From: Eledone cirrhosa
Taxonomy: Eukaryota
Direction of reading: 5' to 3'
DNA: 64,000 bases
Assembly (NCBI GenBank): GCA_964016885.1
Contig: OZ024757.1
Coordinates: 28,892,001 to 28,956,000 of the forward strand
Positions within the stretch are counted from its first letter, which is position 1. Every line of letters begins with the position of its first letter. Positions 1 to 64,000 of this stretch are shown here, piece after piece. Under the pieces are notes generated by a model. It was not told the DNA's origin. It made no database searches and saw only the letters and a program-made list of their open reading frames with translations. A program made the translations under genes and the position numbers.

Positions 1-499
1 ATTATGATTCTAATAAGGCAACCAATTAACAAAGTGACCTAAAATGGCGTCCGAGACATTTCACCTCTCAGCAGCAAGGATTTTGTTTTTTATCGGTAGA
101 GATTTATTCAGACAGCAGCTCTATCTTTTCTAATTATTTGGGCGTGACAGAAGATATAAAGAGTTAAATGTTTCACTGAATATTATCGGTATGTAGTTAA
201 TCTTTCGTTAATATCTCAGATCAGACTAATCCAATAAGGTTTCAGCTAGGATTTCTCTTGTCAAAATACTTTACATCAATCAATTTGTCAGACAAGAACA
301 GACGTAGATATCATATATATCTGAATATACGTAATATATGTTTCTGCATTTCATTGAATGAAGCTATTTAAATGGTAGATTGACAGCGTATTTTACAATC
401 TGCACTGCAGGCTATACCTTGGTATTTAAACATCACCTACAGATTCTGAACTGAATAGGAAGTTTGGCTACATAGATATAATGTGGAAGACATCTGGAT

Positions 500-825
500 T
501 GTTAGACACCATGGGTAGATGTTGACAGGATATATAGACACAGTGTATAGATGTTGACTTGATAGATAGACACTGTGTGTATATGCTGTGTCAATTGATA
601 GACACTGTGTGTATATGTTGACTGGATAGATAGACACTCCGTGTATATGCTGTGTGGATTGATAGACACTGTGTGTATATGTTGACTGGATAGATAGACA
701 CAGTGTGTATATGCTGTGTGGATTGATAGACACTGTGTGTATATGTTGATTGGATATACAGACACAGTGTGTATATGTTGACTTGATAAATAGACACAGT
801 GTGTAGATTAATAGACAGTGCATAG
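500..825. repeat. 32-bp minisatellite with alternating 64-bp dimer
   Basis: gatagacac.gtgtgtatatg followed alternately by ttgactgga and ctgtgtgga. Confidence 0.85.
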
Positions 826-867
826 ATATTTACCCACTTTTCAAGACAGTAATATATATATATATAA

Positions 868-910
<43 letters not shown>

Positions 911-1006
911 TATATATATACACATATATATATATATGTGTGTGTGCGTGTGTGTGTATATATATATATGTATGTATATATATATATATATTTATTTATT
1001 CATTTT

Positions 1007-1045
<39 letters not shown>

Positions 1046-1659
1046 CCCCATATATATATATGCACCCCCATATATATATATGGGGGTGCACACACGTGCG
1101 CGTCAGCACCCGTTGCACTGCCTGTACCTATCTACACATCACACATTATTGAAATGAGACAGACAGGAGCCGAGGGGTATTGTGTGTCTGTATGTGTGTC
1201 AGCATGTGCCTGTATGTTTGTGTATGTGTGTGTGTGAATGTGTGGGTGTGAGTGTAGATGTGTGAGTGTAGGTATGTGTGTGTGTGTGTGTCCCACAAGT
1301 CTGCCGCAATGCAGATCACTTAATGATGATCCACTATTACGTCAGAGATAATCTAAACAGATCTGTGTAGATAACCCAAGTTCTTACAGTTAAGTACCGC
1401 ACCAAACAAACTACTCACATTGAGACAGATACGGACTGGCTCTTAAAACCAGACCACACTCTTCTCAAATGAAAAACATTGCCTGTGATTTCCAAAAAAA
1501 TTTTTTTAAATATTCATTTATTTAGAAGGATTTAGTAATATAACTGACTTCCTCTGTATTAAACTGATTTTTGGAGGATAACTTAATGGTTCGTAGATAA
1601 CATTATGATGGAATGTTCAAAAACTGAGTTTTAAAACCATCTGACATTAACAAAATGTT

Positions 1660-2380
1660 GAGGGTCAATGAAGTGTTTTCACTGTTCAGTTAAGGTGACA
1701 CTGACTAAAAGATTGCCGAGGACCAGGGGTGTGTTTTCATTGCTTAGTTAAGGTTACATTGACTAACTGATTGCTGAGAGCCAGCAGTGTATTTTCATTG
1801 CTCAGCTGAGGTGACACAGACTCCCGAGGGCCAGATGTGTGTTTTCATTGCTCAGTTGAGGGCCAGATGTGTGTTTTCATTGCTCAGCTGAGGGCCAGAT
1901 GTGTGTTTTCATTGCTCAGCTGAGGGCCAGATGTGTGTTTTCATTGCTCAACTGAGAGCCAGATGTGTGTTTTCATTGCTCAGCTGAGGGCCAGATGTGT
2001 GTTTTCATTGCTCAGCTGAGGGCCAGATGTATGTTTTCATTGCTCAGTTGAGGACCAGCAGTGTGTTTTCATTGCATAGCTGCGGTGACACTGACTTTTG
2101 AGGGCCAGAAGTGTGTTTTTACTCTCATTTGAAGTGATACTTACTACTAAGGGTCAGATGTATGTTTTCATTGCTCAGCTGAGGTGACACGGACTGCTAA
2201 GGGCCAGCAGTGTGTTTTCATTGCTCAGCTGAGGTGACACTGACTGCTAAGGTTCCAGAGATATGTTTTCACTCTCAGTTGAGGTGACACTGACTGCTGA
2301 GGGTCAGAGGTGTCTTTTCACTCTCAGCTGAGGTGACACTGACTGCTAAGGGTCAGATGTGTTTCTTTACTGCTCAGCCT
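1660..2380. repeat. 32-bp and ~53-bp minisatellite
   Basis: gagggccagatgtgtgttttcattgctcagct, with or without gaggtgacactgactgct. Confidence 0.88.
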
Positions 2381-2729
2381 AAACGTATTTCATTTTCATT
2401 TCAATCTTGTGCAGAGCCTAGAACTTGAGGTCATGTTCTGGGAACTACATGACCACAAAGATATATCTCATAGTATGACTTGTCAAATATTGTAATAGGG
2501 TCAAATATTTGTCAAAGATCAGTATTACACAGAGCTCTTCGTTTAAATACACTAACATTTTAGCAAATATTTCAGGTATACTTAGGTGTAAAGGATACCT
2601 GTAGAACAAATGTAAATGCAGTTTAATACCCTAAACCAATTATTTCCAACATGAGACACACGCCTCACAGGGGGTGCAATTTGAAAATTATGTTAATGAG
2701 AGCAAACTTCAGGTTTTACCTTATTACTT

Positions 2730-3075
2730 TTACACCAAGGTAATTTTGGAACAAATTACTGTCAGAAACTCCTGTCTCACCTCCTCCACACAGGTTATTG
2801 TACATCTGGTATCACCTATACCAAGGTAACTTTGGTAGACATTACTGTCAGAAACTCCTGTCTCACCTTCTCTACTCATGTTATTGTACATCTGGCATCA
2901 CCTATACCAAGGTAACTTTGGTAGACATTACTGTCAGAAACTCCTGTCTCACCTCCTCTACTCATGTTATTGTACATCTGGCATCACCTATACCAAGGTA
3001 ACTTTGGTAGACATTACTGTCAGAAACTCCTGTCTCACCTTCTCCACACATGTTATTGTTCCTCTGGCATCAACC
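2730..3075. repeat. 86-bp tandem repeat, ~4 copies
   Basis: ccaaggtaactttggtagacattactgtcagaaactcc recurs at 2821 and 2907. Confidence 0.9.
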
Positions 3076-3796
3076 AATCACCAATTTGTTTACACTTTGT
3101 AGTTGATCATCACTGTTTTTATATCAAAGTGGGACATAAAAATGTTTGAGATGTTAAGGTGGGGCATGGAGCACAAGAGATTGGAAATCACTGACTTAAA
3201 ACCCTTATTTATTTAAATTGAACAAGGGCACAATTTCACTGCTTATCATAGACATTATTTACCTGAGTTACACCTGTGTTCTCCCCTCTCTTTCTCCTCT
3301 TTTTCTTTACCTAACCTAGCCCAGCCACCCACCCACTGGGATTTCCTAAATTCCAGTGTGGCTTGTTTGTTTCTGGGAAGGTTTCTTTGTAAAAAAAATA
3401 TAAACACTTTAAGATAAACAGTTTTGTATAATAGAATTAGAGGTGGTTTTAACAGGATTTGTATTACCGGGGGGGGGGGGGGGGGAGCATTTCTGAATTA
3501 CGAGGGGTGAGGGGCGAATTTGGTCAATTTAGTTGTAACGATTAGTTTAGTCTCTTTGCACTCTAAAATGGTCAGAAAACTTTGATATGCGATAAACATA
3601 ACATGTACATAAATTGTAGCGCATATACAAATAGATGGGTGTTTTGGTAGTTTGGGGAGAAAAATATAATTGTTGGGGGATCTATAGTCCCCCCCACCCC
3701 CTGCCCCCTCTCCCCCAGTCCCACTGCCTCTATATTAAAAGGGTTAAGGAGTTCTCTGAAATCATCTCCCTTTCCTTTGTTTGTCCTGAAAACATC

Positions 3797-3843
<47 letters not shown>

Positions 3844-3988
3844 GTACAAGTGAAACTTCCATCATATTGATCTTGTTGGTCATGGAGGGGATTTCACCGA
3901 GGTCACAGGCATTGACTCACCATCGACTGCTTCTTTGTCAAACACTCACACATGTGTATATGTATGTGTATATATATATATGTATATA

Positions 3989-4071
<83 letters not shown>

Positions 4072-4112
4072 CGATATTAAACAAATGGAAATTACATTTA
4101 TAAAACCATATT

Positions 4113-4178
4113 TATTTCATTATATATATTTCAGGGATATCATATTAAAAATATGGTATGCCCTCTTCAGGTAAAATA
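4113..4178 (-). ncRNA. Type I hammerhead motif (long helix II class), partly decayed
   Basis: Minus strand: tattttac CUGAAGA gggcauacca..ugauaucccu GAAA uauaua UA augaaaua; first helix I pair is C.A. Confidence 0.65.
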
Positions 4179-4435
4179 CAATATATAGACAGCTTTATAA
4201 ATAAATTTGACATACCTTAGAGTTCACAACTTCCATTTAAAAAGTTGTTACGGTATATATATTGTTATAAAAGTTGTTATGGTATATATATATATATATA
4301 TATATATATGTAGGAGGTGAGTTTTATTGTAGTACAATAAAGCAATGCAGATATCGGATAAGAAGCACTCTACAGTTTGTAGGACTGGAGTATGCATAAT
4401 ATAAGATCAAAAGATGGTTAAAGGAGTTCCATGTA

Positions 4436-4502
4436 TTTTATTATGCGCATTTCAAAAACAAACATCATCATGCAATAATATTTGTGTTTTCATCAGATAA
4501 AA
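4436..4502 (-). ncRNA. Type I hammerhead ribozyme motif (long helix II class), intact core
   Basis: Minus strand: uuuuau CUGAUGA, helix II with 15 of 16 pairs, GAAA ugcgca UA auaaaa; perfect 6-bp helix I; palindromic UGCGCA. Confidence 0.82.
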
Positions 4503-4596
4503 CAGGAGAACATGATATGAAGGCTAAAAAACACTTGTGGATAGTGCAGTTTTAAATCTACATATATATATATATATATATATGTATCTATATATG

Positions 4597-4627
<31 letters not shown>

Positions 4628-4719
4628 GTGTATATATATATAAATATATATATATTCGTACTGCCTCTCTGTTTTGTTCCCCGTTCAATTTTTCACTATA
4701 TATATACATACATACAAAG

Positions 4720-4754
<35 letters not shown>

Positions 4755-5318
4755 CACACACACATAGATACCACATCAAGAATAAATAAATAACTAGATA
4801 AGTAAACAAAGGACAATCCAGAATGTCGATCTATTTTCCGGTAGATTTAAGGATTAGTGGTGTCAGGAAGACGGAAGTTTGTATTGGTTAGTGGAGGTGT
4901 ATGTTGGGTGTGTGTGTGTGTATGTGTGTATGTGTGTGTGTATGTGTGTGTGTGAGTGTGTGTGTGTGTGTGTATGTGAGTGTCTGTGTGAGTGTCTGTG
5001 TCTGTATCTGTGTGTGTGTGTGTGTGAGTGTATGTGTGAGTGTCTGTGTGTGTATCTGTGTGTCTGTGTGTGTGTATGTGTGTGTGTGAGTGTCTGTATG
5101 AGTGTCTGTGTGAGTGTATGTGTGAGTGTATGTCTGAGTGTATGTGTGAGTGTCTGTGTGAGTGTCTGTGTGTCTGTGTGTGTGTGTGTCTGTGTGAGTG
5201 TCTGTGAGTGTATGTGTGAGTCTCTGTGTGTGTATCTGTGTGTCTGTGTGTGTGTGTGTGTGTGAGAGTGTCTGTGTGAGTGTCTGTGTGTCTGTGTGTG
5301 TGTATGTCTGTGTCTGTA

Positions 5319-5356
<38 letters not shown>

Positions 5357-6021
5357 TGTGTGAGTGTCTGTGTGTCTCTGTGTGTGTCTGTGTGAGTGTC
5401 TGTGTGATTGTATGTGTGTGTGTGTATGTGTGAGTGTCTGTATGAATGTCTGTGTGAGTGTATGTGTATGGGGAGGGTGTCTGTATGTGTGTGTGAGAGA
5501 GAGAGTATGTGTGTGTGTGAGTGTATGTGTGAGTGTCTGTGTGAGTGTCTGTGTGAGTGTCTGTATGAGTGTATGTGTGAGTGTATGTGTGGGGAGGGTG
5601 TCTGTGTGTGTGTGAATGTATGTGTGAGTGTCTCTGTGAGTGTATGTGTGAGTGTATGTGTGAGTGTCTGTGTGAGTGTATGTGTGAGTGTCTGTGTGAG
5701 TGTATGTGTGAGTGTGTGTGTGTCTGTGTGAGTGTCTGTGTGAGTGTCTGTGAGAGTGTGTGTGAGTGTATGTGTGAGTGTATGTGTGAGTGTATGTTCG
5801 TGGGGAGGATGTCTGTATGTGTGTGTGTGCATATGTGTGTCTGTGTGTGAGTATATGTGTGTGTATGTGTGTCTGTACATGTATGTCTGTATGAGTGTGT
5901 GTATATGTGAATGTGTGTCTGTATATGTCTGTCTGTATGTGTGTCTGTATGTGTATCTGTGAGTGAGTCTATGTGTGCATATGTGTGTCTGTGTGAGAGA
6001 GTGTGTGTATCTGGCCAGGAG

Positions 6022-6133
6022 GAAAATTTCTACTCTTCCACATCCTCCACACAGCCCAGATCTAGCTCCTTACAAGTTCTACCTCTTCCCTAAGTTGAAA
6101 TCGAAGTTGAAGGGTCATTGTTTTGGGATTGTA
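6022..6133 (+). pseudogene. Mariner transposase C-terminal fragment
   Basis: LPHPPHSPDLAPYKFYLFPKLKSKLKGHCF resembles the mariner HPPYSPDLAP.DF.LF motif. Confidence 0.85.
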
Positions 6134-6624
6134 CTATGAGATTTTGATATTATTTATTTTGAGAACAATACCTTAACATCAGTAAGAGTGGCCATTTAAG
6201 GCCGGTTTGAATAGAAAGAGGTGAGAGAATTCTGGCTGGATATGGACGGTTTAAATGCAAAAGGGTTAAATAAAACATCAGTACCCTTACTTTGGGGACA
6301 AACCTCGTAATTTAAAGGGTTCTTGTTTAAATTTAAAATCTTCCAACATATCAGAACCATATGTTAAGTTATTGTCTTATTAATGAAATAATTTTAGCAA
6401 ATCCCTCAGAATTCTTCATAAACATGTTTTATACCAGCCCTGCCAAAATCGGCCCTGCTTCTATGAAAAAAAAAAAACACACATGTTTTAAAGTGTTCCT
6501 ATTTAAATTAAAATCTAGCACATTCTATATTAGAAACATATGTTATGTTAGAATCTCAGTAATGAAATAATTAATAATATTAGTAAATCCTTCAAAATTT
6601 TTCATTAACACTTTTAATAACAAC

Positions 6625-7410
6625 ATAGTTAAAACCAGCTCTAATTCTGTGAAACAAAAAAGGGTTCCTCTTAGTTAAACCTAGTTAAAACCAGCTCTAA
6701 TTCTGTGAAACAAAAAAGGGTTCCTCCTAGTTAAACCTAGTTAAAACCAGCTCTGATTCTATGAAACAAAAAAGGGTTTCTCCTAGTTAAACCTAGTTAA
6801 AACCAGCTCTGATTCTATGAAACAAAAAAGGGTTTCTCCTAGTTAAACTTAGTTAAAACCAGCTCTGATTCTATGAAACAAAAAAGGGTTAATACAAATT
6901 AAACCTAGTTAAAAGCAGCTCTAATTCTGTGAAACAAAAAAGGGTTCCTCTTAGTTAAACTTAGTTAAAACCAGCTCTGTTTCTATGAAACAAAAAAGGG
7001 TTTCTCCTAGTTAAACCTAGTTAAAACCAGCTCTGATTCTATGAAACAAAAAAGGGTTTCTCCTAGTTAAACCTAGTTAAAACCAGTTCTGATTCTATGA
7101 AACAAAAAAGGGTTTCTCCTAGTTAAACCTAGTTAAAACAAACTCTAATTCTATGAAACAAAAAAAGGGTTTCTCCTAGTTAAACCTAGTTAAAAGCAGC
7201 TCTAATTCTGTGAAATAAAAAGGGTTTCTCCTAGTTAAACCTAGTTAAAACCAGCTCTGATTCTATGAAACAAAAAAGGGTTTCTCCTAGTTAAACCCAG
7301 TTAAAACCAGCTCTAATTCTGTGAAACAAAAAGAGTTTCTCCTAGTTAAACCCAGTTAAAACTAACTCTGATTCTATGAAACAAAAAAGGGTTCCTCTTA
7401 TTTAAATTAA
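6625..7410. repeat. 56-bp minisatellite, ~14 copies
   Basis: agttaaaaccagctctgattctatgaaacaaaaaagggtttctcctagttaaacct. Confidence 0.92.
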
Positions 7411-7859
7411 AACTTTCCAACATAATTTTATATAAGAAACATATGTTACATTACTAGTAAACCCCTCAAAACTCTTAATTAATGAATGAATGAATGAATG
7501 AATGAATGAATTAATTAAAATAGAGTGTATTTCATTAGAAATACAGTCACGAAAGGTGTTAACACGTTAACCATCCATTAACTTCACAAGAACAAGAAAG
7601 GAGTAAATGGAATATTTTCAATAGATGGGAGTTATGACTTCAGGAAATCTTCATTTTGAAAGTTTTTGCTGTAATTTTTGTAGCTTTCTTAAAACTGTTA
7701 ATAAATGCAATATGCTAATTTAAACTTTTCACGTTTAAAATTATATTATCTAAATTAGTCAAAAGTTCATTTTTTTTTCAACATTCATATGTAGTGTAGT
7801 GTAAATCATAAGTGATTAAATAAATGGAAATAATTAATTATTAATTACCATACCACACC

Positions 7860-10800
7860 TACACACACACCACTACTGCCAGTATCGACACCACCACCAT
7901 CAACATAGTTACCACCATCATCATCATCACCACCACCAATATTGTCACCACCACCAACATCATCACCAACATCACCACCATCATCACCACCACCACCATC
8001 AGTATCGCCACCACTAGCATCAATTGTCACCACCACCAAAACTCCCATCATCACCACCACCACCATCATCACCAACATTATCACTACCATCACCACCATC
8101 ATCATCACCGCCATCACCATCAGTATCGCCACCCCTAGCATCAATTGTCACCACCACCAAAACTCCCATCATCACCACCACCACCACCACCACCATCATC
8201 ACCAACATTATCACCACCATCACCACCATCATCATCACCACCATCACCACCACCAGCATAATCAACATCACCACCACCACCACTATCATCACCATCACCA
8301 TCACCATCATCACCAACACCATCACCACCACCACCACCACCACCACCACCACCATCGCCATCGCCACCATCATCATAATCATCATCATCATCATCACCAC
8401 CATCATCACATACCAACATTATTACAACCACACATCACACCTGAGTCACACAAACTTGTGTGTGATCGTCAACACATGTGTATTGGGGAGATGTTAACAG
8501 TTCCATCCATGTTCATCGGTACCTCCACCACCACCACCACCACTACTACCACCACTACCACCACCACCACCACCACTACCACCACTGACATCAACACCAC
8601 CACCACCACCACCACCACCACCACCACTACACCACCACTACCACCACCACTACACCACTACCACCACTGACATCAACACCACCACCACCACCACCACCAC
8701 CACTGACATCAACACCACCACCACCACCACTCCACCACTGACATCAACACCACCACCACCACCACTACCACCACTGACATCAACACCACCACCACCACCA
8801 CTACCACCACCATTACCACCACTGACATCAACACCACCACCACCACCACCACTACCACCACCAACGCCACCACTATCACCACTGACATCAACACCACCAC
8901 CACCACTACCACCACCACCACCACTACCACCACCAACGCCACCACTACCACCACTGACATCAATACCACCACCACCACCACCACCACCACCACCAATGCC
9001 ACCACTACCACCACTGACATCAACACCACCACCACCACCACCACCAATGCCACCACTACCACCACTGACATCAACACCACCACCACCTCTACAACTACCA
9101 CCACCACCACCTATACTGACATTAGCAGCAGCAGTAGCAACACCACCACCACCACCACCTCTACAACTACCACCACCACCTATACTGACATTAGCAGCAA
9201 CACCACCACCACCACCACCTCTACAACTACCACCACCACCTATACTGACATTAGCAGCAACACCACCACCACCACCACTACCTCTACAACTACCACCACC
9301 ACCTATACTGATATTAACAGCAACACCACCACCACCACCACCACCACCACCACCTCTACAACTACCACCACCACCTATACTGACATTAGCAGCAGCACCA
9401 CCACCACCACCACCTCTACAACTACCACCACCACCTATACTGATATTAACAGCAACACCACCACCACCACCACCACCACCTCTACAACTACCACCACCAC
9501 CTATACTGACATTAGCAGCAGCACCACCACCACCACCACCTCTACAACTACCACCACCACCTATACTGACATTAGCAGCACCACCACCAACACCACCACC
9601 TCTACAACTACCACCACCACCTATACTGATATTAACAGCAACACCACCACCACCACCACCACCACCTCTACAACTACCACCACCACCTATACTGACATTA
9701 GCAGCACCACCACCACCACCACCACCTCTACAACTACCACCACCACCTATACTGACATTAGCAGCAACACCACCACCACCACCACCACCTCTACAACTAC
9801 CACCACCACCTATACTGACATTAGCAGCAACACCACCACCACCACCACTACCTCTACAACTACCACCACCACCTATACTGATATTAACAGCAACACCACC
9901 ACCACCACCACCACCACCTCTACAACTACCACCACCACCACCTATACAGACATTAGCAGCACCACCACCACCACCACCACCTCTACAACTACCACCACCA
10001 CCTATACTGACATTAGCAGCACCACCACCAACACCACCACCACCACCTCTACAACTACCACCACCACCTATACTGATATTAACAGCAACACCACCACCAC
10101 CACCACCACCACCTCTACAACTACCACCACCACCTATACTGACGTTAGCAGCACCACCACCACCACCACCACCACCTCTACAACTACCACCACCACCTAT
10201 ACTAACATTAGCAGCAGCACCACCACCACCACCACCACCACCACCTCTACAACTACCACCATCATCACAGTTAACCCAGTTTTATGAGGCGTGAAACGAC
10301 TGAGAATATCAGACTTTTCCCCATGGAAAGTACACTAGTCCATCACGAAATTAAACTCCAAGTTGGCTGGTGGTATTTATTTTCAGCAAAGGGCAGTGGA
10401 TTGGCAGTATCGGTAGAGGGTCGGACGCCATGCTTTCCAGCATAGTTACGTCCCTTTACGATCTGAGTTCAAATCCGACCGAGGTTGACTTTGCCTTTCA
10501 TCCTTACAGGGTCGATAAAATAAAGTGATGTGATGGTATGGTGTGATGATTGTGGTGATGGTGGTGGTGGTATGATGGTCGCGTTGAGGGTGTTATTGTC
10601 ATGGTGGTGGTGTCATGGTCATGGTGTGATGGTTGTGATGATGGTGGTGGTGCAATGGTCGTAGTGTGATGGTGGTGGTGGTGTGATGTTCATGGTGGTA
10701 GTGATGATGTGATGGTGGTAGTGATGATGTGATGGTGGAGGTGGTGGTGGTGTGATGTTCATGGTGGTAGTGATGATGTGATGGTGGTGGTGTGATGTTC

Positions 10801-11620
10801 ATGGTGGTAGTGATGATGTGATGGTGGTAGTGATGATGTGATGGTGGAGGTGGTGGTGGTGTGATGTTCATGGTGGTAGTGATGATGTGATGGTGGTGGT
10901 GGTGGTGTGATGTTCATGGTGGTAGTGATGATGTGATGGTGATGGTGGTGGTGGTGTGATGGTGGTGGTGTGATGATGTGATGGTGGTGGTGGTGGTGAA
11001 TTAGTGTTGCTAGTGAAATATTTTTTAAGTGAGTTTTTTTATTTTTGCTTTTGTTTTTGGAAACTTGGTAAATACATTTATAACTAACTTTATATGGTAG
11101 TGACTTGAAAAATGTCCCCTGCCCCCATCATTCACTAAAACAAGGACATCATTTACAGAGTCCTCCTCCGCCTCCCCCTTCTTTCCCCTCTTCCACATCA
11201 TTATCATCATCATCATCATCATCACACTCCACTACCTTTGTCACCACCTTATCATCATCCCACCCCTTCCATCTCTTTATCAACATCACTATCATTATCA
11301 TCATCATCGTCATCCTGGTTATAAATGTCGTCCTCCTCCTCATCATTAGCATCACCATCACCACCATCATCACCACCACCATCACCACCACCACCACCAT
11401 CATCACCATTATCACCATCGCTACCATCACCACCATCATCACCACCATCACCACCATCATCACCACCACCACCGTCATCATCACCACCACCATCATCATC
11501 ATTATCGCCATCACCATTATCACCACCACTACCACCACCACCATCACCACCACCACCATCACCATCATCACCATCACCATCACCATCATCATTATCATCA
11601 TCATCATTACAAACATAATT
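7860..11620. repeat. (CAC/CAT)n-based complex repeats, including a ~60-bp unit at 9085-10260
   Basis: cctctacaactaccaccaccacctatactgacattagcagca plus variable (cca)n. Confidence 0.9.
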
Positions 11621-11917
11621 ACCCTAATTAGTATTGTTGTATTTTCCCTGCTCCACCCTTGACTCATGCCTGAGTAATTGTACTGTGTTGCCTGTATATA
11701 TATATATGTATATGTATGTATGTGTGTATGTATGTGTGTGTATGTGTGTGTATGTATCTATATATGTATGTATATGTATGTATGTATGTGTTTGTGTGTA
11801 TGTATGTGTGTGTATAAATCTCTATATATATGTATGTATATATGTGTATGTATGTATGTGTGTATGTATGTGTGTATGTATGTATGTATGTATGTATGTA
11901 TGTGTATGTATGTATAA

Positions 11918-11961
<44 letters not shown>

Positions 11962-13038
11962 ATGTATAAATGTATATATATGTGTGTGTATGAATATATG
12001 TATGCTTGTGTGTGAGTGCATATATGTCTGTGTTTGTGTGTGTATATGTGTAAATATGTATGTATATGTGTGTGGTGGGAAGGAGTCGCTTGTCTGAAAG
12101 TCAGTAAAACTATTTCCATATCTGGAGTAGCGGCAGGGTGTAATGACAGGGAGGGGCGAGGGCGTGATGGGGTGGTAGTCGGATGTTTAATGGGAAAGGA
12201 AAGAGGGTGGGGAATTGTATTGTATATTGTTATTGTCATTGCAGCTTTAGCTTTCATCTTTCTTAGGGTCGATAAATAAACTACCAGTAAAGTATTGTGC
12301 CAATTTACCATATTTCCTGACGGCGAAGACGCTGCGTCCTCGAGGTTACACCGTCATTTTGACAACCAAAAATTTGAAAAAAAATAATAATTGTTTCTAC
12401 TTTAGGCACAAGGCCAGCAATTACCCAGTGTATTACTGGTAATAAACAACCTTTGGCCTCCAGGACACACGGTAAATTTTTGAGACTTATTTTCGGAAAA
12501 AAGTAGCGTCTTCGATGCCAGGAAATACGGTAATTGACATAGCCCCCCCCCCCCCCCCGCCCCACAACACACAAAAAGAAAACGTGTTGGTTTTGTGGTT
12601 AAATCGAAAACCCTTTCTATTGGTAGAATCGTTAGAGCATCAGACAGCATTTAGTTACAGCCCTGTATGTCCTGAGTTCAAATCCTGCATACAGATATAC
12701 CAATCAGTCTATCTACGCGCATACTGATCGATCAACAAGATCCCAGACCTCATTCGTTTGCCGAGTGGAGTGGACCTGGTCAAATCGGACCTAGGAAACA
12801 ATGTTTCTATTGGTTTTTCCATTGCTGATTCTATCTACCGGTCCCAACTCTTTGGCAGAGAAAGAGCAACAGGAAATATAGTGTCTTGCTGAAGGACACA
12901 ACACATCACCCAATCCGAGAATTGAACTCGCAACCACCCAATCGTGAAACCAACTCTCTAACCACTAAGCCACTTGCCTTGAATCTGGTAAAAATATTAA
13001 AATCACAATTCATTGCTTCTTGTTTTGCTTTCTTTCAG

Positions 13039-13192
13039 ATTGCCTCTGCAATACCATTGCAGGGGCTGAAGATGAGGGGGCAATGTGACCCTTGATATAT
13101 AGATCAACATACAACCAAATATTGCTTCAAAGGGGTTTTATACAAAAGCAGAAAGAAGCCCTCAATAGAGCTAGTGGCGGCGTGTGGTGAAG
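13039..13192 (+). other. Candidate non-coding (5' UTR or lncRNA) exon
   Basis: Strong acceptor ttttgctttctttcag and donor AAG|gtaggt around 154 nt of unique sequence; stops in all three frames. Confidence 0.4.
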
Positions 13193-13262
13193 GTAGGTCC
13201 TTTTGTTACATACAAAAGAGTTCAACCCACTAACAAGACAGAACTCAATATTGATAATTAAA

Positions 13263-13326
<64 letters not shown>

Positions 13327-13455
13327 ACATGTATACACAATGAAAAACAGTGTATACAATAAAAAGCAAATACAGGTAATAAATTACGAAAAATGATATT
13401 AGTATCGAGTGAAAAGGAAAAAGAATGTATATATATATGTACAGGTGTATATAGG

Positions 13456-13508
<53 letters not shown>

Positions 13509-13593
13509 GTGTGTGTGTGTGAGTGTATATCAACTTTCATAGGTTTCGGCCAGTATTGGCCCAGGCCATGTCTAACTTAATAGCACCACCTTG

Positions 13594-13657
<64 letters not shown>

Positions 13658-14041
13658 AGGGAAGACGCAGTAGAGATAGGCCACGAAAAACATGGGCGGA
13701 GGTGGTGAGAACAGACCTCAGATCACTGAAACTCACCGAGGAGATGACGAAGGACTGTGACAAGTGGAGAGATGCTGAATAGAACCCGTCCAACCCTTGC
13801 AAACAGGGAAAAGCGGACGTAAAATGATGATGATGATGATGATATATTATATATATATATATATTGCAATAAATGGGGAGGGGAAGAGATAGATACATTC
13901 ATCACAATATAGATATGCATACCTATACATGTATATATACTTATATATGTATCTATCTATCTATATATATTCACACATACACACATACATATATATATAT
14001 GTACATATATACATATATATGTATATATGTATATATATATG

Positions 14042-14092
<51 letters not shown>

Positions 14093-16099
14093 GTGTGTAC
14101 ACATCTGTGTAATCATCAGCAGCTATACATAGACATACAACCATATATTCGCCAAGAAGACAAATGTCGTTGCTGTAAGATCATTAACAATCGTTTGTCT
14201 AATAAGACTAATAAGTGCACCTAATGACCTCCTCCACATTGTCATCAACATATTACACTAATTAATGAGTGTCTGTCAATTAGAAGAAGATAAGATGTCA
14301 CTGTGACATGTTATCATGACCACTGATCAACAAGAAACCCAGTCCAAGGCCAGCAATTATCTCAGTGCATTACTGGTACTTTATTTTATCGACTCCGTAA
14401 GGATGAAAGGCAAAGTTAACCTCGGAGGGATTTGAACTCATCAAACAGTAAAGGTGCGTAACTCTATGCTACAAAGCATGGCGTCCGACCTTCTTCCGAT
14501 ACTGCCAATCCACCGAAAATATAATGAATATATTCTTGTATCGGTAAAGTGTCAGACACCATGCTTTGCAGCATAGAGTTATGGCCCTTTACGTGCTGAG
14601 TTCAAATCTGGCCATGGTTAGCTTTGTCTTTCATCTTTACGGGGTCGGTAAAATAAAGTACCAGTAATGCACTGGGGTCAATTTGGTTGACTTTCCTCTT
14701 CCCCAACAAATTGCTGGCCTTGTGCCTAAAGTAGAAACAATTATTTTATGACAGTATGAGGGCGATGGATTAGCAGTATCGGTAGAGCGTCAGACACCAT
14801 GCTTAGCAGCATAGAGTTACGACCCTTTACGTTCTGCATTCAAATCCCGCCGAGTTTAGCTTTGCCATTTATCCTTACAGGGTCGATAAAATAAAGCACC
14901 AGTAATACACTGGGGTCGATTTGGTTGGCTTTCACCTGCCCTTCAAATTTCTGGCTTTGTGCCTGTTGTAGAAACAATTATTTTATGGTATGAGATTACT
15001 AGATCAATTCTCGGACGGGCGATGTGCAAGACACTTTATTTCCCGTTGCTCTATCTGCCTAGAGATGCGACCAGCAGATAGTATCAGCAATGGAAAGACC
15101 AATGGAAACATTGTTTCCTTGACCAGATTTGATGAGTTCCACCCAAATCTGTAAGTGAATGAGATCTGGGATATTGTCGATGTTCTCCTTCTCTAGACCC
15201 GAAGACTCTGGGATGGGTGAGAAATGTCTACTCTTGTGAAAATAGGTATAGGTTTCATTATGTAAAATCTCCCAATTTTGCTTCATTTCTCTCCGTTTTG
15301 AGACACTTAATTTTTCATGGTACTCCCCGTTTAGGTTTTTAGAGGTTGGCAGGTTTGATATGTGAGTGTGTGTATATACGTATGTGTATGTGTGTGGACC
15401 TGTCAAATCTCCCCATCCGACGGGGAGATCTCCAACGACCTCCAAGCCTGTTTGGGGTGGGTGAGAGATGTCTTCTCTTGTGAAAATGGGTATAGCATTC
15501 ACTATGTAAAATCTACCCATTTTGCGTCATTTCTTTCCATTTTGGGGGCACTTTTCTTTCATGGTGCTCCCCATTTGGGTTTTTAGAGGTTGGCAGGTCT
15601 TATATGTGAGTGTGTGTGTGTATGCGTATGTTTGTGTGGGAATGTAAGCGTATGTGTATTTGCGTGCATGTGTGTATATGTGCACGCATGTGTGTGTACG
15701 TAGGCGTATGTGTATGTCAATGCATATGTGTGTGCTTGTTTGCGTGCATATCTTTATGTGTGTATATTTGTGTATATTCAACCTTTCTCGTCCCCCCCTC
15801 CCCCTCCTCAAACTCCTCGTCATAACCAACATTCCGTCACCCTCTCCTCCAACCACCACTATATTAAGCTATTATTATTAAACCAATTATCACTCTTGCT
15901 TTTGTTGTAGTAGTTGTTGTTGGTGTTTTGATTGTCGAAATATTTCCTTAAGCTGAACGTGGCTCAATTCTATTGGGATATTAATTGTTGTTGTTGTTTC
16001 GCCCTCTAAATCTCCCATATCTATACTGGTCAACATATGAAATATAAATACTGAATGGGACACACACACTCTAAAAGGCACATATATACATACACATTT

Positions 16100-16164
<65 letters not shown>

Positions 16165-16424
16165 TATATATATATGCATATATATATATGCATATATATA
16201 TAATTGTTTCTACTTTTGATACAAGGCTAGCAATTACCCCAGTGCATTACTGGTACTTTATTTTTTGGACCCCGTATGGATGAAAGGCGAAGTTAACCTC
16301 GGCGGGATTTGAACTCAGAACGTAAAGGGCCACAACTCTATTCTGAAAAGCATCGTGTCTGGCGGTCTGCCGATACTGCCAATCTACAATGTCCACCAAT
16401 CTACAATGTCCACCAATCATAGAG

Positions 16425-16455
<31 letters not shown>

Positions 16456-18294
16456 CCAACAACTACGACAGCCGCAACGATGTTAGCGTCTTTGATGCGG
16501 GATTTGGTGACGTCATTGCTAGAGTGAAACCAGAAACTGTAGAATATGCGCCATGTTTGTTGTACGAAGTACAAACATATGACGAGTCTTTGAGGTGTTT
16601 TCCGACAAAAAAAAAACACAACAAAAACAAAAACAAAATACACACAAAGCGATTCCATGTAGTTGCTCGATTAGCTAGAAATAGCAGCCAAATTCGCCTC
16701 AAATTATGTTCTCCTGTGTCTTTAAAAGAAATTCTAAAGGATATATTGGATAATGTAGTACTTGGCTTTACAAAAAAGTCGGGATGGTCACGATTGGAAC
16801 ACGACTTTGACCATGTATTGTATGCTGGGACAGGTTTTGCTGACCTGATGATTATATAACAATAATAACAACATCTATAATAACATCTGAACAACAATAG
16901 CAACATCTGTAACAACAATAACAACATCTGTAACAATAACATCTGTAACAACAATAGCAACATCTGTAATAACAATAACAACATCTGTAACAATAACATC
17001 TGTGACAACAATAACAACATCTGTAACAATAACATCTGTAACAACAATAGCAACATCTGTAATAACAATAACAACATCTGTAACAATAGCATCTGTATCA
17101 ACAATAGCAACATCTGTAACAATAACATCTGTAACAATAACATCTGTAACAATAACATCTGTATCAACAATGGCAACATCTGTAACAAAATTAATAACAA
17201 CATAACGACATCTGTAACAACAATAACGACACCCTTATCAACAACAACGACATCTGTAACAACAATAACAACATAACTACAAACGACATCAATAACAACA
17301 ACAGCAACAACGCTGTTGGACCTCCGTCTGTTGCGACGACTTGCGTAACACTTGTTTAAACAAGGGAACAGCCTACTCGTGAAATTAAAGTGCAAGCGAG
17401 TAAGTATTCCACAGACACATGTACCCTTCATATAGTTCTAAGGGAGATTCAGTATGATGCAGTGTTTGAGAAAGTTGACGCTTTGAACCCCAGGTGAATG
17501 GACCAGATCTACGTGTAAATAAAAAAAAAAACCTCTTTGTTTAAAGACACAATGCCCCATCCGGAACTGGATATGAACGCACGACCTTACGATCATGAAC
17601 TGAACACTCTAATTACAATTCTACGAACACACGCACCATTAACGTGGTTCTCAGGAGATTTTGCGTGACGCAGTGTTTGAGTCGGACCCGTCACCAACGC
17701 AGGGAAGAAGGGACGCACTGGAAGGTTCTGCCCCTCTCCTCTACGTTTCAAGGGTACATCCTCTGATTTAGAAAATCTAAGTTCGTTAAAAAAAAATTAA
17801 CCCCCCAAAAACCTACCCTGAAAATAGTTTCTTGCGAAATAGAGTTCCCACCAAAAGTCTTCTGAAGTCACCCCTGAGTACAACTTATTTTTTTGCCAGC
17901 TGAGTGGACTAAAGCAATGAGGAAATAAAGTGTCTTGCTCAAGGACAAAACACACAGCAAGAACAATATCAGGATATCTTGCCGGAGTATTGTATCAACA
18001 ACACGTCCACGCAATAACAGAGTTATGCACTTAAGTCTTCAAGGATCAGTAAGTCTCCCCTCTATCTTTATACATTAATTAATATATATATTTAATATAG
18101 AAATGGCTTCTACAGGACTAGAACTGTTTCATTCGGGAGAAATCATCAGCTTTCCTATATATATATATATATATATATATCCCCCCCCCCCCAAAAAAAA
18201 ATGTATGCACACTTCAACAGCATTCTAATAAATATTGCCTATACAGGTAATCAAAGTATGTATACATATTTTGGACACCCTGCATATATATATA

Positions 18295-19231
18295 TATCAT
18301 CATCATCATCGTTTTTACGTCCGTTTTGTCCATGCTTGCATGGGTTGGACGGGTCCTTTTCAGCACACCATCTCTCCACTCATTGCGTTCCTTCGTCATC
18401 TGCGCCGTGAGTCCCGGCGAGTTTAGATCAGCTCTCAGCAGCTCTGTCAAGGTTTTCCTTAGTCTACCTCTAATGCGGTTTCTCTCCACGAGGATTTCCT
18501 GGCATTTCTTCACCCAACGATCATCATCCATGCACATCACATGTCCGTACCAATGCAGCCTTCTCTCTTTCACACCACTTCGGATATCTCTTAAACCCAG
18601 TTTCTCTTTTAGTTCATCCAAGCTTTGCCTGTCTCTCTCCCTTACATTGCACATCCAACGAAACATTGTTGCTTCATTTCTCTCCAGTTTACGGATGTCC
18701 TCTGCCCATGTTACACTACCACGCAGCATTTCACTTCGCTCACAGTCGTCCTTTTGAACGTAGGGAGAAACCTTTTTGCTGTCAACAGTGGGAGTAGATA
18801 TCTAAACTCCTTCTATCCTACCCTTATTCGAGCTATTATGCTCCCAGAGCACCCTCCGCTACTAACTAAGTCTCCTAGGTAGTAGAAGCTATCAACCACT
18901 TCTATGGATCCTTCCTGTAATCGAAAAAAATCTATAACACTGACACTCTTCCCCTCGATTACTTCGGTGCATCTTCTACTTACAAAGTCTTCCCTTCCTG
19001 TTAGTCTACCTGCTATACCACTTGTGTACCCAGGACTTACATTGAGTACATCATACAGAGTTTATGCCTACTCCTTTTCTACACATTGAGCAGGGCCACT
19101 TCCCGAGGGGATCTTCTTTCTTACCAGCATTTTAGTTTTGACTAAGTTTACTCTCAGACCTTTTGATTCCAAATTATGTTTCCATAGTCAGAAATTACTC
19201 TCTAGTTCTATTATGGATTTAGCTATAAAGA

Positions 19232-19233
<2 letters not shown>
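18295..19233 (-). mobile_element. 5'-truncated RTE-clade LINE (RT C-terminus, Cys-rich insert, (GAT)n tail)
   Basis: GLRVNLVKTK, WPCSMCRKGVG, RRLHWYGHV...RGR.RKT motifs with stops; GAT-repeat tail. Confidence 0.9.
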
Positions 19234-19272
<39 letters not shown>

Positions 19273-19738
19273 TAAACGGAACAGAAAACGCTGACAAACC
19301 GTTCACAGCTGAAAAATGGTTCAGTTGTGGTTCCAAGTTTTCAAGCTCTTACCGGTTGCGCACTTCCATATATATATATATCATCATCATCATCGTTTAA
19401 CGTCCATCTTCCACGCTTGCATGGGTTTGGACAGGAATTTTCCCACTTGAGGCAAGATTGGTTGTCTTGCTCGTATGTGTATGTGTGTGTGTGTTTATAT
19501 ATGTATGTATGTTTATATATATACACACACACACATATATGTTTATATATATATATATACATATATGTTTATATATATATATACATATATGTTTATATAT
19601 ATATACATATATGTTTATATATATGTTTATATATATACATATATCTTTATATATGTAAATATATATATATATACATGTTTATATATATATGCATTTATAT
19701 GTTTATATATATATATATAATATATATATATATAATAT

Positions 19739-19780
<42 letters not shown>

Positions 19781-19914
19781 ATATGTAGAAGTTATATTTA
19801 ATTTGTTGGGATACAACAAGCAAATATTTTTATAACTGATATAAAGCACTCAACAAATTTTTGGAGTAAAAACAATATTTTAACAAATGGAAACTATATT
19901 TATAAAATCATATT

Positions 19915-19979
19915 TATTTCATTATACATATTTCAAGGACACCAAAGCAAATTATAGTGCGCTTTCATCAGATAAAATA
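19915..19979 (-). ncRNA. Type I hammerhead motif in left arm of inverted repeat
   Basis: Minus strand: uauuuuau CUGAUGA aagcgcacua..uggugtccuu GAAA uaugua UA augaaaua. Confidence 0.75.
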
Positions 19980-20069
19980 TAATATAATCTAGATCCGGGA
20001 GCTTCCAACTGACATGGTTGCATTCTTTAAGGGTATGTCAATATTTGTTTATAAAACTGATCTATATTA

Positions 20070-20134
20070 TATTTTATCTAATGAAAGCGCACCATAATTT
20101 GCTTTGGTGTCCTTGAAATATGTATAATGAAATA
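20070..20134 (+). ncRNA. Hammerhead copy in right arm, core mutated (CUAAUGA)
   Basis: Mirror of 19915-19979 with G5 changed to A. Confidence 0.6.
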
Positions 20135-20176
20135 AATATGGTTTTATAAATATAGTTTCCATTTGTTAATATATTG

Positions 20177-20217
<41 letters not shown>

Positions 20218-21159
20218 CTCTACACATATATTATCTATCTCCATACCTGTGTGTATGTGTTTATATGTAAGTTATTGTATAATCCTCTCTGTACCTAAGT
20301 AGCTGTAAGGATTATCGATCGACGGCAGATTAACCGGATTATCAACAGCACTGTATATAAATCCCTCGTCCTTACACAGTGGTAGCACCTCTTACGTGTG
20401 TATGTTATTGTCTCGGTTACCTATTTAATATAAAACGAAAGGAGCTGGTCGCCAAATCCGACTCAAGGGGATGAAAGGCAAAGTTAACCTCGGCGGGATT
20501 TGAAATCAGACCATAAAGAGCCGTAACTCTTTGCTGCAAAGCATGGCGTCCGACCTTCTACATACTGCCAATCCACTGGGAGATTTTACATAATGAAAGC
20601 TATACCCATTTTCACAAATGAAGACATCTCTCACCCACCCCAAAGGGGGTTAGAGATCTCCCCGTCGGATAGGGAGAGTTGACAGGTCTACATACATACA
20701 TACATACACATACGTATATACACACATTAACATATGCACACACACACACATACACACACACTCACATATCAGACCTGCCGACCGCAACTCATGACGGAAG
20801 AAAGGAGCCGGTCGTCATATCTAGCCAATGAGATAATATGTTCATTGGTCTTTCTATTGCTAATCCTATCTGTCAGTTGCAACTCTTGGCAGAAGGAGTA
20901 ACATGAAATAAAGTAGTTTGTTCAAGAACACAATACGCTCACTGCTCCAGGAATCGAACTCACGAACTCATGATCGCCAGTTGAACACCCTAACAACAAC
21001 ACACCACTTTTTTGTGTTTTTTTTTATCAATTGCTAGGGTACCTACTTTGAGGTGTGTTTTATTGGGGGCGGTCTGTTACTGGACTAACTATTATTGGGT
21101 ACCTATTGCTAGGGGCACTTATTACTAGGCCAACAATTTTGAGGGTAACCATTATTTAA

Positions 21160-21960
21160 AGGCGATGAATTGACAGAGTCATTAGAACGTCAGATAGAGT
21201 GCTTTACGGTATTCGTTTCATCTCTCTGTGCTCTGAGTTCAAATCCCTCAGAGGTCAACTTTGCTTTTCATCCTTTCGAGGTCGATAAAAAAAATACCAG
21301 TCTAGTACTTGGGTCGATTCTTCCTCTATATCTCTTTCTCACTCTCTATCCTTCTCTGGAAGAAATCGGCTGTGTTTAAACCTGGTTTTAAAATGTCTTA
21401 GAAATGCCGTATGCCACTACAGCACCTCTAAGACTCCTTCAGGAGTTACGGGACCATGCATGTATCATTGTGTGCTTATTATTGGCGGCGAATTGGCAAA
21501 ATCGTTAGAACGTCGGATAGAATACTTTATGGTATTTGTTCCGGCTCTCTGCGCTCTCTGTGTTCAAACACCGCCGAGGTCAACTTTGTCTTTCATCCTT
21601 TCGAAGTCGACAAAAAAAAATACCAGTCTAGCATTGGGGTCGATTCTTCTTCTATATATCTTTCTCATTTCCTCTCTCTTACTTTCTATCTTTCTCTGGA
21701 AGAAATCTACTGTACTCACGTCTGGAGAGGGATAGGCGCTACCAGGCTTTAAAAATGCCCAAGAAACGTTGGTCAACTTTGCCTTTCATCCTTTCGAGGT
21801 GAATAAAAATAAATACCAGTCTAGTACTGGGGTTGATTCTTCCTCTATATCTCTTTCTCACTTCCATTCTCTGACAGAAATCTGTTGTGTTCAGACCTGG
21901 AGAGTAAATGGGCTCTGCCAGGTTTTAAAATGATTTAGAAATGCCGTATGCCACTACGGC
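21160..21960 (+). mobile_element. Tandem copies of a related SINE subfamily with a longer 3' part (also 40620-41100, 48250-48480, and 30920-31100 on -)
   Basis: Same B-box and core, followed by GGGGTCGATTCTTCCTCT...GACCTGGAGAG. Confidence 0.7.
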
Positions 21961-23881
21961 GTTCCGACAACTCCACCACTGGAGTGCCTATGACTGGAGT
22001 TACTACAGGATGGGGACTTGGTAGAGTCAGAGTCGTTAGAACACCAGAACACATATTTCTGTGGTATTTGTTCCGGTTCTGTGCGCCTCGTGTTCAAATC
22101 CAGCCAAAATCGACTTAGCTTCTTTGTTGTTTATCTTCTTCTTTATCTCGTCTTCGCCAACCACTTCATTTCCATCCACCCCACTTTCCCATTTTACCAC
22201 TACAACTCGCCCTCCACCACCAATAACAAGGGCATTGTCACAAACCATATTCCTACACCCTCACTACCCACTGCCAGCATTACCACTCCGAATAGTTTCA
22301 CCACCAGAACCCCCGTTATCAATATCCATAACCATTACTACCACCAACACCAGTATCACCTCAAACATTAGTAACCCCACGGTTACCACCACTACTACTA
22401 CAACCATTACCACCACCACCACTACTACTACCACCAATACCACCACAACTATAACCACCACCACTACCACTACAATCACCACCATCACCACTACAACCGC
22501 CACCAGTACCACAACCACCACCAATACCACCACCACCACTACCACCATCACCATCACCTCCCACCGCCATCACCACTACAACCACCAACACCACTCCCAC
22601 TACCACCATCACCACCTACCTCCACCACTACTACCAATACCAACACCACTACCACCAATACCACTACCACCAATACCACCATCCCCGAACCACCACCACC
22701 ACCACCACCACCAATCACTCCAGCCATCACAAAAATAAATAACCCTGTTTATCCAAACTTGTATCAATTAATTACACTCTAACTAAAATGTAGCCAGATT
22801 TAGCCATTGTCAGTCACAGCGCTGATTTATAAAGGAAGACATCTTGTTTGTGTTTGCTATTTTGGAGGCGGATAACATTTAGCTTGTTAACCGTCACGTT
22901 TGACTGGTTTGATGGCCACTTTGGTCTTGATATTGCTGCTGATGATGATGTTGTTATTGTTACTATTGTTGTTGTAGATGTTGTTGATGTTGTAATAGCC
23001 GCTGTTGTTTTTGTTACTGCTGTTTTCAGCGAAGACATAGGTGTTGGTCTTCGTAGTGCTGTTGTTGTTGATGATGATGATGATGTTGTTATTGCAGTTG
23101 TTGTTGTTGTAATAGCCGGTGGGGGTACCGATGATGGCGTTGGTGGTGGTGTGCCTGGTGGTAGTGGAGATGGTGGTGGTGGTAGTGGTACTGGTGGTGG
23201 TGGTGTTGTGCCTGGTGGTAGTGGAGATGGTGGTGGTGGTAGTGGTACTGGTGGTGGTGGTGGTGTTGTGCCTGGTGCTATCGGTGGTGGTGAGGGTGTT
23301 GGTGGAAGTAGTAGCGGTGGCAGTGGTGGTGGTGTTATTGGTGGTAGTGGTACTGGTGGTGGTGGTGTTATTGGTGGTGATGGTGGTGGTGGTAGTGGTA
23401 CTGGTGGTGGTGGTGTTATTGGTGGTGATGGTGGTGGTGGTAGTGGTACTGGTGGTGTTGTGCCTGGTGCTATCGGTGGTGATGAGGGTGTTGGTGGAAG
23501 TAGTAGCGGTGGTGGTGGTGTTATTGGTGGTAGTGGTACTGGTGGTGGTGGTGGTGTTATTGGTACTGGTGGTGGTGATGGTGGTGGTGGTAGTGGTACT
23601 GGTGGTGGTGGTACTGGTGGTGTTATTGATGGTGGTGTTGGTGGTGTTATTGGTGGTGATGGTGGTGTTGGGGGAAGTGGTAGTGGTAGTGGTGGTAGTG
23701 GTGGTAGATGTTACTGCTGTTTTTGTCGAAGTCAGAGAAAAAAGACGAAGAGACATAGGTGTTGATCTTCATAGTGCTGTTGTTCATGATGATGATGATG
23801 TTATTGCAACTATTGTTGTTGTTGTTGTGGCTGCAGTTGTTTTTGTTTCTGATGATGATGATGATGTTGTTATTGTTACTA

Positions 23882-24036
23882 CAGTGAAATTTCGTTATGA
23901 AAAAATTCGTGGTAACGAAAAATTATTTATAACGAAATCAACTTAACACAAAGAGCGTGTGGCTGGGTATTGAAAAAAATGTTCGTTATACTGAAAAATT
24001 CGTTATAATGGTATTCGTTATAACGGAATTTTGATG
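23882..24036. mobile_element. Tigger/pogo-type MITE
   Basis: TA-CAGTGAAATTTCGTTAT... with an imperfect inverted end ...GTTATAACGGAATTTTGATG and internal TTCGTTATA inverted motifs. Confidence 0.6.
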
Positions 24037-24504
24037 TTGTAGTGGCTGCTCTGGTTTTTGTTACTGCTACTGCTGTTTTCGCCGAAGAAAGAGGAGAAAG
24101 GTGAAGAGACGTAAGTGTTGGTCTTTATAGTGCTGATGATGATGATGATGATGATGTTATTGTTACTGTTGTTGTAGTTGTTGATGTTATAGTGGCTGCT
24201 ATTGTTTTTGTTCCTGGTGTTTTCGTGATTGTTGAATTGGGAGACAGAAGAGACATGGGAGGAGAAAGAGGAGGAGGAGGAAGTTAGACGTTGAAAAAAA
24301 AAATCAATCGACTTAAAATCAATATCAAAGCAAGCGTAATCTGTCATTGTATTATTGTTTTATGTTGGACACTTAGATAACTTGAGGTCGGACTGGTCAC
24401 TTCTTTAATTTTCTAGACCTGCTAGTGTCCAGTAGGTCGAAAGACATTGGCCCAACCATGGACCGTGGTGTTTTAACGAAACAGTACTAACCACACTGGT
24501 TTCA

Positions 24505-25305
24505 GGCTAAGTTATATAACGAAGAAATTGCACAGAGGTGCAACTGCAGGCTAAATTATATAGTGAAGGAATTGCATGGGGCCTCCAACCAAACTATATA
24601 GCGAAGAAATTGCATGGGACCTCCAACCAAGCTATATAGCGAAGACATTGGATGGGACCTCCAACCAAGCTATATAGCGAAGAAATTGCAAGGGATCCAA
24701 CCAAGCTATATAGCGAAGAAATTGCATGGGACCTCCAACCAAGCTATATAGCGAAGACATTGCATGGGACCTCCAACCAAGCTATATAGCGAAGACATTG
24801 CATGGGACCTTCACTCAAGTTATATAGCGAAGACATTGCATGGGACTTCAAACTGAGCAACAGCGAAGACATTTTACGGGACTTGAGGCTAAGCTATAGT
24901 GAAGGGGTTGCGTGGAACCTCAAGCTACGTTATAGCGAAACGATTGCACAGATTTCAGGCTAAGGTATATAGCGAAATGACGGCATGGAACTGCATGCTA
25001 AATTATATAGCGGAGTAATTACACGGGACCTCCGACCAAGCTATATTTCGAAAGGATTTTACGAGGTTTTAAGCTGATTTACAGAGAAAAAATTGCATGG
25101 AACTTGAGGTGAAGCTTTGGCGAAGGGATTGCCTGGAACTTCAGTCTGCGTTATAGCAAAGATATTGTTTGGGTCTTTAGGCTAAGCTATATAGCGAAGA
25201 AATTACATGGGACTTCAAGTTAAGCTATATAGCGAAGAAATTGCATGGGACTTGAAGTTAAACTAGATAGCGATGAGATTGTGTGGAACTTCAGGTTACA
25301 TTATA
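24505..25305. repeat. 38-bp minisatellite, homogeneous core with diverged flanks
   Basis: ccaagctatatagcgaagaaattgcatgggacctccaa. Confidence 0.88.
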
Positions 25306-25339
25306 TCTCAGACGAAGAGCCAGTCACGAAACGTCAGAT
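25305..25339 (+). ncRNA. Degenerate minimal hammerhead-like motif
   Basis: aucu CAGACGA agagccaguca c GAAA cg UC agau; 4-bp helix I, weak helix II, U4 changed to A. Confidence 0.45.
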
Positions 25340-26480
25340 TTTGTCAGCCCCGCCCTTATATGACATACAAATTCATCTAAATATCTTAACGTCACTGTAA
25401 GGTTTTTACCACAAGTTACATGGAACTAACAGGATTTTTTTTGCGTGTTGTATGGAAGTAATTCAGGACGATTCTACTCGAGCAGGAATTGAAACCGTGA
25501 TTCACAAATTGTTGGTGGCATGACGTTTTTTATTCGGAATTTTTAGTTAAAAAAAATAAATTTCCTAATCAAAAACTCACCTCCTTTTCCTCCTATCTGT
25601 ATTGAAAAATAATTATTTCTAACATTAGCACAAGGCCAGCAATCCAGGGAAGAGGAAAATCGATTATATTAACCATAGTACTTAACGGATACTTTATTTT
25701 ATCAACCCCAGAAGGATGAAAAGCAAAGTTGACCTCGGCGGGATTTGAACTTTGAACGCAGAACGCCGTGACTAAATACCGGAAATCATTTTGTCCAACG
25801 CTCTTCCGGTACTGTCAACCCAGCGCCCTTTTTTGTGTTAACAAATAATAATTCGTATACCGTAAGTTGTATTACCGCAATCCTCTTCGTTGGTTTATCA
25901 CCAGTCTTCCTTCTTCACTAATTAAAATGTTTGGAATGAATTTGGTAAGTTGTATATAACTATAAAACATTTTGGGGGTTGATCCATCTGTAAAATGTTT
26001 CGTTTGGTTTTGTGGGGTTTTTAAAAAAGTGATTTTGTGTTCATCGGGGCTTCTGCGCGTCAGAGAGAGAGTTCTCCACACCGCCAGGGCTTGTAACATT
26101 CCACGAGAGTATCTTGGTCAGTCTATGAAGGAGTGATGCTAGAACTGTGAAATCTTGCATGCTTTCATTTCAACACTTCATATTAATGATTGCGTTGTTT
26201 CCTTCCAGGAAATAAACCACATTTGATCATTCCATGAGAGTACCTTTGTCAGCTTATGAACTTTTCAGCCGACCCTCGTACCCTCATAAAAATGTTATCT
26301 ATTATTATTTTTTTATTTTTTTTTATCATTGTTGTAGCGTTAAAAACAAATTTTCTCGAAAGAGAACGTTTTAGCTTGCTTGAAGCATTGAGTAAAGGCT
26401 ATAAAATAGTGTTTTGTTTGATAACTTTCAAGCAAAAAAACTATTTTAACACTATTTTCTAACTTTTCTCGTGTTATTCC

Positions 26481-26925
26481 AACTGTCGCTGCAGTGTCGA
26501 CCACCTTCCACGCCATGCTGCTCTCAATGGGGTCATAAAACATGACTTGGATGCTGCAGGCTTCCCCTCCCAGCCCCGGCGGGGCTGGACCGAGGGGACG
26601 GCATGACCATCACGAGGTGGCAAACTCCTCGTCCGAGATGCCACATGCAGCGACACATTCTCCAGCGGCAACCTGGTATAGTCTGCGATAAACTCAGGTT
26701 CTGCTGTACTTCGAGCTGAGGAAGGTAACATCTCCAAGTATCGGTCGCTCTCCGACAGGTTTGTAGTCGAGCCCCTAGCAGTGGAGACTTCTGGTATCCT
26801 TGACCCTAGAGCTACCTCACTACTTACCACCATAGGCGCTGAGCTGGCGAGCCGCAGATGATGGAATGGCTCTTCTCGCGCCTCTCCCTAACCATCCTCC
26901 AGGGAAACGCCTTCTCTATTGTCCG
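26481..26925 (+). mobile_element. CRE-like non-LTR retrotransposon 3' remnant (restriction-like endonuclease domain)
   Basis: RHAALN.VIK..L.AAG.PS, GLDRGDG, DATCSDT, KYRSL...EPLAVETSG, RLSLTILQGNA, with frameshifts and stops. Confidence 0.82.
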
Positions 26926-26949
26926 CAGAACAGGGTAAGGCGAGAGTAA

Positions 26950-29263
26950 TGGAGGCGATGACAGTGGGAGTTTGGTTCCTCTGTGTTCGGACCTGGTGTA
27001 CATGAGAGGTGAGGAGGGCGAGAGAGACAGAGACAATGACAGTGGGAGTTAGGCTCCTCTGTGTTCGGACCTGGTGTACATGAGAGGTGAGGAGGGCGAG
27101 AGAGACAGAAGCGATGACAGTGGGAGTTAGGCTCCTCTGTGTTCGGACCTGGTGTACATGAGAGGTGAGGAGGGCGAGAGAGACAGAGGCGATGACAGTG
27201 GGAGTTTGGTTCCTCTGTGTTCGGACCTGGTGTACATGAGAGGTGAGGAGGGCGAGAGAGACAGAGGCGATGACAGTGGGAGTTAGGCTCCTCTGTGTTC
27301 GGACCTGGTGTACATGAGAGGTGAAGAGGGCGAGAGAGACAGAGGCGATGACAGTGGGAGTTTGGTTCCTCTGTGTTCGGACCTGGTGTACATGAGAGGT
27401 GAGGAGGGCGAGAGAGACAGAGACAATGACAGTGGGAGTTAGGCTCCTCTGTGTTCGGACCTGGTGTACATGAGAGGTGAGGAGGGCGAGAGAGACAGAA
27501 GCGATGACAGTGGGAGTTAGGCTCCTCTGTGTTCGGACCTGGTGTACATGAGAGGTGAGGAGGGCGAGAGAAACAGAGACAATGACAGTGGGAGTTTGGT
27601 TCCTCTGTGTTCGGACCTGGTGTACATGAGAGGTGAGGAGGGCGAGAGAGACAGAGACAATGACAGTGGGAGTTCGGCTCCTCTGTGTTCGGACCTGGTG
27701 TACATGAGAGGTGAGGAGGGCGAGAGAGACAGAGGCGATGACAGTGGGAGTTTGGTTCCTCTGTGTTCGGACCTGGTGTACATGAGAGGTGAGGAGGGCG
27801 AGAGAAACAGAGACAATGACAGTGGGAGTTCGGCTCCTCTGTGTTCGGACCTGGTGTACATGAGAGGTGAGGAGGGCGAGAGAGACAGAGGCGATGACAG
27901 TGGGAGTTTGGTTCCTCTGTGTTCGGACCTGGTGTACATGAGAGGTGAGGAGGGCGAGAGAAACAGAGACAATGACAGTGGGAGTTCGGCTCCTCTGTGT
28001 TCGGACCTGGTGTACATGAGAGGTGAGGAGGGCGAGAGAGACAGAGGCGATGACAGTGGGAGTTTGGTTCCTCTGTGTTCGGACCTGGTGTACATGAGAG
28101 GTGAGGAGGGCGAGAGAGACAGAGACAATGACAGTGGGAGTTAGGCTCCTCTGTGTTCGGACCTGGTGTACATGAGAGGTGAGGAGGGCGAGAGAGACAG
28201 AAGCGATGACAGTGGGAGTTAGGCTCCTCTGTGTTCGGACCTGGTGTACATGAGAGGTGAGGAGGGCGAGAGAAACAGAGACAATGACAGTGGGAGTTTG
28301 GTTCCTCTGTGTTCGGACCTGGTGTACATGAGAGGTGAGGAGGGCGAGAGAAACAGAGACAATGACAGTGGGAGTTCGGCTCCTCTGTGTTCGGACCTGG
28401 TGTACATGAGAGGTGAGGAGGGCGAGAGAGACAGAAGCGATGACAGTGGGAGTTAGGCTCCTCTGTGTTCGGACCTGGTGTACATGAGAGGTGAGGAGGG
28501 CGAGAGAGACAGAGGCGATGACAGTGGGAGTTTGGTTCCTCTGTGTTCGGACCTGGTGTACATGAGAGGTGAGGAGGGCGAGAGAGACAGAGACAATGAC
28601 AGTGGGAGTTCGGCTCCTCTGTGTTCGGACCTGGTGTACATGAGAGGTGAGGAGGGCGAGAGAGACAGAGGCGATGACAGTGGGAGTTTGGTTCCTCTGT
28701 GTTCGGACCTGGTGTACATGAGAGATGAGGAGGGCGAGAGAAACAGAGACAATGACAGTGGGAGTTCGGCTCCTCTGTGTTCGGACCTGGTGTACATGAG
28801 AGGTGAGGAGGGCGAGAGAGACAGAGGCGATGACAGTGGGAGTTTGGTTCCTCTGTGTTCGGACCTGGTGTACATGAGAGGTGAGGAGGGCGAGAGAAAC
28901 AGAGACAATGACAGTGGGAGTTCGGCTCCTCTGTGTTCGGACCTGGTGTACATGAGAGGTGAGGAGGGCGAGAGAGACAGAGGCGATGACAGTGGGAGTT
29001 TGGTTCCTCTGTGTTCGGACCTGGTGTACATGAGAGGTGAGGAGGGCGAGAGAGACAGAGACAATGACAGTGGGAGTTCGGCTCCTCTGTGTTCGGACCT
29101 GGTGTACATGAGAGGTGAGGAGGGCGAGAGAGACAGAGGCGATGACAGTGGGAGTTTGGTTCCTCTGTGTTCGGACCTGGTGTACATGAGAGGTGAGGAG
29201 GGCGAGAGAGACAGAGGCGATGACAGTGGGAGTTAGGCTCCTCTGTGTTCGGACCTGGTGTAT
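26950..29263. repeat. 78-bp tandem array, ~30 copies
   Basis: gaggcgatgacagtgggagtttggttcctctgtgttcggacctggtgtacatgagaggtgaggagggcgagagagaca, with a few variant sites. Confidence 0.97.
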
Positions 29264-30312
29264 GTGCATGAACTCTGAACGTATGGCCCTTTACATTCTG
29301 AGTTCAAATCCCGCCGAGGTTAACTTTGCCTTTCATCCTTACGGGATCGATAAAATAAAGTACCAGTAATGCACTGGAGTAATTGCTGGCTTTGTGCCAA
29401 AAGTAGAAACAATTATTATTAACGTTATTGTTATATTCTATTTAGAATAATGGTTTCTTCTATAGACACAAGGCCAGTAATTTTGGAGGGAGGGGAAAGT
29501 CGATTAAATCGACCCTGGTACGTTACTGGTGTTTTATTTTATCGACCCCGGAAGGATGAAAGGCAAAGTTAACCTCGGCGGGATTTGAACTCAGACCGTA
29601 AAGAACCGTAACTCTATGCCGCAAAGCATGGCGTTCGACTCTCTACCGATACTGCCAATCCACTACCCTTTTTAGAATGTTAAATAATGCAAAATCTTAA
29701 AAAAAAAAAAAAAAATCCCCAAATAAATTCTAATCCTATATAGGTCGTGAGTGATATACTAGATGTTAACAAAATGGAAACACACGCAGTCTCGTGTCAC
29801 TGTACGATTGTTCCGTTAGCATCGTTTTCCAACTACTGGAAGCAGCTTATGTCTTTAGAACGCTTCCGTGTCATTTCTACACCATGGTGACGTTCTGGCG
29901 CGTTCATGATTATCACAGAAAGATGGTAAAGAAAGAAAACAAAACTAGACACACATGAACACAAAACTACTACTATTACTAGTTCTCAATCCACCACAGC
30001 TGCTGTTAATACCATAACCAATACCACCACTACCACCACTACTACCTCTACAGACGCCATATTGTCGTCTTTCGGCCAGTGAACCAATCTACGCACACAA
30101 AACAGTCGTAGAGGTCCATGGCTTGAGAAGAAGATCTGTGTAATGATCTTGTACCATCTTTTGGTTTGTTTGGTCTAGGGTGTCTTGAACACAACCATCA
30201 CTATTATCTACACCACCACCAGCATCACTATTATCTGTACTATCACCGCCGCCATCACACTTGAAAATGATGTATACTGTTTTCTGAAACATCTACTTAT
30301 TATGATGAGTAA

Positions 30313-30506
30313 AATAATTGTTTCTACTTTTGGCACAAGGCCAGCAATTACCCAGTGCATTACTGGTACTTTATTTCATCGACCCTATGAGGAGGAAAAG
30401 CAAAGTTAACCTTGGCGGGATTTGAACTCAGAATGGCAAGGGACGTAACTCTATGCGTCAAAGCAAGGCGTCCAACCCTCTACCGATACTGCCAATCCAC
30501 CGCCCA
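30313..30506 (-). mobile_element. Full-length SINE copy with 18-bp TSD
   Basis: tatgatgagtaaaataat at 30301-30318 and 30507-30524. Confidence 0.85.
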
Positions 30507-31489
30507 TATGATGAGTAAAATAATGATGATGGTGATGATGTTGGCGCTCTGGAATTTCGAGAAGTAAAGGTAACGTTCGCCACACGCACTCACGTACAGA
30601 GAGAGACAGACAGACAGACCATATACATATACACACAGACACATACACACACACACACAAACGCTAAAGATGAGAGCCTCTAAGTAATCACACGATCTCT
30701 CGGTATGAACAATCATACAATCAGCAAAATTCGCGATTTGATAAATTAAAGGTTTGCATAACAGAAACCCAACAGTTTATATCGATTACTGACAGGTGAA
30801 AGTGCTGAAAGATAAGAATGATATTTTAATAATTTGTTTCTATGACATAATTACATAAATGTTCAGCATATATGTCTAAATGATTGGTATTCGTATTGGT
30901 ATGGTCCCATAACTCCTGATAGGGGCGCCCTATTGACATACAGCGTTTCTTGGGCATTTTTAAAGCCTGGTGGAGCCCATTCCTCTCCAGGCCTGAGTAC
31001 TTCCAGAGAGAGTTCTTCCAGAGAGAGTTCTTCCAGAGAGAGGAAGAATCGACCCCAATACTAGACTGGTACTTTTTTAATCGACCTCAAAAGGATAAAA
31101 TATATAAATGTATAAATGATACACGTGATTAGAGGTGTGAGTGACTTTGGTAAAATAACGATCTATAGGGACAACTGTAGGATTAGAACACAGGACCTTA
31201 TGATTGGAAAATGAACTTTTTATTGTAGCAACATGATTGAGATAGGAAATACATTCTGTGTATGTGTGTGTACATTTTCAAAGAGTTACAGACGTATATA
31301 TATATATATATATATATGGCGTTTTATAGTTATAGAATATATATTTATTTTAATAGTGTAAAATTACACACATATGTACACCAGATTCGAAAACAATGTT
31401 GTAAACAAGGAATTATAAAATTAAATAAGTTTTACTATAAACCTTGTTATTTTTTATGGGTACTATGCTAGTGTTTTTAAAACTATCCT

Positions 31490-31660
31490 CTCCGCACCGG
31501 TCGCCGTCGAGACTACAGGCGTACTTGGACCCCGTCATGCCCAGCTCCTCCGCAAGATCGGAACGTCAGTGGCCCGTCTGAGGAAGGAGACTTGAGAGGT
31601 GGGCTGGCTGTTGCAGTGGATGTGGCTGGCCATTGTCCGCGAAGCACATCCTCAATACCG
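31490..31660 (+). mobile_element. Second CRE-like endonuclease-domain remnant
   Basis: PVAVETTGVLGP...LLRKIG...WLLQ.M.LAIVR. Confidence 0.7.
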
Positions 31661-32745
31661 CCGCTTATTTAGAATTTTTTTCGTAACCCAAATACAATTT
31701 TCTGTTAGTTGACCAATACTAAAGGACTTCACTGATAGGGTTGTGTGTGTTATAAATTCCCAGTTCCATGTTAGGGAAAGAAGTTGTGGTGAATCTTTGG
31801 AATAGTGCTTAATAAATATTAATGACCCTAATAGTTGTTCCAATGTTCAAAAGTGGCCCTCCAATGGAATATGTTGTACACGCCTGTCTAAGTCGACTTC
31901 GGTGGTCGGTGGGATTCGAACCTTGAGCCACAGGGAGCCGCATTGAAGTAAACAAAAATATTCAGGATTGTTAACATGCTTTTGAAGTTTTGTCCACGGG
32001 GCGCAGCTTCAATACTGCCGCACCCTAGGCCCAGAGTCCATCATCTTCTCCATTCTCCCTCCTCATTCTCCTGTTACACTAGAGCCCTTGACTTTCCCTT
32101 CCTTTTCCGTTTTCATAACCACAAAAGACACTTGAGTAACTCTACTTTGTATAGTCAGCAGAATATAAATATGACATGTCAAACGAATGAATAGATTGAA
32201 ACACTTTTGATGAGGAATAGAAGCGAGCAGAAAGCAGTGTAGCGAATTATAGTGAATGTCGGGAAACTTCAAAGAACATCTTGTACCTTCCTTTTAAAAA
32301 GAGAGACACACAAGATACATTTTAATTGCACTGTATATGATATCATGTTCATTCCTTTGATACCGAACCGCCTAAAACTACCCCAGGTTCTACGATACAA
32401 AACTCCTTCTTGGTCGTGTTCTTCTTCTTCTGCTTCTTCTTGTTGTCGTTGTCGTGGGAAGTCCTCAAACACTCTTTCCAGTAGGTCCTGTACGAAGCAA
32501 CCGTATCCAACTGATCTGGCTGGATCCCCAAGCGAGACCAGCCAAATTCATGGACGTTATCCAACCATCTTGCTCGGGGTCTACTTCTGAGTCTCCTGCC
32601 GGTTGGTTTTGCCCGTAAAATCTGTCCAGCGATTCTTTCCTGAGACAAAAGCTGTTTAAATCAAAGAGATTATATGGATCTAAAAACTTTTCATTATAAG
32701 ACGGTTGAAGGCGATGGATTAGCAGTATCGGTAGAAGGTCGGATA

Positions 32746-32923
32746 TAGTGTCGGATTTACCATTGTGCTTAGCTGTGCATATGCACAGGGCTCCGTGAGC
32801 CAAGGGCCCATCTCCCTGATGACTGTCTGTGTAAGCCTACCGGGCCTACCTCCTTCGGGGCCCAAGTAAGGGGCCTAATAACTTAACGAACACAGGGTCT
32901 CATTTGTCCTAAATCCGGCACTG
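32746..32923. mobile_element. hAT-type MITE inserted in a SINE head; second copy at 46749-46928
   Basis: 14-bp TIR (C/T)AGTG(C/T)CGGATTTA; 8-bp TSD gtcggata/gtcggaca. Confidence 0.85.
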
Positions 32924-33228
32924 GTCGGACAACATTCTTTACAGCATATAGTTACGGCCTTTTACGTTCTGAGTTCAAATCTTGCCGAGGCTAGCTTTAC
33001 CTTTCATCCTTACGTGGTTGATAAAATAATTGTTTCTATATTTGGCACAAGGCCAGCAATTACCCAGTGCATTACTGGTACTTTATTTTATCGACCTCGT
33101 AAGGATGAAAGGCAAAGTTGACCTGGGCGGGATTTGAACTCATACCGTAAAGGGCCGTAATTCTATTCTGCAAATCATGACGTCCGACCTTCTACTGATA
33201 CTGCCAGATAAAATAATGTATCAGTAAT

Positions 33229-33980
33229 GCTTCAAATCTTGCCGAAGTTAGCTTCAAATCTTGTCGAGGTTAGCTTCAAATCTTGTCGAGGTTAGCTTCA
33301 AATCTTGTCGAGGTTAGCTTCAAATCTTGTCGAGGTTAGCTTCAAATCTTGTCGAGGTTAGCTTCAAATCTTGTCAAGGTTAGCTTCAAATCTTGCCGAG
33401 GTTAGCTTCAAATCTTGCCGAGGTTAGCTTCAAATCTTGTCGAGGTTAGCTTCAAATCTTGCCGGGGTTAGCTTCAAATCTTGTCGAGGTTAGCTTCAAA
33501 TCTTGTCGACGTTAGCTTCAAATCTTGTCGAGGTTAGCTTCAAATCTTGTCGACGTTAGCTTCAAATCTTGTCGAGGTTAGCTTCAAATCTTGTCGAGGT
33601 TAGCTTCAAATCTTGTCGAGGTTAGCTTCAAATCTTGTCGACGTTAGCTTCAAGTCTTGTCGAGGTTAGCTTCAAATCTTGCCGAGGTTAGCTTCAAATC
33701 TTGCCGAGGTTAGCTTCAAATCTTGCCGGGGTTAGCTTCAAATCTTGCCGAGGTTAGCTTCAAATCTTGCCGAGGTTAGCTTCAAATCTTGTCGAGGTTA
33801 GCTTCAAATCTTGTCGAGGTTAGCTTCAAATCTTGCCGAGGTTAGCTTCAAATCTTGCTGGGGTTAGCTTCAAATCTTGCTGGGGTTAGCTTCAAATCTT
33901 GCCGAGGTTAGCTTCAAATCTTGCCGAGGTTAGCTTCAAATCTTGCTGGGGTCATCTTCAAATCTTGCTGGGGTCATCTT
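33229..33980 (+). repeat. 22-bp tandem array (~34 copies) derived from the SINE B-box region
   Basis: ttcaaatcttg(c/t)cgaggttagc. Confidence 0.95.
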
Positions 33981-34220
33981 TGCCCTTCATCCTTTCATCC
34001 AGATAAAATAAAGTACCAGTAATCCTTCCATTCATATTACTGGCTGCCTTTTGTGCCCAAAATAGAAACATATAATTGTTATGTTCCAAACACCACCCTA
34101 ATAATTCATTTTAACGCCTGCCTATCACCTCTCTCTTTCTTTTTTTTTTCTCTCTCTCTCTCTCTATCTCTATCTCACTATCTATCTACACACAGGTAGC
34201 GCCACCCGGCTGGCTAGAGT

Positions 34221-34461
34221 ATGCATTCACCAACGTCGCTCGACACGATTCTATTCTCACCTCTCATCGAAGAATCAGAGTTTGACCCAATCAACATGGC
34301 ATTCAGTCTGGTCAATGGAGACGTCGACAGCGGGGTGGGCAACAAACTGGACTTCTACCCGGCCGTTGACGAGGAATACGAAAGCCGGCGGGCTGAGCAG
34401 CAAGCCGAGAGCTTGGTTCCATTGAAGGAAGACTTGGCCGATTGGCTACAGAGAATTCTGG
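34221..34461 (+). CDS. GAS2: GAS2-family protein, coding exon 1 (N-terminus and start of CH domain); exon acceptor at 34195/34196
   Basis: Polypyrimidine tract and cacag acceptor end at 34195; ATG at 34221; translation ...ESLVPLKEDLADWLQRIL matches the GAS2 CH start (EDLA.WL); donor G|gtaagt, phase 1. Confidence 0.88.
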
Positions 34462-34589
34462 GTAAGTCTGACGTTTTATATTACTGTAATGAATAAGGGC
34501 AGTGGTTCCCAAAGTGGGTTCTAAGGGTTCAGCAAAGGAGTGCCTGGTGTTCCGTGAAAAAGGGTAGAGGAGTTTATTTATATTACGAC

Positions 34590-35620
34590 CGGTCATGTCG
34601 ATGTCACGGCCAAAAACCCCCAGTCCACGCTGTAAAGTGGTCGTGTAGGTGTCACGACAAAAGTGCCCCAGTCCACGCTGTAAAGTGGTCGTGTAGGTGT
34701 CACGACAAAAGTGCCCCAGTCCACGCTGCAAAGTGGTCGTGTAGGTGTCACGACAAAAGCCCCCCCATTCTACGCTGTAAAGTGGTCGTGTAGGTGTCAC
34801 GACAAAAGCGCCCCAGTCCACGCTGCACAGTGGTCGTGTAGGTGTCACGACAAAAGTGCCCCAGTCCACGCTGCACAGTGGTCGTGTAGGTGTCACGACA
34901 AAAGCGCCCCAGTCTACGCTGTAAAGTGGTCGTGTAGGTGTCACGACAAAAGCCCCCCCCCCCAGTCCACGCGGCAAAGTGGTCGTGTAGGTGTCACGAC
35001 AAAAGTGCCCCAGTCCACGCTGCACAGTGGTCGTGTAGGTGTCACGACAAAAGCCCCCCAGTCTACGCTGTAAAGTGGTCGTGTAGGTGTCACGACAAAA
35101 GTGCCCCAGTCCACGCTGCAAAGTGGTCGTGTAGGTGTCACGACAAAAGTGCCCCAGTCCACGCGGCAAAGTGGTCGTGTAGGTGTCACGACAAAAGTGC
35201 CCCAGTCCACGCTGCAAAGTGGTCGTGTAGGTGTCACGACAAAAGTGCCCCAGTCCACGCTGCACAGTGGTCGTGTAGGTGTCACGACAAAAGTGCCCCA
35301 GTCCACGCTGCACAGTGGTCGTGTAGGTGTCACGACAAAAGCCCCCCCCCCCCCAGTCCACGCGGCAAAGTGGTCGTGTAGGTGTCACGACAAAAGTGCC
35401 CCAGTCCACGCTGCAAAGTGGTCGTGTAGGTGTCACGACAAAAGTGCCCCAGTCCACGCTGCAAAGTGGTCGTGTAGGTGTCACGACAAAAGCGCCCCAG
35501 TCCACGCTGCAAAGTGGTCGTGTAGGTGTCACGACAAAAGTGCCCCAGTCCACGCTGCAAAGTGGTCATGTAGGTGTCACGACAAAAGCCCTCCAGTCCA
35601 CGCGGCAAAGTGGTCGTGGA
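34590..35620 (+). repeat. 48-bp tandem array (~21 copies), each unit with a hairpin
   Basis: aagtg gtcgtg taggtgt cacgac aaaagtgccccagtccacgctgca. Confidence 0.95.
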
Positions 35621-35805
35621 GGCGGCACGGCAAAGGGCACCCAGCACACACTGTAAATGTGGTTAGTGTTAGGAAGGACAACCAGCTGTAGAAACCACGC
35701 TAAAATCAGTTCTGTATGAGCACTGGCTTGTCTCACAATTGGAGAACTTGTTTAACCCATGCTAGTGTGGGGAAAATGGACGTTAAACGGTGATGATGAT
35801 GATAT
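35620..35805 (+). mobile_element. RTE-tailed SINE 3' part (also 54140-54410 -, 41960-42058, 62805-62900, 19380-19470 -)
   Basis: TAGGAAGG.CA.CCAGCTGTAGAAACC...TAACCCATGCTAG...GGACGTTAAACG(ATG)n tail shared with the RTE at 18295. Confidence 0.7.
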
Positions 35806-37355
35806 ATACACACGGAGATAGTTTCATTTGATTGAAATGTTTCCAGTTGGCGTACTTGTATATAGACACCATGAAAAATGTCATGATCAACTATGCCTTT
35901 TATCCTTTTGAGGTGTTCCTTGGACATAACTGGATGGTGATCATATATGTATGAATGTGGATATATATATATAGCATGTATGTAGGTATGTATGTGTATG
36001 GATATATATATATATATATATAGCATGTATGTGTGTGGATATATGTAGTGTATGTATGTAGGTATGTATGTGTATGGATATATATACCTAGCATGTATGT
36101 GTGTGGATATATATATAGCATGTATGTAGGTATGTATGGATATATATACCTAGCATGTATGTGTGTGGATATATATATAGCATGTATGTAGGTATGTATG
36201 TGTATGGATATATATATATATATATAGCATGTATGTATGTGGATATATATATAGCATGTATGTAGGTATGTATGTGTATGGATATATATACCTAGCATGT
36301 ATGTGTGTGGATATATATATAGCATGTATGTTGGTATGTATGTGTATGGATATATATACCTAGCATGTATGTGTGTGGATATATATATAGCATGTATGTA
36401 GGTATGTATGTGTATGGATATATATATATATAGCATGTATGTATGTGGATATATATATAGCATGTATGTAGGTTGTATATGTGTGGATATATGTAGTGCA
36501 TGTGTGTGGATATATATATATATATAGCATGTATGTATGTATGTATGTGTGTGGATATATGTCAGGTCACTCTCGAGTGCTACTGGTAACATGTAGCACG
36601 GTACAATCTGTCTCATGGTCGGGTCGTCGGTGACTAAACCGGCAACCTCACCAAGTGTGCTTGGTGAGGAGGGTGATATTTGAGGTGTTCCTTGGACATA
36701 ACTGGATGGTGATCATATATGTATGAATGTGGATATATATATATATATATATATATAGCATGTATGTAGGTATGTATGTGTATGGATATATATACCTAGC
36801 ATGTATGTGTGAGGAGGGTGATATTTGGACACCCTGCAGGATGAAATACAAGACCCAACAAAGGGTGGAGAAACTCAGCCGAGTCAACGGCCATCCAAAT
36901 AATACTTTTTTTTTTTCAACTAGGAGTGAAAGGCCCCCAGTTGTTGTCACAACACCTTTCTAAGAGAGGGAAACTCTGAAAAAAACCTGCAGCTTCGGAA
37001 ACATCCGATGATGTTGACCAGTTCTCCTTTTCAGGGAGTGTTTTCGATGTTAAGAGAGTGGGATTGGTCGAGTGCAAGTCCTTTCCCCACTTAAAAAAAC
37101 AGACATTGCTTGTTACAGGTTCGTGTGGCTGGCTGTAGCCTAAAGGTGCACCATTTTCTGTAATCTGACAAGCAATTGCAATACTCTTAGTAAAGTTTGC
37201 AGCCTCCATGTGGGTAAATATAGTGCATGTATGTAGGTAGTATATGCATGTGTCTGCCTGTCTGTGTGTATCTAAAAGTTTGTCTTACTATCTTTCTCCC
37301 TCCATCTCTTTCTCTCTCCCTCTCCGATCTCAATAAATCTTTCTTTGGTTTTCAG

Positions 37356-37477
37356 ACATTGCAATTACAACTGAAACCTTTATGGAAACACTCGACAATG
37401 GTGCTGCCCTCTGTCGGCTGGCGCACCTTATCCAGCTAAAGGCTGAAGCCGCATACAAAGATGGGAAGTACACAGAG
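37356..37477 (+). CDS. GAS2: GAS2-family protein, coding exon 2 (CH domain)
   Basis: ttttcag acceptor; (D)IAITTETFMETLDNGAALCRLAHLIQLKAEAAYKDGKYTE carries the LDNG..LC.LA motif; donor GAG|gtaagt; phase 1 to 0; absent from the ORF track in this frame. Confidence 0.93.
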
Positions 37478-37580
37478 GTAAGTTTATCTCAGCATATATA
37501 TATTTCATATACTTGCCTGTTACTGATCTATCAAGATCGTTGATGCTGGTAAATCATGAAAAAAATTATACATCTCATAT

Positions 37581-37660
37581 GTATCTCATCTGATGAAAGT
37601 ATGCTCTGATTTATGTTAAACATAAATTTTTGCATCCTCGAAATATATATAATGAAATAT
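37581..37660 (+). ncRNA. Type I hammerhead motif in intron 2 (sense), first helix II pair A.C
   Basis: guaucucau CUGAUGA aaguaugc..gcauccuc GAAA uauaua UA augaaauau; helix I has 8 of 9 pairs. Confidence 0.72.
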
Positions 37661-38127
37661 ATAGTGATGATATAAAGTATATATCTTTCGTTTATTACTA
37701 TTATTATTTCATATAGCCAATAGATCAACATTTTCTCCGATGTTTTGTGGTCACCCTTTGAACAACACATTTTCCTGCAGGATCGACTCACTACCCAAGC
37801 TGCGGTCTTGGCATAATCACAGACCCAGATTAGGCCTTTGGCATCTCAAATGTTGCCAGGCTTTTGGCATCTAGAATGATGCTCAGCAGACAGTAAAACC
37901 TTGCATTCTATATAGAGTTAGTGAAGGATATGAGCAGTCATTGGGTTATGGTCATGGATTAATTGCAGACTGAGATTTGGCCTTCGACATCTCGAATGTT
38001 GCCCTTTACTAACCAGTCAATGTGGTCAGCAGACAGTTAAACCTTGGGTGGTGGATTGGCAGTATCAGTAGAGCGTTGGACACCATGATTTGCGGCATTG
38101 AGTTATGATGATGAAGCTGATCCTCAC

Positions 38128-39095
38128 AACAGTTCACCACATTCCAAAACACCTCCCTAATCAGGGCGCAGTCACAACAGATACCACAAGGCATTGCATC
38201 TGACATCCTAACAACAATTCGCCACATTCCAAAACACCTCCCTAATCAGGGCTCAGTCACAACAGATACCACAAGGCATTGTGTCTGACATCCTAACAAC
38301 AATTCACCACATTCCAAAACACCTCCCTAATCAGGGCTCAGTCACAACAGATACCACAAGGCATTGTATCTGACATCCTAACAACAATTCGCCACATTCC
38401 AAAATACCTCCCTAATCAGGGCTCAGTCACAACAGATACCACAAGGCATTGCATCTGACATCCTAACAACAATTCGCCACATTCCAAAACACCTCCCTAA
38501 TCAGGGCTCAGTCACAACAGATACCACAAGGCATTGCATCTGACATCCTAACAACAATTCGCCACATTCCAAAACACCTCCCTAATCAGGGCTCAGTCAC
38601 AACAGATACCACAAGGCATTGCATCTGACATCCTAACAACAATTCACCACATTCCAAAACACCTCCCTAATCAGGGCTCAGTCACAACAGATGCCACAAG
38701 GCATTGTATCTGACATCCTAACAACAATTCACCACATTCCAAAACACCTCCCTAATCAGGGCTCAGTCACAACAGATACCACAAGGCATTGTATCTGACA
38801 TCCTAACAACAATTCACCACATTCCAAAACACCTCCCTAATCAGGGCTCAGTCACAACAGATACCACAAGGCATTGTGTCTGACATCCTAACAACAATTC
38901 ACCACATTCCAAAACACCTCCCTAATCAGGGCTCAGTCACAACAGATACCACAAGGCATTGCATCTGACATCCTAACAACAATTCACCACATTCCAAAAC
39001 ACCTCCCTAATCAGGGCTCAGTCACAACAGATACCACAAGGCATTGCATCTGACATCCTAACAATTCACCACATTCCAAAACACCTCCCTAATCA
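38128..39095 (+). repeat. 85-bp tandem array (~11 copies) abutting the exon 3 acceptor
   Basis: cctaatcagg recurs at 38241, 38326, 38411 and onward. Confidence 0.95.
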
Positions 39096-39125
39096 CTCTC
39101 TACTCTGCCCTCACCTCTGTTGCAG

Positions 39126-39267
39126 CCCATACCAAAACTAAAGTTCCGTTACAGAGAAAATGCCAAATCTGGAACCTGGTTTGCCAGAGACAACGCAGCC
39201 ACTTTCTTACAATGGTGTCGAGATTTTGGTCTCAATCAGGGCTGTATGTTCGAATCGGAGGATCTTG
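39126..39267 (+). CDS. GAS2: GAS2-family protein, coding exon 3 (CH domain)
   Basis: ttgcag acceptor; PIPKLKFRYRENAKSGTWFARDNAATFLQWCRDFGLNQGCMFESEDL has the FARDN...F..WCR...FESEDL signature; donor G|gtaagt; phase 0 to 1. Confidence 0.95.
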
Positions 39268-41110
39268 GTAAGTCCCTTTCTTGTTGTTGTTGCTTTTGTG
39301 GTAGTGGTGGTGGTTGTTGTTGTTGTAGTAGTGGTGGTTGTTGATGATGTTGTTACTGCGCTGTTGTAGTAGCAATTGTTGCTTTTGTAGTGGTAGTGGT
39401 GTTGGTTGTTGTAGCCATGGTAGTGGGTGTAGTAGAAGTAGTTGTAGTGGTGGTGGTAAAGTGGTAGTTGTTGTTGCTGCTGTCATAGTAGTTGTGGTTG
39501 TTGTTGCTGTGTTTGCAGTAGTTGTGTTGTTGTTGTTGTCATCTATGTTGTAGCCATGGTAGTGTCCATAGTCATAGTAGTTGTTGTTGTGGTGGCTGTA
39601 ATGGTGGTTGTGGTTGTAATTGTTGTCGTCATCCTTGTAGAAGTAGATGTATGAGCATGTGCATAGATTGTAAGTGTTTGTGTTGTGTATACATAAGTGT
39701 AGAACTACACATATTCCTTATATATATATATATATATGAAAAGATTCAGGACCCCATCACCTAAGCTGACGAAGGACCGTGACAAATGGAGAGATGCTGT
39801 GCTGAATAGACCCATCCCACCCTTGCAAGCAGGGAAAAACGGCCGTAAAATGATGATAATGATGATATATATAATAATTGTTTCTACTTTTGGCACAAGG
39901 CCAGCAATTATCCCAGCGTATAACTGGTACTTTATTTTATTGACCCCGTAAGGATGAATGGCAAAGTTAACCTCGGCGAGAGTTGAACTCAGACCGTAAA
40001 GGGCCGTAATTCTTTGCTGCAAAGCATTGCATCCGACCCTCTACCGATATTGCCAATCCACCACCCTTTGATATATATAATAATAATAATATAATAATAC
40101 AAGGACGATTTGTTAAGCCTTCATTACGTTTATTGATTGGTGACATGTCTTTCACTATTGATCAACTCAAGCTCTACACCTCACCACTGACATGACCTTA
40201 AACATCGAGTGCTCACCTGGGTGACCCTACAGTAATTTCACACTATACTCCCTGTGTATATATATATATATAAGGTGTCCCGAAAAATGTATACCCACTT
40301 CAACAGCATTCTAATAAATATTGCCTGTACAGGTAATTAAAGTCTGTATACATTTTTTTTAGACACCCTGTATATAGAAAATGTGGGCAGTGGTGGTGTG
40401 GGCGGTTGATTATTTAGAACAATGCTCCTAGATCAATTATCATCGGCTTAATTAGGCTAATGAGGCTAATTATTATAACTAGGCTAATTATTATGAATAA
40501 CCTAATTAATTATCTTCATTGATTTATGAGCATTCTTGCCACTGTAAATTGTAAACATTCCAGATTTTTCCTCCTTCAATTTATGAGTTTTAATCTCATT
40601 TATTTATTTATTAATTCATGGTGGCGAATTTGCAGAGTTTTCAGAAGGTTGGATTACATGGCTCGGTGTTTGGTTTGGTTCATCGAGTTCAAAACCTGCC
40701 AAGGTCAACTTTGCTTTTCGTCCTTTCATCCTTTCTAGGTCGATAAATCAGGTACTAGTCTATATCTCTTTCCCCTTCTCTGTGTTCAGACCTGGAGATG
40801 AATTGTAAGAGCATGGGATTATCTGCCTTGGTGTTTGGTTCAAAACCTGCCATGGTCAAGTTTTCCTTTCATCCTTACGAGGTCAATAAATAAAGTACTA
40901 GTCTAATACTGGGGTTGATTCTTCCTCTATATTTCTTTCCTCTTCTCTGTGTTCAGACCTGGAGAGGAGATGAACTTGCAGAGTTGTTAGAGCATGGGAT
41001 TACATGCCTCGGTGTTTGGTTTGGTTCGGTGAGTTCAAAACCAACCAAGGTCAACTTTGCCTTTCACCTTTCATCCTTACAAGGTCGATAAATAAGGTAC
41101 TATAATATAG

Positions 41111-41150
<40 letters not shown>

Positions 41151-41303
41151 GAGACTCTCATTGACAGCATTTAGCTGTTTTAATGGCTATTCTAGCAATG
41201 AGTTTTCTCATTTTTATATGTATTCAAATACACTCTTACTTCATCTCGATTAGAGACAACATTGCTTTATATATATATATATATATATATAGGAACCAGT
41301 AAG

Positions 41304-41397
41304 ACCCCGACAGCTGAGCTCAAGCCGTTTCGACGGCTAATTCTGGACTAAATGAAAATTTATCCTGGTATTTAAATAGCCGATCTTCTCAAGGGGT
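41304..41397 (-). ncRNA. Type I hammerhead ribozyme, U3:A8 core variant with GUC site
   Basis: Minus strand: acccc UUGAGAA gaucggcua..uagccguc GAAA cggc uugagcuca gcug UC ggggu; all three helices pair. Confidence 0.8.
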
Positions 41398-42054
41398 AAT
41401 TCCATATATGGTCAAAGTGATTGTCAAAAATCAGTAGTAATTCTGTGGTTGCAAATTAGTAGGGGAGATGGTGGCTAAACCTGCCAGTAGGAGAAAGAGG
41501 GGAGGGGGTGGAGTAGACCCAATCAAGCGTTGGTAGTGCCAGCTACAGCTGGGCATGAGGTCAAAGAAGATACAGGGGAGGGGGAGGGGGAGGAAGTCGG
41601 AACGGTAGGTAGAACAATGGAGGGTAGAAATAGGAAAGAAAAAATACTGAGAGTGAAGAAAAGCAAATAAGTGTAAAGAAAAAGAAAAAGTAAAGTAAAT
41701 TAAATTCAACGACCTAGGTGTCAGGCTATTGTTAGGCGAGAATAAAATAAAGAAAGAAAGAAAGAAGTAAATAAATAAATAAATAAATAAATAAGGAAAT
41801 AAGTAAGAGAACTAGGTGGGACGAATAAGGCAAGGACCCTTTTAAGAGGTATAAGTACGTAAATGATACGGTGACGGGTCAACAAAAGGGGCCAAAATAC
41901 TAAAGAGACTACCACGAAATAAACAATAAAGGTTTATATATATATATATATATATATAAGCAAGACAAGGTCACCCAACCGGGCACTGCCCACAACAGGA
42001 CAACCCATCTAACCCATGCTAGCGTGCAAGAATGTATGTAAAACGGTGATAATG

Positions 42055-42093
<39 letters not shown>

Positions 42094-42251
42094 ATACTTT
42101 GGGAGGGTCATGTTGCCAATAAGAAACACACGCACCAGTTGCTTTCACTTCAATTTATTATATATTTATAAATTTATAAATTTACAAATCTACAAACTTA
42201 TAAATTTCTGGTTGGTTGGTTGGTTCCACAACCAGATAGTTGTTTATATAT

Positions 42252-42296
42252 AGTCATAGTCCTTTCGTCACACACTCTGTGACCTCTTCAGTGACT
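42252..42296 (-). ncRNA. Minimal type I hammerhead (left arm of 242-bp inverted repeat)
   Basis: Reverse complement of 42624-42668. Confidence 0.78.
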
Positions 42297-42623
42297 GGGG
42301 ATTCCTTTCTTTGTTTCTGTGCCTTTCCTTTCTTCTATCCTATGCCATTTTGTTTCTGTGTGTGTGTTGTGTGCTCAGTTTGCGCATGCGCCACATCCGG
42401 GTGTCTGTGTGTGTTTGTGTTCATTTATCTATTTGTTTATTTATTTATTTATTTATTGTTGGTTGGTTGTTTGTTCTATGTGTGTGTGTGTTTTCATTTT
42501 GTCCTGTGTGTGTTTTCATTTTGTCCTTAATTGTAAGTTGTTTGTTCTATGTGTGTGTGTGTTTTCATTTTGTCCTGTGTGTGTTTTCATTTGAAAGGCA
42601 CAGAAACAAAGAAAGGAATCCCC

Positions 42624-42668
42624 AGTCACTGAAGAGGTCACAGAGTGTGTGACGAAAGGACTATGACT
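42624..42668 (+). ncRNA. Minimal type I hammerhead (right arm of 242-bp inverted repeat)
   Basis: aguca CUGAAGA g gucaca gagug ugugac GAAA ggac UA ugacu; extra nt after A9 and minimal helix III, as in Penelope hammerheads. Confidence 0.78.
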
Positions 42669-43076
42669 ATATATAAACAACTATCTGGTTGTGGAACCAA
42701 CCAACCAACCAGAAATTTATAAGTTTGTAGATTTGTAAATTTATAAATTTATAAATATATAATAAATTGAAGTGAAAGCAACTGGTGCGTGTGTTTCTTA
42801 TTGGCAACATGACCCTCCCAAAGTATAACAATATCGGTTTCAACACACGATTTCAGATAAAGAATCTTGCTAAACAAATTCAGAAACGAAATATATATAT
42901 ATAGTTATGTAATAAACAACATAAGGCAATTATTTCATTTACCAGTGGTTTATATATATATATTGTCTAACCTAGAAATGATGATCAATTTTAATTAAGA
43001 AGATAATTTGTTGGTTAATTGCTAATTTAATTAATCAAATTATTTGTATATCTTTCTTTATATCTTTTCCATACAG

Positions 43077-44071
43077 TGTGCCATAGACAAGAAAAACCAG
43101 TGGTTGTATGTTTACTGGAACTTGCAAGAATTGGATACAAATTTGGGATGGAATCACCGAGTATTATCAACATCGAAAAAGAAATTGAACAAGAGGAAAG
43201 CGAGTTGGCCTCTCAGATCAACGAAGATGAAATCCAGAACCTCAACGAAATGGGCAGCCTGAAATTAGCCATGGAGTCGGTGGCCACACAAGTAAGCAGG
43301 ACGTCTTCAATGGAAACGAATACAGGAGCGGCCAACCAAAACGAGGCTTCCGAAAATGAAGCAGCAGGCAGTCGTAAGACGACTGCTGATGGCGGAGAAG
43401 AAGCAGATGATGAGAGGGAAGGTGATGCTGAAGGGGAAATAAAACACCACGGTCAAAGAAGGGTCATTTCTGTGACTAAGAGCGAAGAGAAAATGCATGA
43501 GGTGCCGATTCAGAAGCACAAACAAAGCAGTCGCTCCATGTCGGAAAATGAGAGTGACAGAAGATGTCACAGCATCAATGGTGAGAGAGAGGAGGATAAG
43601 AAAGAGGAGAAGAAGGAAGAAGAAGAAAAAGAAGAAGAAGAAGAAGAAGAAGAAGAAGAGAAGGAAGAGGGCGAGGACGGTGGAGAAGAGGAAGGGGAAG
43701 AAGGAGAGGGAGAAGAGACCGCAGAGAAGGACGACGGGAAAGATTCGATGATGCTGAACGGAGAGGACGACTTTACGCAGTCGAACGAAGGCATCGTGTC
43801 GGAAAGAGAGGAAGAAGGCGATGAGGACGAACAGGACACAAACGCCAGCCACGCCACCGAGAGCACGTCAGCGTATGAAGAGGAATGTAACACGAGACTT
43901 AACTGTACGCTGGAGGACATTGAGGAGAATGATACCGAAGCTGACAGCACCGATGCTAAAACACCAAGCAGTCCCATGAGGAACGACGTTGGTGGGCAGT
44001 TTCACAGGAAGGCCCTCAATACTCCGCAAGCTCGCATAGACAACATCAAAGCCAGACAACTTGACAAAAAG
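43077..44071 (+). CDS. GAS2: GAS2-family protein, coding exon 4 (end of CH domain, long acidic linker, start of GAR)
   Basis: atacag acceptor; (V)CHRQEKPVVVCLLELARIG...IEKEIEQEE, then an E/D-rich linker ending RQLDKK; donor AAG|gtaatg; 995 nt open; phase 1 to 0. Confidence 0.9.
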
Positions 44072-44322
44072 GTAATGTGGTTCACTTATCTGTTTTTGTT
44101 GATGCTGTTCCACCTATTTTGCTTTTTTTGACAAAAGACTAAGCCACTGCTGGGTTCAATACTTATCTTGCTATGAAACACTGTCATTGCGACCTTGGGC
44201 CAGTACTCGACACAGTGCAGTGCATGTATTATTAACAAAAGGGGCCGAAGCCTCGCACCTCATATTAAGTGCTAGTTACTCTGCCCATAGCAAATGCGGT
44301 GAATGTTTATTATTACACACAG

Positions 44323-44516
44323 AGGGTGGTGGATTGGCAGTATCGGTAGAGAGTCGGACACCATGCTTTTCAGCACAGAGTTACGGCCCTTTATGATCTG
44401 AGTTCAAATCCCGCCGAAGTTAACTTTGCCTTTCATCCTTACAGGGTCGATAAAATAAAGTACCAGTAATGTACTGGGTAATTGCTGGCCTTGTGCCTAT
44501 ATAAGAAACGATTATT
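44323..44516 (+). mobile_element. Full-length tRNA-headed SINE (Meta-domain-like core); more than 20 copies or fragments in the window, e.g. 10391, 14345, 14540, 14760, 16201, 20469, 25610, 29280, 29448, 30313, 33025, 39874, 45973, 46366, 49105, 53126
   Basis: A-box TGGCAGTATCGGTAGA, B-box GAGTTCAAATCCC, core AACTTTGCCTTTCATCCTT..GGTCGATAAA, (ATT)n tail; 20-bp direct repeat at 44309-44328 and 44511-44530. Confidence 0.88.
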
Positions 44517-44626
44517 ACACACAGAGGGTGTACTACAAGCCTTTTTTTTATTGAGGAAAGGCTTAAGGCTTTGCATGGAGCCAATCCCACTCTCTGAAAC
44601 ACATCAACACATCATATTCCTTTTAA

Positions 44627-44846
44627 CCCTTTCATGACTGCATTTCTAACAAAACATGCCCTATTTTAATTAATTAATTTGGGGGGATTTACTAAAATTA
44701 TTATTTCATTACTAAGGTAATAACTTAATGTAAGGTTCTTATATAAAATTATGTTGGGAGATTTTAATTTAAATTGGAAATCTTTAAATCAGTGGTTTTA
44801 TTTCATAGAACCAGAGCTGGTTTGGGCCAGGTTGGTAACTAAGGGG
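44627..44846. mobile_element. Second piggyBac-type MITE family
   Basis: TTAA-CCCTT...AAGGGG-TTAA ends; related sequence surrounds the 6625-7410 array. Confidence 0.7.
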
Positions 44847-45937
44847 TTAAGGCTTATTTCTTTAAACTGATTCACAGAACCTAAAACATTAGGGGATCCC
44901 CTTGTCATGGCTGTAAGGCTTTTGATGTTGGAAACTGCTGTATTGAGGCTCACCAGGGGATAATAATGACTGGATAGGTGGTGGTGGTGGTAGTATTGGC
45001 AATTGGTGTAATGGTAGTGGTGGTGGTGGTAGTAGTAGTGGCAGTTTGTATGATGCTGGTGGTGATAGTAGTGGTAGTTGGTATGATGGTGGTGATGATG
45101 AAGGTGGTAGTAATGGTGATGATGATGATGGTGGTGATGGTGGTGGTGGTGATGATGGTGGTGGTGGTAGTAATGGAGGTGATGATGGTAGTGAGAGTGG
45201 GTAGTGATGGTGATGGTAGTGAGGGTAGTGGTGAGGGTGGTAGTTGATGGTGGTGATGGTGGTGGTGATGATGATGGTGGTGGTAGTAATGGAGGTGATG
45301 ATGGTAGTGAGAGTGGGTAGTGATGGTGATGGTAGTGAGGGTAGTGGTGAGGGTGGTAGTTGATGGTGATGATGAGAGGGCGGTGTTAATGGTGACAGCA
45401 GTGGTGGCAATGATGGTGGCAGCGATGGTGATGAATATGAGTGGGGTAGCAATGGAGGTAGTGCTGATGATGAGGGTGGTAGTGAATAGGGTGGCAATGA
45501 TGATGGTAGTGGTAGGGTGGAGGGCAAGAAAGGTTTAAGACAAAGCAGACACAAATCATTTCTGTTAATTAAGGGGAGTTAGTCAAGGTTCCATCATGTC
45601 TTATCTGTAATTATATCTCTTCCTTTGAAACATCTGAATGTCTTTTATTTCAAACGTTTAAATATGACGAATTGAAGGAATTGAACGTTAATGAAATGTT
45701 GTTTCATTGTAGAGGAGTTCCTTGTGATGAAAGGTGCGGTAGGTGTGGTGGTGGTGGTGGTGGTGGGGAGTTGTGGGTATGGTGGGAGTTGTGGGAGTGG
45801 TGGGAGTTGTGGGAGTGGTGGGAGTTGTGGGAATGGAGATGGTTGCGGGAATGGTGCTATTGTAGTTGGTAGTGGTGTTATATATATATATATATAGTAT
45901 GTGTATATTAATATATATATATATAGTGTATATATAT

Positions 45938-45974
<37 letters not shown>

Positions 45975-46210
45975 ATTGTTTCTACTTTAGGCACAAGGCC
46001 AGCAATTACCCAGTGCATTACTGGTACTTTATTTTATCGACCCCATAAGGATGAAAGGCAAAGTCAACCTCGGCGGGATTTGAACTCAGATCGTAAAGGG
46101 ACGTAACTATGCTGGAAAGCATGGCGTCCGACCCTCTACCGATACTGCCAGAAGATCCCGTTAAGGGTGAAAGCAGTGATTCTTTGCTTAAACTTTAATC
46201 TGTTATTTTA

Positions 46211-46267
<57 letters not shown>

Positions 46268-47117
46268 ATATACATATATATAAATATAATGTCTATATAA
46301 ATAGCATATATATATATATTCTATACATATATATAATCATATATATAAAATATGTCTATATTAATAGGCAGTATCGGTAGAGGGTCGGACGCCATGCTTT
46401 GACGCATAGAGTTACGGCCCTTTATATTCTGAGTTCAAATCCCACCGAGGTTAACTTTGCCTTTCATCCTTACGGGGTCGATAAAATAAAGTACCCGTAA
46501 TACACTGGGTAATTGCTGGCCGTGTGCCAATAGTAGAAACAATTAATAGTATGAATATAAAAGATTTCTATATTTAATAGTATATATATATAAAATATTA
46601 TACATAAAATATATTTTATTTATATATATATATACACACACACACACACATATATATATGCGTGTATCTGTGTGTATATAAAATTTATATATATATATAT
46701 ACAATCTATATAATATATATATATTATATTATATATATAATATATATACAGTGCCAGATTTACCATTGTGTTTAGGTGCGCTTAAGCCCAGGTCCCCATT
46801 GGCTGGGAGGGGGCGGGGGGAATCTTCCTGCATGTATGCCTAACTGCTTGTGTAGGTCTACAGGGCCCGAGTAAGGGGCCTCATAACTTAACTCACACAG
46901 GGCCTCATTTATCCTACATCTGGTACTTCCACACACATGCATACACTTATATTAAGTTTATTTTCTATAAATTCTTCAAATTAACAAACCTGCATCTCTG
47001 ATGTTTCCCTCCAAACTAAAAATTAAAAAAAAATTAATAAAGCCCTTTGCTACTCTCAGCCCTACCACTGCTAACTACTAAATTTCTACATTTTAACCCT
47101 GTATTTATACATTTTAA

Positions 47118-47336
47118 CCCTTTAGCATTTAAACCACTCAGATCTGGCCAGAATTCTCTCACCTCTTTCTGTTCAAACCAGCTGTAACCAGCTGCTCATA
47201 CTGGCGTTAAGGTATTGTTCTCAAAATAAATAATAACAAAATCTCATAGATTCAATATTAAGTGAGATATTTTGTAAGATAAAGCCTTTTCACAAAAATA
47301 TAATAGTATATATAAAGTAGTGCAAATGCTAAAGGG
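47118..47336. mobile_element. piggyBac-type MITE; partial copy at 6135-6270
   Basis: Perfect 13-bp TIR CCCTTTAGCATTT flanked by TTAA on both sides. Confidence 0.88.
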
Positions 47337-47339
47337 TTA

Positions 47340-47540
47340 ACAATCTCTCCTCACTACTAAATACCCTGTATTTTTACATTTTAATACAGAATATTTCCTC
47401 ACTACTAAATACCCTGTATTTTTACATTTTAATACAGAATCTTTCCTCAATACTAAATACCCTGTATTTTTACATTTTAACACAGAATCTTTCCTCAATA
47501 CTAAATACCCTGTCTTTCTACATTTTAACACAGAATCTCA
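47340..47540. repeat. 48-bp tandem repeat, ~4 copies
   Basis: actactaaataccctgtatttttacattttaa.acagaatc. Confidence 0.85.
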
Positions 47541-47610
47541 CCAGGTTTGGTATTGAAGATGGCCACGTAGCATCAAGTTTTATTACTTAAAGCATGTTTT
47601 CCTGTTTCAG

Positions 47611-47706
47611 GTGAAATCTGTTGCATCACTGCATCATGTTAGTGATCAAGTTTGTCAATTATCTGAAGGCAAATATTCTATTTTTGGACGAGTTGTCTTC
47701 ATTCGG
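47611..47706 (+). CDS. GAS2: GAS2-family protein, coding exon 5 (GAR domain, N-half)
   Basis: tttcag acceptor; VKSVASLHHVSDQVCQLSEGKYSIFGRVVFIR has the L.EGKY..G...FIR motif; donor CGG|gtaaga; 96 nt; phase 0 to 0. Confidence 0.92.
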
Positions 47707-48557
47707 GTAAGAAATTGCAAAACCATAAGATGAAAAAAAAAAAAAAAAAAAAGAAAGACCAACATCACTCTCTTTTTCCCCCTCAAAAGAAAAAAAAAAA
47801 ATTTTATTTTAAATAGTTGAAACTTGGATTTCCAGGCATGCATTTCTATTGGTGATGACATTTTTTATTCTAAGGGGTATCTAGATTAGTCTAAAGCAGA
47901 GGTTCTCAAACAGTTTGGGCCACTGTGCCCTTCATGGCCACATAATACCCTCAGCACTCCCCAACCCTATTTCCAGAGAGACCTACCTACACGCAAATTG
48001 TAAATAATATATAATAAATATAATCGTTAATTTTTATATAATAAATATTATATATTTTTTATTTTACTATATTTATATATAATATATATCATTTGATATT
48101 TAATATACTATTATATCATCTCTATCACCACCCGCTGGACCTTCTCAATGCCCCCTGGGGTGGATCTTGTTAAAGATATATATATATACACACACACACA
48201 CATTTCATCTTCTAGAGTCAACCAGTTATATATATATATTTATAAAGTAACGAAATGGCAAAGTCATTAAGACATCAGATAGAATGTTTTACGGTCTGAG
48301 TTCAAATCCCACCGTGGTCAACTTTGCCTTTCATACTTTCAAGGTCGATAAAAGAAGTACCAGTCTAGTACTGGGGTTGATTCTTCCTCGATAGAAAAAA
48401 TCGGCAGTGTTTAGACCTGGAGAGGGTTGGGCTCTGTCAGGTTTAAAAGTACCCTAGACACCCCGTAGGACAGTGCCTCTATCTTTATCCTTATATATAT
48501 CTATATTATAAAGAAGGGAGACGATTTTAAATGTACATCCTCTGTTTATTATATAAT

Positions 48558-48628
48558 CCTGTTATACATATTTCGAAGACATCAAAGTGGTTGCATAATA
48601 ACCCTTAGACATGTTCTCTTCAGACAGA
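48558..48628 (-). ncRNA. Type I hammerhead ribozyme motif (long helix II class), intact core
   Basis: Minus strand: ucugu CUGAAGA gaacauguc..gaugucuuc GAAA uaugua UA acagg; G10.1-C11.1 retained. Confidence 0.8.
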
Positions 48629-48862
48629 TGGAAAGTTGTGGTGTTTTAGTTTTTGATATGCTACAGGAGTTATTAACATTGTGGTAACATTTCCAATATT
48701 GACACTCGGGTTGATATCTTATTGATAACATTTTAAGGAATACAAATCATAGAGTGTTTTAAGTCTGTTTACAACAAAAATCGATGTATTATCTGATCAA
48801 CCAACTTTCCTAAATTGAATAATAATAATATATATATATATATATATGCTATTAGTATGGAT

Positions 48863-48920
48863 TAAAGTTTAAGCAAAGAATCGCTGCTTTCACCCTATTA
48901 TGGGATCTTCTGAAACTTTA
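48863..48920 (-). ncRNA. Hammerhead-like fold with CAGAAGA variant core (related copies 46149-46198 + and 59816-59870 +)
   Basis: Minus strand: uaaaguuu CAGAAGA ucccauaauagggu GAAA gcagcgauucuuugc UU aaacuuua; 8-bp helix I and 5-bp helix III. Confidence 0.6.
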
Positions 48921-49921
48921 TTATATATATATATAAACAATCCTTATCTAGCCTTCTTCAGATTTTGGTGTTCATAATTATTATTACTATATATATATAT
49001 AATAATAAGTTAGGTAATAGGGAAAATGAAAAATACAACCAGAGGCATTTTTCCATCTTAATACTACAACAAGGAAAAATACAGACAAGTTAAAGACTTC
49101 GGTTATGGTGAATTGGCAGTATTGGTAGAAGGTCAGACATGCTTTCCAGCGTAGTTACGCCCCTTTACGATCTGAGTTCAAATCCTGCCGAGGTTAACTT
49201 TGCCTTTCATCCTTACGGGGATCGATAAAATAAAGTACCAGTAATACACTGGGTAATTGCTGGCCTTGTGCCTAAAGTAGAAACAATTATTATATATATA
49301 TATATACATATACAGCATGGAGTTTTAAAGGTTGGTTTTTATAAGAAATGTGAAGTGGTAGCAATAATGCCTTCTTTCCTTTCCAAAGGTCATGAAATTT
49401 TAAAAATTATGTTAAGTGTTGCCATAAAATGCATGCCTAAGTATTTAGAAACTAATTAATTATAATAATATTAATATTAACTCCTGTTAATTTTGTTTGT
49501 TTTCTCAACTATTTTGCTGCTGCTGTTGTTGTTGTTGCTGATTGCATTGTTGTTTCACTACATAGCCTAGAGATCAATGTTTTCTCTCCCTCTCACCCTC
49601 TCTTGTTCTTTCTCCTCTCTATTTACCCTGCCATTGCCTTTTCTGTATCTATCTCTCTCTCTCTTTCCTGATGATTTCTTTTGAATGAAACAATTCTAGT
49701 CTAGTAGAAGCCATTTCTATATCAAACATGAGATATATATATATATATATATATGCTATATATATATATATATTTATATATATGTGTGTGTGTGTGTGTG
49801 TTTATATATATATATACATATATATATATGTATATTTATATATATATACACATATATTTATATATATATATGTGTGTGTGTGTTTATATATATATATATA
49901 CATGTGTATATATATATATAC

Positions 49922-49960
<39 letters not shown>

Positions 49961-50050
49961 TATGTATATATATTTATGTGTATATATATATGTATATATA
50001 TTTATATATATGTATATACATATATTTATATATATATATGTATATATATT

Positions 50051-50133
<83 letters not shown>

Positions 50134-50836
50134 ACATATATTTATATATATATATGTATATATATATGTATATATATTTATATATATATGTATATATATT
50201 TATATATATATATACATATATTTATATATATATATGTATATATATATGTATATATATTTATATATATATATACATATATTTATATATATGTATATATATT
50301 TATATATATATATATATATACATATATTTATATATATGTATATATATTTATATATATATATATATATACATATATTTATATATATGTATATATATTTATA
50401 TATATATATATATATACATATATTTATATATATGTATATATATTTATATATATACATATATTTATATATATGTATATATATTTATATATATATATATATA
50501 CATATATTTATATATATGTATATATATTTATATATATATATATATACATATATTTATATATATGTATATATATTTATATATATATATATACATATATTTA
50601 TATATATGTATATATATTTATATATATATATATACATATATTTATATATATATACATATATTTATATATATATATACATATATTCATATATATATTCATA
50701 TATATATTCATATATATATACATATATTCATATATACATATATTCATATATATATGTATATATATGTATATATATATATATATGCATACATATATATATA
50801 TATATATATATATGCATACATATATATATATATGCA

Positions 50837-50885
<49 letters not shown>

Positions 50886-51128
50886 TAGAAAGTGAGGTTT
50901 TTTTTACAAAATGAAAAATAACTGAGATGTCCTACACGAGTGAAAGTATAAAGAAAAACAGATGAAATCGAAAATGCAACTGGCGTCTTATTTAAAAAAA
51001 TATATATATTTATTTGGTTCCTTTACCGGTTTTGCAGTTCTTCTGCTTTTCAAAAGTAGAGTTGAGATGGAGGGTTTGTGGTTTTCCTCACACACATATA
51101 TATATATATGCATACATATATATATATG

Positions 51129-51159
<31 letters not shown>

Positions 51160-51661
51160 CTGTTTATCTATCTATCTCTCTATCTATTAAAAACAATAAA
51201 CCCTAAACATTTTCCCTGCTTCTCTCTTTTGCTTCACTAATCAGAAACTTTATAGCTATATGCACTCTTTGGTGCAGTTGCAGTTGTTATTGCAATGGTT
51301 GCTTAATCTCTGTATTGCTCTTGTTATTGTTGTTGTTAAGACCAACATACATATCACTGAATTCTTTGTTGTTATTGTTATTGCAGTGGTTGTTGTTGTT
51401 GTTGTTATTGCAGTGGTTGATGTTGCTGTTGTTAAAATCAGTATACATAATAATAATATCACTGGACACATTGTGATTCTTATTGCATTTGCTGTTGCTG
51501 TTGCTGTTGTTGTTGTTGTTGAATTTGCCATTGCTCCTGTTTTTGTTGTTGTTGTTTCGTGCAAGGGCCACTTTTTAACAGTTCTTCTGTTGTCCGTGAT
51601 GGGGAATGTGTGGATGGTGATGTGGTTGATGTTGGAGATGATAATTGTGATGAAAGAGGTC

Positions 51662-52315
51662 TTCTTTTTCTTCTTCTTCGCCCACTTATTCCTGAGTGGG
51701 TCGTGGGGGCAGAGTCCTCAAACACTCCTTCCAGCGGGTCCTGTCAGAAGCAACCGTCTCCAACTGATCCGGCTGGATCCCCAAGTGTGATCAGCCAAGC
51801 TCATGGATGTTATCCAACCATCTTCCTCGGGGTCTATCCCTTGGTCTCTTGCCGGTTAGTTTTGCCTGTAAAATCTGTCCAGCGATTCTTTCCTGAGACA
51901 TTCTAACCACATGTCCTTAGTATTGGAGCTGTCATCTCTCAATTCAGAGAAATAGCGGTTCTACCTGGAGTGACTCTCTGATCCCCAAGCTACAAATCTG
52001 TCCAGTGATTCTTTCCTGAGACATTCTAACCACATGCTCATAGTATCGGAGCTGTCATCTCTCAATTCAGAGAAATAGCGGCTCTACCTGGAGTGACTCT
52101 CTTATCTCCAAGCTACAAATCTGTCCAGTGATTCTTTCCTGAGACATTCTAACCACATGCTTATAGTATCGGAGCTGTGATCTCTAATTCAGAGAAATAG
52201 CGGCTCTACCTGGAGTGACTCTCTGATCCCCAAGCTACAAATCTGTCCAGTGATTCTTTCCTGAGACATTCTAATCACATGCCTATAGTATCGGGCCCGT
52301 GTTCTCTCAATTCGT
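51662..52315 (-). mobile_element. RTE (Expander/Rex3-like) LINE 3' fragment with an internal ~123-bp segment repeated ~3.5 times; second fragment at 32420-32648
   Basis: VEPLFL.IER.QLRYY.HV.RMSQER...GKRPR.RPR.RWLD; GAA-repeat tail. Confidence 0.8.
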
Positions 52316-52911
52316 AGTATATTCTTGATGAAAGAGGTGACATTGATAATGATGGTGGTGGTGATCAGGTTGATTATAATGGTGAGGATGATGATGATGT
52401 AAGCGATGATGATAATGGTGACGATGAACTTGATGGCAATGATTGTGATGATCAAGATGATGATGATCATGATCATGATGACAATGATGATGAGTGTTCA
52501 ATATAATGATGGAAATGATGATGATGATGGTAGTGATCAAAATAATGGCGATGATGATGATGGTATTAATCAAAGTGATGATGATGATGGTGATGGTAAT
52601 CAAAGTAATGATGATGATGATGATATGATCAGGATTATGTCAGCAAGCGGACATGTTGATTAGATTTTTACTAATTATAATTATTATACGTCCTTTAATA
52701 CGATTACATTAGTAGGTAATCAGTATTTATTGATTGGAAGAATCGATTGAGAGCCTACACTAGTCGTGTTAGTGCTGTGTACGGTAGTGGGGTGACTAGA
52801 GTAGCCATGTGCGAGAACCCTTCAACTGTCATCAAGCAACCGCACAGACTTTTTCCCTTTCAGATACACAGAACTTCTAGCTAAGGAAGTAACAACTTTC
52901 AAGGTATAAAT

Positions 52912-53035
52912 CTCAGGACTGCCACCCTCAACGTTGGCACCCTGAAAGGCACATCAGGTGAAATTGTGGTGCTGTTAGAGAGGAGTAGATGTTTGCTGTG
53001 TACAAGAGGTGAAATGGAGGGGTGCCTCAGTAAGA
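52912..53035 (+). pseudogene. RTE APE-endonuclease N-terminal fragment
   Basis: LRTATLNVGTLKG...EIV..LER / VDVCCVQEVKWRG. Confidence 0.8.
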
Positions 53036-53625
53036 CTACCGGTAATGCACTGGGGGTCGATTTAATCGACTTTTCCTTCTCCCCAAATTGCTGACCTTGT
53101 ACCTAAATCAGAAACCATGGCATTATGGGTAGAGGGTCGGACATGCTTTCCAAAATAGTTACGTCCCTTTACGATCTGAGTTCAAATCCCGCCAAGGTTA
53201 ACTTTGCCTTTCATCCTTACAGGGTCGATAAAATACAGTACCAGTAATGTACTGGGTAATTGCTGGCCTTGTGCCAATAGTAGAAACAATTATTATTACT
53301 ACTAACCTTTTCTGGTTTGCTTTGAATTTTGTCTGGTGTTAATCCATCAACTTAACTATTACCTGCCTGTGTTTTCTTTTCAATTAACAAACTATTATGT
53401 TTCTAATTATCAAAACTGTTTTGTGTTGCTAATTAACTCATTGTTGTAGTTTTAATTAACTAATTGTCTTATTCTAATTAACAAATTGTATTTTTAATTA
53501 ATTAATTGATTAATTGTATGTATTCTTTAGTTTAAATCTATAAATGTGTTCTCTTTGTTTCTTACCATGAATTGCACCCTCCACTAAAGTGTTGTTGATT
53601 ATATATATATAGAGTGTGTGTATGC

Positions 53626-53658
<33 letters not shown>

Positions 53659-53662
<4 letters not shown>

Positions 53663-54112
53663 AGGATTGCAGCGTCTTCACAGACGATTGTTGTCTCTTA
53701 TTGATTCTTCGTTATCATTCCATCTGCATCCATGACTTCGTAGATGACTTTGTAAGCCAGCTGTAGAGCTGGATGGTTTACGACACAGGTGACAGAAGAG
53801 AGTTGTGCTTTCCACAAGACCGGTGGTGTCACCCTGTGAGACACAATCTTTATGTAAACACCATGTGTTCTTTTAGTCTGGAACTAGTTCTACACACTTT
53901 GTTGCATATCACGCATGTTGTTTCGCCAGGTCTTTGTTGAGTGGTGTTGTGGGGGGTTATCCTTTCATGTGACCTCAGGTGATTAATATAGAGAGGAGTA
54001 CACGCTGACAGAAATTACATGTCCAACTACTGATGACTTCATCAAGACTGTGAACACAACCCTTCCGGAGCTGTCACTTCAGTTGTTTATGTTCTAGACA
54101 ACACTCCTCAAA
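53659..54112. mobile_element. Possible solo LTR in (TA)n
   Basis: ~450 bp of unique, higher-GC sequence with ends TGTGAGGA...TCCTCA, both flanks (TA)n. Confidence 0.35.
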
Positions 54113-54782
54113 AGTTATATACATATATATGTATATATATATATGATCATCATCACCGTTTTATGTCCATTTTTCCACGCTAGCATGGGTTCGACGAGTT
54201 GTCCTGTTGTGGGCAATGCTAGGTCAGGTGACCACATCTTGCTCATACAGAAGTGATTTTGGCTAGGGCTCTACAGCTGGATGCCCTTCCTCACGCCAAC
54301 TTCATTTACAGTGTAGGCGACATGGCAAAAAGCACCCAGCACACATTGTAAATGTGGTTGACGTTAAGGAGGGCATCCAGCCATAGAGACCTAGCCAGAA
54401 ACAGTTATATATGAGAAAGATACATGGAGAGAGAAAGGCATTTGAGAAATATGTAAGAAAATATACATACTAAGTATGTATATTGTTTGCTCTATATATG
54501 TATATATGTCTACAAAATGCTGTTTCTCAAATGATATATGCCTTTCTCTCAACATATATCTATTAAACTTGTATCATTGATGCTCTGAACTAAGATCCAA
54601 TGAGCTTTTTTATTGAGAAACATAATTTGTCCTCATACATTTAATATGTATCGATACCTTAACATATAATATATATATATACACACACACAGAGGGTGTC
54701 CCAAAAATGTATACTCAAAGGCTGTGCATTCTATTAAATATTGCCTGTACACGTAATCAAAATGTGTATATATTATGGGGAC

Positions 54783-54861
<79 letters not shown>

Positions 54862-55012
54862 ACACACACAAACACAAGTAGCGTATTATGATTGATTTTT
54901 AAGAACCACAAATCGACTTCATTTCTCTATTATATAGTCTTCTAGTCTGTTCTACATTTTGCTTTTTATTTCAATGTTATTATCATCCTCATTATTATTT
55001 TTATTTTCACAG

Positions 55013-55246
55013 CTGCTTAAAGAAAAACATTTAATGGTGAGAGTGGGCGGTGGTTGGGACACACTGGAGCATTACCTAAGTCACCACAGTCCAACGAAAA
55101 TCATCGAGTTTAAACGAACTGAACAGCCTAAATCCTCAACAACCAGTCCGCGCCATGACCCCGACACGGGTGAGACGGCGTTGACATCAGCCATTTCACC
55201 AGACGACAAATATTTATTGATATTAGGCAAATACAAAAAGACATAA
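55013..55246 (+). CDS. GAS2: GAS2-family protein, last coding exon (GAR domain, C-half, and short tail)
   Basis: ttcacag acceptor; [22 protein letters not shown] is the GAR hallmark; TAA at 55244-55246; AATAAA candidates near 55439 and 55798. Confidence 0.95.
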
Positions 55247-56202
55247 ACACTAAATTATTTATCAAATAACCTCCTTGTCCCCCCCCCTTTTTATCTCCCC
55301 CTCTCTCTCTCTTTCTCTCTCTATCTAGCTCTCTCTCTATCTATCTATCTATCTCTGTCTCTCCGTTTCTCTCATTCGTCAAATATTTCTTCGTTTTATT
55401 TTGCACTATTTTAAGAAGAAGAAAAAATTATGAAATTTAATAAAAACGACGAACTTTTTATATACAAAAAAAAAAAAATTAAAATTATTAAAATATCAAC
55501 TCAACTACGGTGACACGTAAAAAATGTCAAAGGGCAAATGATAACAAAAGTGTACGTGTGTATCAATATATGTTAGTGTGTGTTAGAGACAGAGAGAGAG
55601 AGAAAGGCATACTGATTGACAGTGAGTGAGAAAGACAAGCACACTGATTGACAGTGAGTGAGAAAGACAGGCACACTGATTGACAGAGAAAGAGAGATGG
55701 AGAGAGACAGGTACACTTATTGATAGAGAGTGAGAGAGAGAAGGACAGACAGACACACTGATTGACTGAGAGAGACAGGCACAGATTGTGATTAATCAAT
55801 AAAAATCAATAAAAAAAAAAAAGTGCAACCACCCGATCCGACAAAAATAAAGAAAACAACCCCTAACCCCATCAACCCCAACAATCCAAATACAACCAAG
55901 GCCCTTCTTCCCTCAAAACACACAAATACTCACATATGTAATATAGTGAGTTGAAAAACTTTCGATAAACTGAGATAAACTGAGATAATCTGTGGCTATT
56001 AGACAAAAAAATTCTGACCAGCCAAGCAGTGTTAAATGTCAGAAGTTAAACCCCCCAAAAAATGAGTGGATCAAAATATTTTGATCAAGAAACACTATGT
56101 AGAATGGAGCTGGTCTTTATAGCCAACTAACTTGGTGAAAGAAACACACGTTGTGAGCAAATATGACCTTAAATACAGACATATACATACATGTACATAT
56201 AC

Positions 56203-56239
<37 letters not shown>

Positions 56240-56520
56240 TGTCCCCGGTATTCGCGGGGGTTATGTTCTTTGAGCACCCATGAAGAGTGAAAAACCGCAA
56301 ATGTGGGACGTGGTCCATAAAAATGCCTATAAACGTCAAAATACAGGTCGTCAAATACGGTATATTGTTACTGTATTAATAATTTAGCGTTGAAAAGTGT
56401 GAAAAAATATTTATTGCCACGAAAAAAGCCATTAAAAAATTGAGGAAGAAATTTACGATTCCGCGAATATGCGGTGGATTCCACGAACAATAATTAGTTA
56501 AGTTCTAAGGATACACTATA
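56240..56520. mobile_element. Tigger-like MITE remnant
   Basis: GTCCCCGGTATTCGCGGGGG...CCGCGAATA subterminal motifs. Confidence 0.5.
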
Positions 56521-56532
56521 TATATCTACCTA

Positions 56533-56565
<33 letters not shown>

Positions 56566-56775
56566 GTGTGTATACATGTAAATGTACATTTACGTATATA
56601 TATAAATATATAAAGTACATATATACATACATGTATATGAACTTTGTCTAATCCATGTAAGCATGGAAAATAGACGCTAAATGGTATGGTGATGAAACAT
56701 TATATATATACAAAGTACCAGTAATGCACTGCGTGATTGTTGGCTTTGTGCCTAACGTAGAAACAATTATATATA

Positions 56776-56966
56776 CAGGGTGTCCCAAAAAATGTGTACA
56801 CACTTTTATTAGAATACTGTTGAAGTGGGCATACATTTTGGAGGGACACAAAGTATATAATGTATACACACTTCTAAAAATGTATACACACTTCAACAGC
56901 ATTGTACAAAATATTGCATGTACAGGTAATCAAAGTGAGTATACATTGGGCGGGGGGGACACCCTG
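56776..56966. mobile_element. Tc1/mariner-type MITE (composite); ~100-bp relatives at 18181-18283, 40272-40372, 54692-54789
   Basis: TA-CAGGGTGTCCC...GGGACACCCTG-TA. Confidence 0.8.
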
Positions 56967-57214
56967 TATATATACAGACACACACACATATATATATAGG
57001 GTTTGCCCACCCCAAATGTATATATATATATATATAATTAAAATGTCATACATTTAACATGTATGTGCGATCTAAGGCTTCGGGATCAAGCTATGACCAC
57101 CACCGTATAGTGGTGGAGCTGTTTTAATTAAGACTGGCCTTTCATCGCGCGCCAGGACAGTGGTGGACATAACATAACTAGAACCCAAAACCTAATGTCC
57201 CGTATACATGTTGA

Positions 57215-57246
<32 letters not shown>

Positions 57247-57248
<2 letters not shown>

Positions 57249-57420
57249 TTCACGTATTTTTGACTAAAGGAATTTTAGCCTGATAATGAGGTTTAGAACC
57301 CTCAGATAAATGAGGGTTCTAAACCCCATTATCAGGCTAAAATTCCTTTAGTCAAAAATACGGTGAAAGCTATTCTATTTTCTAATTTCAAACCTGCTCA
57401 CCGTTTCAAAACATACTTTA
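57247..57420. mobile_element. Near-perfect 58-bp foldback with one-sided extension in (TA)n (Penelope-like remnant)
   Basis: Arms 57247-57304 and 57311-57369 with a 6-nt loop; single-arm copy near 59900-59970. Confidence 0.55.
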
Positions 57421-57772
57421 TATATATATATATGTATGTATGAATTTATGTCTATATACGTATATATTTATACATACACACATATATATATGTATGTATA
57501 TATATGTGTGTGTATGTATGTATGTATATATATCATCATCATCATCTAGATATATATATATAAGTAGAAGGGGTATTTAATTTGTTGGAAATCCGACAAA
57601 TATAAATGTTTATCAGAGATTTAGAACACTCAACAAATTCCTGGAGTAAATATTTAATGATATTAAATAAATGGAAACTATGTACGCTTTCTTCACAAAA
57701 AATACAAAGTTTGTTTTATATGTTTTAAAGTTTCTTTTCCTGAGTATGTCTCTATTTATAAAACAAACTTTG

Positions 57773-57835
57773 TATTTTATCTGAAGAAAGTGTACCAAAG
57801 TGTTTTGGTACCCTAGAAATATATATAACAACATA
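57773..57835 (+). ncRNA. Decayed hammerhead (long helix II class)
   Basis: uauuuuau CUGAAGA aagugtaccaaa..uuugguacccua GAAA uauaua UA acaacaua; first helix II pair is A.A. Confidence 0.6.
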
Positions 57836-59337
57836 AGTATGGTTTTATAAATATAGTTTCCATTTATTTAATATCATTGTATATATATAGATAGATATAT
57901 ATTAGTATGTGAGTGGCAGTGAATGTCTCCGTGTAAGTACTGTGATTGTATAATATAATCATTAGGTTTTTCAAATATAAATGAATAAATACTTGTTTCT
58001 ACTTTAGGCACAAGGCCAGCAATTACCCAGTGCATTACTGGTACTTTATTTTATCGACCCCGTAAGGATATAATATAAATGAATAAATACTGACTTACAA
58101 ATATGGCAAACAATGCAGTCGACATATAGTGAAGTAGTTGTTATATTACAAATGTCTCTGTTTGGCAAATATTAAGAGTAGAATGGAGAAAGTACTCAAT
58201 ATGTGTATTAACGTTTTAAGCTGAGGGCTCGAAAGGTTATATGATGTGTTATGGCTAATATATCACTGATAGCTATACCTTCACATAGGTGTAATATATA
58301 CACACCTGTAATACACTCACACATTATATATATATATATATATACACACATATATAAAATATGTGTGTATATATATATATATATATAAAATATAGGGTAT
58401 ATGATATACATATATATGATATATGTATGTATAATATATATATATGATATATATGATATATATGTATATGATATATATGTATATGATATATATATATATG
58501 ATATATATATATATATATGATATATATATATATGATATGTATATGATATATATGATATATATGTATATGATATATATGATATATATGATATATATATGTA
58601 TATTATATATGTATATTATATATATATATGTATATGATATATGATATATATATATGTATATGATATATATATATATGATATAGATATATTTATATGATAT
58701 AGATATATATGTATGTATATGATATGTATATGATATAGATATATTTATATGATATATATATATGATATATATGTATGTATATGATATATTTATATGATAT
58801 ATATATACATATATATATATCATGAATATATATCATATATATATACATATATCATGTATATGTATATATATCATATATATATATACATATATCATGTATA
58901 TATCATATATATATACATATATATATATATCATGAATATATATGATATATACATGATATATGTATATATATATGATATATATGATATATACATGATATAT
59001 GTATATATATATGATATATATACATATACATGATATATGTATATATATATATATATGATATATATATACATGATATATGTATATATATATATATGATATA
59101 TATATATATGATATATATACATGATATATGTATATATATATATATGATATATGTATATATATGATATATATATATATATGATATATGTATATATATGATA
59201 TATATATATATGATATATATACATGATATATGTATATATATATATGATATATATATGATATATATACATGATATATATATATATATACATGATATATATA
59301 TATATATATACATGATATATATATATATATATATACA

Positions 59338-59404
<67 letters not shown>

Positions 59405-60031
59405 TCTTCTACCCTGCTGTTTGGTTAAGATTTTACCATTTCAATAGCAGATGAAGATCTGAATCAAATTTGATTCAACTCTCTTCTTCATCTATCAAAA
59501 TGGCAAAAGCTTAATTGTAGGGCCGAAAATCCCTATAATATTTACACTTTACTTTTTTGTAAGTATAGTGTTGAATAATGGTTTTAACACTCTTAACAAG
59601 TAACATTTCTCCTATAGATATATTATATATAGATATAGATATATATATATAAACAAATTGTTTGTCGCTCTACATGGCTGTATACAATAAAAGTAATCAG
59701 AGTTATTCGAATATTAATAATAATATTCGATTCCTTTGCAATTATGCAAACTGCCTCTTTAAGCCATGTGAGTAGAATGACCCGTCATTCTTGCTCTTAT
59801 GTTAAATAGATAAATAGATTCAGAAGATCTAGCTTTATGGTGAAAGCAGAAAATGTTTGCTTAAACTTTTAATCTGTGCTAATATATATATATATATGTA
59901 AAATAGAAGCTTTCACCGTATTTTTGAATAAAGAAATTTTAGCCTGATAGTGGAGTTTAGAACCCTCTAAGAAATGGAAAAAGATGAGTCTTGACTTGCT
60001 CATTGTTCCAAACATATATATATATATATAT

Positions 60032-60258
60032 GGTTATACTTTGGCACAAAACAAAGAAAAGAATCCCAGTCACTGAAAAGGTCACATAATATGTGACGAA
60101 AGAACTTTCACAATATATGAACAACCGTCCGGTTATAGAACCAACCAACCGGAAATTTGTAAATTCTTAAATTTATAAATTTAATTTATAATAAATTGGA
60201 GTGAAGCAACTGGAGCGTGGGTTTGTTATTGGCAACATGACCCTCCCAAAGCATAACA

Positions 60259-60262
<4 letters not shown>
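60032..60262 (+). mobile_element. Older copy of the 42086 Penelope-like family; hammerhead at 60068-60112 with G8 changed to A
   Basis: Colinear similarity to 42593-42834; CUGAAAA g gucacau..augugac GAAA. Confidence 0.7.
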
Positions 60263-60307
<45 letters not shown>

Positions 60308-60423
60308 AATATATATGTATATATATATATGTATATGTATATAAATATATATGTATATATATATATAAATATATATATATATAAATATATATGTATATAT
60401 ATGTATATATATGTATATATATG

Positions 60424-60460
<37 letters not shown>

Positions 60461-61081
60461 GTATATATATAAATATATATGTATATAAATACATATGTAT
60501 GTATATAAATATATATGTATGTATATATATATATATATATAAATATATATGTATATATATGTATATGTATATATATATATGTATATATATATGTATGTAT
60601 GTATATATATATGTATATATATATGTATATATATATGTATGTATATATATATATAAATATATATGTATATATATATATATAAATATATATGTATATATAT
60701 ATATATAAATATATATGTATATATATATATAAATATATATGTTTATGTATATATGTATATATAAATATATATGTTTATATATATATAAATATATATGTTT
60801 ATATATATGTATATAAATATATATGTTTATATATATATAAATATATATGTTTATATATATGTATATAAATATATATATACATATATATATAAATATATAT
60901 GTATATATATAAATATGCATACATATATATATAAATATATATGTATATATATAAATATATATACATATATATATAAATATATATGTATATATATAAATAT
61001 GTATATATATATATAAATATGTATATATATATATAAATATGTATATATATATATAAATATGTATATATATATATAAATATG

Positions 61082-61150
<69 letters not shown>

Positions 61151-61215
61151 ATATATATATATATATGTATGTATATATATATATATGTATGTATATATAT
61201 GTATATATATATATG

Positions 61216-61254
<39 letters not shown>

Positions 61255-61329
61255 ATGTATATATTTATATTTATATATATATATATCAAAATGAAAATCC
61301 GAAGGCAAGGTAAAATTCCAATCATTTAA

Positions 61330-61403
61330 TCACAACACATGTTTCAATAAGTGATAGATCGATTGTGAAGCCATGATTGATTATCACTGATCTCATCAGG
61401 TGA
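61330..61403 (-). ncRNA. Type I hammerhead motif (long helix II class)
   Basis: Minus strand: ucac CUGAUGA gaucagugaua..uaucacuuauu GAAA caugug UU guga; lies in an element with inverted arms 61284-61346 and 61407-61467. Confidence 0.75.
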
Positions 61404-61621
61404 AAATGAAACGTGTCGTGATTAAATGATTGGAATTTTACCTTGCCTTCGGATTTTCATTTTGATACCTATACTCCGTTTGACATCATCTAGCTGTTCC
61501 CTCAAATGGAATTGGAGATATACAAAAGCGTGGAGAACTTAATATTGCTAACATAAAGTTATTGGACCATTTTACACAACTAATAATGCACCTTACTATA
61601 TAACAACTATATATATATATA

Positions 61622-61656
<35 letters not shown>

Positions 61657-62019
61657 TGCGTCCGTATATATGTATGTATATGTATATATATGTGTATACA
61701 TATTTGTGTGTGTATATATATATGTATGTATATGTATATATATATATTTGTGTGTGTATATATATATGTATATATATTTGTGTATATATGTATGTATATT
61801 TATATATTTGTGTATATATATATATATATAAATGTATACATGTATATTTATATATTTGTGTGTATATATATATATATATAAATGTATATATGTATATTTA
61901 TATATTTGTGTATATATATATATATAAATGTATATATGTATATTTATATATTTTCGTATATATATATATATACATTTATATATATATATATACATTTATA
62001 TATATATATATATATATAC

Positions 62020-62054
<35 letters not shown>

Positions 62055-62206
62055 AATATATAAATATACATACATATATATATACATGTAAATATACATA
62101 GATATATATATACATGTATATATATATATATATATACACAAATATATAAATATACATACATATATATATACATGTATATATATATACATGTATGTATATA
62201 TACATG

Positions 62207-62257
<51 letters not shown>

Positions 62258-62900
62258 ATATATACATTTATATATATATACATGTATATATATATATACA
62301 TGTATATATATATACATGTATATATATATACATGTATATATATATCTACATGTATATATATATATATATATACATGTATATATATACATTTATATATATA
62401 TATACATTTATATATATATATACATGTATATATATATATACATGTATATATATATATATATATACATGTATATATATACATGTATATATATATATATACA
62501 CATGTATATATATACATGTATATATATATATACACATGTATATATAGATACATGTATATATAGATACATGCATGTATATAGAGATACATGTATATATATA
62601 TATACATGTATATATAGATAAATACATGTATATATATATACACGTATATATATATATACACGTATATATATATATATTTACATGTATATACATATACACA
62701 TATATATATATACACACGTATATATATATATACGCGTGTATATATATATACACGTGTATATATATACACATGTATGTTTATATATACACATGTATATATA
62801 TACATGTATCGGTCACCCGACCAACCTTGCCTCAAGTGGGACAACTCCCGTCTAACCCATGCTAGCGTGGAAAGTGGACGTTAAACGATGATGATGATGG

Positions 62901-62995
<95 letters not shown>

Positions 62996-63649
62996 ATATA
63001 TAGATATACATGTATATAGATATACATGTATGTATATAGATATACATGTATATAGATATACATGTATATATATAGATATACATGTATATGTATAGATATA
63101 CATGTATATAGATATACCTGTATATATATAGATATACATGTATATGTATAGATATGTATATATATAGATATACATGTATATAGATATGTTTATATATAAA
63201 TATACATGTATATAGATATGTTTATATATAGATATACATGTATATAGATATACTTGTATATATATATAGATATACTTGTATATAGATATACTTGTATATA
63301 GATATACTTGTATATAGATATACATGTATATATGTACATACATGTATATACATCTATATATATATATATATATATACATGTATATATGTATATATATATA
63401 TATATATACATGTATATATATATACATGTATATATATATATGTACATGTATATATATATATATACATATATATATGTGTGTGTTTGTGTGTGTATATATA
63501 TATATATGTGTGTGTTTGTGTGTGTATATATATGTATGTGTATGTCTATATATATATATGAATATATATGTGTCTGTATATATACGTGTGTCTCTGTATA
63601 TATATGTGTGTCTTTGTAAATATATGTGTATACACACACACACACACAC

Positions 63650-63689
<40 letters not shown>

Positions 63690-64000
63690 CGTGTGTATTT
63701 GCAACTAGATGCTAAGCTTCCTTTCAAAATTTCAATCAAATGTTTGATGTTGGCAACTATCTTGTACACACACTATCACCAAGCTGTTCCCTTCTTCACG
63801 TTAATCAATATTTAGGTATATATTTTCTTCCAATACTGACACACTGTTTTTGTCTTCGATTTCTCTATAATTTATTTATTGTTTTTGTTTTTTTTTAAAG
63901 CAGCAATGTTGACCCCCAAACAGCTCTTAATTTGATTTGCATATGTAAATATATTTTATACATATACATATATATATATATAAATATATATATATATACA

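Follow-up and report, generated by a model that had tools for sequence, protein, structure and literature searches.

Why would a hammerhead ribozyme keep one pair of a long helix open? This question is raised by a 64,000-nucleotide stretch of the Eledone cirrhosa genome (referred to below as the window), in which a preliminary description had pointed out seven hammerhead copies with divergent helices, each with a pyrimidine-pyrimidine (Y.Y) mismatch at the fourth pair of helix II (pair 4) and a palindromic or nearly palindromic hexamer closing helix III. What kind of element carries these motifs? How invariant is the mismatch outside the window? Was it passively inherited or is it maintained? 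What might an unpaired base do in such a ribozyme?

Hammerheads of the window and the element that carries them

All seven named copies have a CUGANGA core, a long helix II, GAAA-N6-UH and helix I, and their hexamers and mismatches are as first described: pair 4 is C.C at 4113, 19915 and 48558, C.U at 4436 and 61330, and U.C at 37581 and 57773. CUGANGA, GAAA and UH lie around three helices with helix I open, which is the type I layout. The motifs are not products of chance, since 100 dinucleotide-block shuffles of the window yielded a mean of 0.02 core matches and none with a helix. The count of seven omitted an eighth copy with a broken core, at 20078 on the plus strand. The copies, and the parts of the one at 4436, are as follows.

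4308..4565, minus strand: 3′ end of a family A, 5′-truncated Hydra-clade Penelope-like element, 258 bp, with (TA)n on both flanks
4434..4504, minus strand: type I hammerhead of the 4436 copy (sequence and predicted fold)
4504-4497 with 4441-4434, minus strand: its helix I, 8 bp
4496-4490, minus strand: its core, CUGAUGA
4489-4454, minus strand: its helix II
4457..4486, minus strand: its pair 4 in helix II, C4486 (the conserved unpaired C) opposite U4457
4453-4450, minus strand: its GAAA
4449-4444, minus strand: its hexamer, UGCGCA
4443-4442, minus strand: its UA, with the predicted cut between 4442 and 4441
4443..4450, minus strand: its self-complementary octamer, AUGCGCAU
4121..4170, minus strand: family B hammerhead in an element at about 4068-4255; pair 4 is C.C and helix I has a broken first pair
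19923..19971, minus strand: hammerhead of family C with C.C, on the left arm of two inverted 3′ ends
20078..20126, plus strand: right arm of the 19785-20178 inverted pair, C.C, core mutated to CUAAUGA
37590..37651, plus strand: B-type copy in decay, with A.C at pair 1 and U.C at pair 4; its relative L074 has C
48563..48623, minus strand: hammerhead of another lineage, C.C, helix II of 42 nt; relative in L405
57781..57827, plus strand: D-type copy in decay, with A.A at pair 1 and, through CpG decay, U.C at pair 4
61334..61399, minus strand: family H hammerhead, C.U, hexamer CAUGUG

The element end at 4308..4565 consists of 69 nt upstream of the ribozyme, the ribozyme and a terminal tail, and is 97.3% identical to the pLTR of a full element (L037). 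The 4436 copy matches the intact element L031 at 99.6% over 283 nt and is near-pristine, as the preliminary description had judged; the same rank had been given to the copy at 48558, which is equalled by that at 19915 (helix I of 8 bp in the 19915 copy versus 5 bp in the 48558 copy). The inverted pair of 3′ ends spans about 19785-20178 with the long tail on its left arm (19923..19971), and upstream of the hammerhead at 61334..61399 lies an inverted repeat of that copy's own 3′ end. By sequence comparison, the two U.C copies are cases of C-to-T decay, because other copies of their families carry C. The seven copies belong to one transposon clade and do not represent independent origins.

Almost certainly, the motif is the hammerhead that a Penelope-like element (PLE) of the Hydra clade carries in its terminal repeat. 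The hammerhead architecture and the PLE context proposed earlier are both supported, and intact copies have a linked open reading frame (ORF) with reverse transcriptase (RT) and GIY-YIG parts. In L037 two hammerhead motifs stand as direct repeats on either side of the ORF (pLTR-ORF-pLTR), and in L031 an inverted truncated copy lies ahead of an 821-codon open frame. Intact frames of 775-821 amino acids, flanked by the same helix II sequence as the window motif, carry RWT/RWI, DKT, CxCx5C, CxxC and CxH (in L031, RWT, DKT, CNCRIKNKC, CNLC and CLH). Alignment with 12 homologues places RT and, at the C terminus, a GIY-YIG-type endonuclease in a single ORF in L031 and L037, the domains being named by comparison with motifs in the accessible text of PMC8557442. 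Section 11 of that paper gives an RWK-type motif, DKT, a CxCx5C linker, CxxC, CxH and (TA)n targeting as marks of the Hydra clade; L031 has the protein marks, and insertion into (TA)n is seen. The clade assignment is based on these protein motifs and (TA)n, the trees being composed of sequences from this genome and homologues. Database searches with the ORF protein found 18 homologues at 29-38% identity; the Pfam search named no family and the PDB sequence search gave no match.

The copies also have PLE anatomy, with partial pLTR tandems (219 tandem junctions), inverted 5′-truncated copies, and a one-sided tail of about 85-90 nt confined to one arm of the inverted pairs. Inverted pairs with a tail on a single arm are the typical PLE insertion pattern. 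The host genome is 3.0 Gb in size and rich in microsatellites. The Naiad clade is excluded as the source by the C-terminal endonuclease and the presence of hammerheads, and a non-LTR retrozyme by the nature of the copies, which derive from coding elements as truncated ends and inverted pairs.

Several further observations concern these elements and their surroundings. Solo copies of family A (window 4565; L013, L027) share a start at CATAT, 69 nt upstream of the core, which may be a truncation hot spot or mark a short non-autonomous unit. A GAGYRCT motif at window 4363-4369 (minus strand) recurs in several lineages, where it lies downstream of the cut site at a distance of 65-107 nt (families A-C: 71-73 nt); sister families carry it too, and it is a possible conserved tail signal. 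At L037:5125-5420, run X4, which is another sample, differs by A>G and T>C within the hammerhead and close to it (at 5260, 5265-5269, 5304, 5315, 5318 and 5351); such differences are almost missing from run X1, a hint of A-to-I editing of both strands. The window also holds a near-perfect 110-bp inverted repeat (57253-57362), a 366-codon open frame rich in acidic residues (43031-44128, plus strand), possibly an exon of a host gene, and two minisatellite arrays (26891-29303 and 34315-35688) with long open frames on both strands.

Pair 4 across the genome and among lineages

The genome was searched with a pattern blind to pair 4 (core, 24-50 nt, GAAA, YRYRYR, UH). It gave 98,071 matches, against 3,445 for the reversed control, a figure that counts only alternating-hexamer designs with a helix II of 24-50 nt and leaves other designs outside. 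Pair 4 is Y.Y in 94,088 of the matches (control 101); C.Y makes up 91,280 (93.1%; control 4) and U.Y, by subtraction, 2,808. Y.R was found 2,005 times versus 3,178 in the control, which here is not a clean background. C-G amounts to 503 matches (0.5%; control 61), mostly scattered single changes in every family plus the small, old M lineage, and 1,978 matches, by subtraction and with chance matches included, have a purine on the 5′ side. Pair 4 is therefore not mostly Watson-Crick in this genome, and a fixed mismatch stands as claimed; strict Y.Y does not, the Y.R matches including two subfamilies with C.A. The rule is "unpaired C", not "Y.Y", because C.A subfamilies exist and the U.C copies of the window come from families with C. 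Some single inverted insertions carry C-G in both of their arms, which means that C-G can be copied at least once or else arises by conversion. A pattern scan of metagenomes returned at least 116 stretches, and among the 80 examined none had a helix II and none a PLE ORF, a result with little bearing on other animals.

Because a few expansions dominate the copy counts, one copy was taken from each of 15 lineages, omitting M and a lineage known from a single U.U copy. Pair 4 is C.C in 11, C.U in two and C.A in two, is paired in none, and has C as its 5′ base in all 15; its position is fixed while helix II ranges from 24 to 47 nt. Pairs 2, 3, 6, 7 and 8 are paired in 15, 15, 14, 13 and 13 of the 15 lineages, with several pair types, against shuffle means of 11.3, 6.7, 8.8, 9.5 and 6.2 (the shuffles ignore kinship), so that the reported covariation of neighbouring pairs holds for pairs 2, 3 and 6-8, whereas pairs 1 and 5 do no better than shuffles. 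By the same measure, which ignores kinship, helices I and II covary. The first position of helix II is paired in 12 of 15 lineages, and the second pair is A-U in seven, G-C in four, G.U in three and C-G in one. A wider set of 26 representatives, which includes copies fetched as exceptions, has C.C 14 times, C.U and C.A five times each, and U-A and U.C once each at pair 4. On the sense strand of this set G.U outnumbers A.C by 17 to 3, an excess that indicates sense RNA.

How old is the mismatch? The endonucleases linked to mismatch motifs (nine pieces) are 39-75% identical, and in a tree of these nine rows with four control families and ten homologues they form one side of a branch with 94/93 support, not starred. 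The mismatch probably arose once and was then kept for a long time, during which the paired positions around it turned over. Selection on the unpaired C is fairly likely, because the C was retained through this turnover (as gauged by shuffles that ignore kinship). At the partner position only 2-3 C-to-A changes have become fixed, so the missing fixed G is not significant on its own.

The mismatch is not universal, and related Hydra-type families have a paired pair 4. The sister families L311 and L312 have intact ORFs, a long, fully paired helix II and a 7-nt helix III insert. L400 is an intact pLTR-ORF-pLTR element with a CACGUG hexamer and G.U at pair 4; it falls at the base of the mismatch group in an unresolved position, and once it is included the tree does not resolve that group as one side (38% of bootstrap trees).

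L400:549-652 and about 4166-4270: the L400 hammerheads, whose helix II is unusually long (about 80 nt)

The M lineage, with C-G at pair 4, has 34 strict matches. The ORF behind one M copy is F-like in a quick tree, and this copy is probably chimeric, because M's own tail is not continued by that ORF; 20 stretches upstream of M copies contained no linked ORF.

Other hammerhead designs were seen as well. Head-to-tail arrays of 3.5 kb at L341 and L350 (C1:91472500-91482400 and C1:437199300-437209200, G000) contain an intact Hydra-type element whose hammerhead has the core UUGAGAA (a U3-A8 swap); its helix II is bulged, and its long helix III ends in the palindrome UGAGCUCA. At L343:1137-3275 and flanks (G000:C7:5917500-5923000), an intact Hydra-type ORF has a terminal hammerhead with the core CAGAAGA (U4 to A), in which U.U is followed by a helix II of 3 bp and helix III is longer. 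The window itself holds, at 42056-42911, two inverted copies of a hammerhead of another kind (minus strand at 42291, plus strand at 42629; relatives in L017, L018 and L397) with an unpaired G, a perfect 6-bp helix II and a 2-bp helix III, which is of the conventional minimal PLE type. Short-helix hammerhead-like motifs at 18149 (minus) and 49668 (plus), starting with UUUC and ending with GAAU, resemble in appearance the M lineage and a 312-bp tandem repeat of L338.

Relation to known hammerheads

The comparison with Rfam gave no match at the gathering score in eight loci holding these motifs; in a scan of the window no hammerhead was among the best 150 of 389 matches, those listed being microsatellite-driven miRNA matches. 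Cervera and De la Pena (2014; PMC4209133) described PLE hammerheads with a long helix II (7-8 bp), a palindromic loop III and a dimer model. The present motifs share with these minimal hammerheads the type I layout, pLTR location, long helix II, palindromic loop III, and the thousands of solo copies and opposite-strand pairs per genome. They differ in copy number (about 98,000 matches versus up to about 9,000) and at the start of helix II, where the published consensus has an unpaired base between A9 and G10.1-C11.1 and the first position is usually paired here. In Fig. S3 of that paper, pair-4 mismatches appear in the single rows Clonorchis 2 (U.U) and Strongylocentrotus 1 (C.A), 2/56 when counted by eye in a shifted register.

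Closer relatives are the Hydra-clade hammerheads of Craig et al. (2021; PMC8557442, File S2), which share the host elements, the near-3′ location, insertion into (TA)n, a first helix II pair that varies (G-C, G.U, U.U) and a short quasi-palindromic helix III. Their helix II has 3-7 bp, in contrast to 24-47 nt here, and their helix III insert is mostly an odd-length C-N5-G, not an alternating YRYRYR hexamer. In our own count of File S2, none of 25 families (one with only 3 bp) has a pair-4 mismatch inside a continuing helix, and 15 of the 25 motifs have a G-paired C at position 4. The occurrence of this C, G-paired, in both the published motifs and the M lineage means that the C outlasts its pairing state. 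The Anolis Poseidon PLE (Frangieh et al., 2024; PMC11167929) likewise has a pLTR hammerhead, a tail defined by two 3′ ends and insertion of uncut RNA; it belongs to a different clade, and for it help from a protein has been measured. Canonical metazoan type I hammerheads and those of non-LTR retrozymes share the core and the dimer through a palindromic helix III, whereas their helix II has 4 bp with a loop that docks on helix I, and they lie in short tandem non-coding repeats, unlike the Eledone motifs, which lie in coding retrotransposons and their truncated ends.

Is this, then, an undescribed subtype, as had been suggested? The long helix II, palindromic loop III, dimer model and a U.U first pair are already published for PLE hammerheads, and close relatives do without the mismatch; the fixed mismatch itself lies beyond the Rfam gathering score and the accessible published tables. 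A conserved pair-4 mismatch was found neither in the accessible text of the PLE hammerhead literature (PMC4209133, PMC8557442, PMC11167929, PMC6765202, PMC3088659, PMC6155905, PMC13282606 and bioRxiv 10.64898/2026.07.22.740005) nor by literature searches, and the variants of Lunse et al. (2017) might already include the form. The motif is a real and very abundant structural variant of the known PLE hammerhead; conservation of its unpaired C is well supported, and the function of that C is putative.

What the unpaired C may do

In the predicted monomer fold of the 4436 copy, helix III has a pair probability of 0.0. Between two copies, AUGCGCAU is predicted to form an 8-bp duplex of -10.5 kcal/mol, present in the minimum-energy fold of the dimer, and U/A-rich hexamer duplexes reach only -2 to -3 kcal/mol; on these predictions the palindromic helix III is suited to dimer folding, as had been proposed. 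Compared with C-G, the pair-4 mismatch has a predicted cost of 3.6-6.7 kcal/mol, and in the 4436 copy the pairing of pairs 1-3, about 0.5 with the mismatch, would exceed 0.9 after repair to C-G. Despite the mismatch, the proximal pairs of helix II are predicted to form (0.86-0.99) in three families, B, E and F. Among 26 representatives no conserved helix I base able to pair with the unpaired C was found, nor any conserved or covarying base for an alternative pairing of helix II with the hexamer.

Does the genome record cleavage? At 70 examined tandem junctions of the 219, the upstream copy runs through the ribozyme in 49 cases, starts at the cut site in one and starts downstream of it in 20. 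There is thus no pile-up of genomic 5′ ends at the cut site, and at these junctions cleavage-defined 5′ ends are rejected as a signal. In the anole PLE, the hammerhead needs the element's protein in order to cut, and insertion mainly uses uncut RNA (PMC11167929). A model may be outlined as follows: the ribozyme would be off as a monomer, with helix III forming only between two copies through the alternating octamer. Cutting would be conditional, because every genomic copy with an intact motif would have been reverse-transcribed from uncut RNA. By analogy with the anole PLE, the switch might combine dimer pairing with help from a protein, and the free C might offer a docking place for that protein or for the partner ribozyme.

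Our best explanation, to which we give nearly an even chance, is that the mismatch is a shared trait of the branch kept by selection as a base-specific contact in a ribozyme predicted to be off as a monomer. The contact-site mechanism for the unpaired C, taken by itself and judged from sequence, is put slightly lower, and the partner in such a contact would most likely be the element's own RT-endonuclease protein. A base-specific contact is favoured on three grounds: the constancy of the C, the variation of its partner and the frequent presence of C at this place in published Hydra motifs. It is preferred, in this order, to the mismatch acting as a brake, to simple inheritance and to a role in DNA. 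A brake would weaken the three core-adjacent pairs and leave the 3′ copy uncut until reverse transcription has passed. The predicted gain in stability on C-G repair, with the firmer pairs 1-3 of the 4436 copy, agrees with this, as do the upstream copies that were copied through the site uncut (49/70), the mainly uncut RNA inserted by the anole PLE (PMC11167929), and a partner base that varies among C, U and A. However, U.U, U.C or a mismatch at another position should also be acceptable in a brake, yet all 15 lineages have C as the 5′ base, and in families B, E and F the mismatch is not predicted to keep the proximal pairs from forming; we consider it unlikely.

Inheritance of a tolerated ancestral accident, in which the G of a C-G pair was lost a single time and repair never followed, is rather improbable. 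In its favour, the mismatch falls within one clade of the endonuclease tree; C-G stands here in most published Hydra motifs (PMC8557442, File S2), repair takes one specific transversion, and the sister families L311, L312 and L400 manage without a mismatch. Against these points, the paired neighbours have turned over, with double transversions at pairs 3, 6 and 8 among the changes, while the unpaired C has not undergone the common C-to-U change in any of the 15 lineages, across families with 39-65% protein identity. The conserved base might instead act in DNA or cDNA, in a pLTR promoter or in recognition by the endonuclease or for second-strand synthesis, the hammerhead fold being incidental. 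The motif does lie inside the pLTR, the described site of PLE promoters (PMC6765202); but what is conserved is a single base whose neighbours covary as RNA pairs, and the excess of G.U over A.C is that of a sense RNA, which leaves this reading very little weight.

A stronger form of the contact reading, in which the C docks the RT-endonuclease or the second ribozyme of a dimer and thereby switches on cleavage, would make this a protein- or partner-gated hammerhead subtype. We regard it as doubtful; if it were true, its signature would have spread to about 90,000 sites in one animal genome. Why PLE hammerheads barely self-cut, and what their role is, are open questions on which the clade bears. 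It forms a hammerhead class of about 98,000 sites missed by Rfam cut-offs in the eight loci tested, and a natural mutagenesis set, in which at least 15 lineages share one fixed unpaired base and C-G, C.A and G.U occur as natural variants. The same genome also holds intact protein partners, along with sister families whose hammerheads are built differently, and with this set of natural variants protein assistance and dimer cleavage become directly testable.
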